A stretch of DNA of 64,000 nucleotides from Polyangiales bacterium (GTDB taxonomy: Bacteria > Myxococcota_A > Polyangia > Polyangiales > Polyangiaceae), in the NCBI GenBank assembly GCA_038231275.1, contig JBBRLQ010000001.1:224001-288000 (forward strand), in the 5' to 3' direction. A program made the position numbers and the translations under genes. The notes beneath the pieces are model-generated. The model worked only from the letters and a program-made list of their open reading frames with translations, was not told where the DNA came from and searched no databases. Positions 1 to 64,000 of the stretch are shown piece by piece (within the stretch, counting starts at the first letter, position 1; every line of letters begins with the position of its first letter).

Positions 1-82
1 ACTCGTACCGAAGCCCGCGCCGCGCTGCAATTATTGGTTTGACGTTGCAGGAGAGCTCGGCCGCTAGGCTCCTAGGGACGCG

Positions 83-949
83 CTAGACGCGCGGCAGACG
101 CACGCCCGCGGAGCTCGGCGGCACCGGCGTATCGATGGCGCCGACGCTGGGCAAACTGCTCGAGCTCGGCAAGCTGCTCAAGCTAGGTGAGCTGCTCGAG
201 CTGGGCGAGCTGCTGGAGATCGGCACCGCGGCCACGCGCATGCTGCTTCCCGACGCAGGAGCTTCACGCGACGTAGCGCGCCACCAGATGCCGTCGCGGG
301 TGCTCCGCGCGAGACCTTCGCGCTCGAACTTCGCGAGGAGGCGGCTCACGGTCTCCGTCGTCGCGTTGACCATGCACGCGAGATCGCGGCGGCGCAGCGG
401 GATGGCGATGAAGCGCCCCTGACCGAGCGGCGTACCGTGGTGCTCGGCGAGGCTGTCGAGCAGGTGCTTGATGCGCTCGTCCACCGGTCCGCCGACGATC
501 TCGTCGATGCGACGCGTATGCGCGCGGAGATCCTGCGCGGCGCGCGCGAGGATGGCGCGCGCGAACGTCGGGTGAGAGGTGGCGATGCGATGCACGATGC
601 GCCGATCGATCGTCGCGAGGTGCGAGGAGCGGAGCGTCGTGACGGTCGCGGTCGCGACTTGCCCGTCGAGGACGGAGACGTCCCCCACGACGCACGGCGC
701 GCGCATCACGTCGACCACGACTTGCGCTTCGCCGCCGCCGCCGACCGTCGTCCGCGTGACCTTTCCGGCGCCACGGAAGAGCAGAATCATCGCTTGTGAG
801 GCGACGCCTTGCTCCACGAGCGTGGTCCCTGCGTGGACGCGCTTCTGTTGGGCTGCGCTCGCCAGCTCTCCGAACGCCTCTTTCGAGAGGTCGGCGAACG
901 GCGGAATGAGCCGCAACTCCGCGTGGATGTCGAGATCGGGATTGGCCAT
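83..949 (-). CDS. Crp/Fnr family transcriptional regulator with Ser/Pro-rich C-terminal tail
   Basis: cNMP-binding-like N-domain (LVEQG...GDVSVLDG..ATATVTT) and Crp HTH (LRRRDLACMVNATTETVSRLLAKFEREGL). Start could be ATG 949 or 961. Confidence 0.85.
   Translation of the reverse strand: MANPDLDIHAELRLIPPFADLSKEAFGELASAAQQKRVHAGTTLVEQGVASQAMILLFRGAGKVTRTTVGGGGEAQVVVDVMRAPCVVGDVSVLDGQVATATVTTLRSSHLATIDRRIVHRIATSHPTFARAILARAAQDLRAHTRRIDEIVGGPVDERIKHLLDSLAEHHGTPLGQGRFIAIPLRRRDLACMVNATTETVSRLLAKFEREGLARSTRDGIWWRATSREAPASGSSMRVAAVPISSSSPSSSSSPSLSSLPSSSSLPSVGAIDTPVPPSSAGVRLPRV
150..221. repeat. Degenerate 18-bp tandem repeat, 4 copies, encoding the Ser-rich tail of the Crp protein
   Basis: ggcaaactgctcgagctc / ggcaagctgctcaagcta / ggtgagctgctcgagctg / ggcgagctgctggagatc. 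Confidence 0.8.
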
Positions 950-990
950 CGAACGGTTCATTAAACTATGCGTCCCCCGCGCGCGCCGGC

Positions 991-1095
991 AAGGTCGTCG
1001 GGGAGTGGTGCGGGCTATCGCTGCGATAGCCACGCTCGATGGACGATACGCGGTAACGTGCCGTCCGGTTCCGCTCCCTCAGAAACGACCTTTTT
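991..1095 (+). ncRNA. Candidate structured RNA (three-way junction) in the leader of the TonB receptor
   Basis: Nested stems 991-998/1085-1092, 1000-1008/1071-1079, 1010-1020/1024-1035 and 1041-1050/1057-1066, ending in a T5 run. No known family recognised. Confidence 0.45.
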
Positions 1096-1099
1096 CGAA

Positions 1100-3067
1100 A
1101 TGGACCGTCGCGCGCTTCTCCTTGCCCTCCTGGGGCCTATGCAAATGTCGATCGCGCGCGCCGACGACACGGAAGAAATCACGATCCGAGGCTCCCAGGC
1201 CGGCGGATTCAGCTCGAGGGCCAAGCTCGAGGACTCTCCCCGTGAAGTTACTAACGCCGCGAGCCTGGTCGAACCGTTACCCGGCGTGCATGTTCGCCGC
1301 CTCGGGGCCGACGACGGGTTTTCCACATTGTCCGTCCGTGGGTCCAGCTCGACCCAGGTGGCGGTGCTGCTCGCAGGGGTTCCGCTGACCGGAGGGGCCG
1401 ATCCCTCGCTCGATCTCGCGACGTTACCTTTGTGGCCGGGGGCACGGGTCCGCGTCTTCCGATCGTTTTCCCCAGCGGCGCTCGGTCCCGGCTCGCTCGG
1501 TGGGACGCTCGTGCTCGAGCCGCCGACCGCGACGGGTCCGGATCGGACCGAGGTGTGGGCCGCGGCTGGGTCGTTCGGTGCGCGCCGAATGCGCATCGGT
1601 GACGTGCGTGCGCTCGGTGACGAGGGGACGCGCATAGCGACGGCGCTCAGTATGTCGCGATCGGACGATGACTTTTCCTATTACGACACGCCCACCGGAA
1701 CGGACCGCACGCGCGAGAACGCGGGGCACGCGGCGGTGAGCGGGCTCGTGGCGTGGACGAGGCCGATTCGCTTCGCCGATGGCAGCTCTGGACATCTCAC
1801 CGTCACGACGCTCGCGCAAGCGCGACGGCAGCACGTGCCCGGACCGCTCACGCACCTGACGCCGAACCAGACGCTCGCGACCGATCGCGAGCTCGCGGCC
1901 GTCGAGCTCGCGGTTCCTTCCGAGCGGGGCGCGTGGATCACGCGCGGGTGGGGACGGCACGAGGGGCTTCGCGTGACCGACACGCCGCTCACCCCGGGCG
2001 AGCCGACGCGAACGTCCGACGGGATCGCGGCGGCGGGCGGTGCGGCAGGATGGCGCGGGCGTCCAATCGCGCCGGTCACGCTCGACGCGCGCGTCGACGC
2101 GACAGGAGAGCGCTTCTCGCCGGGAGAGTGGCGTGGTGCACCGGCGCCACCCGGTGCGACGCGCGCGTCGGTGGGGCTCGCGTCGGACGTGGAGTGGCGC
2201 GCGACGGAGGCGCTCACCGCGACCGCGAGCGGAAGGCTCGACGCGTGGAGCGATCGCGGAGGCGGATCGAAGGAGTCGCTCCGTCCTACCGCGCACGTCG
2301 GCGGTGAGCTCGTCCTCGGGCCGATCGCGTTCGCGTCGCACGGCGGCGTCCTCGCGCGCGCGCCGTCCTTCGTGGAGCGCTTCGGCGATCACGGCGTCTT
2401 CCTCGGTAACCCCGCCCTGAGGCCCGAGTCGGCGTGGACCGTCGACTTCGGCGCGCGCACGCAGAAGCGCTTCGGCGAGGTGTCCCTTCGCGCGGAGGCC
2501 GCCGGCTTCGTCTCGTGGGCGGACGATCTGATCGTCTTCGTCCAGCAAGGCATCGGCGTCGCACGCACCGAGAACATCGGCCGCGCGCGCATCGCCGGCG
2601 CCGAAGCGCTCGTGGAAGGCCGAGGATTTGGCTTCGAATTACGTGCATCTTACACGGGACTCGCGACAGCGAACGAGGACGCGTGCGTCGCGACCGACAT
2701 CGCCGGCGCGTGCGAGAGACCTCCGCTCCCCGGACGCCCGGAGCACGACGCCGTGTTCGATCTCGCGTACTCACTCGGCCCGGCGCGCGTTCGGTATGGA
2801 GTCGACGTCATCGCCGGCGTCTTCGCGGATCTGACGGGGCGCGTGGAGGTGCCGACGCGCGCGCTCCACTCTGCGGGCGTACGCCTCGACGTTCCAGGCG
2901 CCAAGGGCCTGCGCCTCGCGCTCGACGTGCGAAACCTCTTCGATCTTCGAACGGTGACGTACACCGGCTTCGCAGGCACGGTGCGCGCGCCGATCGGCGA
3001 CGTCTACGACTACCCGCTCCCGGGCCGCAGCGTCCTCGTGAGCGCGCTCTTCAAGACCGGCCCCTGA
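1100..3067 (+). CDS. TonB-dependent receptor (BtuB-like)
   Basis: Signal peptide, TonB-box-like EEITIRG, plug (LPGVHVRR..LSVRGSSSTQVAVLLAGVPL), GNPALRPE, DVRNLFD, C-terminal PLPGRS strand. Confidence 0.85.
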   Translation: MDRRALLLALLGPMQMSIARADDTEEITIRGSQAGGFSSRAKLEDSPREVTNAASLVEPLPGVHVRRLGADDGFSTLSVRGSSSTQVAVLLAGVPLTGGADPSLDLATLPLWPGARVRVFRSFSPAALGPGSLGGTLVLEPPTATGPDRTEVWAAAGSFGARRMRIGDVRALGDEGTRIATALSMSRSDDDFSYYDTPTGTDRTRENAGHAAVSGLVAWTRPIRFADGSSGHLTVTTLAQARRQHVPGPLTHLTPNQTLATDRELAAVELAVPSERGAWITRGWGRHEGLRVTDTPLTPGEPTRTSDGIAAAGGAAGWRGRPIAPVTLDARVDATGERFSPGEWRGAPAPPGATRASVGLASDVEWRATEALTATASGRLDAWSDRGGGSKESLRPTAHVGGELVLGPIAFASHGGVLARAPSFVERFGDHGVFLGNPALRPESAWTVDFGARTQKRFGEVSLRAEAAGFVSWADDLIVFVQQGIGVARTENIGRARIAGAEALVEGRGFGFELRASYTGLATANEDACVATDIAGACERPPLPGRPEHDAVFDLAYSLGPARVRYGVDVIAGVFADLTGRVEVPTRALHSAGVRLDVPGAKGLRLALDVRNLFDLRTVTYTGFAGTVRAPIGDVYDYPLPGRSVLVSALFKTGP

Positions 3068-3140
3068 CGTCCAATGGACCGGCGCGAGGGAGAATGAGGT
3101 AGGACTTGGTGCCCCGCTCCCCTTTCCCCGAGGTGAACTC

Positions 3141-3710
3141 ATGTCGATGCTACGAAAAGGACTCTCCGGCGAGCCCGTCCGAATTCTCCAAGGCCGTCTC
3201 GGCGTGACCGCGGACGGCATCTTCGGCGCGGCGACCGACGAGGCGCTGCGAAAGTACCAGGCCGACAACAGCCTTGAGGTCGACGGCATCGCCGGTCCCG
3301 ACACCTTCACGGCCATGGGTCTCCACGAGCTCGTGCTTCTCCAGAAGGGCAACCGCGGCGAGACCGTGAAGAAGCTCCAGACCGGCCTTGGCCTCGCGGC
3401 CGACGGGATCTTCGGCGCCGGCACCGAGAAGGCCGTCCGCGACCTCCAGTCTTCCAAGGGACTCGACGTCGACGGCATCGCGGGCCCGCTGACGCTCGCG
3501 CAGGTCGACGGCTTCGGTGAGATCACGCAGGAGACGATCGCCGCGTCCGTCGTCACCGAGAACACGCAGCCCATCGAAGAGTCCGCCGCCCAGGCCGCGA
3601 AGGAGAGCGAGACCCCGCCCGCGCCGCACCCGTCGTTCGCCGGCAAGGTCGAAGAGAAGGTCGCCGAGGTGGGCAAGTCGATCTGGAACACGGTGAAGAA
3701 GATTTTCTGA
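3141..3710 (+). CDS. Peptidoglycan-binding domain protein (two PG_binding_1-type repeats)
   Basis: Repeated ADGIFG..T..A...Q....L.VDGIAGP.T motifs; SD-like GAGGTG upstream. Confidence 0.85.
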   Translation: MSMLRKGLSGEPVRILQGRLGVTADGIFGAATDEALRKYQADNSLEVDGIAGPDTFTAMGLHELVLLQKGNRGETVKKLQTGLGLAADGIFGAGTEKAVRDLQSSKGLDVDGIAGPLTLAQVDGFGEITQETIAASVVTENTQPIEESAAQAAKESETPPAPHPSFAGKVEEKVAEVGKSIWNTVKKIF

Positions 3711-3753
3711 TCTAGGGCGAGAGACGCGCATCGCGTCGGGAGAGAGAGACGTC

Positions 3754-4554
3754 ATGAGACTTCATTCGATCGGGCTCGGAGCCCTGGTGTGGATCGCCTC
3801 CGGTGCGGCGAGCGCGGGGCCTACGCCCTCGGCAACGCCGCCCTCGTCGGCGAGCGGCGCGCCGCAGTCGGCGGACGCCGGGAAGAAAGCGGAGACGCCG
3901 GAGCAGAAGGCGTTCCGCCGGCAGTACGTCCGCGAGACGCGCAAGAAGCAGAAGTCGATCACGGCGCACCACGTTTGGACGCCGGAGATGGGCAAGCTCG
4001 CGAGCGATCATTGGCGCCGCGCGTACGCGACGCTCCGAATCCGCGAGCTCGCCGACGACGAGAAAGACGCGGCGGCCGTCGCGCGCACCGACGCCCTCCT
4101 CAAGAAGCTCGACGACGCCTACTTCACGGCGCTGCCCGAGCTCGTCGCCAAGGCGCCGGCGGTTCCCGGCGCTCCGATGCTCGCCTCGCCGGCCGCCGGA
4201 GCCTCCGCGCCGATCGGCGCTCCGCTCACGTTCAAGTTCACGCCCTACAAAGACGCGGCGCGGTACGCCTGCTCCCTGAGGCAGTCCGGCCACTCGTGGT
4301 CGAGCCGCAACGGCAAGGAGTGGGGAACGACGCCCGAGTGCACGATCCCCGCGAACGATCCGCATTGGGCGAAGTTCCACGCCGGTAAGGCGCACTTCGT
4401 CGGTCACGCGATCACGATGGGCAAGAGCGCGAAGGGCAAGGACATCCAGCAGTGGTCGGAGCCGGTGGACGTGGAGGTCACGCTCACGGGAGGCGCCGCG
4501 CCGACGCCGACCCCCATGCCTCCCACCTCGGCGACCGCAGGAGGTGCGAAATGA
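3754..4554 (+). CDS. Secreted hypothetical protein
   Basis: Signal peptide, coding-like codon usage, ATGA overlap with next gene. Confidence 0.7.
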   Translation: MRLHSIGLGALVWIASGAASAGPTPSATPPSSASGAPQSADAGKKAETPEQKAFRRQYVRETRKKQKSITAHHVWTPEMGKLASDHWRRAYATLRIRELADDEKDAAAVARTDALLKKLDDAYFTALPELVAKAPAVPGAPMLASPAAGASAPIGAPLTFKFTPYKDAARYACSLRQSGHSWSSRNGKEWGTTPECTIPANDPHWAKFHAGKAHFVGHAITMGKSAKGKDIQQWSEPVDVEVTLTGGAAPTPTPMPPTSATAGGAK

Positions 4555-4877
4555 TTCGCGTCACACGTCATCCGTCTTGGGCTCTCTTCGTCCCCGCGCT
4601 CGTCGCCTTCCTCGCCGGCTGCCCCGACAAGAAGAGCGAAGGCACCGCTCCCACCGCGAGCGCTTCGGGGACGACCGCCGCCTCGACCACCGCCCCCGCC
4701 GTAGCCTCCGCCGATCCCGCAGGCGGCAACGCGACGGCGTCCATCGACGAGCCCGACGAGCCGGACCTCGACTCGCCGACCGACGACGAGGACCTCCAGC
4801 GCTCGGCCGGCGTCATCTCGAAGACGAACTACAAGAGCGAGCTCGACAAGCTCGAGCACGAAGATCTGAAAAAGTAG
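4551..4877 (+). CDS. Hypothetical lipoprotein
   Basis: Lipobox FLAG-C; ATG 4551 overlaps the upstream TGA. Confidence 0.7.
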   Translation: MIRVTRHPSWALFVPALVAFLAGCPDKKSEGTAPTASASGTTAASTTAPAVASADPAGGNATASIDEPDEPDLDSPTDDEDLQRSAGVISKTNYKSELDKLEHEDLKK

Positions 4878-4967
4878 CCGCCCCTCGGCGCTCCGTTTTC
4901 ATCCGCGGGACGGGTGCTTTAGCTCTAAAGCACCACGTCCCGCGTGCCTTTTTTGTCCGGGGGGCGG
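4878..4967 (+). terminator. Long hairpin (terminator-like or structured RNA)
   Basis: Inner IR 4904-4922/4925-4944 (one bulged A) followed by TGCC-T6; outer stem 4878-4888/4957-4967. Confidence 0.55.
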
Positions 4968-5006
4968 TGTCGCGGCCACTTTGCTCGTGCTAGCTTCCCC
5001 GCCCCC

Positions 5007-6167
5007 ATGAGCATGACCACCCCCGATCCGAAGAACGCCCCTCCCCAGCAAGCTCCGAGCGGCGCGGGCGGGCCTGGCATCACCCTCACCGGCGGCGCGG
5101 CGATCCTCGCGCCGATCACGTCGTTCCCCAACGGCGTGCCGAGCAACGCGATGGTGCTCATCCCGCTCGGCCCCAACGGCGCGCCGATCGAGAAGGAGAT
5201 CGTGAACGGCCCCGTCGCGATCCAGGTCGACGAAGTGTGGAAGCTCCTCGGCTTCAACGGCCCCGCGATCCAGGTGCAAGACGATCAGGGTCGGCCGATC
5301 GCGATCGGCCTCGAGGATCTCCTCGCCGGTCTCGAGAAGCACTGGACCGACGGCCAAGACGATCTCGGCCGCGGCCGCGTCTTCGCGCAGGAGCTGATGA
5401 AGTACCAGCGCTGGGCGAAGGCGGAGGGCGTGCTCGCCAAGATCGTCGCGCTCGGCGGCGACGGCGAGGACTGGCTCGCGCTCGGCGTCACGCAGCTCAA
5501 TCAAGAGAAGCTCGACAAGGCGGAGGCGACGCTCAAGGGCGCGCAGAACCTCCTCAAGGAGAACCCGTTCCCGTCGCTCCACCTCGCGAAGCTCTTCAAG
5601 GCGAAGAAGGACGCGAAGCAGGAGCGCGAGTGTGTCGAGCGCGCGATCCAGATCGAGCCGAACAGCGTCGACGCGTGGGCGTACCTGACCAACTTCTTCA
5701 AGGAGCAGGTCAACGAGGACGCTGCGGTGAAGCTGATCGAGGAGCTCGCGAGCGCGCCGGTCAACGCGAAGACCGCGGCGCCGTACGTGGCGCTGCAGGG
5801 CTTCTTCGCGAACGACGAGAAGACGCGCGACAAGGCGATCACGTTCGCCAAGAAGGCCGTCGACCGCGCGCCGACCGATCCGCTCGCGCTCCTCTGCTTG
5901 TCGGCGCTCTACGGCCAGAGCGGCAAGCTCGACGAGGTCATCAAGACGCTCGCACCGCACGAGGCCGTCATGCAGCGCGACGTTCGCCTCGCGCACAACT
6001 ACTTCGAGGCGCTCTTCCAGTCGCGTGACATGCCGAAGATCACCGCGCTCCTCAACAAGCTGGCGACGTCGCCGGTGCGCGAGGTGAAGCAGTTCGCGAT
6101 CGAGCGCTCGCGCGCCATCTCGCAGATGCTCCAGCAGCAGCAGCAGGCGCTCGCGGCGGCGAAGTGA
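5007..6167 (+). CDS. Tetratricopeptide-repeat protein
   Basis: TPR-like helices (RAIQIEPNSVDAW, KAVDRAPTDPLAL). Confidence 0.8.
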   Translation: MSMTTPDPKNAPPQQAPSGAGGPGITLTGGAAILAPITSFPNGVPSNAMVLIPLGPNGAPIEKEIVNGPVAIQVDEVWKLLGFNGPAIQVQDDQGRPIAIGLEDLLAGLEKHWTDGQDDLGRGRVFAQELMKYQRWAKAEGVLAKIVALGGDGEDWLALGVTQLNQEKLDKAEATLKGAQNLLKENPFPSLHLAKLFKAKKDAKQERECVERAIQIEPNSVDAWAYLTNFFKEQVNEDAAVKLIEELASAPVNAKTAAPYVALQGFFANDEKTRDKAITFAKKAVDRAPTDPLALLCLSALYGQSGKLDEVIKTLAPHEAVMQRDVRLAHNYFEALFQSRDMPKITALLNKLATSPVREVKQFAIERSRAISQMLQQQQQALAAAK

Positions 6168-6235
6168 GCCTGTAGGCAACGAACGCTGAGCGTCCCACGT
6201 GCGCAAATGCGCACGGTTCGGGATGCGACGGAGGG

Positions 6236-6274
6236 AGAGGCGAGGCCGGAAACGGGCCGTCGCCTCTTTTTTTT
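6236..6274 (+). terminator. Rho-independent terminator
   Basis: AGAGGCGA-GGCC...GGCC-G-TCGCCTCT stem running into a T8 tract, downstream of the TPR gene. Confidence 0.7.
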
Positions 6275-6291
6275 GGTTATCCTATGAGGAA

Positions 6292-7914
<1,623 letters not shown>

Positions 7915-7924
7915 CCTCGGCAGG

Positions 7925-8821
7925 ATGATCTCGTCACGCCTCCGCGCCTCCGCTGCGCTCGCCGTCGCCATCGTCGTCGCGAGCCCGATCGCGCGCGCCG
8001 ACGAGAAGCGGGACCAGAAGGATGCCTGCGTCGCCGCGTACGAGAAGGCGCAGCAGCTCCGGATGGATGCCAAGCTGCGCGCCGCGAAGGAGCAGCTCGT
8101 CGTGTGCTCGCGACCCGAGTGCCCGGTCATCGTTCGGCAAGATTGCGCGCAGTGGATGGGGGAGGTGAGCGCGAGCTTGCCGTCCGTCGTGGTCGCCGCG
8201 CGCGACACCGGCGGCCACGATGTGATCGACGTGCGCGTCACCCTGGACGGCGTCGTCGTCGCCGAGCGCCTCGACGGAAAGCCCATCGCCGTCGACCCGG
8301 GACCCCACAAGCTCCGGTACGAGACGCGCGGAAAGCCGCCGGTCGAAGAGCAAGTGCTCGTGCGCGAAGGCGAGCGCAACCGCCCGCTCAACGTCACCTT
8401 CGCGCCGGCGCCGGGCACGGCCACGCCCGCCTCCGCCCGGGACGCGCGCACCGACGCGACGGCCGCGCGCGACACTCCGCCCGAGACGCCGAGCTCGCCC
8501 GTCTTCCCGATCGTCCTCGTTGGCGTCGGCGCGGTGGCCCTCGGCGCGGCTCTATTCTTCGATCTGAAGGGCAACGGCGACGCGCGCACGCTGCGCGACG
8601 TGTGCGCGCCCAACTGCAGGCAGCCCGAGGTGGACGCCGTACAAGCAAAGTACACCGCAGCGCTGGTCTCGCTCGGGGTGGGCGTTGTCGCGGTCGGAGT
8701 CGGCGTCACGATGCTGCTCCTCCGCCCCGCGGCGCCACAAAAGACCTCTGCGCGAGGCTGGACCTTCGACGTCGCGCCGGCTCGCGGCGGCGCCACCGCG
8801 GTCGTCGGCGCCTCGTTTTAG
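7925..8821 (+). CDS. Secreted/membrane PEGA-like domain protein (kinase-associated hypothetical)
   Basis: Signal peptide, Cys pairs, VRVTLDG..IAVDPGPHKL, C-terminal TM segments. Confidence 0.65.
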   Translation: MISSRLRASAALAVAIVVASPIARADEKRDQKDACVAAYEKAQQLRMDAKLRAAKEQLVVCSRPECPVIVRQDCAQWMGEVSASLPSVVVAARDTGGHDVIDVRVTLDGVVVAERLDGKPIAVDPGPHKLRYETRGKPPVEEQVLVREGERNRPLNVTFAPAPGTATPASARDARTDATAARDTPPETPSSPVFPIVLVGVGAVALGAALFFDLKGNGDARTLRDVCAPNCRQPEVDAVQAKYTAALVSLGVGVVAVGVGVTMLLLRPAAPQKTSARGWTFDVAPARGGATAVVGASF

Positions 8822-8855
8822 TCGAGAGCCAACGGCCCCGCCTTCGACGGACCCC

Positions 8856-9850
8856 TTATTTTCGGCGCAAAAGAGCCAAAAAGAGCGGGCCGCCGAGGAG
8901 CGCGGTGACGGCGCCGACGGGTGGCTCGGTGTGGAGCCACCGGAAGAGCATGCGGCTCGCCAGATCGCACACGACGAGGACCGCGCCGCCCAAGAGGAGC
9001 GACGCGGGGAGGAGCGCGCGGTTGTCGGGCCCGAAGAGGCGGCGCAGGGCGTGGGGGACGATGAGGCCGATGAAGCCGATGAGGCCGGTGACGCTGACGA
9101 TCGCGCCGGTCACGAGCGAGCACGCGATGAAGACGCGACGCTCGAGCGCGCGAACGTCGACGCCGAGGTGCGATGCCTGCTCGTCGCCGAGCGCGAGGAG
9201 GTTGAGGCGCCCCGCGTCGCGAAGGAGCATCGCGCCGCCGATCGCGACGTAGAACGTCACCATCGCGAGCGACGCCCGCGACGGCACGTCGAGGAAGCCC
9301 ATGAGCCAGAAGAGGAGCTCCTGCGCCTTGCTCGCGGAGACGAGCGTCTTGAGGAACGTGATCGCCGCCGAGGCGATGGCGTTCACGACGACGCCGGCGA
9401 GGAGCATGCTCGTCGAGGCCGCTCCACGGCTCGCGCGCGCCAGGGCGTACACGAACGCCGTCGCCGCCATGCCACCGCCGAGCGCCGCGAGCGGGACGAT
9501 CGATGCGCCGAGCAGCGTCGTGCCGGCGACGCCGAGGAGGAGCGCGCACGTCGCGCCGAGCGCGGCGCCGCCGGACACGCCGAGGACGTACGGCTCCGCG
9601 AGGGGATTGCGCAGCACCGCCTGGAACGCCGCACCTGCGATCGCGAGGCCGCCGCCGGCCACCGCGCCGAGGAGGACGCGCGGCAAGCGGACGCCCACGA
9701 GGATGATGCGATCGAGCGACTCCGGATCGCCCCACGCGCGCGCGATGGAGACCGGCTCGGTTCCCCACGCGACCCCCACGGCGATCGCGACGAGCAGCGA
9801 CGCGGCGGGCACGACGATGCGGAGCCAAGCCGCGCGCGGCATCTGCCCCA

Positions 9851-9851
<1 letters not shown>
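8856..9851 (-). CDS. FecCD/BtuC family ABC permease (cobalamin or iron chelate)
   Basis: VRLPRV, FQAVLRNPLAEPYVLGVSGGA, ALGDEQASHLGV, IGFIGLIVPH; TGATG coupling to coaX. Confidence 0.9.
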
Positions 9852-10618
<767 letters not shown>

Positions 10619-10651
10619 GGCCCGTCGAGACTAGCCTAACCCGGCGCCAAA

Positions 10652-13327
10652 CTACTCGACGACGCGCACGTCGCGCACGACGTCGCCTTGCGCCACCGCG
10701 GACCAGTCTCCCTCCGCGCGGCCGACGCGGGCGAACTCGCCGTCGAGGTGAGGGTAGCGCGCGAGGGTGACGAAAATTTGGCTCGAGCCGGTGTCGCGGC
10801 CCGCGAGCGCGATGCCGACGTCGAGCGGACCGAACGCGACGGGCGACGTCTCGTCGCGAAGGAGCGTGCCGGCGCCTCCGTAACCGTCGCCGCCAGGATC
10901 GCCGAGCTGCACGACGAACCCGTGCACCACACGGTGAACGACGATGCCCTTGAAAAAGCCCGCGCGCGAGAGCTCGACGAGGTGGGTCGCCGTCACGGGC
11001 GCGAGGTCCGGCTCGACGACGATCGCGAGCTCGCCGGCGTCGGTCTGGAAGACGATCTTCGTCGGGCGCGTGACGAGACGAGCGAGCTCGGGGGCCGCGG
11101 CGCCTGCGGGCTCGGGCGGTCCGCATACGGGCGCGTCGTCACCGAGCGCGCGGAGCGCTTTGACCGCGCGGTCGCGCATCGTCACGTTGACGTCCTTGCA
11201 CGCGAGCGCCGCGGCCTCGCGCGCGCCGGGGATGCGAACGGCGACGGCGGCGTCGAGGAGGTTCGCGCGCGTCTCTACGAGATCCTCGGGCCACTTGAAC
11301 GCCAGCGCGTCCTTCAGCGCGCGAGCGATCGCAGGGTCGACGTCGCGCGCTGGGTTCGCCGTGGGGGGCGGCGCGCGCGGATCGAGCGCCGCGCGCTTCT
11401 CGCTCTCGGCCAGCGTCATCACGCGATCGGGGTGGGCCTGCACGACCGCAGCCGCCGTCGCGACGAGCCCGGCCATCTTCGAAGCGAGCGCCTCCGCGAG
11501 CGCCGCGCGCCCGACGTCTCCGAGCTCGCCGTGGAGCGAGAACGCATCCACCGCGTCCTCGCGCACGCGCAGATTCTTGGTACGCGCGAGGACCTTCCAT
11601 GCCGCGCGACGCTCGCCGATGAGCGGCCTTCGCACGAGCGCCGCGAGACGCGCCTTCTCCCACGCCTCGCTGCCCTCGGCGTCGCATTTCTTGAGGACGT
11701 CGGCGTCGAACGCCGCGCGCGCGAGGGCGAGCGCCGCGGTGCATCGTAGCTCCGCGAGCCTTCGCGCGAGCGGCTCAGGGGCGGTCCCCGGAGCTTCGAG
11801 GTGCGCGAGGGCCACCAGCGCAGGCTCTCCCTTCTTGGCGGGACCTTCGGCGAGCGCCCCGGCGAGCGCGGACAGGACCCCGTATTCTCCCGCGCCGAGC
11901 GCGCCGATCGCGAACGGATCTCTGTCCGGCACGAGCCGACCGAGCGCGTCGGCGATGCCGGCTTGGCCCGCGTCGCCGAGGAGGCCCAACGCGCGCGCCG
12001 CTTCTTCGCGCTCGGCCAGCGTGAAGGCGCGATCGGTGACGACCTTCACGAGCTCCGGCGCCGCGTCTTTGCCCGTTCGTCCGAGCGCGCGCACCGCGAA
12101 GATGCGCGGCGGCCCTGGGCGCGCCAGGAGAGCACGCGCCGCGTCGATTGCGCGCGCCACGAACGCTTCGTTCACGTGCTCCATGCGCCCGAGCGGATAG
12201 ATCGCGACCTCGAGCGGTGCGCCGTGCTTGCCCTCGGCGGCCTCGAGGAGCGACGTCATCGTCTCCGCGGCGAGCGCGCCACGCTTTGCCGCGAGATCGC
12301 CGAGGGCGAACGCCGCGCGATCGGCCCAGCTCCCTTGCGCGCGCACCCACGCGGCGAGGACGGGCTCCGACGACGGCGCGCCGCATCGCCCGACTGCGCG
12401 CGCGATCGCCGTTCGCAGATCGATCTCGACGCTCCCGCGCGCGCCGGCGTCGGCGGCACCGGCGTCACCGTCCACGAGGCCCGTCGCGCGCGCCACGAGG
12501 GCGCGGACGTGCGCTTCTTCGCGCCCCTTGCATGTGCGACCAAGACCGTACGCCGCCCACGCGGCGACCTCCTCGTCCTCGTCGACCAGCGCGCGCGCGA
12601 GCAGCTCGGCGCTCGCGTCGTCGGCGATGCGCGCGAGGGCACGAACCGCGCTCCGTCGCATCTTGGGATCGTGGCTCGTACGCGCGAGCTCTGCGACATC
12701 CTTCGCGCGCCTTTGATCCGCGGCGCGCGCGAGGACCGAGAGCTCCAGCCCCTCGAGGGGAGCGCCGCCATCGACGCTCGCGTCTGCGGCCAGCGAAGAC
12801 CCCGTCGGCTTCGGACACGCCGACAGCGCCACGACGAACGCGACCGGGAGGATCGACGCGACGCGCTCGCGCCCCCATCGGTAGACGCGCCGCACGAGCG
12901 ACGTCGGAGCCTCGTCGGCCGGCACCGGAACGACGCGCAACCCCTGGCGAGCAAAGAGCGCCGCCGCGCGTTGCATGTGCCACGCGCACGTCGAGAGGAG
13001 GACCTCGTCGGCGCCGAGCTCGCGGAGGAGCCTCGCCGAGAGACGGGCGTTCTGACGCGTCGAGGCGCTTCGCCGCTCCCGGAGGATGGAGCCAGGTGGG
13101 ACACCCAGGCAGATCAGCTCCTCGGCCAGCCCGTCCGCCTCCGTCAGGCCACTCCAGACCGAGCCACCGGACACCACGACCCTGATCTCGCCCTCACCGC
13201 GTTCCAGGGCCGAAAAATACGCGCGCGCGCCCGCTGCGGCCCGTCGGGCGGCCGCGCCGACGAGCCTGGACTCGGGGTTCCGGCGAATCACACACCCCAG
13301 GACCACGACCGCCGCCGTCCTACGCAT
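10652..13327 (-). CDS. Fusion: DUF218 (YdcF/ElyC) + HEAT-like repeats + cyclophilin-type PPIase
   Basis: N-term VVVSGG, EA..L, ERRSASTRQNA, STCAWHMQRA; internal lipobox VALSAC; C-term HRVVHGFVVQLGDP, GRDTGSSQIFVT. Confidence 0.8.
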   Translation of the reverse strand: MRRTAAVVVLGCVIRRNPESRLVGAAARRAAAGARAYFSALERGEGEIRVVVSGGSVWSGLTEADGLAEELICLGVPPGSILRERRSASTRQNARLSARLLRELGADEVLLSTCAWHMQRAAALFARQGLRVVPVPADEAPTSLVRRVYRWGRERVASILPVAFVVALSACPKPTGSSLAADASVDGGAPLEGLELSVLARAADQRRAKDVAELARTSHDPKMRRSAVRALARIADDASAELLARALVDEDEEVAAWAAYGLGRTCKGREEAHVRALVARATGLVDGDAGAADAGARGSVEIDLRTAIARAVGRCGAPSSEPVLAAWVRAQGSWADRAAFALGDLAAKRGALAAETMTSLLEAAEGKHGAPLEVAIYPLGRMEHVNEAFVARAIDAARALLARPGPPRIFAVRALGRTGKDAAPELVKVVTDRAFTLAEREEAARALGLLGDAGQAGIADALGRLVPDRDPFAIGALGAGEYGVLSALAGALAEGPAKKGEPALVALAHLEAPGTAPEPLARRLAELRCTAALALARAAFDADVLKKCDAEGSEAWEKARLAALVRRPLIGERRAAWKVLARTKNLRVREDAVDAFSLHGELGDVGRAALAEALASKMAGLVATAAAVVQAHPDRVMTLAESEKRAALDPRAPPPTANPARDVDPAIARALKDALAFKWPEDLVETRANLLDAAVAVRIPGAREAAALACKDVNVTMRDRAVKALRALGDDAPVCGPPEPAGAAAPELARLVTRPTKIVFQTDAGELAIVVEPDLAPVTATHLVELSRAGFFKGIVVHRVVHGFVVQLGDPGGDGYGGAGTLLRDETSPVAFGPLDVGIALAGRDTGSSQIFVTLARYPHLDGEFARVGRAEGDWSAVAQGDVVRDVRVVE

Positions 13328-13377
13328 GGGCCCCACACTAGCCCATCGGCGCCCGGGTCTGATAAGACGGAAAAACG

Positions 13378-14223
13378 ATGCGGATCCAGTTCTGGGGCGT
13401 GCGCGGAAGCATCCCGACTCCGGGACCCGACACAGTCCACTTCGGCGGAAACACGAGCTGCGTCGAGGTCCGCGCGGGGGACAAGCTCCTCATCTTCGAC
13501 GGCGGCACCGGCCTGCGCCTCCTCGGCAAGCAGCTCGTGCAGCAGATGCCGCTCGAGGCGCACATCTTTTTCAGCCACGTCCACTGGGATCACATCCAGG
13601 GCTTTCCGTTCTTCGATCCGGCGTTCGTCTCGGGAAACCGCATCCACCTCTACGGCGGCAACAACGTCTCGCGCACGCTCGAGGAGACGCTGGCCGGGCA
13701 GATGGATCATCCGAATTTCCCGGTCCACCTGACGGACATGGGCGCCAAGATGAATTTTCACGATCTCCACGAGGGGCAGGCGCTCCGCCTCGACGACGGC
13801 AAGTCACCGAAGATCTCGATCACGACCGCGCGCGGCAACCACCCGAACGGCGTCTGGGCGTACCGCGTCGAGTTCGGCGGCAAGAGCTTCGTCTACGCGA
13901 CGGACACCGAGCACTACCCCGACAAGATCGATCCGGGCCTCTTGAACCTCGCGAAGGACGTCGACGTCCTCGTCTACGACGCGCAGTACACGCCCGACGA
14001 GTACAAGGGCATCGCCGGGACCGGCGGCTCGAAGGTCGGCTGGGGCCACAGCACGTACACCGAAGCGGTGAAGCTCGCGGCCGCCGCGAAGGCGAAGCAG
14101 CTCATCTTGTTTCACCACGACCCACTGCAGAGCGACGACCAGGTGCGCGAGAAGGAGCGGAAGACGCGCGAGCTCTTCCCGAACAGCAGCGCCGCGTTCG
14201 AGGGGCTCGTCATCGACCTCTGA
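13378..14223 (+). CDS. MBL-fold metallo-hydrolase
   Basis: FWGVRGSIPTP, GGNTSC, SHVHWDHIQG, WGHS, FHHDP. Confidence 0.9.
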   Translation: MRIQFWGVRGSIPTPGPDTVHFGGNTSCVEVRAGDKLLIFDGGTGLRLLGKQLVQQMPLEAHIFFSHVHWDHIQGFPFFDPAFVSGNRIHLYGGNNVSRTLEETLAGQMDHPNFPVHLTDMGAKMNFHDLHEGQALRLDDGKSPKISITTARGNHPNGVWAYRVEFGGKSFVYATDTEHYPDKIDPGLLNLAKDVDVLVYDAQYTPDEYKGIAGTGGSKVGWGHSTYTEAVKLAAAAKAKQLILFHHDPLQSDDQVREKERKTRELFPNSSAAFEGLVIDL

Positions 14224-14362
14224 TCCGGTCGGAGCGCCTCCCGCGCGGAAGAAAAACGCGCTTCGCGAAAATGTTGCGGCGGCCCCACCGAGAGGTCGAC
14301 GTGGTTGCGCGCTTCGGAGGCCATTAGGGGCGCCTGCTGCGATTTCCAGCCTCTTTTTCGCG

Positions 14363-14378
14363 TGGCATCGCCGATGCA
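14363..14378 (+). promoter_or_regulatory. Putative sigma-54 (-24/-12) promoter
   Basis: TGGCATCGCCGATGCA has GG-N10-GC spacing, 71 nt upstream of the sigma-factor ATG. Confidence 0.6.
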
Positions 14379-14449
14379 ATAGGCGCTCGTAGCTGCTCCC
14401 GATGCCGGCGTGACGCCGGAGTCGTTGCGGGAGAGCGTGGAGGTTTGCC

Positions 14450-15268
14450 ATGGGCTCGTACGACGAGGTGGCCTCGCTACGTGCATACCGCGGGTCGCTC
14501 TCCCATATCGCGCCGCTCTCGCGCGAGGACGAGCGGGAGCTGGCGCGACGCTGGAGCAAGGGGGACAAGAAGGCCGGAGACGCGCTCGTGCGAGGGTGCC
14601 TGCCGTTCGTGGTGTCGATCGCGCTCGAGTACCGGCGCTGGGGCGTTCCGCTCGAGGACATCGTCCAACAAGGCAACCTCGGGCTTCTTCGCGCCGCCGC
14701 GAAATTCGATCTCTCGAAGGAGTGCCGCCTCGCGACCTACGCCGCGTACTGGATCCGCGCGGAGATCCGCGAGTTCGTCGTCCGCGCCTACCGCGTCGTG
14801 CGGCTCGGCACCACGAAGAATGAGCGGCGCGCGCTGCGCCTCTACCGAACGTCGCAAGACACGAGCGCCGAGACGCTGGCAAAGGAGTCGGGCCTCAGCA
14901 TCGAACGCGTGCAGCAGCTCTTGCCGATCCTCGCCGCGCGCGAGACCAGCCTCGACGCGAACACGAACGGCGCGCCGGCGGTCGGCGAGCGACTCGTCGC
15001 GGCCGGACAGAGCCCGGAGGAAGAGGTCGGCGGCAAGGAAGCCACGGCGCGCGCACAGGCGGCCGTGAGCGCGGCGCTGGGCGTCCTCAACGCGCGCGAG
15101 CGGCTCATCGTCGAGGAGCGCATCATGGCAGAGGACCCCGCGACGCTTCAGGAGCTCGGGGTGCGCCTCGGCGTCAGCAAGGAGCGTGTTCGTCAGCTCG
15201 AGGAGCGGGCCTACGGGAAGCTTCGATCGACGCTCGGGCCCGTTCGCGAGCTCGCCCAAGCGGGCTGA
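14450..15268 (+). CDS. RNA polymerase sigma-70 family factor, RpoH/sigma-32-like
   Basis: DIVQQGNLGLLRAAAKFD, TYAAYWIRAEI, TLQELGVRLGVSKERVRQLE; GGAGG SD. Confidence 0.9.
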   Translation: MGSYDEVASLRAYRGSLSHIAPLSREDERELARRWSKGDKKAGDALVRGCLPFVVSIALEYRRWGVPLEDIVQQGNLGLLRAAAKFDLSKECRLATYAAYWIRAEIREFVVRAYRVVRLGTTKNERRALRLYRTSQDTSAETLAKESGLSIERVQQLLPILAARETSLDANTNGAPAVGERLVAAGQSPEEEVGGKEATARAQAAVSAALGVLNARERLIVEERIMAEDPATLQELGVRLGVSKERVRQLEERAYGKLRSTLGPVRELAQAG

Positions 15269-15331
15269 TCCGCCCCGCACCGCGCAGAAACTGCCCCCCG
15301 CCCACCCGGGCTGCTACGCTTCTTCGTCCGT

Positions 15332-17197
15332 ATGAGCGATCGGATGGGGCGAAACCTTGCCTGGCTCTCGGTGGGCGCTGCCGCGCTCGGCGGGCTCTGG
15401 ATCGCCACGCGCGTCGCGGCGCCGCCGCCCGTACCGCTCGCCGCCGCGGTCCCGTCCGCAGCCCCGGCGCCGGCCGACGAGCCCGATGAGGACACGCGCT
15501 CGTACTCGTTCCGGCTTCCATCCGGAGAACCGACGGCGCTGGCATGTGGCGAGGCGCGTCGCATCGTGGAGCAGGTCCGCGCGGGGTTGGCGTACGAGCC
15601 CGACGCCGTCGCGACGCGCGCGTTCTCCGAGTCGACTGCCGATTGGCTCGATCCCCACGAGCTTTGGGCCCTCTCCTCCGACGCGCCGACGAACACGACG
15701 ATCGAGAAGCACGCGACGGAGCTCATTGGTGAGATCGAAGGGCGGCGCCTCGACGACTGCGAGGCCGCGCGCGCGATCGCCGAAGCGCTCGTGCCGTGGG
15801 TCGGCGAGCTGCGTGGCGTGTTCGACACCGCGCGTGCAGGTCCTGCGGGCCCAGAGGAGGCCGACGCGCTCCGTGCTCCTCTCGTCGTAACGGGCACGAC
15901 GCGTATCGTCGCCCGTGAGCTGGCGGCGTCGCTCGGGAGGCGCGCTGCCGCCGTCGAGCGCATGCTGGGCGCGGCCGGAAAGACGTACGCCGACGCCGCG
16001 CGCGAGCGCTTTTTTCCTGGCCTCGACGCGGAGGGGTGGTCGAAGGTCATCCTCGCCGCCGCCGTGCGCGCGTACGTGCCGCTGGTCGATCCGCACGGAG
16101 CGTGGGCACCGTTCGACGAGGAGGCCAGCGTCTACGAGGTGGAGCTCTCCGCAAGGCCGCCGAGCCGCCTCTGGCAGTCCGGCGAGTTCACCGCGCTCGG
16201 GTTTCGCGTAAAAGAAGGTGCCGCAGAGCCGCTCGCCAAGGGCGACGTCCTCCTCGCCGTCGCGGGCGTGCCGATCGCGGGGTTGCCGCTCGAGCAGCTG
16301 GATCAGCTCGGCTTCGCGGCAGCCGAAGCCCGCACGCCAGAGACCGCGGTGCTCGTGCGCGAGGGCGAATCGTCGCCGCGCACCGTCAAGCTCAGCCCCG
16401 CCGACGAGACTCCGCCGCAAGCGCGTGAGCACGAGCCGCTCCCCGCCGAGCGCCTCCCCTTCGGCGACGGCGACGCGCTGCTCGTGACGATCCGCGACGT
16501 CCGCGACGATCTCGGCGATCAGCTCGCGCGCGCAATTCGCGATGCGCGCGGGCGTGGAGATGGGCGCGCGCTCGCGGGCGTCGTCCTGGATCTCCGCGGA
16601 AACGGCGGCGGCTCGACCGACGGCGCGATCGACGCGCTCGGCCTCTTTTTGCCGGGCGCGCCGCTCTTCCCCATGAAGCGGCGCGACGGCACGATCGAGA
16701 CCGATCGCGCGCCCGAGCCGCCCGCGCAGGATCGCTGGACCGGCCCCGTCGCCACGCTCGTCGACGGCTCCACCGCCAGCGCGGCCGAGATGATCGCCGG
16801 CGCGCTCGCCTCGTACCACCGCGGTCCGCACGTCGGCGCGCCGACCTACGGCAAGGGCTGCGCGCAGGAATACGTGGACGACGACGCGCGCGCCGGCGTG
16901 CTCCGCTTGACGACGCTGCTCTACGCGCTGCCCGACGGGACACCGGTGCAGAAGGTCGGGTTGACTCCGCTCTTTCGCGTGCCGTTCGCGGGCAGCGCCA
17001 CCGATCGCGAGGCGACGCTCGCCCACTCGGCGCCGACGTGGCACGGGCCCGACGTCCGACAGAAGATCGCCGATCTCGGACCGTTCGCGTGGCCGAGCCA
17101 CGGCGGCGCGGTGGGACCGTGCAAAGACGTCGACGTCTGCCGCGCCCTCCGCGCCATCGGCAACGGCGGCAAGCGACCGATCGCCGCGAAACGCTGA
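15332..17197 (+). CDS. S41 family C-terminal processing peptidase
   Basis: VLDLRGNGGG, TASAAE (catalytic Ser), TYGKG (Lys), DPH. Confidence 0.85.
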   Translation: MSDRMGRNLAWLSVGAAALGGLWIATRVAAPPPVPLAAAVPSAAPAPADEPDEDTRSYSFRLPSGEPTALACGEARRIVEQVRAGLAYEPDAVATRAFSESTADWLDPHELWALSSDAPTNTTIEKHATELIGEIEGRRLDDCEAARAIAEALVPWVGELRGVFDTARAGPAGPEEADALRAPLVVTGTTRIVARELAASLGRRAAAVERMLGAAGKTYADAARERFFPGLDAEGWSKVILAAAVRAYVPLVDPHGAWAPFDEEASVYEVELSARPPSRLWQSGEFTALGFRVKEGAAEPLAKGDVLLAVAGVPIAGLPLEQLDQLGFAAAEARTPETAVLVREGESSPRTVKLSPADETPPQAREHEPLPAERLPFGDGDALLVTIRDVRDDLGDQLARAIRDARGRGDGRALAGVVLDLRGNGGGSTDGAIDALGLFLPGAPLFPMKRRDGTIETDRAPEPPAQDRWTGPVATLVDGSTASAAEMIAGALASYHRGPHVGAPTYGKGCAQEYVDDDARAGVLRLTTLLYALPDGTPVQKVGLTPLFRVPFAGSATDREATLAHSAPTWHGPDVRQKIADLGPFAWPSHGGAVGPCKDVDVCRALRAIGNGGKRPIAAKR

Positions 17198-17216
17198 CCA
17201 ACGCGAGCGCCGAGCG

Positions 17217-18104
17217 CTACGTGGGCGCGCCGGGGGGCCGCGTCGGCATTCGCGTCGAGTTCACGACCGCGAGATCCATCAGGCCGCGTGAGGCGGCGGC
17301 CTCGATCGCGCGGCGGAGCCCGTCGTAGCTCGCGAACGAGTCGGGCGCGAACGACTCGACGCCGAAGGTGCGCTTCACGAGCGGCGCCATCGTCGGATCG
17401 GAGCACGCATCGACGAACGCGGCGGCCAGCGATTTGCCGAGGTCGGGGTCGATGTCGTTGCGCACGGCGATCAGGTCGGCGGGGATCTCGCCAAACGTAG
17501 CGAGCACGCGCAGCGCCGAGTACTCACCGGTCTCGTTCGTCCAGCCTCCGCGCGACACGGCGCCGACGTCGTCGAGACCCGCGAAGGTGGCGGCGACGTC
17601 GGCCGATCCGTCGATGAGCGCGCGGACGGCCGCCTGGTGCGAGCCGTAGAACCGCTCCTCCGCGAAGACCGTGCGCGGATCGATCCCGTGCGCGGCGAGC
17701 TGGATGCGCGGGAGCACGTAGCCGCTCGCGCTGAGCGGATCGACCCACGCGATGCTCTTGCCGCGGAGATCCTCCAGCGACTCGATGTCGGAGGCGATCG
17801 GCACGACGAGCACCGACTGGTATCCGCCGACGCCGGTGCGACGACGGCGGTTCACGACGAGCGGCGCGGCGACGCCCTCGTGCTCGAGGCGAACGAACAC
17901 GATGGGCGGCAGCCACGCGACGTGCAGCGCCCCTTCGACCATCTGCCGCGCGAGCGCCTCGTACGACGGCACCTGGAAGCGCACGAGCTCGATCCCCGCG
18001 CGCGCGCCGATCCATCGGATGAGCGTGCCGACGCCGGCGTCCGGGCCCGAGCTGGTCTCGGGGACGGCGAGGCCGAAGACGAGGCGTGAGGGCAGGCCGG
18101 TCAT
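17217..18104 (-). CDS. PhnD-like phosphonate/phosphate-binding protein
   Basis: YQSVLVV, LEDLRGKSIAWVDPLSASGY, GSHQA..ADVAA; no signal peptide seen. Confidence 0.8.
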   Translation of the reverse strand: MTGLPSRLVFGLAVPETSSGPDAGVGTLIRWIGARAGIELVRFQVPSYEALARQMVEGALHVAWLPPIVFVRLEHEGVAAPLVVNRRRRTGVGGYQSVLVVPIASDIESLEDLRGKSIAWVDPLSASGYVLPRIQLAAHGIDPRTVFAEERFYGSHQAAVRALIDGSADVAATFAGLDDVGAVSRGGWTNETGEYSALRVLATFGEIPADLIAVRNDIDPDLGKSLAAAFVDACSDPTMAPLVKRTFGVESFAPDSFASYDGLRRAIEAAASRGLMDLAVVNSTRMPTRPPGAPT

Positions 18105-18183
18105 GAAGGTCGCGTGCAGTATCAGGGGCCTCGGCCAAAGTCGCAACCGGCGCCATCGCGCATCGTCCGGCCAACCGCAGCCC

Positions 18184-18951
18184 TCAGCGGTGGATCAGGT
18201 CGATCGCCAGCTTGACGACCAGCGCGAGCACGACCAGGAGCACGACCGCGCGCACGAAACGGTCACCGCGGCGGATCGCGAGGCGCACGCCGACGAAGGC
18301 GCCGAGGGCGTTCGCGGCCGCCATCGGCAGGGCGATTTGCCAGATCACCGTGCCGCGGATGCTGAAAAGAAGGAGCGCCGCGAGGTTCGAGGCCAGGTTC
18401 ACCACCTTCGCGTTTCCGGAGGCGCGTGTGAGGTTGTCGCCGAACAGGAGCGCGTTCCCTACGATCAGCATCGAGCCGGTGCCCGGTCCGAAAAATCCGT
18501 CGTACGCGCCGAGGCCCAAGGCAAGGATGCCCAGCGCGAGGCGGGGCCGAGTCGCCCACGGCGCCGTTGCCTCGGTCGTTCGCCGAAGCGCGACCACCGC
18601 CGCGGCGACCACGAGGAGCACGAGAATCACCGGGCGTAGACGCGCCGGTGTGAAGAGGAAGAGCATCGCCGCGCCGCCGAGAGAGCCGACGAAGCCCGAC
18701 ACGAACGCGAGCGGCACGCGCGGGCGATCGATCGCGTCACGCGACCAGAACGAGGCGAACGACGACACCGCGCCGAAAGACGCCTGCCCTTTGTTGGTCC
18801 CGAGAGCGAGGTGCGGAGGCAGCCCAGCCGTGAGGAGCGCCGGCACGGTCAGGAGCCCACCGCCTCCTGCGATCGCGTCGACGAGCCCGGCGAAGAAGCC
18901 GACCAAGGCGAGCAGCGCGAGGGTCGAGGGTGCGACGTCGTGGCCGAGCAC
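18184..18951 (-). CDS. TSUP (TauE/SafE) family transporter
   Basis: DAIAGGGGLLTVP, ALGTNK, YDGFFGPGTG. Confidence 0.9.
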   Translation of the reverse strand: MLGHDVAPSTLALLALVGFFAGLVDAIAGGGGLLTVPALLTAGLPPHLALGTNKGQASFGAVSSFASFWSRDAIDRPRVPLAFVSGFVGSLGGAAMLFLFTPARLRPVILVLLVVAAAVVALRRTTEATAPWATRPRLALGILALGLGAYDGFFGPGTGSMLIVGNALLFGDNLTRASGNAKVVNLASNLAALLLFSIRGTVIWQIALPMAAANALGAFVGVRLAIRRGDRFVRAVVLLVVLALVVKLAIDLIHR

Positions 18952-18989
18952 CGCGCGACGCTACCACGACGCGGTGCTACGATTCCTTC

Positions 18990-20063
18990 GTGGCGCGCTC
19001 TCCGTTTCGAGACGAGGAGGAGGCGGCGCTCGAGCGCGTCGGTCGCCTCGAGCGGGAGAACGCAGAGCTCCGCGCGGCGCTCGCGGCGTCGCATCGGTCG
19101 GCCGGTCGCGGCGGGCCTGCGCGTCCGACGCTGGCGATCGCGGCGGTCGTCCTGTGCGCGGCGACGGTGACCGGCCTCGTGACCGCGCGCCTCCCGACGC
19201 CGAACGATCGCGCGAGCGCGGCGCTGGCGGTGCCGGCGAATCATGGCGACGCGCAGTGGCGTCCTCTCACCACGAGCGCGCGCACGCTTCGCGCTGCGAC
19301 GGCGATCGGCAGCACGGTCCTCGTCGCCGGTGATGGAGCGCTCCTCCGTTTCGGCGGCGCCGAGGACGATGGCGACGACGCGATCCCCTCGCGCTGGCCA
19401 GCGATTCACGGAGTCGGCGGGCAGCGCGGCCATCTCTTCGCCGTCGGAGAGCGCGGCACCATTCTGGCCGAGCGCGGCGCGCGGGCGTGGATGCCGGAGA
19501 CGACCCCGCCGGTCCCCGAGCTCCGCGCCGTCACCGCCGCAGGAGACGACGCGTGGGCAGTGGGCAGAGGCGGTGCCGTCCTCCACCTGACGCGCCAGCG
19601 GTGGATCCTCGAGGACAGCGGCACGACGCGCGATCTCAACGGCGTCGCGCGCAGCCCCGATGGCGTCTACGTCGTCGGAGCGAGTGGCACGATCCTCGTG
19701 CAGCGCCCCGACCGCGCGGGATGGATCGAGGAGTCGAGCGGCGTCGGCGCCGACTTGCTCGCCGCGTTCCAGCAAGACGGCGTCGTTTACGCGGTCGGCA
19801 AAGGCGGCGCGATCGTCCGGCGCGCGCGCGACGGATGGGTCCGCGAAGCGAGCGGGACGCTCCACGATCTCTTTGCCGTGGGCGGCGACGGCCAGGCCGT
19901 CTACGCGGTCGGCGCGGCAGGCACGATCCTCCGCTCCGCCGGCACCGGCGTCTGGCGGGTCGAGGAGGGCCACACGACCGGCGATCTCCTCTGCGTCGCG
20001 GGCGCCGGCGAGCTCGTCTACGCCGCTGGCGAAGGCGGGACGCTCGTGCGACGCTCGTATTGA
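18990..20063 (+). CDS. Membrane-anchored beta-propeller repeat protein (BNR/YCF48-like)
   Basis: Coiled coil + TM, then repeated AVG..G.IL...W..E.SG...DL units. Confidence 0.7.
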   Translation: MARSPFRDEEEAALERVGRLERENAELRAALAASHRSAGRGGPARPTLAIAAVVLCAATVTGLVTARLPTPNDRASAALAVPANHGDAQWRPLTTSARTLRAATAIGSTVLVAGDGALLRFGGAEDDGDDAIPSRWPAIHGVGGQRGHLFAVGERGTILAERGARAWMPETTPPVPELRAVTAAGDDAWAVGRGGAVLHLTRQRWILEDSGTTRDLNGVARSPDGVYVVGASGTILVQRPDRAGWIEESSGVGADLLAAFQQDGVVYAVGKGGAIVRRARDGWVREASGTLHDLFAVGGDGQAVYAVGAAGTILRSAGTGVWRVEEGHTTGDLLCVAGAGELVYAAGEGGTLVRRSY

Positions 20064-20641
20064 TGAACCGCCGCTTCAGCATCGTGCTCGGCAGCACCCG
20101 CGAGGGGGGCAACTCCGAGGTCCTCGCCAAGCACGCGCTCGAGGGCGTCCCGCAAGGCGCCGAGACGCGCTGGCTGCGCCTCCGCGATCTCCCCCTGCCG
20201 CCCTTCGTCGACGTGCGCCACGAAGGCGAGGGCGAGTACCCCGCCCCGACCGGCCACGCCAAGACGCTCCTCGACGCCACCCTGTGGGCGACCGATCTCG
20301 TCTTCGCGACGCCCACGTACTGGTACAGCCTCCCTGCGTCGGTGAAGCTCTACCTCGATCACTGGAGCGCGTGGATGCGCGTGCCGGGCCTCGAGTTCAA
20401 GAAGGCGATGAAGGGGCGGGCGCTCTGGGTCATCACCGTCAACTCCGACGATCCCGGCGAGGACGCCAGCAGCGGGCCCCTGCTGCGCACGCTCGAGCTA
20501 ACTGCAGAATACATGCACATGCGCTTCGCGGGAGCGCTGGTCGGCCACGGCAACCGCCCCGGCGACGCCGCGAAGGACGAGATCGCCATCCGCGCCGCGC
20601 GCACGTTCTTCCGCGTGAGCGGGTCTACTCCGCACTTGTGA
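20063..20641 (+). CDS. Flavodoxin-like NAD(P)H-dependent oxidoreductase
   Basis: LGSTREGGNSEVLA, FATPTYWYSLPASVKLYLD; TGATG coupling. Confidence 0.85.
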   Translation: MNRRFSIVLGSTREGGNSEVLAKHALEGVPQGAETRWLRLRDLPLPPFVDVRHEGEGEYPAPTGHAKTLLDATLWATDLVFATPTYWYSLPASVKLYLDHWSAWMRVPGLEFKKAMKGRALWVITVNSDDPGEDASSGPLLRTLELTAEYMHMRFAGALVGHGNRPGDAAKDEIAIRAARTFFRVSGSTPHL

Positions 20642-23495
20642 CGGGGCCGTCTGCGAGCGCCGCCGCTTCCGCGAGCTCCACCGGCGCCGCGAGCGTGCGC
20701 GTCTTCTTCACGGCGGCGAGATCGAGCGGCGACGCGATCGCGCCGTTTTTCCACATTCCGAGCGCCGCCCGCACCGCGCGGTGCGGCAGGTCGGGAGCGA
20801 GCGACTCCAGGACCTCGGTGATCTTCACCGCGCCAGAGCCGCGGATCTCGACGTCGACCGTGATGGGCACCAGATCGCCGACGAGCCCCGCCGCCTCGAT
20901 CACGCCCGCGTCGTCCCCGCGCGTGATCCCGCGAACGAACTCGCGCACGTTCACCCATTTGCCGATGCCGTCGATCTTGCGGAGCACCTTGCGCTCGGTC
21001 TCCGCGAGCAGCTTGGCGATGGCGTCGTCGAGCCACGCGTCGCCCCCGTGCTCGTTCACGACGATGCGGGGAATCGCGACGACGTAGCGCGCGGCATCGA
21101 CGATGCGCGAGACGCTCGCGTCCTGCTCGGCGAGCACGACGCCGCCGAAGAAACGAAGGCCGTCCCCCGAGCCCGCCGAGAGCCCGTCCAGGATCGCGGC
21201 CGGATCAACGTCGCACGTGAGCTTGACGTCGACGATCTCTGCCAAGCTCGACACCCCGAGGCTGAGCGCCGGGCCGAACGTCATCTCCGCCTTCGGGTGG
21301 TACCCGGAGCTGTAATAGAGCGGCAGCTCGAGGCGACGGAACGCGCGCGGCAAGGCGCGAATCAAATCGAGGTGCGACAGAAACGCGCTCGGTCCGACCT
21401 TCGTGAACCCGAAGCGGTACCGGCGCGCGACGCCCTGCACGATGCGCGGCGGCGGCGCCTTGCCCTTGCCGGCTGCCGCAATCTCCGGCAGCGCCTTGGG
21501 CGTCACCTTCGATTTCGCCCCGAGCTTCGTCAGGTAGACGAGACGCTCGCTGCGCATCGCCGACAGATCGCACGCGACGCCGCAGTCGTAGCAGACCAGC
21601 TTGCGCGCATCGGCGCCCGCGTCGTCGAGGTTCGTGTGGTGCACGAACATCCCGGCAGCCTTGCCGCACGGCACGCTGAGGCGACTCTTCAGCGCCTTCC
21701 GGTACTCGCGCACGAGGAAGCCGTCTTCGAGCCCGACGGAGATGTGATCCCACGGCAGCCGCGCCGTCACCGGAATGGTGCCGAGGTACTTGGCGATGTC
21801 GACGCCGCACGCCTCGAAGGCCGCCTCCCACACGTCGATCTTCAGCTGGTCCTCCCAGGAGTCGAACTTCGCGCCGGCGTCGTACGCTTTCTCGAGCACG
21901 TCGCACAGCGTGCGATCCCCGCGCGCGAAGACGCCTTCGAGCCACGACGTGTCGGCGTCGTGCATGCGCAACTCGACGCCGGAAGCGCGCGCCTCTTCCG
22001 AGAGCCAGCCTTGCTTTTCGCGTACGAGCGGCGCCGGGTCCATCGCGCACCACTGGAACGGCGTGTGGGGCTTGGGCACGTGCGTCGAGACGCTGACCGT
22101 CACCTTCGGGGCGCCGCCGAGGCCGCGCTCCTTCTTCACGCGCTTGCCCGCGTCGCGCGCGCGCTGGCCGACCTTGACGATCTCGCGTACGTCCGACTCT
22201 TCTTCCGTCGGCAGGCCGATCATGAAGTAGAGCTTCATCGACGCCCACCCGCGCGCAAAGATGCGCTCGGCGGTCTGCATCAGCTGCTCTTCGGTGACGT
22301 TCTTGTTCACCACGTCGCGCATGCGCTGGCTGCCCGCCTCGGGGGCGAAGGTCACGCCGGTCGCGCGCACGCGCTGGAGATCGTCGAGCACGTCCTCGCT
22401 GAGGCCGTAGGCGCGGAGGCTCGAGACGCCGAGCGACACCTTCTCGGGCGCCAGGCGCTCGGTCACCTTCTTCACGAGCGGCGCAATGCACGAGTAGTCC
22501 GCGGTCGACAGCGACGTCAGGCTCGCCTCGTCGTAGCCGCTCTTCTTGATGGCGGAGACGAGCGTCTCGACGATCTGGTCGGGATCGCGCTCGCGCACCG
22601 GGCGGTAAATCATGCCGGCTTGGCAGAAGCGGCAGCCCTCGGTACAGCCGCGCGCGATCTCGATCGACATCCGATCGAAGATCGCCTCGGGGCCGCCGAT
22701 GGGGCCGTCATCGGGGAACGGATACGCGTTCAGATCGTCGACCAGCGACCGCTCGACCGGGAGGCGCGCGCAGTCCACGGCGTCGGCCAATGGCGCGTCG
22801 ACGACGGTGAAGCCGGTGTCGGGATCGACGCTCGTCGAATAAAGCGACGGCACGTAGACGCCGCGGAGCTTCGCGATGCGGCGAAGTCGCTCGGCGCGCG
22901 GCACTCCGGCGTCCCGAAGCTCCGTCCACAGGAGCGCGATCTCGGTCGTGCGCTCTTCGCCGTCGCCGATCACGATCGCGTCGAGGAACGCCGTGACCGG
23001 TTCGGGGTGCGTCGCCGTAGGACCGCCGGCGATGACGAGCGGATCCTTCTCCCCGCGATCCTTCGATCTCCGCGGCACGCGCCCGAGATCGAGCATCGAC
23101 AAGACGTTCGAGTACGTCAGCTCGAACTGGAGCGAGAAGCCGACGACATCGAAATCCGACAGCGGCCGCGCGCTCTCGAGCGACACGAGCGGAAGACCGC
23201 GCGCGCGGAGCTCGCGGTCCATGTCGATCCACGGCGCGTAGCAGCGCTCGGCAAGCGTCCGCGGATCGTCGTTCAGGATCTTGTAGAGGATCTTGAAGCC
23301 GAGGTGGCTCATCCCGATGTCGTAGACGTCGGGGAACGCGAGGCAGACGCGCGCGCGCACGCTCGCCCAGTCCTTGGGTCGCGCGCCGTACTCGCCGCCG
23401 AGGTAGCGCGCCGGCTTCTGCACGAGGTGCACGAAGGCCTCGTACGGATGCGGCGCAGCGGGCTCGAGATGGGGGGGCGGCGTAGGGGTATTCAC
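20625..23495 (-). CDS. TIGR03960-type B12-binding radical SAM protein fused to TIGR03936/DUF2344 domain
   Basis: VQKPARYLGGE, RGCTEGCRFCQAG, TFAPEAGSQR; C-term FLSHLDLIR, YSSGYHP. Confidence 0.88.
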   Translation of the reverse strand: MNTPTPPPHLEPAAPHPYEAFVHLVQKPARYLGGEYGARPKDWASVRARVCLAFPDVYDIGMSHLGFKILYKILNDDPRTLAERCYAPWIDMDRELRARGLPLVSLESARPLSDFDVVGFSLQFELTYSNVLSMLDLGRVPRRSKDRGEKDPLVIAGGPTATHPEPVTAFLDAIVIGDGEERTTEIALLWTELRDAGVPRAERLRRIAKLRGVYVPSLYSTSVDPDTGFTVVDAPLADAVDCARLPVERSLVDDLNAYPFPDDGPIGGPEAIFDRMSIEIARGCTEGCRFCQAGMIYRPVRERDPDQIVETLVSAIKKSGYDEASLTSLSTADYSCIAPLVKKVTERLAPEKVSLGVSSLRAYGLSEDVLDDLQRVRATGVTFAPEAGSQRMRDVVNKNVTEEQLMQTAERIFARGWASMKLYFMIGLPTEEESDVREIVKVGQRARDAGKRVKKERGLGGAPKVTVSVSTHVPKPHTPFQWCAMDPAPLVREKQGWLSEEARASGVELRMHDADTSWLEGVFARGDRTLCDVLEKAYDAGAKFDSWEDQLKIDVWEAAFEACGVDIAKYLGTIPVTARLPWDHISVGLEDGFLVREYRKALKSRLSVPCGKAAGMFVHHTNLDDAGADARKLVCYDCGVACDLSAMRSERLVYLTKLGAKSKVTPKALPEIAAAGKGKAPPPRIVQGVARRYRFGFTKVGPSAFLSHLDLIRALPRAFRRLELPLYYSSGYHPKAEMTFGPALSLGVSSLAEIVDVKLTCDVDPAAILDGLSAGSGDGLRFFGGVVLAEQDASVSRIVDAARYVVAIPRIVVNEHGGDAWLDDAIAKLLAETERKVLRKIDGIGKWVNVREFVRGITRGDDAGVIEAAGLVGDLVPITVDVEIRGSGAVKITEVLESLAPDLPHRAVRAALGMWKNGAIASPLDLAAVKKTRTLAAPVELAEAAALADGPVTSAE

Positions 23496-23604
23496 GGCAG
23501 AACCACCGGTTCTTACAGGCGTTTGCCTTAAACGCAAGCGGCGCGCCGAAACAGGCCCAATTGCCCGCTTCGGCCTCAGGTGTGCCGTTTGCGCCGCGCA
23601 CCCG

Positions 23605-25911
23605 CTACTTGGTGACGGGCCTCGCGCAGCGACCGTTGATGCATGTGTAGCCCTGCGGGCTCCCGCAGCAGTCGCCGTCGACCTTGCAGTTCTCGAACTC
23701 CTGCGAGCAGCCCGCCGGAGGCTTGTCTTGGCAAACGAGGCCGCCGCCGTCGTCGGCCTGGCGACAGAAGCCGCCGCAGCACTCGTCGCCGGTCTCGCAG
23801 GTGGTGCCGTTGGTGTGGCACGGATCGACCGCCCAGAAGCCGCGCAAGTTGCCGGCGTTGAGCTCCTGGCCGGGCAAGTAGAACGCGGGGTGGCTCGGGT
23901 CTTTGCCGGGCGCGGGGTTGAGATCGATCGCCGCGACCCACAGCTTCTTCGTGATGGGAGCGGCGCCCGTTCCGTTGTCGTACGGCGCGCCGGCGGCGAT
24001 GTTGCCGTAGATGCGCCGGGCCGTGAAGACGACCCACGCGTAGCCGCCCGACGCGATCGGGTTCATCGTCGGCTCGTAGTTGAGCGCGGTGTCGTCGGGG
24101 TGTTGCGCGTTGGTGGGCAGGTAGCTCGTGCCGCCGCTGATGCCGTTCAGCAGATCCATTCGAAGCGGCTGCGGCGCGCCGGCGGCGTTGACGTACCAGA
24201 GCTCGGCGCGCGCGTTGTTCCACGTCGACAGCTCGCAGTCGCCGCACGCGCCCGCGACGGACGTGTTGTGGAAGACGACGCCGCTCGAGTCGGGCAAAAA
24301 GCCCGGCCACCCCGGCCAACGACCGGCGTCGCGGTACAGCTCGCGCAGGTTCGTGAAGGCGTAGGGCCCCTGGCATCCCGCCGCGGCGTCGGGCTTGCCG
24401 CAATCGAAGTCCGTGATCGCGAGCGAGTGACCTGCGCCCGCCGTCACGCCGCCTCCGCCGGGACCCTCCCAGAAGTTGAACGAGACGTGTTTGCCGTCGG
24501 GCGAAAAAATCGGCGTGACCGCGGCCGTCACCGCGTTGGTCCAGCCGGTGGACGGGATCGCGTTGCCGGTCGCACGTGCGTAGAGCTGCGAGTCCAGGAT
24601 GTTGTGCTCGCGCGCGTGGCGAGAGCTCGTCATCGCGAAGGTGCCGTCGGGGTAGACGCCCGACCAGAGGAATTTGCGATCGTTCGAGGAGCCGTCGCTC
24701 GACGTCGCCGCGCCCACGTACGTTTGGATCACCGCGCCGCTATTGCGCAGATCGTACGACGCGCCGGTCGTGTACGAGCTGTCCTCGGTGTAGAGCGTGG
24801 AGCCGTCGCTCGAGACCTCGTGGCAGACGTGGCAGCTCGTCTCCGTGCCAGGCACCGCGACCGTCGGAGCGAGCGCGCCGGGCTTGATCGCGAGGACGGC
24901 GCCATTGCCGCCGCCGACGAGGCGCGAGTTGTAGGAATTGTAATAGACGGTGCCTTTGAGGACGCCGGGCGCGATCGTGTAGCTCTGGTGGATGGGGCCG
25001 TATGCGACGCCTGCCGCTGCGACGACGACGTCGACGTTGAGCGGATCGCCGGAGTTGCTGTTCGTCGCTTGCCGCCACGCCGCCTGATCGATGGGCTGGT
25101 GGACGAGCGACGTGCCCGAGTAAAAGCCCTGGAACTCGAAGTTCTTCTCGGTCAAATGAATGTAAACTGCATTGACCCCGTGGGTGGTCTGCCACTGGAG
25201 GAGCGGCGCGAGGATGCCGCGCGGCCACACCGTCTTGTCGTACGGGTAGAGAAAGCCGAGCTCCGCGGCGTTCGCGGGCGGAGTGGGCGGCGGCGGACCG
25301 GTGAGGATGCCGACCGTGCCGGGATCGACGACGCCGCCCGACCCTTCACCGCCTACGCCGCCGACGCCGCCTGCGCCTCCGTCCGGAACGCCCGCGTCGG
25401 CGCCGCCTGGCGCGCCGTTCTGCACGACCTTCACGCGAACGGTCACCGTCGTCTTCGCCGAAATCGCCTGGTAGCGCGCCGTCACGTTGCCGGTGCCGCC
25501 GACGAAGCCGGTGGGCGTGAAGACGCCGGTGCTCGCGCCGATCACGCCGAGCTCGCCGCGGTCGACCGTCCATGAGACTGGAACGCTCGCGCCGGTGTTG
25601 TCGGTCGCAGTGAAAGTGACGGGCGTGGCGACGAGGGTGCCGTTGGTGATCGTGACGTCGACCGTCGGATCCTTCGGCGCGATGACGAGCGACGTGACCG
25701 GCCCGCCGCCTCCGCCGTCGCCGAAGATCGAGCTGTCGCCGAAGGGATCGACGAGGCCGCCGTCCCCACCGTCGAGCGACGCGTCGCCTTCGTTGAAGCC
25801 GCTCGGCGTGCCATCGCTCCCGCATCCGGCGTGCGCCGCGCCGAGCGCGAGAGCGAGCGACAGAGCCGCCGTCCATCCGAAGCCACCCTTGAAGCCCGCG
25901 TTCTTAAGCAT
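23605..25911 (-). CDS. Large lipoprotein with TolB-like propeller and C-terminal Cys-rich repeats
   Basis: Lipobox HAG-C, PIFSPDG/PGFLPD repeats, CHVCH, two C-x6-C-x5-CC modules. Confidence 0.7.
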   Translation of the reverse strand: MLKNAGFKGGFGWTAALSLALALGAAHAGCGSDGTPSGFNEGDASLDGGDGGLVDPFGDSSIFGDGGGGGPVTSLVIAPKDPTVDVTITNGTLVATPVTFTATDNTGASVPVSWTVDRGELGVIGASTGVFTPTGFVGGTGNVTARYQAISAKTTVTVRVKVVQNGAPGGADAGVPDGGAGGVGGVGGEGSGGVVDPGTVGILTGPPPPTPPANAAELGFLYPYDKTVWPRGILAPLLQWQTTHGVNAVYIHLTEKNFEFQGFYSGTSLVHQPIDQAAWRQATNSNSGDPLNVDVVVAAAGVAYGPIHQSYTIAPGVLKGTVYYNSYNSRLVGGGNGAVLAIKPGALAPTVAVPGTETSCHVCHEVSSDGSTLYTEDSSYTTGASYDLRNSGAVIQTYVGAATSSDGSSNDRKFLWSGVYPDGTFAMTSSRHAREHNILDSQLYARATGNAIPSTGWTNAVTAAVTPIFSPDGKHVSFNFWEGPGGGGVTAGAGHSLAITDFDCGKPDAAAGCQGPYAFTNLRELYRDAGRWPGWPGFLPDSSGVVFHNTSVAGACGDCELSTWNNARAELWYVNAAGAPQPLRMDLLNGISGGTSYLPTNAQHPDDTALNYEPTMNPIASGGYAWVVFTARRIYGNIAAGAPYDNGTGAAPITKKLWVAAIDLNPAPGKDPSHPAFYLPGQELNAGNLRGFWAVDPCHTNGTTCETGDECCGGFCRQADDGGGLVCQDKPPAGCSQEFENCKVDGDCCGSPQGYTCINGRCARPVTK

Positions 25912-26051
25912 TCTCGCTCCTCGCACTCGAAAAGATCGCACGCTCTTCCGTAGGCGCGCCAGTCCGAGGGGAATTTTATCGTCGAAGAGGATCACATGTC
26001 GCACGGAGGCGGGCACGGCGCCGCGTTGCGGGTAGACTTCCGCCGGCGCAG

Positions 26052-27542
26052 ATGACGGGCAGCGGCGACAGCAGCGAGAAGGACGCGGGCGGCAGCGCGC
26101 CGGAGCCCCTGCGGATCCAGCCGGGCGACGTATTGGCTGGGAAATACCGCGTCGAGAAGCTGCTCGGTGAAGGTGGGATGGGGCAGGTCCTCGAGGCCGT
26201 CCACGTCGAGCTGGACCAGCGCGTGGCGGTCAAGGCGCTCCTGCCACGCATGGCGACCCACGAGGACGCCGTCGCGCGGTTCACCCGGGAGGCCCGGGGG
26301 CTCGCAAAGCTCAACAGTGAGCACGTCGCGCGCGTCTTCGATGTCGGCAAGGCGCCGGGCGGGCAGCCCTTCATGGTGATGGAGCTGCTCGAGGGGAAGG
26401 ACCTCGGCGAGCTGCTCGACACCCGCGGCGCGCTCCCGATCGAGGAGGCCGCCGAGCTCGCCCTCCACGCGTGCGCGGGCCTCGCCGAGGTGCACGCCGG
26501 CGGGATCATCCATCGCGATCTCAAGCCGTCGAACTGCTACGTCGTCACGCGCGGCGACGGGACGCCGTGCTTGAAGCTGCTCGATTTCGGCATCTCGAAA
26601 TTCCGCGGCACCGCCGTGACGCGCACGGCGGCGATCATGGGCTCGCCGGGCTACATGTCGCCCGAGCAGATGGCTTCGACGAAGGACGTCGACGAGCGCG
26701 CGGACATTTGGGGGCTCGGCGCGACGTTCTACGAGATGCTGATCGGACGGCCGGCCTTCGTCGCCGAGAACGCGCCGATGCTGTGCATCAAGATCGCGAA
26801 CGAGGAGCCGGACCCGCCGCGGAGCGTCCGCGCGGATCTTCCCGAGGGGCTCGAAGCGGTGCTCCTCAAGTGCTTGGCGAAGGTGCCGGAGCAGCGGTAC
26901 ACGAACGTCGCGGAGGTCGCGCGCGCCATCGCGCCGTTCGCGCCGGAGCGGGCGCGCTCGTACGTGGAAAAAATCGAGGGGATCCTGCGTGGCGCGCGCG
27001 TCGCGCCGGCGAGCGACCGGCCGCCGGCGCCGGCGTTCTTCGAGCGCGCGACGGTGCGCGCGGGGGACGAGGGCAAGCCGGCGAGGAGCGTCACGCCGTC
27101 CGACGACGTGGCCGAGCGCGAGACCGTCGTCCCCGGAAAAAAGCGCGGCGCCGCAGCGGCGGTGAGCGCTCCGAGCGAACCGCCTCGAACGCGCCAAACG
27201 CGCCCGCGCCGGACGGTGCTCTTCCTCGCCCTGGGGATGCTCCTCGGCGCCCTCCTGGCGATCGGCCTCTTCGCGACGCTCCGCGCCCGCGCGGCAGGAT
27301 CGACGGCGACCCCGACTCCGACCCCGACTCCGACTCCGACCCCGACCCCGACTCCGACCCCGACCCCGACTCCGACTCCGACCTCGGACCTCGACGCCGG
27401 CGCCGATGCTGCGGACGACGACGACGATGACGACGACGACGCGGGAGCCGGCGCGGACTCGGCCGCCGCGAGCAAGCCCCATCCGCCGACGCGGCACCGA
27501 CCTCGGCCGCACCCCACGCCGAAGCGACCTCGCCACAAGTAA
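26052..27542 (+). CDS. Ser/Thr protein kinase with TM, (PT)n and poly-Asp tail
   Basis: GEGGMGQV, VAVK, HRDLKPSN, DFG, YMSPE. Confidence 0.92.
   Translation: MTGSGDSSEKDAGGSAPEPLRIQPGDVLAGKYRVEKLLGEGGMGQVLEAVHVELDQRVAVKALLPRMATHEDAVARFTREARGLAKLNSEHVARVFDVGKAPGGQPFMVMELLEGKDLGELLDTRGALPIEEAAELALHACAGLAEVHAGGIIHRDLKPSNCYVVTRGDGTPCLKLLDFGISKFRGTAVTRTAAIMGSPGYMSPEQMASTKDVDERADIWGLGATFYEMLIGRPAFVAENAPMLCIKIANEEPDPPRSVRADLPEGLEAVLLKCLAKVPEQRYTNVAEVARAIAPFAPERARSYVEKIEGILRGARVAPASDRPPAPAFFERATVRAGDEGKPARSVTPSDDVAERETVVPGKKRGAAAAVSAPSEPPRTRQTRPRRTVLFLALGMLLGALLAIGLFATLRARAAGSTATPTPTPTPTPTPTPTPTPTPTPTPTSDLDAGADAADDDDDDDDDAGAGADSAAASKPHPPTRHRPRPHPTPKRPRHK
27309..27383. repeat. 6-bp microsatellite (ACY-CCG)n encoding Thr-Pro repeats
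   Basis: About 12 units of acc/act ccg, followed by a (GAY)n poly-Asp run near 27415-27440. Confidence 0.85.
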
Positions 27543-27574
27543 ACGCGGCGAACTGCTACGCTGTGGGGCAGCGA

Positions 27575-29269
27575 ATGGGCGAGGAGCAGGACGCGAAGAC
27601 GTTGGCGGCGACACCGGCCGCGCTCGACTCGCCGACGCTTACGGGCGTCTCGCCGGTCGCGCCGGGCTCCGGTCCATTGCCGACCGTCGGCCTCTCGATG
27701 GCGGCGTCGATGGTGATGCACTCCGAGCAGGCGGCGCGCGCGCGTGCGTTCTTCACGCTCACGTCGATCATGACGTTCATCGCGGCGGGGTTCATGCCTT
27801 TCGTCCCGGGTCCGCCGCTGCTGCGTGCGCTCGCGATGACGGCGTGCGTGCTCGTGGCGTCGATCGGCCTGGTCGTGGTCCGCACGCTGCGCAACGAGTC
27901 GCGCTACACGCCGAGGCTCGTGCTCATGCTCGGGATCGTATTCGGCGTCGTCGGCGAGCTCGCGCTCTTCTATTTTGGCCTCTTCACAGCGGCCGCGATG
28001 GTGCTGCCGCTCGGCGTCTATTTTTTCGGCCTGTCGGAGAGCCCGCGCGCCGCGATTACGACGTACATCGTCGGGGCGATCTTCTACGCCGCGCTCTCGA
28101 TCGGCGTGGTGACCGGTGTGCTTCCCGACCTAGGGCCGATGCCGATCAGCCACCTGCCGGCAGCATGGCGTTGGTTCTTCGTCGTGATGACGCAGGTGGT
28201 CTTCGCGACGACCTTCTTCCTCGCGCGCTCGAGCCGGCGCGCGACGCAGGCGGCGATCGCGCGTGTCGAGCGGGCAACACGGCAGATCCAACAGCGCGAC
28301 GCACTGCTGGTCGAAGCGCGCGGAGAGCTCGATCGCGCGCAGCGTCCAGGCGAGGGGCGTTACTCAGGACAAACCCTCGCCGGCTACGTGCTCGGCGAGG
28401 TCGTGGGGCGCGGCGGAATGGGCGAGGTCTACCGCGCCGAGAACCCGGAGACCGGCGAGCTCGCCGCCGTGAAGCTGATGCATCCGACGATCCTGAGCGA
28501 CGCCGAGCAAGTAAAGCGCTTCGTTCGGGAGGCAGAGATCGCCGAGAAGGTCGCGTCGCCGTACGTCGCGCGTGTGCTCCGCGCGGGGTTGAGCCCCTCG
28601 GGCCTGCCGTACGTCGCGATGGAGCTGCTCGACGGCCACGATCTCGCGTGGCACCTCCGGAAGTCGACGCGCATGCCCCTCGGCAAAGTGGCCAAGCTCG
28701 TCGAGCATGCGGCCCTGGCGCTCGTCGCGATCCGCGAGGCCGGGATCATCCATCGCGATCTGAAGCCCCACAACCTCCTCTTCCACGAGGCGAGCGACGC
28801 GCGGCGCTGGAAGGTGCTCGATTTCGGCGTGTCGCGGTACGAGGCGGCGGGCAGCACGATGACGCACGGCGCGCTCGTCGGGACGCCGTCGTACATGGCG
28901 CCGGAGCAGGTGCGGCTCGAGTCGGTCGACCATCGCACCGATCTTTACGCGCTGGCGAACGTCGTCTACCGCGCGCTCACGGGGAAGCCGGCGTTCGTGG
29001 GCGACGACGTGGCCGGCGTCCTCTTTCACGTCGTGCATACGCCGCCGCCGCAGCCGAGCGCGATCGTTCGGATGCCGGTCGACGTGGAGCTGGTGCTGGC
29101 CATCGCGATGGCGAAGGCGCCTTCCGATCGTTTCCAGAAGGCCGAGGAGTTCGCGGATGCGTTCCGGCGCGCCGCGAAGAGCGAGCTCGACGTGAAGATG
29201 CGCGAACGCGGCCTGAAGATGGTGGCGAAATACCCGTGGTCGACGCCGGAGGTCCGCGCGACGGGCTGA
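27575..29269 (+). CDS. Ser/Thr protein kinase with N-terminal multi-TM domain
   Basis: About 6 hydrophobic helices, coiled coil, GRGGMGEV, HRDLKPHN, DFG, YMAPE. Confidence 0.9.
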   Translation: MGEEQDAKTLAATPAALDSPTLTGVSPVAPGSGPLPTVGLSMAASMVMHSEQAARARAFFTLTSIMTFIAAGFMPFVPGPPLLRALAMTACVLVASIGLVVVRTLRNESRYTPRLVLMLGIVFGVVGELALFYFGLFTAAAMVLPLGVYFFGLSESPRAAITTYIVGAIFYAALSIGVVTGVLPDLGPMPISHLPAAWRWFFVVMTQVVFATTFFLARSSRRATQAAIARVERATRQIQQRDALLVEARGELDRAQRPGEGRYSGQTLAGYVLGEVVGRGGMGEVYRAENPETGELAAVKLMHPTILSDAEQVKRFVREAEIAEKVASPYVARVLRAGLSPSGLPYVAMELLDGHDLAWHLRKSTRMPLGKVAKLVEHAALALVAIREAGIIHRDLKPHNLLFHEASDARRWKVLDFGVSRYEAAGSTMTHGALVGTPSYMAPEQVRLESVDHRTDLYALANVVYRALTGKPAFVGDDVAGVLFHVVHTPPPQPSAIVRMPVDVELVLAIAMAKAPSDRFQKAEEFADAFRRAAKSELDVKMRERGLKMVAKYPWSTPEVRATG

Positions 29270-29289
29270 GCGCGGAAGGGACGGAAGAC

Positions 29290-30456
29290 TTATCGCAGCG
29301 CGCCGAGCCAGGTCGCGCCGATGCGCATCGCCGAGCGCGCGAAGTCGCGAGGATCGTGGCGGAGCGCGCCGAAGTGTCGGCCACCGCACCGCAGCGAGGT
29401 CGGATCGAGGAGCAAGCGCTCCATCGACGCGCGGCTCGGGCCGAAGAACGCGTGAACGACGCGCCGGCGGAGGCGCAGATCGACGCCGAGGCGCGAGCGG
29501 TGCACCGTGGAGGTCCAGCGATCGATCTCCTCGCGATGCCGGACCACCTTCGCGACGAACCCGCCGGCGAGCGCGCCGAACTCGATCGCCTGCGCGATCC
29601 CTTCGCCGGTGATGGGATCGATCCCCGCGGCCTCGCCCGTCAGCATCAACGGACCGCGCGAGAGGCGCTCGGTGAAGTCGAGCCCGCGCTCGGCGTAGCG
29701 CTTCTGCTTGTAGCGGGCGATGTCGAGCCCGATCCTTTCGAGGTAGGCGCCAAGGCGCGCTTCGAGATCAACTTCGTCGTCCCCGAGGCGCAGGTGGTAG
29801 ATGCCGCGGCACATCAGCTCGCGACCGCCCACGATCGTCGGGAAGTCCCAGTAGTAGCCGCTGAGGCCGCGATCGGTCGCGTCGAAGTGGAGCGCGCCGC
29901 GCGGGCGCTCGCCTTCGACCATCTCGGTGTCGAGCTCCAGCACCTGCGCGCGCATCGAGCCGGCCGGCAGGCCCATCGTCTTGCGGATCTGGCTGCCGAC
30001 ACCGTCAGCGCCGACGACCACCTTCGCCTCGTACGTGGCGCCGGCCGCCGTCACGGTCGCCCGCGCCCCGCTCACCTCGACGCCGTCCACCTTCGCACCT
30101 TCGACGATGCGCACGCCGCGCGCGCGGGCGATCTCGGCGAGCGCGTGATCGAACTCGATGCGGCGCACCACGCGCCCGATAGGGCCGATCTCGGCCGCGA
30201 CCTCGCCGTCCATCGCGCGGAACGACATGGCGGTGATGGGAACGCTCGGCACGTCGGGCTTCGCGTCATAGCGCTCGAGGATGCGGTCGCCGCGGCCGCC
30301 GATCGCGCCGGCGCACGGCTTTTCGCGCGGGTAGTGCGCCTTCTCAAGGAGGACGACGCGGCCGCGGAGCGAGGGGTCGGACGCGAGCAAGGCGATCGCC
30401 GTGACGGTGCCGGCGGGGCCGCCGCCCACGATGACGACGTCGACGACTTCGCTCAT
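29290..30456 (-). CDS. FAD-dependent oxidoreductase, geranylgeranyl-reductase-like
   Basis: VGGGPAG, PREKPCAG, RIEFD, GADG, GEAAG.DPITGEGI. Confidence 0.85.
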   Translation of the reverse strand: MSEVVDVVIVGGGPAGTVTAIALLASDPSLRGRVVLLEKAHYPREKPCAGAIGGRGDRILERYDAKPDVPSVPITAMSFRAMDGEVAAEIGPIGRVVRRIEFDHALAEIARARGVRIVEGAKVDGVEVSGARATVTAAGATYEAKVVVGADGVGSQIRKTMGLPAGSMRAQVLELDTEMVEGERPRGALHFDATDRGLSGYYWDFPTIVGGRELMCRGIYHLRLGDDEVDLEARLGAYLERIGLDIARYKQKRYAERGLDFTERLSRGPLMLTGEAAGIDPITGEGIAQAIEFGALAGGFVAKVVRHREEIDRWTSTVHRSRLGVDLRLRRRVVHAFFGPSRASMERLLLDPTSLRCGGRHFGALRHDPRDFARSAMRIGATWLGALR

Positions 30457-30473
30457 GCGCTGGCGAGTCTAGC

Positions 30474-32669
30474 TCAGTTCGACACGGGACCGACGACGTA
30501 CGGGGCCGTCCAGGCGGCGCGCAGCGGCGGGTGCGCGGCGAAGCGAACGCGGATCGCGGCATCGCCGAGGGGCGGGCCCGGCTCGGTCCACTCGTGCGCG
30601 CCGAGCGACGCGCCGAGCGCGAGGACGAGCCTGCCCGTGCGCGGCTCGCGGACGACGAGGTACATCTCGTCGACGGCGCCGACCGCGTCCTCGACCACGC
30701 GGAGCCCCGACGAGGAGAGATCTTCGTGCACGTCGACCACGAGCGATCGCTCGGCGCCGCGCGAGGGGACGAGGCGGGCCTCCAGCTCCGCGATGCGCAC
30801 CGGCATCTCCGAGATCGCCTGCGCTTGCTCGGCCTCGAGCGGCTCGTCGTTCGCTTCGCGAAGCGCGATCGCGAGGCACGCGCGGAGGAGATCGAGCGCA
30901 AGCGCCGGCGTCGACGCGGGGGTCGGACGTTCAATCGCGCCGACCGCGACGAGCCCGCGCGCCGCCTGCTCGACCAGCGCGACCAAGCGCGCGATCGCGT
31001 CGGGGTGCGGCTCGACGAAGCCCATCGCCGTGCCGACGCGCGCGGCGGCAGGCACGGTGGGCGGCGGCGGGGCGACCAGCTTCGGAGACGGAAGGCGGCT
31101 GAACGGAACGGCGTCGTGACGGAGCGTCGCCCATCCGCCGAGCGCGACCTCCACTTTGTGGCGGCGCCACGCCCACGACGACGCGGCAGGCAACGCGCCG
31201 TCGGCGATGGACGCACCGAGGTACGCCGAGAGCGCGTCGAGGCCGGTCCCGACGAGCGAGCCGTGACGATCCGCGTCGGGCGGGCGACGCTTGAGGAGCG
31301 CGGCCAGCACGGCATCGTACTCCGGCGGCTCGTCGGGCTCGACCTCCTGCACGATCGTGCGCGCCTCGCGCGCGCCGAGCCACGTCGCGACGTCGAGGCC
31401 GCCCGGCAAGACGTGCGCCGCCATCGCCGGCGCGGCGAACGCCTGCATCGCGACCGCATCGGCCGACGCTGCGCCGCCGAGCAATCGCATCTGGGCGCCG
31501 CGCACGCCGTCTACGACGCCTGGACGTCGCGCGGCCATCGCGCCCTTTCGGACCTTGTCGACGCGGCTCACGTTCTGCACCGCCTCGACGGCGCGCACGT
31601 CGATCTTCGCGGTCTTCGCGATCGCGAGGAGCTCCCCAGGAGACAGATCGTCGGAGGGCCCGCGCACGATCGCGAGCGGCCGTGCGAGCGCGTCGTAGGC
31701 CTCCGCCGCGGTGGCGTCGACGTCGGGCAGGAGGAGGCGCGCGATCAAGAGCGCGGCGCGCGTGCGGGTCCGCGCCTCGTACACGTCTCCGATGCCGCCC
31801 TCTCCGTCCGTGCGCGACGCGAGCGCGAGCGGCGCCACGCCGAGCCACGCGGCCGCACGGTAGGCGCCGAGCTGCGGATCGCCCGGGGCCAGAGCTCCAC
31901 GCGGAGCGAGGAGCCCGAATGGGATCGTCACGCCGAGCGACGCGCTGTTCCCTGACACGGGCGCGCTGGACGTCACCGCGCGCACGTCGGCCGCCGTCGC
32001 CTCTGCCACGTCGGGCAGCGGCACGAAGCTCGAATCGACCAGCGCCCGCCCGACTCCGACGAGGCCGCGCGCGGCGTCGTAGGCGACGTCCAGATCGCTC
32101 GTCACCTTGGCGCTCTCCACGTCGAGGCGTCGCCCCAGGCGCGTGAGGAGCGCCGCGAGCGCCGGAGCCATCGTCTTGGCCTCCGCCTCCGCGAGCAGGC
32201 GATCGATCGCGATGTGCGCGATCTGGATCATCGCGTCCATCGTGATGACGAACGGCACGCGCGCGTCGCGGAGCGGACCGTAGACCTCGCCCAAGCGCGC
32301 CTTGCCCGCGCCGGTCAGCACTGCAAATCCATTTCGACGTACGCGCTCGCGGACGAGCTCCGGCGTGCGCGCCCACCGGGCCTCCGCCCCGTCGGGGCGC
32401 GCGAGCTGCTCGTCGGTCAGCGGGAGATCGGGCGGCGTGAGCACGACGGTCACGTTGGCCTCCACCGGCTGCCAGTACGTGCCGTCGACGGCGACCGCCT
32501 TTGGCGCGGGGGGAGGAGCCGCGGCGCTGACTGGCGGCCGCGACTGTGGACGCGCGGGAGATGCCGGCGACGAGCACGCGGCCAGCGCGACGAGCAGCCC
32601 GAGCAGCCCGAGCCGAAGAGGCCTCACGCGCGAGCCGGCGGGCGCGAGCTTTGTCGTTCTCGCCGTCAC
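30474..32669 (-). CDS. DUF3160-like lipoprotein
   Basis: Lipobox LAAC; ALGGWATLRHD and GFVEPHPD resemble DUF3160 motifs. Start uncertain (32669/32699). Confidence 0.65.
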   Translation of the reverse strand: MTARTTKLAPAGSRVRPLRLGLLGLLVALAACSSPASPARPQSRPPVSAAAPPPAPKAVAVDGTYWQPVEANVTVVLTPPDLPLTDEQLARPDGAEARWARTPELVRERVRRNGFAVLTGAGKARLGEVYGPLRDARVPFVITMDAMIQIAHIAIDRLLAEAEAKTMAPALAALLTRLGRRLDVESAKVTSDLDVAYDAARGLVGVGRALVDSSFVPLPDVAEATAADVRAVTSSAPVSGNSASLGVTIPFGLLAPRGALAPGDPQLGAYRAAAWLGVAPLALASRTDGEGGIGDVYEARTRTRAALLIARLLLPDVDATAAEAYDALARPLAIVRGPSDDLSPGELLAIAKTAKIDVRAVEAVQNVSRVDKVRKGAMAARRPGVVDGVRGAQMRLLGGAASADAVAMQAFAAPAMAAHVLPGGLDVATWLGAREARTIVQEVEPDEPPEYDAVLAALLKRRPPDADRHGSLVGTGLDALSAYLGASIADGALPAASSWAWRRHKVEVALGGWATLRHDAVPFSRLPSPKLVAPPPPTVPAAARVGTAMGFVEPHPDAIARLVALVEQAARGLVAVGAIERPTPASTPALALDLLRACLAIALREANDEPLEAEQAQAISEMPVRIAELEARLVPSRGAERSLVVDVHEDLSSSGLRVVEDAVGAVDEMYLVVREPRTGRLVLALGASLGAHEWTEPGPPLGDAAIRVRFAAHPPLRAAWTAPYVVGPVSN

Positions 32670-32718
32670 GTGGTAGCTGAAGCTACCCTCGGGCCCCATC
32701 GATCGCCCACCTTTTCGC

Positions 32719-32916
32719 ATGAAGCGCCCGCCGCCGCCCAAGCTGGTCCAGCTCCCGCGCCTGCCGCCGCTTCGCGTCCTGGTCCTCGCCGCCGCCGCGA
32801 TCGTCGCGACCGTGTGGGCCATCGTCCACCATTACACGCGCCCGCACCCGCCGATGCTGGTCCCCGTCCCGGCCGCCTCGGAAATCCCCGCGCCGCCTGT
32901 GATCGAAGCCGAGTAG
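32719..32916 (+). CDS. Small single-TM hypothetical protein
   Basis: 65 aa, one TM, fills the gap before queE. Confidence 0.55.
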   Translation: MKRPPPPKLVQLPRLPPLRVLVLAAAAIVATVWAIVHHYTRPHPPMLVPVPAASEIPAPPVIEAE

Positions 32917-32987
32917 CGGGTGGCCCTCTTCCGTCGTTTGCCCCCGACGGTCAAACGCCTTCCGCTCTAGACTACCGAAGAGGCACC

Positions 32988-33644
32988 GTGGCCAAGGAAG
33001 ACACCCTCGTCATCCACGAGATCTACGCGAGCATTCAGGGCGAATCCACGTTCGCCGGGCTGCCGTGCACCTTCGTGCGGACGACGGGATGCAACCTCCG
33101 CTGTACGTGGTGCGACACGCCGCAAGCCTTCTACGGAGGTACGCGCATGAGGCGCGCCGAGGTCCTCGCGAAGGCGCTTGCGACCGGCACCAAGCTGGTC
33201 GAGCTGACCGGCGGCGAGCCCCTCCTCCAACCTGCCGTGCCCATCTTGATGCGCGAGCTCTGCGACGCCGGTCGCACTGTGCTGGTCGAGACGAGCGGCG
33301 AAGCCGACGTCTCCGCGATCGATCCGCGGGTCCACAAGATCATGGACCTGAAGGCCCCCGGCTCCGGCGAGTCGTCGCGCAATCGCTGGAGCAACCTCGA
33401 GCACATCACGAAGAACGACGAGCTCAAGTTCGTCCTCGCCAGCCGCGAGGACTACGAGTGGATGCGCGACACCGTTCGCACGCGCGATCTCGCGCGCCGC
33501 ACGCCGAACCTCCTCGTGAGCACCGTCTTCGGCCGGCTCGCCGCGCGCGACGTGGTCGCCTGGGTCCTCGCCGACGCGCTGCCCGTGCGCGTCCAGCTCC
33601 AGCTCCACAAGTACATCTGGCCGCCCGACGCCGTGGGCGTATGA
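32988..33644 (+). CDS. queE: 7-carboxy-7-deazaguanine synthase
   Basis: EIYASIQGE, GCNLRCTWCDT, TGGEPL, QLHKYIW; GTG start after GAGG. Confidence 0.9.
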   Translation: MAKEDTLVIHEIYASIQGESTFAGLPCTFVRTTGCNLRCTWCDTPQAFYGGTRMRRAEVLAKALATGTKLVELTGGEPLLQPAVPILMRELCDAGRTVLVETSGEADVSAIDPRVHKIMDLKAPGSGESSRNRWSNLEHITKNDELKFVLASREDYEWMRDTVRTRDLARRTPNLLVSTVFGRLAARDVVAWVLADALPVRVQLQLHKYIWPPDAVGV

Positions 33645-33647
33645 GCG

Positions 33648-34457
33648 TCAGTCCGGCAGCCCGGGGCGAAACGGCGAGCCCGGTATTTTGCCCTTGGCCT
33701 GAACATAGCCGAGCGGCGCATTGAGAGGGATGCGCGGCGGGCCCGCGGCGATTGCTTTCGCTTCGAGCCGGAAGGTCTCCCGTCCCTGCTCGTCGACCTC
33801 GAGTCCGCGGACGAGGAATCGCTTGCTCAGCGAAAGCGCGTGCACCCAACGCGGTGGCGTCACGCCCATCGCCGCCATCGACGGCTCCACGAACGCGATT
33901 CCCTCGTGGATGCACGCCGTGCTGCTCGCCTTGCCTCGCTTCAGCTCGTAGACGTCGCACTCGAGCCCGAGCACCGTCTCTTTTTTTCCCGTGCTGGGTA
34001 GCGGAAAGGTCGCCGCGTCCGCCGGGTCGGGCGGGAGCTCGAAGCGGCGGTACTCCTTCTCGCCCTCTTTCGGAAAGAGGACGAGCCGGCGCAGGGCGAC
34101 GTCGACCACCGTGACGGCTTCGATCCCCTTGTAGGCGATGGGCGCGTCGTACCGAACGCGGTCGCCCTTGATCGTGAAGAAGATGCGGACGTCCTCCCTT
34201 TGGGAGGGGCCGCGCAGGCCCATACGGATCGAACCCTCCCAGCCCGGACCGGGGTCCTCAGGGAGTGGAAGCTCGGGAGGCGCGGGGAACAGCGACGCGG
34301 TGCTGGAGCTCGCGCTGGCCGACGGGGTGGCCGCGAGACCGGCATCGGCGTTCGCGACCGTCTTGTCACGACACCCCGAGCACCCGAGCGGAGAGAGAAG
34401 AAGCGTCACGAGCGCCGGGGCCGCGAAGGCCCCCACCGAAAAGGCTTTTGGGCTCAC
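33648..34457 (-). CDS. Hypothetical lipoprotein (DUF4412-like)
   Basis: Lipobox PLG-C; TGKKETVLGLECDVY motif. Confidence 0.55.
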   Translation of the reverse strand: MSPKAFSVGAFAAPALVTLLLSPLGCSGCRDKTVANADAGLAATPSASASSSTASLFPAPPELPLPEDPGPGWEGSIRMGLRGPSQREDVRIFFTIKGDRVRYDAPIAYKGIEAVTVVDVALRRLVLFPKEGEKEYRRFELPPDPADAATFPLPSTGKKETVLGLECDVYELKRGKASSTACIHEGIAFVEPSMAAMGVTPPRWVHALSLSKRFLVRGLEVDEQGRETFRLEAKAIAAGPPRIPLNAPLGYVQAKGKIPGSPFRPGLPD

Positions 34458-35482
34458 CGCTCCCCCATCATGAACTGGCGGTAGGTCATCACGTCCTCGC
34501 TCGAACCGAGCACGAGCGGCGTGCGCTGGTGGAGCGCCGACGGCTTGAGGTCGAGGATGCGCTCCGTCCCGTCGGTCGCCGCGCCGCCCGCCTGCTCGAA
34601 GAGGAACGCCATCGGGTTCGCCTCATAGAGGAGGCGCAGTTTTCCTTGAGGGCTTTTCGTGTCGGCCGGATAGACGAAGATGCCACCCTTCAGCAGCGTC
34701 CGGTGCGCGTCGGCCACGAGCGAGCCGACGTAGCGATGGCCGTATGGCCGCCCGTTCTGCTTGTCCTCTTCCTTGATCCAGTGGTTCCACTTCTGGGCTT
34801 GAGGCGTCCATCGCGCGTAGTTGCCTTCGTTCACCGAGTAGCAGCCGCCGCGTAGCGGGCAGCGGATGTTCGGCGTCGACAGGAAGAACTCGCCGACGTT
34901 CGGATCGAGCGTGAACGCGTGCACGCCGTGTCCCGTCGAGAGCACGAACACCGTGCTGGGTCCGTAGAGGGTGTAGCCGGCGGCGACGATCTCGTGGCCG
35001 GGACGGAGCGCGTCGTCGACGATGACCGTGTCCTTCGAGGTACGCCGCAGCATCGCGAAGATGGTGCCGATGCCGACGTTCGTGTCGATGTTGCTGGAGC
35101 CGTCGAGCGGGTCGAAGAGGACGACGTATTTGCCGCGCGACTCGGGGATGCGCGCCTCTTCGAGCTCTTCGCTCGCGAGGATGCCGCAGTGGCCGCTGCG
35201 CTCGAGGACGTTGATGAGCACGTCGTTCGCGAAGGCGTCGAGCTTCTGGACCTCCTCGCCCTGGACGTTGACCTCGCCGGTGTAGCCCAGCATGCCGGCG
35301 AGGCCGGCCGAGCGGACGCGCGAGTTGATGATGCGCACCGCGAGCGAGATGTGGTTGAGGAGCGAGGTAAACTCGCCGGTCGCGCCGGGCGCGGCGTGCA
35401 TGCCGTGGAGGACGTGCTCGCGGAGGGTGGTGCCGACGACGGCGGGGGGGAGGGAGCGGAGGGACGGGATGCTCTCGGCCAT
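34454..35482 (-). CDS. fbp: Class 1 fructose-1,6-bisphosphatase
   Basis: NVQGEEVQKLD, FDPLDGSSNID, RYVGSLVAD, GKLRLLYEANP. Confidence 0.95.
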   Translation of the reverse strand: MAESIPSLRSLPPAVVGTTLREHVLHGMHAAPGATGEFTSLLNHISLAVRIINSRVRSAGLAGMLGYTGEVNVQGEEVQKLDAFANDVLINVLERSGHCGILASEELEEARIPESRGKYVVLFDPLDGSSNIDTNVGIGTIFAMLRRTSKDTVIVDDALRPGHEIVAAGYTLYGPSTVFVLSTGHGVHAFTLDPNVGEFFLSTPNIRCPLRGGCYSVNEGNYARWTPQAQKWNHWIKEEDKQNGRPYGHRYVGSLVADAHRTLLKGGIFVYPADTKSPQGKLRLLYEANPMAFLFEQAGGAATDGTERILDLKPSALHQRTPLVLGSSEDVMTYRQFMMGER

Positions 35483-35526
35483 GGCCCCGCGGTTGTGCCG
35501 CGGAGGACGGTGACGGACAAGGAGCA

Positions 35527-35592
35527 ATGCGTCACGCAACCTTGCGTTACGCATAGAACGAACGTTCGTATAAATATCAACGAACGTTCGTT
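35527..35592. promoter_or_regulatory. Compound palindromic operator between divergent fbp and fbaB
   Basis: TGCGT(C/T)ACGCA at 35528 and 35543; ACGAACGTTCGT at 35558 and 35580. Confidence 0.7.
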
Positions 35593-35708
35593 TTACTACT
35601 TTTGGGCGGCGAGTGGCTGCGGGTCGAGGCAACGGCAGCCACCCTTGCCTCGCCCGTCAAAGCCGCTACCCTCGGCCTCCCTCGCAGCCATTCCGAAGGA
35701 GCTCCGCG

Positions 35709-36632
35709 ATGCCGCTGACCGATCGCACGAAGCAGATCCTCTCCTGGTACGGGTCCGACAACCCCGGCACCAAGGCGAACCTCGCCCGCCTCATGAACCA
35801 CGGCACCCTCGCCGGGACCGGGAAGTTCGTCATCCTCCCCGTCGACCAGGGCTTCGAGCACGGCCCCGCGCGCTCCTTCGCGCCGAACCCCGACGCCTAC
35901 GATCCCGAGTACCACCCGCAGCTCGCGCTCGACTCCGGGTGCAACGCCTACGCGGCACCGCTCGGCTTCCTCGAGGCGGTCGCCGACAAGTACGCGCCGC
36001 AGCTGCCGCTCATCCTCAAGCTGAACAACTCCGACACGCTCGCGAAGATCGACCAGCCGTGCAGCGCGGTCACCGGCAGCGTGAAGGACGCCGTGCGCCT
36101 CGGCTGCGCCGCGATCGGCTACACCATCTACCCGGGCTCCGGGCAGCGCAACCGCATGTACGAAGACCTCCGCGAGCTCATCGCCGAGGGGAAGTCGCAC
36201 GGCATCCCGACGGTCCTCTGGGCGTACCCGCGGGGCGCCGGCCTGTCGAAGGACGGCGAGACGGCCGTCGACGTGTGCGCGTACGCCGCGCAGATCAGCG
36301 CGCAGCTCGGCGCGCACGTCATCAAGATCAAACCGCCGAAGGACTTCATCGAGCAGGCCGAGGCGAAGAAGGTCTTCGAGAAGTACGCCATCCCGACCAA
36401 GACCATGGCCGAGCGCGTCCGCCATTGCGTGCAGAGTGCATTCAACGGAAAACGCATCGTCATCTTCTCGGGCGGCGAGGCGAAGGACACGCCGGCCGTG
36501 CTCGAGGAGGTCAAGGGGCTGGCCGCCGGCGGGGCCTTCGGTTCGATCATGGGGCGCAACGCCTTCCAGCGGCCGCGCGCCGAGGCGCTGAAGCTGCTCG
36601 CGGACGTGCAGGCGATCTTCAAGAGCGCCTGA
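35709..36632 (+). CDS. fbaB: Class I fructose-bisphosphate aldolase (DhnA/FbaB type)
   Basis: ILPVDQGFEHGP, IGYTIYPGS, WAYPRG, GAHVIKIK, GRNAFQR. Confidence 0.93.
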   Translation: MPLTDRTKQILSWYGSDNPGTKANLARLMNHGTLAGTGKFVILPVDQGFEHGPARSFAPNPDAYDPEYHPQLALDSGCNAYAAPLGFLEAVADKYAPQLPLILKLNNSDTLAKIDQPCSAVTGSVKDAVRLGCAAIGYTIYPGSGQRNRMYEDLRELIAEGKSHGIPTVLWAYPRGAGLSKDGETAVDVCAYAAQISAQLGAHVIKIKPPKDFIEQAEAKKVFEKYAIPTKTMAERVRHCVQSAFNGKRIVIFSGGEAKDTPAVLEEVKGLAAGGAFGSIMGRNAFQRPRAEALKLLADVQAIFKSA

Positions 36633-36682
36633 GCCGACGCTCGAAGGCCTCGCGGGCTCGGCGGAGTGCTACCCTTCGGGGA

Positions 36683-37669
36683 GTGCGCGCCGGGCTCGTT
36701 CTTTTGTCGTTGACCCTCTCGGCGTGCGGCGCGGCGGCGCCGACGACGGGCGTGCCCCACACCCAGCTCGCCGCGTCGCCGACCGAGACGAACGCAGGGC
36801 CCCGCAAGCCGCTCACGCGCCGTGCGAAGCTCCACTACGAGCTGAACGGCCGGAGCTTCCCGCTCCCGGTGGTGCACGGCACCGTGCTGGGGCACCCGAC
36901 GTGGATGCTCATCGACACCGGCGCCAACTCGCACGTCATCGCCGGCTGGTTCGCGAAGAAGATCGGCCTGCCGATGTTCCGCCTCGGCGACGTCGGCACC
37001 GATCACGCGGGCCGATCGATCGCGACGTTCCGCGTGGAGCACCCCAAGCTAGCGCTCGACGACTGGGGTGAGCTCGACGACGGTCCGATGCTCGTCACCG
37101 AGGTGCCTGCGATCATCGAGAAGCTCGGCATCGGCGCGTTCGTGTCGCCGCAGAAGCTGAACGAAGAGGGCGACGCGGTGGTCCTCGATCTGGTGGCCCA
37201 CGAGGTGCGCGCCGCCTATTTCGACGAAGCCTCCAAGGGCGACGGAACACCGCTCCTCGACGCCGGCGCGCGCGTCTGCGAGGACACGCAGAGCCCGATC
37301 AAGGGTCTCGCCTACGTGGCCCCCGCGAACGTGGGCGGCAGCCCGGCGTGGCTGCTGGTCGACACCGGCGCGCAGCGCTCGGACGTGCTCGCCGGATCGA
37401 TCCCCGGCAAGACGCTCGCGCCGAAGAGCATCCCCAACAAGGAGCAGATGTACGGCGCGTCCGGCAAGCTCACGTCACGCACGATCCCGCGCGCGACAGT
37501 CGTGGTGGGCGACGTGGAGCGTCAGCTGGACGTCGATCTCATCGGCGGGGAGAGCGATCCGTACTGCCCGCGCGACGGCGTCCTCTCGATGGACGTACTG
37601 CGTGGATGCGTGCTCGTCCTCGGCCGCAAACAGATCGCCGCGCGCTGCCCGAAGCCGCCCGAGCGCTGA
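36683..37669 (+). CDS. Lipoprotein aspartyl protease with two retropepsin-like domains
   Basis: Lipobox LSAC; LIDTGA and LVDTGA; DGVLSMDVL. Confidence 0.75.
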   Translation: MRAGLVLLSLTLSACGAAAPTTGVPHTQLAASPTETNAGPRKPLTRRAKLHYELNGRSFPLPVVHGTVLGHPTWMLIDTGANSHVIAGWFAKKIGLPMFRLGDVGTDHAGRSIATFRVEHPKLALDDWGELDDGPMLVTEVPAIIEKLGIGAFVSPQKLNEEGDAVVLDLVAHEVRAAYFDEASKGDGTPLLDAGARVCEDTQSPIKGLAYVAPANVGGSPAWLLVDTGAQRSDVLAGSIPGKTLAPKSIPNKEQMYGASGKLTSRTIPRATVVVGDVERQLDVDLIGGESDPYCPRDGVLSMDVLRGCVLVLGRKQIAARCPKPPER

Positions 37670-37702
37670 GCGTCAGGCGCAACGCGCAACCCGCAGGACA
37701 GG

Positions 37703-38548
37703 CTACGGAACGGGACCGAGCGGGAACGACGCGTCGACCTCGACGACGTGCACCAGCGTCTTGTCGGTCGAGCCCTGATCGGCGCCGAAGAGGTACCGGT
37801 CGATGCGGCCGCTCGTGTCGAGCACCGCGTTGGAGACGCCGTTCTCGACGGTGCACGAAGGGCCGTAGTCGAGCGCGAGCGCGATGACCGACTTTCCGGA
37901 TTTGGGATCGGTGACGCGGAGGCGCGCGAGGCAGCCGAAGCGCGCGGCGTCGGCGGTGTACCAGGTGATCTTCTCTTCGCAGTCCTTGCCGGTGCCGTTG
38001 GCGTCGCAGAGTCCAGCGGCCTTCGCCTGCGCGAAGCAACTCGGGATGCAGTTGTCGGCCGGATCGGTGTGGGGCGTCCCGTTGGCATCGAGCCAGCAAC
38101 CGAACGCGGTGATGTAGTAGTCGCCGTTCGCGGCCTTCGTCCTTCCGTAGGAGCCGGTGCAGTCGAGTGTGGCCGTCGTGCCCATGCAGACCGCGTCTTG
38201 GCCTGGCGGCGCGCGGAGACAGCCGCGCGGACAGAGCTCGATCGACGCCGACGCGTCACCGACGCACTTTCCGCGCGCGGTGCCGTCCTTCGAGCACGTG
38301 TAAAGCGTGTCACCCGCGTACTCGCCGCAGCCGCCGGACGCTGCGCCGTCGGGCGTCGCACCGTCCGAGCGATCGGGCGCGTCGGAAGACTGGGACGCGT
38401 CGAGGTCGGGTGGAGTGGTCGCTGCGTCGCTCGAGGATCCGGCGTCCCCTTGGCCCGCGGAAGGATCCGGCCCTAGTGTTTGCGTTTGCTGACTCGAGCA
38501 CGCGCCCACGAGCGCGACGAGACCCCCGACCGTGCTCCAACGGATCAT
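37703..38548 (-). CDS. Cys-rich lipoprotein with C-terminal RlpA/expansin-like double-psi beta-barrel
   Basis: Lipobox VGAC; C.ARLRVTDPKSGKSVIALALDYGP...VLD.S. Confidence 0.6.
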   Translation of the reverse strand: MIRWSTVGGLVALVGACSSQQTQTLGPDPSAGQGDAGSSSDAATTPPDLDASQSSDAPDRSDGATPDGAASGGCGEYAGDTLYTCSKDGTARGKCVGDASASIELCPRGCLRAPPGQDAVCMGTTATLDCTGSYGRTKAANGDYYITAFGCWLDANGTPHTDPADNCIPSCFAQAKAAGLCDANGTGKDCEEKITWYTADAARFGCLARLRVTDPKSGKSVIALALDYGPSCTVENGVSNAVLDTSGRIDRYLFGADQGSTDKTLVHVVEVDASFPLGPVP

Positions 38549-40241
38549 CGAACGCAGACTAACACCGCGCGCCGCCGCCGCCACCGCCGCGGCGCTGCTC
38601 CTGCCGTCCCTGGCCGGAGGAGTCGCGCTCGATGACCACGTCCATCGGCTGCACGCGCGCGGCTACGCGTTCATGGGGCCGCCGCGCCCGTTCGATATGT
38701 TCCGCTTCATGGACGGCGATCCCGCGCACGTCGCGGCGCTGCGCGAGCAGGGGCTCGTCCCCTGGTTTACGCCGGACCACCTGCGCATCGCGTTCTTTCG
38801 GCCTCTCTCGGCGCTCACGCATTACCTGGACTACGGCGTCCTGCGGCTGCCGGCGTGGGCGATGCATGCCGAGAGCGTCGCGTGGTACGCGCTCCTCGTC
38901 TTGTGCGCCGCGCGCCTGTACACGCGGCTGCTCTCGGCGCCGGGCGTCGCGGGGCTCGCGTCTCTCTTCTATGCGCTCGATCCCGGCCACGCGCTCCCCG
39001 CCGGGTGGCTCGCGAACCGCAACGCCGTGATCGCCGGCCTCTTCGCGGTCCTGACCGTGGACGCGCACGATCGATGGCGGCGCGACGGCGCTCGCGCGGC
39101 GGCCGCGGTCTCGGCGGGATGCTTCGCCCTCGCGCTCGCGGGGGGAGAGATGGGGCTCGGCGCGCTCGCGTACCTCGTCGCGTACGCCGTCACCATGGAG
39201 GAAGGAGCTTGGCGGAGGCGCGCCGCGTCGCTCGTGCCGTGCACGCTCGTCGCGATCGTGTGGCAGGTGGTCTACCGCGCCGGCAACTACGGCGTCTCGG
39301 GATCGGCCTTCTACCGAGACCCCGCGACCGCGCCGCTCGCGTTCGCGAAAGTGTTCCCCGTCCACGCCGCAGAGCTCGGCGCGGGCGAGCTTCTGATGGT
39401 GCCGACCGAGCTCGCCGCGCGCGCGACGATCACGGGCGTCGTCGCGGTGCTCGGCGCGATCGCGCTGGCTTTGTTCGCGTGGGCGACGCTCCCGATCCTC
39501 CGACGTGATCGTGGCGTCCGCTTTCTCGCGCTTGGCGCGGCGCTCGCCCTCGTGCCGGTCTGTGGTGTGACGCCGGCGATTCGCGTCCTGGTGCTCGTGG
39601 GCGTCGGCGCGATGGGCGTGCTCGCGGCGCTCGTGGGCGACGTCTGTGCGCGCGTCGAGAGGCGGCCCCTCGCGAGGACGTTCGCGCGACTCGTCGGGGG
39701 GATTCACGTCGCGCTGGCGCCGATCCTCCTCGTCGCCGCGTCCTTGTCGACGATCGCAATCACGCGCTTCCTCGACGCGAGCGGCCCGGGCCTTCCGCGC
39801 GCGAGCGAGATGGCCGACCAGACCGTGCTCCTGGTCCGCACGCCGTCGTCGCTCGGCGCCGCCTACCGCTTCGGCGTCCCTCGCGACGAGCCGCCGACGA
39901 TGCCGCGCGCGCTCCGCTACATGGCCGTCGGCATCGGCGACTGCGTGGTCACGAGGCTCGACGCGCGCACGCTCGACGTGCACGTCGACGACGGCCTCCT
40001 GAACGATCCGCTCGTCAGCCTCTACCGCGACACGCCCGTGCGAAAGGGCGAGCGCGTCGCGCTGTCCGACATGGACATCGACGTGACCGAGGAGCGGGAC
40101 GGCAACGCCACCACCGCGCGCTTTCGGCTCGCCGGTGCGACGCTCGAGGATCCGGCGCGGGTGTGGATCGCTTGGGACCGAGGCCGCTTCGTCCGCCTGA
40201 CGCTGCCCGACGTCGGTAACAGCATGACGCTGCGAAATTGA
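38532..40241 (+). CDS. Polytopic membrane protein, GT-C glycosyltransferase-like
   Basis: Early DD motif (ALDDH), FFRPL, WLANR, about 10 TM helices. Start uncertain. Confidence 0.6.
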   Translation: MLQRIIERRLTPRAAAATAAALLLPSLAGGVALDDHVHRLHARGYAFMGPPRPFDMFRFMDGDPAHVAALREQGLVPWFTPDHLRIAFFRPLSALTHYLDYGVLRLPAWAMHAESVAWYALLVLCAARLYTRLLSAPGVAGLASLFYALDPGHALPAGWLANRNAVIAGLFAVLTVDAHDRWRRDGARAAAAVSAGCFALALAGGEMGLGALAYLVAYAVTMEEGAWRRRAASLVPCTLVAIVWQVVYRAGNYGVSGSAFYRDPATAPLAFAKVFPVHAAELGAGELLMVPTELAARATITGVVAVLGAIALALFAWATLPILRRDRGVRFLALGAALALVPVCGVTPAIRVLVLVGVGAMGVLAALVGDVCARVERRPLARTFARLVGGIHVALAPILLVAASLSTIAITRFLDASGPGLPRASEMADQTVLLVRTPSSLGAAYRFGVPRDEPPTMPRALRYMAVGIGDCVVTRLDARTLDVHVDDGLLNDPLVSLYRDTPVRKGERVALSDMDIDVTEERDGNATTARFRLAGATLEDPARVWIAWDRGRFVRLTLPDVGNSMTLRN

Positions 40242-40361
40242 GCCATATTTCGCGGCGATGAGCGGCACCGAAAAAATCCGCGGCGCGGTGTAAGGGACGG
40301 CGCGGAGGCCCGTTCTTCAGGGGAGGTGACTTTTGCGTTGGCGTCGAAGAACGCGTAGGAC

Positions 40362-40973
40362 TTGGCCGTGACCTCTCGCACTCCTTGGAGAACCCTCGGC
40401 GCGATCGCGGCGGGCGCGCTCGTCTTCGTTGGCGCATGCGCGCATCGGGACGCCGCGGCGCCGCCGAGCTCGTCGCCCGACAAGAACGCCGTGTCGGCGG
40501 ATCGCGCGGCAGACCACGGGCCGCCGCCACCGCCTGCCTCCCCGCCCGCGACCGCGGCGAGCGAGTACGAGCGTCCGCGGGACGCGCAGGAGGCGCAGAA
40601 GTCTTCGTCGACCCCCACGGGCGGGACCTCCCAGCCCGCTCCGTCCCCCCCAGCGCCCGCCGCCGAGCCACCGGCCGACGCGCCGCGAAAACGCGAGGCC
40701 GCCGTCCGGGCAGCGCGCGGAGAGTTGGAGCGTGCGCAACGCGAGCTGGACCTGGCGATGAGCGACTGCATGAGCGCCTGCCGCGCGCTCGGCTCGATGG
40801 AGCGCGCGACCGGCCACCTCTGCGATCTGGCGAGCGAGCAAGACGATCGCCACCGCTGCGAGGACGCCAAGACCGCGGTGCAGCGCGCGCGCGACAAGAT
40901 CCGCGGACGCTGCGGCACCTGCCCCGGCGGCCCGAGCCTAGAGAAGAGCGCTCCGATCCCGTCGCGCCCCTAG
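40362..40973 (+). CDS. Hypothetical Cys-rich lipoprotein
   Basis: Lipobox VGAC, Pro-rich linker, helical C-term domain with 6 Cys. Confidence 0.6.
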   Translation: MAVTSRTPWRTLGAIAAGALVFVGACAHRDAAAPPSSSPDKNAVSADRAADHGPPPPPASPPATAASEYERPRDAQEAQKSSSTPTGGTSQPAPSPPAPAAEPPADAPRKREAAVRAARGELERAQRELDLAMSDCMSACRALGSMERATGHLCDLASEQDDRHRCEDAKTAVQRARDKIRGRCGTCPGGPSLEKSAPIPSRP

Positions 40974-40996
40974 AAGCTCGGAGCCTCGCCTCGCGC

Positions 40997-42844
40997 CTAC
41001 GTCGGGTTGCCGACGACCGGCAAGCGCACCGTGCCGCGCGACGTCGGGAGCGGGAGATCCTGATTCTTCGCGTAGACCGGGTGACGCCCCTTCGTGCGGT
41101 ACCACTCGGCGACGCTGGCGTTCGCCTTCATCTTCTCGATCACGTTCCGCCAGCCGACGCCGGTGTTGTACGCGCAGAAGCTGATCTCCCCCATCTGCGT
41201 GCCGTAGGGGATGATGCACATCTCGGTGCGGCGGAAATCGTAGTTGAAGAGATCCTGGAACCACATGCCGGCGACGAAGAGCAGCCGCCACTCGAATTCG
41301 GCGGCGTCGCTCTCGTACTCGCCGACCTTCGCGCCGCGGTTGCCGGTCTGGCTGAGGAACTGCTTCACGAGCTTCGCGAAGGAGTAGCCGCGCGGCGCGT
41401 GGCGGGCGTCGTAGCTCTTCATGAGGGCCAACGCGACCTGGGCGAGCGTGACCGCGCGGGGCTGCGCGCCGTCGGTGATCGTCCCGATGTCGGCGAGGAG
41501 CTGCTCGAGATCGAGGAACTTGGTGAGCGGCACCATCTCGCCCGTCTTCTTGTTCACGAACAGCACGGTGCCGATGCCGCAGTTCGGGTGGCAGCCGCAC
41601 TTCAGCGCGCCCCAGTCGGCGCGCTCGCCCATGAGCGTGTCGGTCAGATCGCTGAACGGGCCCATCGCCGAGAGCGGGAACCAGTCGCGGAGAGGCTCGG
41701 TCGCGCCGGTCTGCGCCTTCACGTCGTGCGCCAGGTGGCTCAAGGTGTAACGCTGGCGCGTGCGCTGCTCGTCGGAGATGTCCTCGTCGCGGCCGGTGAA
41801 GCTGACCGGCTGGAAGCTGACGACGGTGATCTTGTCGGCGTTGGCGATCGCGAACTCTACGATCTTGCCGACCTGGTCGTTGTTCACGCCGTTCACGACG
41901 GTGACGACGAGGACCACGTCGATCCCCGCGGCGTGGAGGTTCTCGATCGCGCGGAGCTTCACGTCGAAGAGGTTGCCGACCTTGCGGTGGCTGTTTGCCT
42001 CGTTGGTGACGCCGTCGAACTGCAGGTACGCGAGGCGGAGCCCCGCGGCCTTGGCCTTCTGCGCGAGCTCCGGGTCCTGCGCAAAGAGCACGCCGTTGGT
42101 TGCACACTGCACACAAAAATAGCCATTTTCGCGAGAGTATTGGATGGCGCGGAGGAAGTGCGGGGAGAGCGTCGGCTCGCCGCCCGAGAACTGGACGCTC
42201 ATCTGGCGGCGCGGCTTGATGGTGAGCGAGTCGTCGAGGATCTTCTGGATCTCGTCCCACTCGAGCTCGTGGACGAAGCCGACCTGGTTGGCGTCCATGA
42301 AGCAGGGATCGCACATCATGTTGCAGCGGTTCGTGAGATCCACCGTGAGGACCGAGCCGCGGCCGTACTTCACGCTCGACGAGCCGTGCTCGCGGAGGCG
42401 CGTGAGCGGCGCGAGAAAATCGCGGCCGGGGTAGAGCTGCTCGATGCGGCGAAAGAACGCGGCGTCGATGCTCATGACGTCCTCGGTCGCGCCGTGCCGG
42501 GGGCAGCTCTTCTTCATCTTCACGATGCCGTCTTCTTCGACGACCTGCGCGCGGATCTCACCGGGGCGACCTTCGGTGAGCGTCGAGAGTGCCTTCTCGC
42601 CGCTCAAGATCTGCGCGCGCACCTCCTTCACGCAGCCCGGGCAGAGCGAGTCGGTCTCGCGCGGCCAGCCGAGCTGGGGGAACGTGCGCTCGCGGCGCTT
42701 GGGGAGGGGGCCGGGAGCCCACGACGGGCTCGGCGACGGGCGCTCGAAGCGCGCGTTGTAGCGTTCGACGAGGGGCCACGCCGCGCGTGCCGCGTGGGAG
42801 AGCCCGCGCTCGGCGGCGCGGAGAACACGATCCTGGATGCGCAT
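40997..42844 (-). CDS. Radical SAM protein, tetraether synthase (Tes/MJ0619) family-like
   Basis: SLCPGC...CPRHG N-domain, [49 protein letters not shown]...SFCAYN. Confidence 0.8.
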
Positions 42845-42888
42845 CTGGTCGCGAGCATACCAGACTGCGCGCGCTATTCTCGCCGCCC

Positions 42889-43299
42889 ATGCGCGCCCAT
42901 ACCGAGTACCTCACCTTCCACACCAAGGCCCGGCGAGAGCTCGTCCATATGACCCCCAAGCTCGGGGAGATCCTGAAGACGAGCGGCATCGCCGAGGGCT
43001 TCATGCTCGTCAGCGCGATGCACATCACCGCCGGCGTCTTCGTGAACGACGACGAGTCGGGCCTCCACGAGGACATCTGGAAGTGGCTCGAGCACCTGGC
43101 CCCAAAGGCCGACTACGCCCACCACCGCACGGGAGAGGACAACGGGGACGCCCACCTAAAGTCGATGCTCGTGCATCACGAGGTGATCGTCCCGGTGACC
43201 AAAGGGCGGCTCGACCTGGGGACCTGGCAGCGGGTCTTCTACGCCGAGTTCGACGGGCAGCGCGACAAGCGGCTGATCGTCAAGATCCTCGGCATTTGA
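42889..43299 (+). CDS. yjbQ: Secondary thiamine-phosphate synthase family protein (UPF0047)
   Basis: [28 protein letters not shown]. Confidence 0.9.
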
Positions 43300-43314
43300 A
43301 GCTCAATCCGAAGG

Positions 43315-43617
43315 CTACTTCGAGAGCTTCGCCGCGAGGACGTCGACCGGCTCGATCTTCGGCGGCTCCGCGAGGAGCTCGCCTGCCTTTGCCATGAGGG
43401 CCGCCGCGATCGGGCCGTTCAGGTGCGCCTTCCGGCCGGTGTCGTCGGGGAACGCGTCGAAGATGCCGAACTCGTTCTTCGAGAAGCGCGTCGCGAACCA
43501 CACCACGGTGGACGCCTCGGCTTGAGCGAGCGGCAACGCGCTCGCCAGGAACGCGGCGACCTCTTCTTCTTTTCCGGGCTTGGCGACGAGACGTACGGAG
43601 AGTCCGACCTTGACCAT
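43315..43617 (-). CDS. Antibiotic-biosynthesis-monooxygenase (ABM) domain protein
   Basis: AKPGKEEEV, FGIFDAF, AHL. Confidence 0.8.
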   Translation of the reverse strand: MVKVGLSVRLVAKPGKEEEVAAFLASALPLAQAEASTVVWFATRFSKNEFGIFDAFPDDTGRKAHLNGPIAAALMAKAGELLAEPPKIEPVDVLAAKLSK

Positions 43618-43669
43618 GGAGCACCTCGCTTTCGAGAGGAAGCCTAGGGAGGCGGCGGTGAATGGGGTA

Positions 43670-43743
43670 GCGCCGGAAGCGACAACGAAGGTAGCGATTG
43701 CGACAGTGGCGGGATTACCTTCATCGCTGTCGTTTTTGCTACC
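43670..43743. promoter_or_regulatory. Putative AraC/GlxA binding sites
   Basis: GTAGC-N5-CGACA (43691-43705), inverted copy TGTCG-N5-GCTAC (43728-43742), and a related site 21 bp upstream (43670-43684). Confidence 0.45.
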
Positions 43744-43766
43744 GTGGGCGGTGATACCCTCGAGAA

Positions 43767-44732
43767 ATGCGGGTGTCCGTGCTGGTCCTCGACGGCGTCT
43801 TCGATAGCGGTCTGTCGGTCGTGCTCGACACACTGGCGACGGCGAACGACCTGGCAGAGGGCGGTCGTAGGTCGGCGCGGCACGAGGTGACGGTGTGCGG
43901 GCTCTCGCGCTTCGCGACGACGTACCACGGCCTCCGCGTGCCGCTCGCGCCCGCCAAGGGAGGCGCGCGTCCCGACGTGGTCGTGGTGCCGGCGCTGGGG
44001 TGCAAGACGCGCGAGACGATCTTGGCGGCGCTCGATCGCCGCGACGTGGGCGACGCGTGCGATCTCTTGCGCGGGTGGTCGAAGGGAGGGGCCCGCGTCG
44101 CCGGCGCGTGCACGGCTACGTTCGTCCTCGCGCTCTCCGGCATCCTCGACGGCGGGCGGGCGACGACGACGTGGTGGCTCTCGCCGGTCTTCCGCGAGCG
44201 GTTCCCGCGCGTGACGCTCGACGAGTCGCGAATGATCGTCCAATCGTCGCGCGTCGTGACCGCCGGCGCGGCCCTGGCGCACGTGGATCTCGCGCTGTGG
44301 CTGGTGCGTCAGAGGAGCCCCGCGCTGGCGGAGGCGACGGCGCGGTACCTCGTCTTCGACGCGCGCCCGTCGCAGGCGGGCTATTCGATTCCCGATCACC
44401 TCGCGCACGCCGATCCGCTCGTCGAGCGCTTCGAGCACTGGGCAAGGCGCCACTTGACGGACTTCACCCTCGCCGACGCTGCGCGCCACGTGGGCGCGAG
44501 CGAGCGCACGCTGGAGCGCCGCATGCGGGCCGTGCTCGGGAGGTCGCCTCTCGCGTACGTCCAAGATTTGCGCGTAGAAATGGCCGTTTTTCGACTACGC
44601 ACGACGAGCGAGTCGATCGAGCAGATCGCGACGGCGGTGGGCTATGGCGATGGGGTGACGTTGCGGACGCTCCTCCGAAAGAAGACGGGCCGAGGGATCC
44701 GAGAGCTGCGCGCGCCGGTCGGCGCCGCGTGA
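43767..44732 (+). CDS. GlxA-type AraC regulator with DJ-1/PfpI domain
   Basis: ACTATFVLA, ATTTWW, VTAGAA, SERTLERR, IATAVGY. Confidence 0.9.
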   Translation: MRVSVLVLDGVFDSGLSVVLDTLATANDLAEGGRRSARHEVTVCGLSRFATTYHGLRVPLAPAKGGARPDVVVVPALGCKTRETILAALDRRDVGDACDLLRGWSKGGARVAGACTATFVLALSGILDGGRATTTWWLSPVFRERFPRVTLDESRMIVQSSRVVTAGAALAHVDLALWLVRQRSPALAEATARYLVFDARPSQAGYSIPDHLAHADPLVERFEHWARRHLTDFTLADAARHVGASERTLERRMRAVLGRSPLAYVQDLRVEMAVFRLRTTSESIEQIATAVGYGDGVTLRTLLRKKTGRGIRELRAPVGAA

Positions 44733-44873
44733 CGGGCCGATGAGCATCCACCTCGCCTTGCGCATGACGATCGGGGCGTGCGCCATCGCGGCGGCCACCG
44801 GGTGTCGTGCGTCCGAGGCGCGTCGTGCGACTCCCCCCGCGAGGTGATCCTGGGATCCGATCGCCGTTGGGCG

Positions 44874-44903
44874 TTGACGATCCCTCCGGCTCGTCTTTAC
44901 CCT
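44874..44903 (+). promoter_or_regulatory. Putative sigma-70 promoter, leaderless
   Basis: TTGACG-N18-TACCCT-N6-ATG. Confidence 0.55.
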
Positions 44904-44909
44904 CCGCAG

Positions 44910-46163
<1,254 letters not shown>

Positions 46164-46166
46164 GAT

Positions 46167-47501
46167 TTGCGGGTGCATTTCACGGTCCTCGGCGCAAGTC
46201 TCGCGTTGCTCGGCGCCTGTGGATCGCCGACCACGCGCGCCACGCTGCCGCCACACGCGGACGAGGCAGCCGCGGGGTTTCGCGATGTCGCCGAGCGATG
46301 GAGCCAGCGCGAGGACGAGGTGCTGGCCGCGCTGGGCGGAGGAGATCCGACGCTGGCGCAGCGCTTTGGCGACGTTCCCGCGCTGGACGGGCCGGACTCC
46401 GAAGTCGAAACGGACTGGTTAGCCCTGCGGCTGCGCACCGAAGGCGTATCGAAGGCAGAGCACGCCCTCGCGCAGTGGGCCGACTCCGCGCGTCTCCCCC
46501 GGACAGCGAATGGGGCCGCGTGGGAGCTACGGCTCGAGCGCGAGCTCGTGATCCGCGCCGTGCGCGAGGAGCGGTTTCGGCTCGAGCACGAGTCGGCCCT
46601 CCCGCGCGGCGCGAGCGCCCTCGTGCGCGCGATGGTGATGACGGTGGGCATCACGCGGCCCTTGCCAGGGCAACCGCCGCGCGAGGGTTGGGTCGACCGG
46701 CGCCTCGACGAGATCCGGATCGCTGCACGCGACGCGACGCTCGATACGACCGAGCTGGCCGAGCTCGAGGACGCGCTGGATGCGCTGGAACGCGGCGCGT
46801 CTCCGAGCACGACGGCGGGCCTCGTGCGCCTGCGTGTGGAGCTCGAGTCGCTCCGCCGCGCGCCGGCGCGGTCGGCCGAACTGGGTCGCCTGGAGCAAGC
46901 GCTGGGCGCGCACGCGGGCACGAGCTTGCCGCTGCCGGTCGTGCGCTCGCGTCTGGAGCGCGCGGAGGTCGGCGCGCGCGACGCGGTCGCCTCCTTCGTC
47001 GCGCGCGTCTCTGCGGAAGACGCCCGCGCCGCCGAGAAGGAGGCCGTGCCCCTCCTCTTCCGCACCGCGTCGTGCGGTGAACCCGAGAACAGCTCCCGCA
47101 TGCGCCGCGCCGCGCCTCCGCCCGAGCGCGCGGCCGCGTGCGCGGAGGTCCGCCTCGCGCGCGACGCCAACGGCGACAAGGAGACGCTGGCCATGTGGAT
47201 CGTGCTGCACGATCACCTCGCGGTGGCGCTCTGGTCGCTCGCGCGCGCCGACGGGGCGCAGTCACCCGACGCCGCGGTGATGGGTCACCGCCTCTTGTCC
47301 GCGATGTCCCCGGAAGCTCGGGCCCGCCTCGCCCGCCTCGCGTCGGTCCAGCCGACCGTCGCGGTCACCGCGGGCCTCGCCGCCGACATGCTGGCGCGCC
47401 GCGGGCCCTTCGGCACCGCGGGCGTCGCCAAGGCATGGGCGGCGTTCGGCGACGCCCCACTCGACGTCGTCGAACGCGAGGTCCTCGCCAAAATGCCCTG
47501 A
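46167..47501 (+). CDS. Hypothetical helical lipoprotein
   Basis: Lipobox LLGAC; fills the interval. Confidence 0.6.
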   Translation: MRVHFTVLGASLALLGACGSPTTRATLPPHADEAAAGFRDVAERWSQREDEVLAALGGGDPTLAQRFGDVPALDGPDSEVETDWLALRLRTEGVSKAEHALAQWADSARLPRTANGAAWELRLERELVIRAVREERFRLEHESALPRGASALVRAMVMTVGITRPLPGQPPREGWVDRRLDEIRIAARDATLDTTELAELEDALDALERGASPSTTAGLVRLRVELESLRRAPARSAELGRLEQALGAHAGTSLPLPVVRSRLERAEVGARDAVASFVARVSAEDARAAEKEAVPLLFRTASCGEPENSSRMRRAAPPPERAAACAEVRLARDANGDKETLAMWIVLHDHLAVALWSLARADGAQSPDAAVMGHRLLSAMSPEARARLARLASVQPTVAVTAGLAADMLARRGPFGTAGVAKAWAAFGDAPLDVVEREVLAKMP

Positions 47502-47526
47502 TTTTTGCGGAATTTTGGCGAAAACG

Positions 47527-48573
47527 TCAGCGCGCGGCGGCGGCGAGCTTCTCTTCGACGAGGATGTCCGCGATGCGGTACGTCGGCGAACGCAGCTTGG
47601 TGCTCCGTTCGGCGATCTCCAGGATCGTGTCGTAGATCTTGAGCGTGCGGTCGCGCGACACCTTCGCGTCGTACCCGCTCACTTCTTGCGCGACGTTGAC
47701 GAGCCCGCCCGCGTTGATGGCGTAGTCGGGCGCGTACAAGATGCCGCGTTGATGCAGGTCGTCGCCGTGGCGCGGCTCCGCGAGCTGGTTGTTGGCGGCG
47801 CCCGCGACGATCTTCGCCTTGAGGCGCGGGATCGTGTGGTCGTTGAGCGCGCTCCCGAGGGCGCACGGCGAGATGACGTCGCACGCGACTTCGAAGATTT
47901 GATCGAGCGGGACGACGGTTGCCTTGAACTCCCGATGCGCGCGCTCTGCCTTCAAGGGATCGACGTCGGCGACGCTGATCTTCGCGCCCGCCTCCGCCAG
48001 CTCCTTGCACAGGTGGTAGCCCACGTGACCGACGCCCTGAATGGCGACGTGCACTCCGTCGAGCGACGTCTTGCCGAGCTTGTGCTTCACGCACGCCTCG
48101 ATGCCGCGGCGCACGCCGAGCGCCGTGAACGGCGACGGATCTCCGGAGCCGCCATTCTTCACGTCCACGCCGGTGACGTGCTTGGTGGCCGTGCGAATGA
48201 CCTCCATATCCTCGAGGCCGGTGCCGCTGTCCTCGGCGGTGATGTAGTGGCCGCCGAGCCCGTCGATGAAGCGCCCGAACGCGCGAAAGAGCGCGACGCG
48301 ATCGAAGTGCTGCTTCGGCCGGACGATCACGCTCTTGCCGCCGCCGTGCGCGAGACCGGCGAGCGCAGCTTTGTACGTCATGCCGCGGGCGAGGCGGAGC
48401 GCGTCAATGAGCGCCGCTTCGTCGGTGTCGTACGGAAGGAAACGGCACCCGCCGAGCGAAGGGCCGAGACGCGAGTCGTGGATCGCCACGATGGCCTTCA
48501 GGCCCGTCGCCTTGTCGAGGCCGAAATGGACCTCTCCGTAGTCGTATGTCTTGAGGTGACCGAAGAGATCCAC
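47527..48573 (-). CDS. Glu/Leu/Phe/Val dehydrogenase (leucine dehydrogenase-like)
   Basis: LGPSLGGCR, GMTYKAA, GGGKSV, TAEDSG, IQGVGHVG, GAANNQL. Confidence 0.92.
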   Translation of the reverse strand: MDLFGHLKTYDYGEVHFGLDKATGLKAIVAIHDSRLGPSLGGCRFLPYDTDEAALIDALRLARGMTYKAALAGLAHGGGKSVIVRPKQHFDRVALFRAFGRFIDGLGGHYITAEDSGTGLEDMEVIRTATKHVTGVDVKNGGSGDPSPFTALGVRRGIEACVKHKLGKTSLDGVHVAIQGVGHVGYHLCKELAEAGAKISVADVDPLKAERAHREFKATVVPLDQIFEVACDVISPCALGSALNDHTIPRLKAKIVAGAANNQLAEPRHGDDLHQRGILYAPDYAINAGGLVNVAQEVSGYDAKVSRDRTLKIYDTILEIAERSTKLRSPTYRIADILVEEKLAAAAR

Positions 48574-48593
48574 GTGGGGTCCGTTCTTTTCGC

Positions 48594-49646
48594 TCAGGGA
48601 TGGCCGGCCGGCATCTGCATGCCCGGTGGCATCTGCATGCCCGGCGGCATCTGCATGCCCTTCATCGCCGCCGACGGATCCTTCGCGGCGCCCGCGTCGC
48701 CGGACGGCTTCTGGAACTTCTTGTCGTCCGCCGTGGCCCAGTCGCCCGGCGACACTCCGACGATGTAGATGATCGGATCGGCGTCTTTCATGGCGTAGCG
48801 CGCGCTTCCCTGCGACGTCTTGCCGACCTTGAGGACGTAGTGGCCCGCGTTGTCCTTCAGGTTGATCTCGAGCGTCGCCTCCGGCGCGTCGAGGCCGGTG
48901 TCCGCGGCCGTCTTCTTCTCGTCGGCGAAGTCGTCGGCGTTCAGCATCTTGAAGACGCGGAGGAGATCTTTCACCTTCTCCTCGTCGAAGCGCTCGATCG
49001 GCTTGTTGTTGAGCGTGCCTGCCCAGTGCTCGCCCTTCGTGAACGAGAACTTTCCGGTCTTGTTGGTGAGGAGCACGTTCGTCGCGTTCGCGTCGTCGAA
49101 CTTGAGCATCTCCTTCTCGCGCCACTCGTTGGCGGTGCGGTTGTAGAGGTAGCTCGAGTAGCCGGTCGCGCCGTACACGGCGGGCTTGCCCTCGACCATC
49201 ATCATCTCGCCCCGGCTGCCGGTCTTTCCGAACCAGTTGTCCGACTTCTTGTCGGCGCCCTTGAACGCCTGCACGTGCAAGGCGAGCGCGGGGGTGAGGT
49301 TGTATTCCTTCTTCAGCCCGTCATCGACGGTCGACGAGATGACCTCCTTGGCCTTGATCTCCTTCATGTTGTCGATGAGGGATTTCACGCTCGTCTGATT
49401 GGCGAGGGCCTTCACGGGCTTCGTCACCATCCACTTGTCGCCCTGCTTCTCGAGGACGACGTCGCCCTTGTCGCCGTTTGTGATCGACACCTTGTCGACG
49501 TCGTCGGGCGTCTTGATGTCCGGCAGGTCGGTCTGCGCGGAGGTCGGGGCGCCCTTCTTGGCGTCCTGGTTCATCTGCCGATAGACGAGGCCCGAGAGGG
49601 CCGCCAGAACGACGACCCCGATGACGAGGCTTTTTTCACGAGACAT
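48594..49646 (-). CDS. DUF4340 domain protein
   Basis: N-terminal TM, duplicated KEYNL/DTGL..P modules, last gene of a Gld-type ABC cluster. Confidence 0.75.
   Translation of the reverse strand: MSREKSLVIGVVVLAALSGLVYRQMNQDAKKGAPTSAQTDLPDIKTPDDVDKVSITNGDKGDVVLEKQGDKWMVTKPVKALANQTSVKSLIDNMKEIKAKEVISSTVDDGLKKEYNLTPALALHVQAFKGADKKSDNWFGKTGSRGEMMMVEGKPAVYGATGYSSYLYNRTANEWREKEMLKFDDANATNVLLTNKTGKFSFTKGEHWAGTLNNKPIERFDEEKVKDLLRVFKMLNADDFADEKKTAADTGLDAPEATLEINLKDNAGHYVLKVGKTSQGSARYAMKDADPIIYIVGVSPGDWATADDKKFQKPSGDAGAAKDPSAAMKGMQMPPGMQMPPGMQMPAGHP
48610..48660. repeat. 18-bp tandem repeat (~3 copies) encoding GMQMPP
   Basis: ggcatctgcatgcccgg(t/c) units. Confidence 0.85.
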
Positions 49647-49696
49647 CTGGATGCTCCGTCTTGTGCTGCGTCTTGCTGTGAAGGACGGCCCGAGGA

Positions 49697-51520
49697 TCAG
49701 GCCAGAGACACGTTGGCGCGCGCGCTCATGCGCATGCGCCAGCGAAGGACGCCGTAGAGGGCGAAGAGGAGCGGGACGCCGAGGATGAGGATGCCCTCGA
49801 CCCAGCGCTGCTGGATCTTCTTGGCGGTCTTCATCTCGTCGTCGCGCTTCTTCAGCGCCTCGTCGCTGTCTTCGGCGAACGTGGGCTTGCTCACGTCGCC
49901 GTAGACGAGGCTCGGCTCGCTCAGGATCTTCGCGCTGACGGCGAGGAGATCGGTGTCGCCCGTGAGGTAGTCGAGCGTGTTCTTGAACGCGAGGATGGTG
50001 CTGGTGAGCGCCTGCTGCGCGTACGGACCGGCGAGCTGCTGGAGCTGCTCGTCGCCGCCGCCGCCCGGCATCATCATCTGCATCTGCCCCATGTCGGGCC
50101 CGTTGCCGGCGCGCGCGAACGGGTTCGCGAGGAACTGCGACGACGCGATGACGAGCACGCGCGCCGACTTCACGCTCTTCGCGGGCGCCTCGATGCCCAT
50201 CTTGTCGCCGGCCGGGAACGCCGTCGCCAGCGTGCCCTCCGCCGACGCCGCGATGGGGAACTGCTGCCACTGCCCCTTGGGCTTCCACGACTTGAAGGGC
50301 TTCAGGTCGACCGCGTCGCTCGTCTCGGCGATCGATCGCGGCGTGGTGCGCGCGAGGATCTTGAGCGTCGCCTCCGACTGCTTCTCCTTCTTGAGCCCGA
50401 CGCTCGACGGGAAGGGGAACGACAGCTGCGGAATGCGGAAGAACGCCGGGAAGCCGGTGTCGAGCAGCTGCTCGTCGCCGGTGAAGCGCAGATCGTCCTG
50501 CACGTCGGCCATCTGCGGGAAGCGCGCGCTGGCGATGCCGCCCTGGGTCATCATCTGCACGCGGAACGAGCGACCGAAGTCGAGGATCACGTCCTTGTGG
50601 AGCTCGATGCCGTACCCGTCGAGGAGCTTGTCGAGCCCGTGTGCGTTCAGGATCGCGTTCATCGTCGCGTCGGACGCCTTCACGTTGGCGGCGCCGGCGA
50701 TGACGACGAGCGCCTTGCCCTTCATCACGAACTGGTCGATGCGGCGCAGCTCCTTCTCGGTGATGTCCTTGTTCGGCTGCGTGATGATGAGGCCGTCGAT
50801 GGACTCGTCCACGTCCGCGTCGCCGCCCTTCAGGTCCACGTCCTGGAGCTGATAGAAGGGGAAGTTTTGCGTGATGATCTGCTGGATGTTGGGCTTGCCC
50901 TGCGCCGCCGGGATGAGGTTCGCTTCCGTGAGCTTCATCTCGTCGTGACCGGTGAGGACACCGATCTTGTGCTTCAGGCTGTCGCCACGATCGCGGACCT
51001 CACGGACCTTGTTCGTGATCCAGAACTCCAGGCCGTCGGTGCGGTCCGGCGGGAGGAACTTGATCGCGTCCTTCTCCGAGCCGTACTTGAGGACGAGGCC
51101 CATGAAGCCCTGCGTGACGGCGGCGGCGTTCTCGGTCTCGCTCGCTTCGCCGAACGGCTGCTCGACGAGCCCGGCGTCCTTGGCCGCCTTCTTCTGCTCC
51201 TCGTCCTTCGCCTCGATGATGGCGTAGTCGAAGTGCCCGCCGCTGTTGTCCTTGTAGTCCTGGAGCAGATCGCGAAGGTCGCGCACGAACGCGTCGAGCT
51301 TGGGCAAGCCCTTCGTGACGTACGCGTCGACCTGCATGTTCTGCTTCATCGACTTGAGGAGCGAGCCGCTGCCCTTGGAGAGCGTGAAGCGCTCGTTCTT
51401 CGTGACGTCGATGCGCTTGTACCCGCCCAAGGCGGACAGGGCGTTCACGGCGACGAGGATCGCCGCCATGACGAGGAGGAGGGCGCCGCTCTCGGTCGCG
51501 GCTTTTGCACGTCGTTCCAT
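49697..51520 (-). CDS. GldG-family ABC auxiliary component
   Basis: RIDVTKNERFTLS, GVLTGHDE, IDQFVMKG, N- and C-terminal TMs. Confidence 0.85.
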   Translation of the reverse strand: MERRAKAATESGALLLVMAAILVAVNALSALGGYKRIDVTKNERFTLSKGSGSLLKSMKQNMQVDAYVTKGLPKLDAFVRDLRDLLQDYKDNSGGHFDYAIIEAKDEEQKKAAKDAGLVEQPFGEASETENAAAVTQGFMGLVLKYGSEKDAIKFLPPDRTDGLEFWITNKVREVRDRGDSLKHKIGVLTGHDEMKLTEANLIPAAQGKPNIQQIITQNFPFYQLQDVDLKGGDADVDESIDGLIITQPNKDITEKELRRIDQFVMKGKALVVIAGAANVKASDATMNAILNAHGLDKLLDGYGIELHKDVILDFGRSFRVQMMTQGGIASARFPQMADVQDDLRFTGDEQLLDTGFPAFFRIPQLSFPFPSSVGLKKEKQSEATLKILARTTPRSIAETSDAVDLKPFKSWKPKGQWQQFPIAASAEGTLATAFPAGDKMGIEAPAKSVKSARVLVIASSQFLANPFARAGNGPDMGQMQMMMPGGGGDEQLQQLAGPYAQQALTSTILAFKNTLDYLTGDTDLLAVSAKILSEPSLVYGDVSKPTFAEDSDEALKKRDDEMKTAKKIQQRWVEGILILGVPLLFALYGVLRWRMRMSARANVSLA

Positions 51521-51528
51521 GGCTTATC

Positions 51529-52422
51529 TCAGCTCCACTTCCGGCTCTCGAGGGAGCGGAAGGCGGCTAGCAGACAGATGATCGTGATCGACAGGAAGTA
51601 GATGACGGCGCGGGTGTCGATGAGGCCGCGCGAGAACGGAACGAACCGCGTCTGGAAGGACACGAACGAGATCGCGTCGCCCACCGGGCCGTGCACGAAC
51701 TCGACGATCGAGCCGATGAACCACAGGAGCGCGAGGACGGCCGCCGTGATGAAGAACGCGACGATTTGGTTCTCGGTGAAGCTCGAGAACATCATCCCGA
51801 CCGCGATGCCGGCGCCGCCCATGAGGAGGAGGCCCAGGTAGCTGGTGGTCACCGGACCCCAATCGAGCGGGCCCATGTGCCAGGGCCACATGAACATCGC
51901 GATCGGGTAGATGAGCGTGCAGAGGAGGAGCACCGCCGTGAGCCCCAGCGCGGCGAAGAACTTTCCGAGGATGACCTCGCTGTCCTTCACCGGCATCGTG
52001 ATGAGAAGCTCGATGGTGCCGCTGCGCTTCTCTTCGGCGAGCGCGCGCATCGTGAGGAGCGGCAGCACGAGGAAGCTGAGGAGAATGGGGAGGCTGCCGA
52101 CGCCGTCGAAGAGGCGCGACACGCTCGCGCGATCGACCTGCCAGAAGCCGAAGAAGAAGAACCAGACGCCCACGATGAGGAGCGTGAGGCACACGACGAC
52201 GTACGCGACGATCGAGTCGAAGTACGCCTTGAACTCACGTCGCGTGATCGTGAGGATGTTCCGGAGGCCGGCGCCGGGTTTGCGCTCGAAGACCTTCGGC
52301 TGGGCAGTGGCCGGCAGCTCCTTCTTGGACTTGCCGTTCGACTCGTCGCTCTCTTCTTCCTCGTGCTCCGCCGCCTCATCGGCCTCGTGCACGTCGTCCC
52401 TGAGCTCTTCCGTCGTTGCCAT
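51529..52422 (-). CDS. GldF-like ABC permease
   Basis: REFKAYF, TMRALAEEKRSGTIELL, ILGKF, TENQIVA. Confidence 0.88.
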   Translation of the reverse strand: MATTEELRDDVHEADEAAEHEEEESDESNGKSKKELPATAQPKVFERKPGAGLRNILTITRREFKAYFDSIVAYVVVCLTLLIVGVWFFFFGFWQVDRASVSRLFDGVGSLPILLSFLVLPLLTMRALAEEKRSGTIELLITMPVKDSEVILGKFFAALGLTAVLLLCTLIYPIAMFMWPWHMGPLDWGPVTTSYLGLLLMGGAGIAVGMMFSSFTENQIVAFFITAAVLALLWFIGSIVEFVHGPVGDAISFVSFQTRFVPFSRGLIDTRAVIYFLSITIICLLAAFRSLESRKWS

Positions 52423-52425
52423 GGC

Positions 52426-53532
52426 TCAATCCTTGTCCTTCGCGTCGCTGTCGTCGTCTGATTCCTCGGTCTCTTCCTCGGTCTCCTCGTCCTCGTCCTC
52501 GTCCTCGTCTTCGTCGGCGCCTGCGTCCAACGTGCGGTTGCGGCGCGCGTCGCCGATGGTGAGGTGACGGAAGACGTCCTCGAGCGTCTGCGCATCGCGG
52601 TGCAGCTCGAGGAGGACCCAGCCCTTCTGAACGATCAACTGGAAGAGCTCGGCGCGGAGATCCACGCCCTCGTCGGTCGAGAGCTCATAGGTGTGGGCGC
52701 GCTCGTCGGTGGGGAGCTCGGTGATCTTCTTCACGCCGTTGATCTTGCCGAGAGCCGCCTCGACCTCGGCTTGCTTCGGCGGCTGGCCCTGCCCGCGGTA
52801 CGGGGTCGAGCCGGCCGACTCCTGCACGCTCACGACGTAGCGGACGCGGCCGCTCTTCGCGCGGATCTCGTCGAGCGGGCCGTCGGCGACGACGCGGCCC
52901 TTCGACACGATGATGGCGCGCGCGCAGGCGATCTCGACCTCGGAGAGGTTGTGGGTCGAGAGGAGGACGGTGCGCTCCTGGCCGATCTGCTTGATGTAGT
53001 CGAGGAACTCGGCCTTCTCGTTCGGATCGAGATCGCTCGTCGGCTCGTCGAGGATGAGGATCGGCGGATCGTGGATGAGCGCCTGGCCGAGGCCGACGCG
53101 CTGGCGGTAGCCGTGCGACAGGTGCCGGATCTCTTTGCCGAGCACCTGCGCGAGGCCGCACACCTCGACGACGCTGCGCGCGCGCTTGCGGAAGGTCGCG
53201 TCGTCGAGCTGGCGAAGATCGGCGGCGAACTTCAGGTACTCGTACACGCTCATCTCGAGGTAGAGCGGCGCGCGCTGCGGGAGGTAGCCGAGGCTCTCTC
53301 GCACCGCGAGCGGGTCGTCGAACACGTCGAACCCGTTGATCTTCGCCGTGCCTCCCGTGGGGGAGATGAAGCACGTGAGGATGCGCATCGTGGTCGACTT
53401 GCCGGCGCCGTTCGGCCCCAGAAATCCGACGACCTCGCCCCTGCGAACCTCGAAATTGATCTTGTCGACGGCGCGGAACGAGCCGAAATTCTTCGTAAGA
53501 TCGTTCGCGTAGATCATCACGTCCGTGGACAT
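52426..53532 (-). CDS. GldA-like ABC ATP-binding protein
   Basis: GPNGAGKST, LSHGYRQR, ILDEPT, STH. Confidence 0.92.
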   Translation of the reverse strand: MSTDVMIYANDLTKNFGSFRAVDKINFEVRRGEVVGFLGPNGAGKSTTMRILTCFISPTGGTAKINGFDVFDDPLAVRESLGYLPQRAPLYLEMSVYEYLKFAADLRQLDDATFRKRARSVVEVCGLAQVLGKEIRHLSHGYRQRVGLGQALIHDPPILILDEPTSDLDPNEKAEFLDYIKQIGQERTVLLSTHNLSEVEIACARAIIVSKGRVVADGPLDEIRAKSGRVRYVVSVQESAGSTPYRGQGQPPKQAEVEAALGKINGVKKITELPTDERAHTYELSTDEGVDLRAELFQLIVQKGWVLLELHRDAQTLEDVFRHLTIGDARRNRTLDAGADEDEDEDEDEETEEETEESDDDSDAKDKD

Positions 53533-53603
53533 CCGACCTCCAAGTACCTAATTTTGCTCACAATTTTGAGACACTGCGGAGCGTGAGACACCCCGCGGGG
53601 CGC

Positions 53604-53631
53604 ATCCTAATGGCGGGACCGGTGAAGTCAA
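53604..53631 (-). promoter_or_regulatory. Putative sigma-70 promoter of the ABC operon
   Basis: Minus strand TTGACT-N16-TAGGAT. Confidence 0.45.
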
Positions 53632-53778
53632 CGTTCCCGACAGGGTCTCTGCGCCCGGAGAGATCGGACCATGCGAAGGCGCATGCGCCGCTCGCGCGGG
53701 CAAACCGTCGTGAGGCGCGTCTATTCCCATCGTCGCTCGTCTTGCAAGCGCAGCCGCTGGCCGACTAGCCTTCCGCGC

Positions 53779-54297
53779 ATGCCGAACCCCACCGCCACCC
53801 TCGATACTTCTCTGGGCAAGGTCAAGATCGAGGTCTTCCTCGACAAGATGCCCGCCACCGCCGCCAACTTCATCAAGCTGGCGAAGGACGGCTTCTACGA
53901 CGGCCTCCACTTTCACCGCGTCATCAACGGATTCATGATCCAGTTCGGCTGCCCGTTCTCGAAGGATCCCATGAGCGCGCGCGCAGGGACCGGCGACGCG
54001 CCGCATGGGACGATCAAGGACGAGCACCCGGCAGACTCGAAGATCTCGAACGAGCCGGGGACGCTCGCGATGGCGAACACCGGCAGCCCGAACAGCGGGT
54101 CGTGCCAGTTTTTCATCAACACGGTGCACAACAGCTACCTCGATTTTTTCACGCCGGGCGCGTCGAAGCACCCGGTGTTCGCGCGCATCATCGACGGGCT
54201 CGACGTCGTGAAGAAGATCGAGTCGACGCCGACCGACGGGGACGATCGCCCGCGGACGCCCGTGCGCATGAACAAGATCACGGTCGAAGGGGCCTGA
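53779..54297 (+). CDS. Cyclophilin-type peptidyl-prolyl isomerase
   Basis: [23 protein letters not shown]. Confidence 0.93.
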
Positions 54298-54358
54298 CAA
54301 AAAGGGCGGGGGTCGGGGAACGTTGAAATTCCTGGCCAGTGTGCGACGACGCGGGGGC

Positions 54359-56389
54359 ATGAAAGCCCCTGCCGCCGCAGCCGCCGCCCTCGCCGTCCTC
54401 GTCCTCGCTGCGTGCGGCGCTGGCGCCCCGGAGCCGGCGACGCCGAGCCCGACTCCGAGTCCGAGTCCGACTCCGGCGCCGGTTTCGATTCCGAACGTCA
54501 CGCCGACCGCCGAGCCCAACGTCCTCACGCCGGATCAAAAGCGACGGGACGACGCGCGCGCGCCGCTCGCCAAGGCGGTCGTCGGCGCGTACCCGAACTG
54601 GAACGGATTTTTCTCGAGCCTCGTCGCGAATTTTTCGCCGGACGGAAAGCGCATCCTCTTTGGCTCGCTGCGTGACGGGCTGCCTGAGATTTACGAGGGC
54701 GACGTCGCCAAGCGTGGGGACGCGCCCCGCGCGGTGACGACCGGGCCCGAGCGCGCGATCTGGGCGACGTACACGCCCGACGGGAAATCCATCCTCTTTC
54801 TCCGCGACGACAAGGGAGACGAGAACCACCACATCTTCAAGGTGTCCGTCGATGGGACCGGCCTCGTCGATCTCACGCCGGGCGAGCCGATGCGCTGCGG
54901 CGAGCCGATTTTTCCGAGGAAGCGTCCCGACCGCATCGTGTTCGACGCGCGGCCGCGATCAAGCGTGGCGCAAAAGGTCTACGTGCAGACACTCGCCGGC
55001 GGCGACGCGCCCAAGCTCGTCTACACCGGCGCGGGCCCCGGCGGGCTCGGCGACGTGACCGCCGACGGCGCGCGCGCGCTCTACGTCGAGGGCACATCGC
55101 CCGACAATCAGGTCGTCTTCGAGATCGATCTCGCGAGCGGCAAGGGACGCCGGCTCTTCCCCGCCGAAGGAAAGCGGGCCGGCGTCAACGGCGCGTCGTA
55201 CTCGCTCGACGGATCGCGCGTCTTCGTCGCGACGGACGAAGGGGCCGAGTCGTCGGTGCTCCTCGCGCTCGACGCGAAGACCGGCAAAGAGCTCGCCCGC
55301 TACGTCAACACGACGCCGTCGACCGCGCCGCTGACCGTGAACGTGTCGCCGAAGGGAGATCGCCTGGTCGTCGGCGTCGCGATGGGAAACCGCGGCGAGG
55401 TGCGCGTCCTCGACGCGACGACGCTCAAGCTCGTGCGCGACGTAAAGGTGCCGCTCGGCGACGTGCAGGTCGGATCGTTTCAACTGGACGGGAAAGGGAT
55501 CTCGCTCCTGGTCTCGCTCCCCGACAAGCCCGCCGACGTGTACGTGGCGGACATCGCCACCGGAGAAGTGCGTCCGCTGCGCGACGACAAGCGGCCGGGC
55601 CTCGAGTCCTTGCCGCCGCTCGACGCGACGATCGAGAACGTGAAGGCGTTCGATGGGCTCACGATCCCCGTGAACCAGTACCTTCCGAAGGATCGCGCGG
55701 GGAAAAAGCTCCCCACGATCGCAATTTTCCACGGCGGTCCCGCGTCGAGCTACCGCGTGCGGTGGAACGCATACGCCCGCTTCTTCCTCTCGCTCGGCTA
55801 CGCCGTCGTCGAGCCGAACGTGCGCGGCTCCACCGGCTTCGGGCGCGCGTACGAGATGGCCGACAACCGCGAGAAGCGCGCCGATTGGCTGAAAGACGTC
55901 GAGACGATCAACACGTGGTTGAAGAGCCAGCCGTGGTGCGATCCGCAGCGCGTCGTCGTTTGGGGGCAGAGCTACGGCGGGTACACGACGCTCATGGCGC
56001 TCACGCGTCAGCCGGGCCTGTGGCGCGCCGGAGTCGACCTCTACGGACCCGCCGACATGAAGGCGTTCTTGCGGACGACCGATCCCGGGATCCGCATGTT
56101 CTTCGTCACCGAGTTCGGCGATCTCGACAAGGACGGCGCGCTGCTCGACGAGTTCAGCCCGATGCGCGACGTCGACAAGATCAAGGTGCCGCTGTTCGTC
56201 TACGCGGGGAAGAACGATCCGCGCGTGCCGCTCTCGGAGTCGGACACGATCGTCCGCGCGCTCCGTGGCCGCGAAGTGCCCGTCGAATACATGGTCGCCG
56301 CGAACGAGGGGCACACCGTCGATCGCAACGGGACCAAAATCGAGCTCCTCACGCGCACGGCGCGCTTCCTCGAAGACGCGCTGAAGTAG
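54359..56389 (+). CDS. S9 family peptidase lipoprotein
   Basis: Lipobox LAAC, HGGP, NVRGSTG, GQSYGG, NDPRV, EGH. Confidence 0.92.
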   Translation: MKAPAAAAAALAVLVLAACGAGAPEPATPSPTPSPSPTPAPVSIPNVTPTAEPNVLTPDQKRRDDARAPLAKAVVGAYPNWNGFFSSLVANFSPDGKRILFGSLRDGLPEIYEGDVAKRGDAPRAVTTGPERAIWATYTPDGKSILFLRDDKGDENHHIFKVSVDGTGLVDLTPGEPMRCGEPIFPRKRPDRIVFDARPRSSVAQKVYVQTLAGGDAPKLVYTGAGPGGLGDVTADGARALYVEGTSPDNQVVFEIDLASGKGRRLFPAEGKRAGVNGASYSLDGSRVFVATDEGAESSVLLALDAKTGKELARYVNTTPSTAPLTVNVSPKGDRLVVGVAMGNRGEVRVLDATTLKLVRDVKVPLGDVQVGSFQLDGKGISLLVSLPDKPADVYVADIATGEVRPLRDDKRPGLESLPPLDATIENVKAFDGLTIPVNQYLPKDRAGKKLPTIAIFHGGPASSYRVRWNAYARFFLSLGYAVVEPNVRGSTGFGRAYEMADNREKRADWLKDVETINTWLKSQPWCDPQRVVVWGQSYGGYTTLMALTRQPGLWRAGVDLYGPADMKAFLRTTDPGIRMFFVTEFGDLDKDGALLDEFSPMRDVDKIKVPLFVYAGKNDPRVPLSESDTIVRALRGREVPVEYMVAANEGHTVDRNGTKIELLTRTARFLEDALK

Positions 56390-56408
56390 CTCGCTCGACG
56401 ACGGGAGC

Positions 56409-58442
56409 TTACTTGGCCGGAACCTGGAGCTTCCAAAGCGTGGCCAAGAACCGGTACGTGCGCGCGAGGTAGGCGATCATGTTTTCGCGACGCGTGACGC
56501 CGTGTCCCTCATCGGCGAGGAGCATGTATTCTACAGGCACATTCCGCGTGCGCAGCGCGCCGACGATCTGATCGGCCTCCGACTGCGGCGTGATCGGATC
56601 GTTTTTGCCCTGGTACACGAAAACAGGGGCGACGATCTTGTCGACGTCCTTGAGGGGGCTCCACTCGGCGAGGAGCGCGTCGTCCTTTCCGAGCGCGCCG
56701 AACTCGGTGTCGTCGTACGCGCGAAGCGTCTGGGTCTCGTTTTTCTCCATCGTGCGCAGATCGCTCATGCCCGAGCCGTCGATCCCTGCGGCCCACAGCG
56801 CCTTTTGCCGCGTGAGCGCGAGGAGCGTCATGTAGCCGCCGTAGCTGATACCGCCGATGAGCATCTTGGCGGAGTCGCACCACGGCTGCGCGCGGGCCCA
56901 CGCGTTGACGCTCTCGACGTCCTTCAGGGCGTCGCCGCGCTTCTCGCGATCGTCGGCCTTCTCGAAGTCGATCCCGAAGCCGGCGGAGCCGCGGATGTTC
57001 GGCTCGACGACCGCGAACCCCATCGCGCCGTAGAAGGCGATCGTCGCCGACCACCGCAAGTACGCGCTGCCCGACGGGCCGCCATGGATGAGGACGAACG
57101 TGGGGAGCTTCTTGGTCCCGCGATCTTTGGGGAGGTAGACGTTCGTGGGGATCGTGAGGCCATCGAACGCCTTGATGGGGGTGATTCGAGCCTCGAGCTT
57201 CGGCGCGTTCGCGAGACCGGGGCGGACGTCGGCGCGAAGGGGCGTGACGTCGCCGGTCTTCGCGTCGACCGCGACGATGTCGGCAGGGGCCTCGGCGCGC
57301 AGAAGCATGAACGCGAAGCGCTTGCCGTCCGCAGAGAACCGCGGGACGCGCGGGGCGCCGGGGCCGAGCTTGGCGGCGGCGGCGGGCGCGAACGTCTTCG
57401 CGTCGAGGATGCGTAGCTCCGCGCGGTTGCCCGCGTCGACAGTGACGGCGATGCGATCGCCGGTCGGCGAGACCCCGACAGCCTCGATGGTGCCGTTCGG
57501 GATACCCTTTTCGACGTAGCGGCCGCGCTCCGCGAACGTCGCCGCGTCGATGAGCAGAAGCTCGGGCGGCGCGCCAGCGCGCTGGGTCGCGACGTAGATC
57601 CCGGAGCCGTCGGGCGTGAAGGCGACCGCGCCGAGCTTCGCCGTGCCCTCGGTTGGATAGACGCGCTTCGGACGCCCACTGGCGACGTCGACCGCGAAGA
57701 GGACCTGCTCGTTCTCGTTCACGAAGCGCTCGAAGAGGACGCGGGTTCCGTCGGGCGACATGGCGGCGACGTTCCCGCCGGTCGGATCCTGCGCGATTTC
57801 GCGCGGTGGGGTGCCATCGACGTTCGCCACCAGCACGCGCGCGATGCGATCGGTCTTGGTGTGCGCCGAGAACGCGAAGACGCCGTTCTTCTTCGCGGCC
57901 GTCGCGGGCAGGTCGCGGCGAAGCGCGACGTCGGGGGTCAGGTTCTTGAGGCCGCTGCCGTCCACGTCGACGCGGAAGATGGAAAAATTCTCGTCGGACT
58001 TCACGTCGCTGGTGAAGAGCACCGTCTTCTCGTCGGGCAGGAGCACGAAACCGCGCACGCGCTCGTCGGGACCGGGCAGCCGGCGCGGCGCGGCGGCGGG
58101 GCTCTTGGTGTCGCCGACGTAGAGTGCGGGAATCCCATCCCGCGTCGACACGAAGACGACGCGACCGTCGGCCAGGAGGGCGGGGCTCGCGTTGGTGTAG
58201 GCGTCGACGAAGGCCGCGACCCTCGGCGTGAGCGCGGCGTCGGCGGCGCGCTGGGCATCGGTGAGATCGGTCGGCGGGATCGGAGCCGGGGCCGGAGTCG
58301 GAGTCGGAGGCGGAGTCGGGGCCGGAGGCGGAGTCGGAGTCGGAGTCGGGGCCGGAGGCGGAGGCGGCGTCGGCGTCGGCGTCGGCGTCGCGGCGCAGGC
58401 GGAGAGGGCAAGGCAGAGGATGGCCGGGAGGATGGCGCGCAT
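56409..58442 (-). CDS. S9 family peptidase lipoprotein
   Basis: Lipobox LSAC, HGGP, NIRGS, GISYGG, NDPIT, EGH. Confidence 0.92.
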   Translation of the reverse strand: MRAILPAILCLALSACAATPTPTPTPPPPPAPTPTPTPPPAPTPPPTPTPAPAPIPPTDLTDAQRAADAALTPRVAAFVDAYTNASPALLADGRVVFVSTRDGIPALYVGDTKSPAAAPRRLPGPDERVRGFVLLPDEKTVLFTSDVKSDENFSIFRVDVDGSGLKNLTPDVALRRDLPATAAKKNGVFAFSAHTKTDRIARVLVANVDGTPPREIAQDPTGGNVAAMSPDGTRVLFERFVNENEQVLFAVDVASGRPKRVYPTEGTAKLGAVAFTPDGSGIYVATQRAGAPPELLLIDAATFAERGRYVEKGIPNGTIEAVGVSPTGDRIAVTVDAGNRAELRILDAKTFAPAAAAKLGPGAPRVPRFSADGKRFAFMLLRAEAPADIVAVDAKTGDVTPLRADVRPGLANAPKLEARITPIKAFDGLTIPTNVYLPKDRGTKKLPTFVLIHGGPSGSAYLRWSATIAFYGAMGFAVVEPNIRGSAGFGIDFEKADDREKRGDALKDVESVNAWARAQPWCDSAKMLIGGISYGGYMTLLALTRQKALWAAGIDGSGMSDLRTMEKNETQTLRAYDDTEFGALGKDDALLAEWSPLKDVDKIVAPVFVYQGKNDPITPQSEADQIVGALRTRNVPVEYMLLADEGHGVTRRENMIAYLARTYRFLATLWKLQVPAK

Positions 58443-58513
58443 GGCGCCGAAGCTTAGCGCGAGTCGGGCCGCCGGCCTGGCTCGCGTGTGCGAACTGTGG
58501 TCGACTCGCGCCG

Positions 58514-60223
58514 ATGAGAGGCTTGACGCGTGCAATCCGTTCCATCTCGCTCCTCGGCGCCGCGGCCATACTCGTTGGCGCATGCGGCGGCGCAAGCGAG
58601 GGCAGAGGCGCTTCACCGCCGAGCCCCGCGCCGGCGAAGGCGGCTTCGCTCGTCGTCGTCAACGCGCACGTGTGGACGGGCGACGCGGCGAATCCGTGGG
58701 CCGAGGCCGTCGCCGTCGCGGGCGAGCGCATCGTCGCGGTCGGCGCGAACGCCGCGGTTCGAGGCCTCGTGGGCCCCGGCGCGAAGGTCATCGACGCGCA
58801 CGGATGCATGGTCACGCCTGGCTTCATCGACACGCACCTGCACCTCGGCGGGGGCTCGTTCTCGCTTGCGTCCGTGCAGCTCCGCGACGTCACGTCGAAG
58901 GCGCAGCTCGCCGAGCGCCTCGCCGCGTACGTGAAGCTCGTCCCGAAGGGGACCTGGGTCCGCGGCGGTGAGTGGGATCACACGTTGTGGGGCGGCGACC
59001 TCCCGACCAAAGCGTGGATCGACGCGGTGACGCCCGACCACCCCGTGTGGATCGACCGACTCGACGGCCACATGGCGCTCGCCAATTCCGCCGCGCTCGC
59101 CGCCGCGAAGGTGGACCGAAGCACCAAGGACGTCGAGGGCGGCGCCGTGGTGCGCGACGCGAGCGGGGAGCCCACCGGCATCTTCAAAGACAACGCGATG
59201 GCGCTCGTGAAGGCCGCGATTCCATCGCACACATCGAGCGAATGGAGCGCGGCGCTCGACGCGGGGATGACCTACCTGAACGCGCAGGGCGTTACCAGCG
59301 CGCACGCCATGGGGACCTTCGAGGAGCTCGACGCGCTGCGGCGCCTGCGCGAGTCGGGGACGCGGCGCGTGCGGGTGGTCCTCCAGCTGCCGCTGGTCGA
59401 CTGGGCGAAGCTCCGCGACGAGGTCCGCGCGAAAGGCCGCGGCGACGACTGGCTGCGCATCGGCGGTCTGAAGGGCTTCGTCGACGGATCGCTCGGCTCG
59501 CACACCGCCGCGATGCTGGAGCCGTTCTCCGATGGGCCTTCGGACAAGGGCCTCTTCGTCACGCCCCCCGAGCTCCTCTACGAGTGGACGAAGGCCGCGG
59601 ACACCGCGGGCCTGCAAGTGGCCGTGCACGCGATCGGCGATCGGGCGGTCCGCACGCAGCTCGACGTCTTCGAGCGCGTCGCGAAGGAGAACGGGCCGCG
59701 CGACCGCCGGTTTCGTGTCGAGCACGTCCAGCACGTGGCGCCGGTGGACATTCCGCGCTTCGCCGCGCTCGGCGTCATCGCGAGCATGCAGCCGTACCAC
59801 GCCATCGACGACGGTCGCTGGGCGGAGAAGGTCATCGGGCCGGATCGCGCGAAGGGCTCGTACGCGTGGCGGTCACTCCTCGACGCGCACGCGACGGTGG
59901 TGTTCGGCAGCGATTGGCCGGTCGCCCCTGCCACGCCGCTCGAGGGCATCTACGCCGCGCTCACGCGGGCGACGCTCGACGGCAAGCGGCCCGGCGGGTG
60001 GGTGCCGGAGCAGAAGATCACGCTCGAAGAAGCGCTGCGCGCGTACACCGCGTCCGCCGCGTTCGCGGGCTTCCAGGGCGAGGTCGGCGTGCTGCGCGCC
60101 GGAATGCTCGCCGATCTGGTCGTGCTCGACAAAGACCTCGCGGCCCTCGCGCCCGCCGCGATCCGCAGCGCGCACGTGACGACCACGATCGTCGGCGGCC
60201 GCGTCGTTCACGAAGCGCGGTGA
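58514..60223 (+). CDS. Amidohydrolase (YtcJ/Amidohydro_3 type), lipoprotein
   Basis: PGFIDTHLH, DGSLGSHTA, VHAIGD, RVEH, FGSDWPV. Confidence 0.9.
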   Translation: MRGLTRAIRSISLLGAAAILVGACGGASEGRGASPPSPAPAKAASLVVVNAHVWTGDAANPWAEAVAVAGERIVAVGANAAVRGLVGPGAKVIDAHGCMVTPGFIDTHLHLGGGSFSLASVQLRDVTSKAQLAERLAAYVKLVPKGTWVRGGEWDHTLWGGDLPTKAWIDAVTPDHPVWIDRLDGHMALANSAALAAAKVDRSTKDVEGGAVVRDASGEPTGIFKDNAMALVKAAIPSHTSSEWSAALDAGMTYLNAQGVTSAHAMGTFEELDALRRLRESGTRRVRVVLQLPLVDWAKLRDEVRAKGRGDDWLRIGGLKGFVDGSLGSHTAAMLEPFSDGPSDKGLFVTPPELLYEWTKAADTAGLQVAVHAIGDRAVRTQLDVFERVAKENGPRDRRFRVEHVQHVAPVDIPRFAALGVIASMQPYHAIDDGRWAEKVIGPDRAKGSYAWRSLLDAHATVVFGSDWPVAPATPLEGIYAALTRATLDGKRPGGWVPEQKITLEEALRAYTASAAFAGFQGEVGVLRAGMLADLVVLDKDLAALAPAAIRSAHVTTTIVGGRVVHEAR

Positions 60224-60271
60224 GCCCGAGGGTTTGACTCCGGTATGAATTTGTTGTACCGACATTGAGCC

Positions 60272-61459
60272 ATGCGCGCCTCGTGGGCAATTCCGGTCGC
60301 CGTCCTGGTTTCGTGCGCGACCAAGGGGAACGGCGCGGCCTCGCTTCATGGACCGGACACGACCGCGCCGTCCGCGTGCTCCGGCGCGACGCTTCGTCCG
60401 TTCGCGGCTCCGAGCGATCCCGGCCCGCTCGGGCTGACCGTGACCCTGAGCGGTGAAGCGCTCGCGACCGGGGGGTATCCGTTCACGCCAGGCTCCTCGA
60501 AGGCCCAAGATCCGGCATTCGTCGACGGATGGGCGCTCACGTTCGAGCACGTCCTCGTGTCGGTGGATCGCATCACGTTGTCGAACGCGCCCGATGGCGA
60601 TCCGAACGACGAGCGCGTGACCGGGGATGTGGTCCGCACGGCGAGCGGCCCGTGGGCCTGCGATCTCGCGCGACCGTCTTCGCGCGCCGTGACGGGAAAA
60701 GGCGGCGCGCCAGAGAAGGCCGACCCGATCGCGTCGTTCGCGGGCCTCGACGCGGAGACGAAGTACGCGCTCTCCTTCGAGACGGTGCCCGCGCAGGCCT
60801 GCGCGATGGACGTGAACCTCGACGACCCGACGCGCGCGCTCTGGGCGGGAATGGTCGCCGCCGGGCAATCGGTCTTGTTCGTCGGCACCGCGACGTACCA
60901 AGGCGACAGCGCCTGCACGAAGTACGGCGACCACGATTTCTCGTCCTTGCCGAAGACGGTGCGCTTCTCGCTCGGCTTCGCGAGCCCTACCGCGTTCGTG
61001 AACTGCCAGAACCCGGACCTCGAAGGGCCGCCCGATAGTGCATTCGAAGAGGCGCCGCGCGGGGTGCAGGCGAAGGAGGGAGCGGCCGCGATCGCGCAGC
61101 TCACGTTCCACACCGATCACCTCTTCTGGGATCGCCTCACGCATGATCGGCCACTGCACTTCGATCCCTTCGCGGCCGCAGCCGTGGCCGATGGGACGAA
61201 CCCGCCGATCGTCACATCCGACGCGCTCGCCTCGCAGGACACCAACGGCTTCCATCGGCCCGGTGGTGCGCCGTTGGCCCCGCGATCGTGCGTGCCCGAC
61301 TTCACGCCGACGCCCGGCGCGCAGCTGCGCTTCGATCCCGCGGGCGTCGCGCCGCTGCCGACGTTCCTCGAGTACGCGCGCTACTCCGAGAGCACGATGG
61401 GGCACTTGAACGCCGACGGTTTGTGCGCCGTCGTTCGTCGCTATCCATCGCCGCGGTGA
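60272..61459 (+). CDS. Hypothetical lipoprotein
   Basis: Lipobox LVSC; beta-rich, Cys pairs, HTDH motif. Confidence 0.65.
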   Translation: MRASWAIPVAVLVSCATKGNGAASLHGPDTTAPSACSGATLRPFAAPSDPGPLGLTVTLSGEALATGGYPFTPGSSKAQDPAFVDGWALTFEHVLVSVDRITLSNAPDGDPNDERVTGDVVRTASGPWACDLARPSSRAVTGKGGAPEKADPIASFAGLDAETKYALSFETVPAQACAMDVNLDDPTRALWAGMVAAGQSVLFVGTATYQGDSACTKYGDHDFSSLPKTVRFSLGFASPTAFVNCQNPDLEGPPDSAFEEAPRGVQAKEGAAAIAQLTFHTDHLFWDRLTHDRPLHFDPFAAAAVADGTNPPIVTSDALASQDTNGFHRPGGAPLAPRSCVPDFTPTPGAQLRFDPAGVAPLPTFLEYARYSESTMGHLNADGLCAVVRRYPSPR

Positions 61460-61461
61460 GT

Positions 61462-61526
61462 GGAGCGAAGCGCAGCGGAGCGAAACGCTCCTGACGGGAA
61501 GGCGTGACCGCTTTTTCCGGTCAGGC
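61462..61526. terminator. Hairpins between convergent genes (possible terminator)
   Basis: GGAGCG-AAA-CGCTCC (61477-61491) and an imperfect CCTGAC...GTCAGG stem. Confidence 0.35.
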
Positions 61527-61535
61527 CTTCGAGCG

Positions 61536-64000
61536 TCACGGCAAGACGACGACGTCCCAACGCATGCGACGCGCGGGGCCCCCTTCGTGGTGGAGCGTGA
61601 GGCCACCAACCACGGCGTCGGCCTGTGCGGCGCTCGCGACGTTGACGCGGACGCGCGCACCGACGGGCAGCGCGTCGATTCGGCCGCAGTTGGAGCACGC
61701 GGCGAGAGCGGTCTCGTCGACCTGCGCGAAGCCCGTGGGCAGCGTGGACGCGACGCCGCCGGCACGAACGGTGAAGGTGGTTCCGTCGACGAGCGTAATG
61801 GTCGCCGTGGCGGTTCGCGGATCGATCGCCGCGCGGACGTCGAGCACGTCGTTGACCTTCGCCATCGTCACGACGGTCGGCTCGGTCGCCGGCGCGAGCG
61901 TCTCGACCGTGGGATCCAGCATCGGCACGATTCCTCCGCTCCTCAAGTAGAGAGGCAACACGGAGAGGGGGGCGTCGCGCGTCACGTCGGCGCTGCCATT
62001 CACCTGCGCGAGCGTCCACCAATCGACCCAGGTGCCCGGCGGCATCCAGAACGTGCGCGTCGTCTGCCCGCGACGCACGACCGGCGCGACGTAGAGCGAC
62101 GGCCCGAAGTAGTACTCGAGGTCGACGCCATAGGCGCGCGCCTCGGTCGGGTGCGCGAGGAACGGATGGCGCATCACGGGGATACCCGTTTCGACCGCGG
62201 CCTTCGCAGCCGAATACAGGTACGGGAAGAGGCGCGTGTGCAGACGCGCGTAGTCGCCGTAAACCTGGATCGTCTCGTCGTCGTCCCACAGCTCCCATTT
62301 TTTCTGCGACGTCGTCCCCGAGCACGCGTTCTCGTGGTGCATGTCCGACGAGAGCGCGCCGAACTCGACCCAGCGGAGGTACACCTCCTTGTTGCCGGGC
62401 GGATCGTTGAGGCACGTGTACCCGCCGATGTCGCTTCCCCAGAACGGGATCCCGCTCATGCCCGCGTTGACGCCGGCGCGCACCTGCGCGGGGAGGCCCT
62501 TCGCGTCGTCGAAGCTCGCCGCAGGATCTCCCGACCAGTGAACCGGAATGTACGCCTGCGTGCCGGTGTACCCGGAACGTGCAAAATACATGAAGTCGTC
62601 ACCGCGGACCTTCTTCATGTAGTCCCACGTGGCCTTCTGGTACTGCACCGGGAAGAGGTTGTGCTCCTCCCAGCCGAGGCGACCGTCGAAGCTCTTCGCG
62701 TTCGGCGGCACGTACTCGCCGAAGTCGAGCATCCAGCCGTCGTAGCCGAGATCGAGCGCGCGCTGGAGGAGCGTGCCGAACCACGTGACCGCGCCGGGGT
62801 TGGTCATGTCGATCGTCGCGACCGTCTGAGGGCCCGCGCTGATCATGAAGACGTCGGCTTCGCTGCCGTCTTGCCGCTTCAGGAAATAGTTGGAGCTGCG
62901 TCCTTGCGCCGCGTCGGCGGCGGCGCGCGCGTCCGTGACCGAGACGTACGCGTTGTAATAGCCAATCGCCTTGAAGCCCCACGCGTGGAGGCGGCCCACC
63001 CAGTCTTTCAGCTCCGCTTCGCGCCCGACCTGCGAGCCGATGGGGAGAAAATGCGTCGCGTCGTCGGCGGCGGTGGTCGGGACGTGGCGCGTGCGGAGGA
63101 GCTCCATCTCGGAGACGCCGTTGATGAGCGCGTTGGTGTCCATGCGGCGGCGCGGCCCGAAGACCCACGGCGCGGGGAGCGACGCGCGGCCGGTTTTCTT
63201 CGTAAAATCGGCGATGGCGTCGACGGGCGCGTCGTGGACGAAGAGCGAGAGGTGGACGGCGGGCTCGGCGGCGTAGAGGCGCCACGCGTCCGGTCGCTCG
63301 GCGCCGAACGACGTGCCGGTGCGAAAGCCCGTATCGAGCCACACCGAATACCCGCGCGACGACAAGAAGAACGGAATCGGCGCGTGCGACATCTGCGGGC
63401 CGTTCGGCGAGGGGTTGTTCGGCCCCGGCGAGGTGGCTTCTCCTTGCGGGATGCCTCCCTCTTCGACCCACGACTCGTACGTGCGCCCGCGGTGATCTAC
63501 GGTCACGAGGCGCTCGCCGAGGCCGAAGAAGTGCTCGTCCGCCGGGAGATCGAAGCCCATCGTCGCGAGGTTGATTCCAGGAAGTGCCTCGTCGCCGTCG
63601 ATCGGCGCGGACGTGCCGTCCAGCTTCGCGTCGAGGCGCAGCTCCGCGCCGTCGAGCTTCACCTCGAGGTGCGCGTGCACGCCACCGCCATCGAGCTCGA
63701 CGCTGGCCGTCGTCGCGCTCGAGATCATCGTCGAGACGTGATCGAGGTGCGCGAAGACGCCGTCGGTCTGGTCCTGGTAGTCGAACCCCTCCAGGATGTG
63801 CGGTCGGTACGCGACGCTGCGGTGGGTCGCGCCGAGGCCCGAGTAGCTCCCGTCGCGCGATTTCACCGACGACACGAGCACCGTTCCCGCCGGGTTCGTC
63901 ACGGTCACGCCGAACGGCTGCGTGTCGATGCGCACGGTCATGCGATCGTTCGTGAGCGTGACGGGCGGAGGTGACGCGGCCTCGTGGGTGCTCTTGCAGT
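61536..64000 (-). CDS. Glycoside hydrolase family 31 (5' end outside window)
   Basis: FFGLGE, IDMTNP, GWMLDFGE, WSGD, GSDIGGY, PVMRH; frame open to the window edge. Confidence 0.9.
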   Translation of the reverse strand, partial: CKSTHEAASPPPVTLTNDRMTVRIDTQPFGVTVTNPAGTVLVSSVKSRDGSYSGLGATHRSVAYRPHILEGFDYQDQTDGVFAHLDHVSTMISSATTASVELDGGGVHAHLEVKLDGAELRLDAKLDGTSAPIDGDEALPGINLATMGFDLPADEHFFGLGERLVTVDHRGRTYESWVEEGGIPQGEATSPGPNNPSPNGPQMSHAPIPFFLSSRGYSVWLDTGFRTGTSFGAERPDAWRLYAAEPAVHLSLFVHDAPVDAIADFTKKTGRASLPAPWVFGPRRRMDTNALINGVSEMELLRTRHVPTTAADDATHFLPIGSQVGREAELKDWVGRLHAWGFKAIGYYNAYVSVTDARAAADAAQGRSSNYFLKRQDGSEADVFMISAGPQTVATIDMTNPGAVTWFGTLLQRALDLGYDGWMLDFGEYVPPNAKSFDGRLGWEEHNLFPVQYQKATWDYMKKVRGDDFMYFARSGYTGTQAYIPVHWSGDPAASFDDAKGLPAQVRAGVNAGMSGIPFWGSDIGGYTCLNDPPGNKEVYLRWVEFGALSSDMHHENACSGTTSQKKWELWDDDETIQVYGDYARLHTRLFPYLYSAAKAAVETGIPVMRHPFLAHPTEARAYGVDLEYYFGPSLYVAPVVRRGQTTRTFWMPPGTWVDWWTLAQVNGSADVTRDAPLSVLPLYLRSGGIVPMLDPTVETLAPATEPTVVTMAKVNDVLDVRAAIDPRTATATITLVDGTTFTVRAGGVASTLPTGFAQVDETALAACSNCGRIDALPVGARVRVNVASAAQADAVVGGLTLHHEGGPARRMRWDVVVLP

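Follow-up and report, generated by a model that had tools for sequence, protein, structure and literature searches.

Described tail-coupling enzymes and bacterial Tes homologues

The closest described system is GDGT-MAS, or Tes, of Methanocaldococcus jannaschii (MJ0619; PDB 7TOL and 7TOM). As set out in PMC9433317, this archaeal enzyme binds ester-linked E. coli phospholipids in its lipid pockets, its M439A and Y459F/L variants remain active, and the roles of its other metal sites are given as unclear. Bacterial Tes homologues in general are already in print: PMC8941075 proposed in 2022 that they serve brGDGT synthesis, and also points out that the termini of iso-fatty acids are the same in structure as phytanyl termini. 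Among the bacterial proteins proposed for brGDGT synthesis, the homologues of Solibacter usitatus and Koribacter versatilis are reported to share 40-42% identity with MA_1486 (Zeng 2022; Chen 2022), and S. usitatus, chosen for its Tes homologue, is stated to produce brGDGTs (bioRxiv 10.1101/2022.04.07.487437). Reviews up to 2026, in their accessible portions, present the bacterial Tes homologues as bioinformatic detections only.

The sole bacterial enzyme with demonstrated tail-coupling activity is Mss of Thermotoga and Thermoanaerobacter (Sahonero-Canavesi 2022), a radical SAM enzyme that converts two fatty acyl tails to diabolic acids. Mss is described as only remotely related to Tes and so far comes from anaerobes only (PMC13159169). 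The same paper records iso-diabolic acid in almost all members of acidobacterial subdivisions 1, 3, 4, and 6, yet in its Table S21 just 3 of the 14 producers of iso-diabolic acid are credited with a Tes homologue, at a homologue threshold of 30% identity; the subfamily that we describe below stands at 28-30% to a Tes equivalog. For myxobacteria, our literature search turned up no record of membrane-spanning lipids, whether diabolic acids or tetraethers.

A Tes-like gene in a Polyangiaceae genome

The window (the whole stretch of DNA that we analysed, 64,000 nucleotides) contains an intact open reading frame with an ATG start, which we call P0001 and whose features are collected in Table 1. GC contents at its codon positions 1, 2, and 3 (0.63, 0.44, and 0.94) resemble those of adjoining genes, its codon usage is host-like, and a search of the host genome found a single copy. 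An earlier reading made from the sequence alone had picked out the motifs SLCPGC, CPRHG, CNMMCDPC, and M-x15-C-x3-Y followed by FC, all of which are present, and had likened their layout to that of Tes/GDGT-MAS, a likeness that near full-length homology and the fold bear out.

Table 1. Positions in the window of the P0001 gene and its features
Feature	Position	Strand	Basis or remark
Tes/GDGT-MAS-like radical SAM gene (P0001)	40997..42844	(-)	615 aa, stop codon included
N-terminal extension, residues 1-60, subfamily-specific	42665..42844	(-)	model and 83-row conservation
Rubredoxin-like zinc-ribbon domain, residues 62-125	42470..42661	(-)	Pfam Zn_ribbon_HMPTM, E 2.8e-12
Segment at canonical [4Fe-4S]N position, residues 126-165	42350..42469	(-)	no Cys/His ligands
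Radical SAM core, residues 166-385	41690..42349	(-)	Pfam Radical_SAM, E 2e-20
CNMMCDPC: C174-x3-C178-x2-C181	42302-42325	(-)	radical SAM cluster motif
C-terminal auxiliary-cluster and lipid-pocket domain, residues 386-585	41090..41689	(-)	7TOL/7TOM match covers domain
CGCHPNCG: C416-x-C418-H419-x2-C422	41579-41599	(-)	conserved columns
M527, W528, C543, Y547, C557 (M527-x15-C543-x3-Y547, then FC)	41174-41266	(-)	conserved columns

HMMER aligned residues 97-583 of P0001 with PDB 7tol_A (E 8.8e-70), and the NCBIfam Tes model NF045702 matched residues 64-572 with 354 bits (E 1.2e-105); these E-values exclude chance as the source of the likeness. The AlphaFold (AF2) model of the protein has a pLDDT of 89.7 and a pTM of 0.91, and Foldseek matched it to 7TOM and 7TOL (E 1e-41, target-normalised TM 0.87-0.88, 544-551 columns), the next fold being MoaA with a TM of 0.5. 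Domain order and the overall four-domain fold are likewise those of GDGT-MAS, and BLASTP gave about 30% identity to a high-scoring Tes equivalog. The TrsS radical SAM (seleno)protein model (NF045646) has the zinc ribbon and radical SAM part in common with P0001 (residues 96-382), but its 215 bits compare with a cut-off of 490 and the match leaves out the C-terminal domain. P0001 is almost certainly a member of the Tes/GDGT-MAS family and mechanistic class, and we predict from its sequence that the product is an active radical SAM enzyme of that family.

P0001 and GDGT-MAS have in common a rubredoxin-like C-x2-C...C-x2-H site, a radical SAM cluster of the form C-x3-C-x2-C, the 5'-deoxyadenosine contacts, the C-terminal cluster cysteines, and equivalents of Met439 and Tyr459. 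In the zinc ribbon, SLCPGC (C68, C71) and CPRHG (C114, H117) match C9, C12, C33, and H36 of GDGT-MAS and are kept in 80 of 80 loci. The radical SAM core carries a GGEP motif, and its residues F182, Q345, S348, and R352 align to the contacts Phe106, Gln268, Ser271, and Arg275, a correspondence mapped by hand from the 7tol_A alignment onto residues named in PMC9433317; Arg210 of GDGT-MAS aligns to K288. In the C-terminal domain C422, C543, and C557 align to conserved cysteines of GDGT-MAS, and from their conservation we infer that they are the ligands of the C-terminal cluster. M527 and Y547, 20 residues apart, align to Met439, the labile Met of the C-terminal cluster, and to the nearby Tyr459, which have the same spacing in the archaeal enzyme (PMC9433317); this agrees with the earlier suggestion that the Met and Tyr correspond to active-site residues of that enzyme. 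P0001 and all 80 genome_contigs loci preserve the columns of ligands and active-site residues; some divergent members, namely P0125, P0127, P0131, P0135, and P0154, have lost cysteines of the C-terminal cluster or of the radical SAM cluster.

Unlike GDGT-MAS, P0001 begins with an N-terminal extension of 60 residues, and its zinc ribbon contains an insert (~25 residues) between the two knuckles. The extension, earlier described as amphipathic-looking, proved real: in the AlphaFold model, where pLDDT in this region is 83-97 per block, residues 3-32 form an amphipathic helix with a hydrophobic moment of 0.55-0.74, where the 95th percentile for the whole protein is 0.44. P0001 has no predicted transmembrane segment. 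The helix is followed by a segment, P-x-W...PL-x-K...LG-x-PR-x-TDS, that is conserved in 83 subfamily rows, and the canonical rows of alignment A1 are without the extension.

The absence of the CPxxCGLC block, remarked on from the sequence, also held up. In the HMMER alignment with 7tol_A the archaeal GCPYDCGLC..NH faces gaps and a stretch of 12 residues in P0001; all four [4Fe-4S]N ligands (C73, C77, C80, and a His in GDGT-MAS) are missing, and residues 126-165 have conserved PGRD, HG-x-S, and GRG in their place. The motif is missing from 80 of 80 subfamily loci. It is not universal in the canonical group either, since 2 of 21 canonical rows are without it, including P0192 (584 bits on the Tes model), and one more has a variant spacing. 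P0001 differs from GDGT-MAS further in the extra cysteines C416 and C418 and in a Trp (W528) in place of the His after the Met; all three residues are invariant in the 80 loci, while among the 21 canonical rows C416 occurs in two and W528 in one.

Placement, distribution, and genomic setting of the subfamily

The curated cut-off of NF045702 is 450 bits, and P0001 scores 96 bits less at 354. Other subfamily representatives reached 239-414 bits on this model or fell under the 1e-70 listing threshold. Canonical-type representatives carry CPxxCGxC and most pass the cut-off (16 of 20 at 463-645 bits, the other 4 at 348-447 bits); 3 of 14 control genomes exceeded it. In unrooted trees, in which groups were set by presence or absence of the N-cluster motif, a branch with 100% SH-aLRT parted 38 rows without the N cluster from 21 canonical rows, and the same split with the same support came from the whole alignment and from residues 166-575 alone. 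Placement relative to the Tes clade, which the sequence-only reading had named beforehand as a refuting test, thus came out against strict membership, with P0001 on the far side of that branch. A score under the cut-off and a tree position apart from the Tes-scoring sequences both speak against counting P0001 as Tes in the strict sense; on sequence grounds P0001 is a member of a distinct bacterial Tes-like subfamily and not a canonical Tes.

By reported identity the Solibacter and Koribacter proteins stand nearer to archaeal Tes than P0001 does, and on that identity we tentatively assign them to the canonical group. The homologue of Edaphobacter aggregans (32% identical according to PMC8941075) is probably a member of the present subfamily, because an Edaphobacter MAG encodes a protein that shares 88% identity with an acidobacterial member. 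We found no description of the subfamily's architecture or range, and Supplementary Fig. 4 of PMC8941075 and Supplementary Fig. 5 of PMC9433317 may show clusters of myxobacterial proteins or at the level of the subfamily; the text supplement of PMC8941075 contains no myxobacterial names.

The subfamily spans Polyangiaceae, many Acidobacteriota, and Gemmatimonadota. Among the genomes sampled its gene occurs in 21 of 29 from the window's own family, the Polyangiaceae, and in about 140 of 301 Acidobacteriota (~46%); the remaining 371 Myxococcota yielded one carrier (none of the 370 outside two carrier families). Cultured myxobacterial carriers include Polyangium fumosum DSM 14668 and Pendulispora albinea (P0101), whereas a homologue search for acidobacterial carriers gave MAGs only. 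The nearest relatives of P0001 outside its family are acidobacterial, near-identical environmental copies of the subfamily number thousands, and ESM Atlas matches fell in radical SAM clusters only, mostly acidobacterial ones. The near-confinement to one myxobacterial family, the acidobacterial nearest relatives, and the brGDGT proposal of 2022 are points that go beyond the earlier reading.

Identity of the gene between genera of Polyangiaceae is 65-90%, and within the subfamily it spans 57-90% over three phyla. No biosynthetic cluster surrounds the P0001 gene, whose setting differs between genera, and there are no lipid-related flanking genes within the window. Candidate operon partners were set aside, synteny of the window reaching no further than its own genus and a single relative at 80% identity. 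No neighbour gene was common to 9 Polyangiaceae loci, and at the 80 genome_contigs loci the only shared neighbours were specific to a lineage; apparent neighbour "clusters" at these loci were mostly antisense ORFs within the gene itself. Of the 80 loci, 6 have a gene of the fatty-acid desaturase family immediately downstream, and 10 have a second radical SAM gene on the upstream side. We also rejected RNA-library contigs as expression evidence: they came from 4 soil or rhizosphere runs with 85-99% likeness and had almost nothing on the flanks, DNA carry-over is possible, and, being confined to the gene's most conserved parts, they derive from relatives and say nothing on P0001's own expression.

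The host genome, which is 94% complete, has a PlsA/Ger-type ether-lipid gene (BcrAD_BadFG+DUF2229), cut by a contig end, and an ether-lipid gene of the CarF/TMEM189 type (Lipid_desat). The host of P0001 is a bacterium in which we found no PcrB/GGGPS-family match, a further point of difference from GDGT-MAS.

Predicted role and rival readings

Tail-to-tail C-C coupling of bacterial lipid chains, dependent on SAM, appears to us the most likely role of P0001, with about an even chance of being correct. We infer it by analogy with GDGT-MAS, because the accessible portions of the literature gave us no case of a bacterial Tes homologue that has been assayed. Besides homology, fold, retained cofactor sites, and the conservation of the gene, the role is favoured by the desaturase and radical SAM neighbours at some loci, by the ether-lipid genes of the host, by the binding of ester-linked phospholipids in GDGT-MAS, and by brGDGT production in S. 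usitatus. As a peripheral membrane protein the enzyme would take up two glycerolipids by their tails, which would enter its hydrophobic pockets. Cleavage of SAM would produce a 5'-deoxyadenosyl radical that takes a hydrogen from the terminal methyl of one chain, the radical of this first chain would be parked on the C-terminal cluster through an S-C bond, and cleavage of a second SAM would activate the second chain, upon which the two carbons would join. The substrates would be bacterial chains, most plausibly iso-branched C15-type acyl or alkyl chains because their isopropyl end matches that of phytanyl, and the products would be membrane-spanning lipids of the iso-diabolic-acid or brGDGT type.

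Some observations count against tail-to-tail coupling. P0001 scores under the Tes cut-off, is missing one of four metal sites, and lies outside the Tes-scoring group; the gene is found in less than half of the sampled Acidobacteriota, compared with iso-diabolic acid reported from almost all members of subdivisions 1, 3, 4, and 6; Tes homologues are listed for few of the producers in Table S21; myxobacteria have no diabolic acids or tetraethers on record in our search; and no neighbour gene is conserved across lineages, nor does anything lipid-related flank the gene in the window.

It is possible, if rather unlikely in our view, that the shared fold and radical machinery act on long hydrophobic chains with a different outcome, such as macrocyclisation within one molecule only, a Gms-like mid-chain cross-link, a stable C-S product, or coupling of a non-membrane lipid or secondary metabolite. 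The extra C416 and C418, the Trp for His after the labile Met, and the loss of the N cluster would then mark a changed specificity, and the clear separation of the subfamily from Tes-scoring sequences, the invariance of C416, C418, and W528 together with the rarity of C416 and W528 in canonical rows, and an acidobacterial distribution patchier than the reported production of iso-diabolic acid would all fit. Polyangiaceae are also rich in secondary metabolism, but the gene stands outside any biosynthetic cluster in a setting that varies between genera. Moreover, P0001 retains Met, Tyr, and all three Cys along with the 5'-deoxyadenosine contacts, and N-cluster loss and the Trp are compatible with Tes chemistry, because the Tes-scoring P0192 has both.

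Many members bear the JGI name 7,8-dihydro-6-hydroxymethylpterin dimethyltransferase, which the Pfam domain name Zn_ribbon_HMPTM echoes. We consider this activity highly improbable, as no carrier of the subfamily is known to make methanopterin and Pfam detected no cobalamin or other methyl-donor domain in P0001. The name is inherited from an older assignment of MJ0619 that Lloyd et al. were unable to corroborate (PMC9433317); in their view the hydrophobic tunnel is an unlikely place for a pterin, which is bulky and hydrophilic. It is just as hard to credit that P0001 is a decaying or electron-transfer-dead remnant whose activity went with the N-terminal cluster: one metal site is gone and the five divergent members named above are also without C-terminal cluster or radical SAM cysteines, but the reading frame is intact with host-like codon bias, identity holds at 57-90% over three phyla with every remaining ligand invariant in the 80 loci, the model is of high confidence, and near-identical environmental copies run to thousands.

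Returning to tail-to-tail coupling, we tentatively suggest that the three-cofactor subfamily may be the missing lipid synthase of this type in aerobic soil bacteria, behind the iso-diabolic acid and brGDGT cores of Acidobacteria. Acidobacteria are without Mss, and the subfamily would, if this is true, supply their coupling enzyme; earlier surveys would have overlooked it because it shares only ~28-30% identity with archaeal Tes. Replacement of the surface-exposed N cluster by the amphipathic extension could then be an adaptation to oxygen, the Polyangiaceae gene would have come from an acidobacterial-type donor, and membrane-spanning lipids of Polyangiaceae would escape routine fatty-acid profiling. 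Proxies for past temperature and pH that are in wide use rest on brGDGTs, and if the subfamily does carry out the coupling, its gene would tell producers apart as a concrete marker. The subfamily also serves as a natural experiment, showing which cofactors GDGT-MAS might do without.

Gene, motifs and predicted fold

The Tes-like radical SAM gene of the window is real and strongly conserved (see table), and its GC content at codon positions 1/2/3 (0.63/0.44/0.94) is like that of the neighbouring genes in a genome of ~70% GC. All motifs named by the sequence-only reading (the zinc-ribbon, radical SAM and C-terminal blocks) were found in the translation, and the Met-Tyr spacing it gave held as well: M527 lies 20 residues before Y547, the distance that also separates Met439 from Tyr459 in GDGT-MAS, the archaeal tetraether synthase MJ0619 (PMC9433317). 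Pfam matched the query to Radical_SAM (E 2e-20) and to a zinc ribbon named after MJ0619. The top NCBIfam model was the Tes equivalog (354 bits, residues 64-572), which scored below its curated cut-off of 450, and TrsS came second (215 bits). GDGT-MAS (7TOL/7TOM) was the sole close solved structure (E 8.8e-70, query residues 97-583). Structure prediction, a check that the earlier reading had suggested, was done with AlphaFold2 from an input alignment of 41 sequences and gave a confident model (mean pLDDT 89.7, pTM 0.91) that matched this fold: Foldseek placed 7TOM/7TOL first (E 1e-41, target-normalised TM 0.87-0.88), the next fold being MoaA (TM about 0.5).

We paired residues by hand count along the pairwise alignment, with the numbering of PMC9433317. 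The rubredoxin-like ligands C9, C12, C33 and H36 of GDGT-MAS correspond to query C68, C71, C114 and H117; its radical SAM cysteines and Phe106 to C174, C178, C181 and F182; Gln268, Ser271 and Arg275 to Q345, S348 and R352; Arg210 to K288; Met439 and Tyr459 to M527 and Y547; and its conserved C-terminal-domain cysteines to C422, C543 and C557. Judged from this alignment, all residues tied to the coupling chemistry of GDGT-MAS are retained in the query. At the block for the N-terminal auxiliary cluster (N cluster, motif CPxxCGxC) the aligned query stretch is 12 residues long.

Features of the window and of related loci
Feature	Location	Strand	Remarks
Tes-like radical SAM gene	window 40997-42844	-	intact ORF, 615 codons, ATG start
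Zinc-ribbon site of query	C68-x2-C71 + C114-x2-H117		
Radical SAM motif of query	C174-x3-C178-x2-C181		
C-terminal Cys block of query	C416-G-C418-H-P-N-C422		
C-terminal residues of query	M527, C543, Y547, C557		
YjbQ/UPF0047 gene	flanks Tes-like gene		divergently transcribed
AraC/DJ-1-type regulator	window 43767-44732		flanks Tes-like gene; adjoins collagen-repeat ORF
Collagen triple-helix repeat ORF	window 44778-46163	+	flanks Tes-like gene; 461 aa, Pfam Collagen E 4e-23, three stretches
ABC ATPase, ABC-2 permease, ABC_transp_aux/DUF7088, DUF4340	window 48594-53532	-	four-gene run
Glu/Leu/Phe/Val dehydrogenase	window 47527-49125	-	mechanical ORF
Fructose-1,6-bisphosphatase (-) and DeoC/LacD-family aldolase (+)	window 34454-36632	-/+	divergent
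PlsA/Ger-like BcrAD_BadFG+DUF2229 gene	window's genome (G000), contig 44, bases 2-2194 (L111)		cut by contig start
Lipid_desat gene, CarF/TMEM189-type	window's genome, outside Tes-like neighbourhood		
Upstream radical SAM gene	L047:1541-2791	+	416 aa, same strand as Tes-like gene, directly adjoining
Fatty-acid desaturase family gene	L036:4449-5798	+	Pfam FA_desaturase E 4e-10

Relatives without the N-cluster motif

The CPxxCGLC block reported missing by the sequence-only reading was indeed absent, and in an alignment of 31 full-length relatives from our representative library (whose 520 representatives reach E 1e-30 or better) the query's nearest sequences likewise lacked CPxxCGxC and had in common about 60 additional residues at the N terminus and an insertion that separates the two zinc-ribbon knuckles. 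All of these scored under the Tes cut-off (239-414 bits, or beneath the listing threshold); of 20 canonical representatives scanned, i.e., those grouped as motif type, 16 scored 463-645 bits and four 348-447 bits. When 185,579 species genomes were scanned, 596 relatives came up; in the 80 best of these by similarity to the query the motif was absent from 80/80 loci, while every other ligand column, as well as C416, C418 and W528, was kept in 80/80, a uniformity that comes partly from selection since all are best matches to the query. The description of the extension as amphipathic was borne out by the model, in which residues 3-32 form a confidently predicted helix with a hydrophobic moment of 0.55-0.74 (protein-wide 95th percentile, 0.44); no transmembrane segment was predicted in the query.

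In an unrooted maximum-likelihood tree of 59 rows, built by a short ('quick') search and with groups assigned by the N-cluster motif itself, 38 motif-less and 21 canonical rows were split by a branch with 100% SH-aLRT, and the split recurred in an equally unrooted, short-search tree of residues 166-575 only, which excludes the trait's own columns. The proposed membership of the Tes clade did not survive, as this branch parts the query's group from the canonical rows. The motif was also missing from two canonical rows, P0192 (584 bits) and P0256, so N-cluster loss alone is compatible with a Tes-level score; one further canonical row had variant spacing. We conclude that the query is a known kind of enzyme in a variant architecture, rather than a canonical Tes. 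No description of the subfamily's three-cofactor architecture, N-terminal extension or Acidobacteriota/Polyangiaceae range was found in the searchable text of the literature.

Five representatives (P0125, P0127, P0131, P0135 and P0154) form a divergent subfamily branch that has lost further ligands, some lacking C-terminal cluster cysteines and P0127 two radical SAM cysteines; from their sequences these may be pseudo-enzymes or have yet another function. Another, P0142, is apparently frameshifted.

Distribution and genomic setting

The closest named proteins were from Polyangiaceae MAGs and Pendulispora albinea (80% identity), and the Polyangium fumosum DSM 14668 copy was 68% identical to the query. 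The window's genome (9.28 Mb, 164 contigs) holds a single copy and no other close paralogue. Among 40 relatives, subfamily-level matches (65-90% identity) occurred in 11 of 24 same-family genomes, one match being split across two contigs, and in two genomes from two other families of the order; three more matches were weak (31-32% identity). Of 400 other Myxococcota, evenly sampled, 22 were carriers, namely 21/29 genomes of the window's family and 1/1 of another family of the same class; at E 1e-40 or better, the remaining sampled families gave 0/370. The best 80 of the 596 loci (55-65% identical to the query, full length) were mostly from Acidobacteriota (Acidobacteriaceae, Bryobacteraceae, Solibacteraceae, Vicinamibacterales, Pyrinomonadaceae, Sulfotelmatobacter and Thermoanaerobaculia), with six labelled Gemmatimonadota and a few bearing other labels. 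Of 301 Acidobacteriota genomes, sampled around one carrier, 178 gave a hit of E 1e-40 or better and 140 one at subfamily level (best E 1e-150 or better, 52-65% identity; 137/298 without the carriers G579, G457 and G482, flagged unpublished), and several had two copies.

In both of the unrooted trees described above, the 11 Polyangia rows made up one side of a branch (96% and 94% support) within a 27-row set shared with Acidobacteriota and Gemmatimonadota (99% and 96%). This position and the gene's restricted occurrence among Myxococcota suggest that it was transferred into the Polyangiaceae lineage, and its host-like codon usage suggests that the transfer is old; with unrooted trees, we infer both direction and timing.

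Several ORFs without family match also flank the gene in the window, and no lipid-related gene was found near it there. Synteny with the window extended no further than its own genus and a single relative of 80% identity, and no neighbour was general to all of the best 80 loci. A second radical SAM gene, on the same strand, lies directly upstream in 10/80 (six labelled Gemmatimonadota, four Acidobacteriota); the protein at one such locus, L047, matched no NCBIfam model above cut-off (best AhbD, 90 bits) and may act as a lipid-modifying partner. Immediately downstream in 6/80, all Acidobacteriota, lies a gene of the fatty-acid desaturase family, and a QueG-like gene is present in 10/80, seven of them labelled Bryobacterales or Bryobacteraceae. 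Two ether-lipid hallmarks lie elsewhere in the window's genome, a PlsA/Ger-type gene, only partial because a contig start cuts it, and a Lipid_desat gene, and no PcrB/GGGPS-family match was found in this 94% complete assembly; any lipid substrate is thus expected to be bacterial-type, possibly ether-linked.

Elsewhere in the window, the four-gene ABC run resembles GldA/F/G-type gliding or export systems in its layout. Its DUF4340 ORF is overlapped by the dehydrogenase ORF, so a later start is probable for one of the two; the mechanical ORF ends of the bisphosphatase and aldolase genes also overlap.

Proposed function

Bacterial Tes homologues are already published: 456 were reported in 2022 (PMC8941075), the SSN of the structural paper included some (PMC9433317), and they occur in 281 bacterial MAGs from the Black Sea, Myxococcota not being named among carriers in the accessible part of that report. 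In a 2026 review they still figure as bioinformatic detections, and our literature search found no functional work on them from 2023 onward.

According to PMC9433317, GDGT-MAS spends two SAM molecules per C-C bond, holds the radical of the first substrate at its C-terminal cluster in the form of an S-C bond, and has hydrophobic pockets for one tail from each of two lipids, in which E. coli ester phospholipids were also bound; the authors there describe the roles of two surface cofactors as unclear, and the cluster absent in the query is one of this pair. The terminal isopropyl of iso-fatty acids is the same as that of phytanyl, for which reason the bacterial homologues were put forward as enzymes for brGDGTs (PMC8941075). 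Given these points, the most likely function by analogy is that the subfamily enzyme would join bacterial lipid chains tail-to-tail, to which we give an even chance. Counting against a coupling role, the subfamily occurs in about 46% of sampled Acidobacteriota, a mismatch with iso-diabolic acid, reportedly near-universal in acidobacterial subdivisions 1, 3, 4 and 6 (PMC13159169); the main rival, a related yet different radical reaction on lipid chains, we regard as rather unlikely. The JGI name, pterin methyltransferase, is very unlikely to fit; it traces to an assignment that PMC9433317 failed to corroborate.

In the view of Sahonero-Canavesi et al., the pathway of Acidobacteria is a different one; a Tes homologue (at least 30% identity, E 1e-50 or better) was present in only 3/14 iso-diabolic-acid producers (PMC13159169, Table S21). 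By BLASTP, identity to a 645-bit Tes equivalog was 28% for an acidobacterial subfamily member and 30% for the query, so the subfamily may have been overlooked by that 30% threshold, which we offer as a lead from sequence comparison only. Edaphobacter aggregans is blank in the same table, versus a 32%-identical homologue per Zeng et al. (PMC8941075). The table also gives Koribacter versatilis two Tes homologues with accession numbers nine apart, which suggests two paralogues close on the chromosome.

Our literature search turned up no account of diabolic acids or tetraethers from myxobacteria, and to our knowledge routine fatty-acid methyl ester profiles are blind to C30 diacids. Cultured carriers exist, so the function is directly testable.
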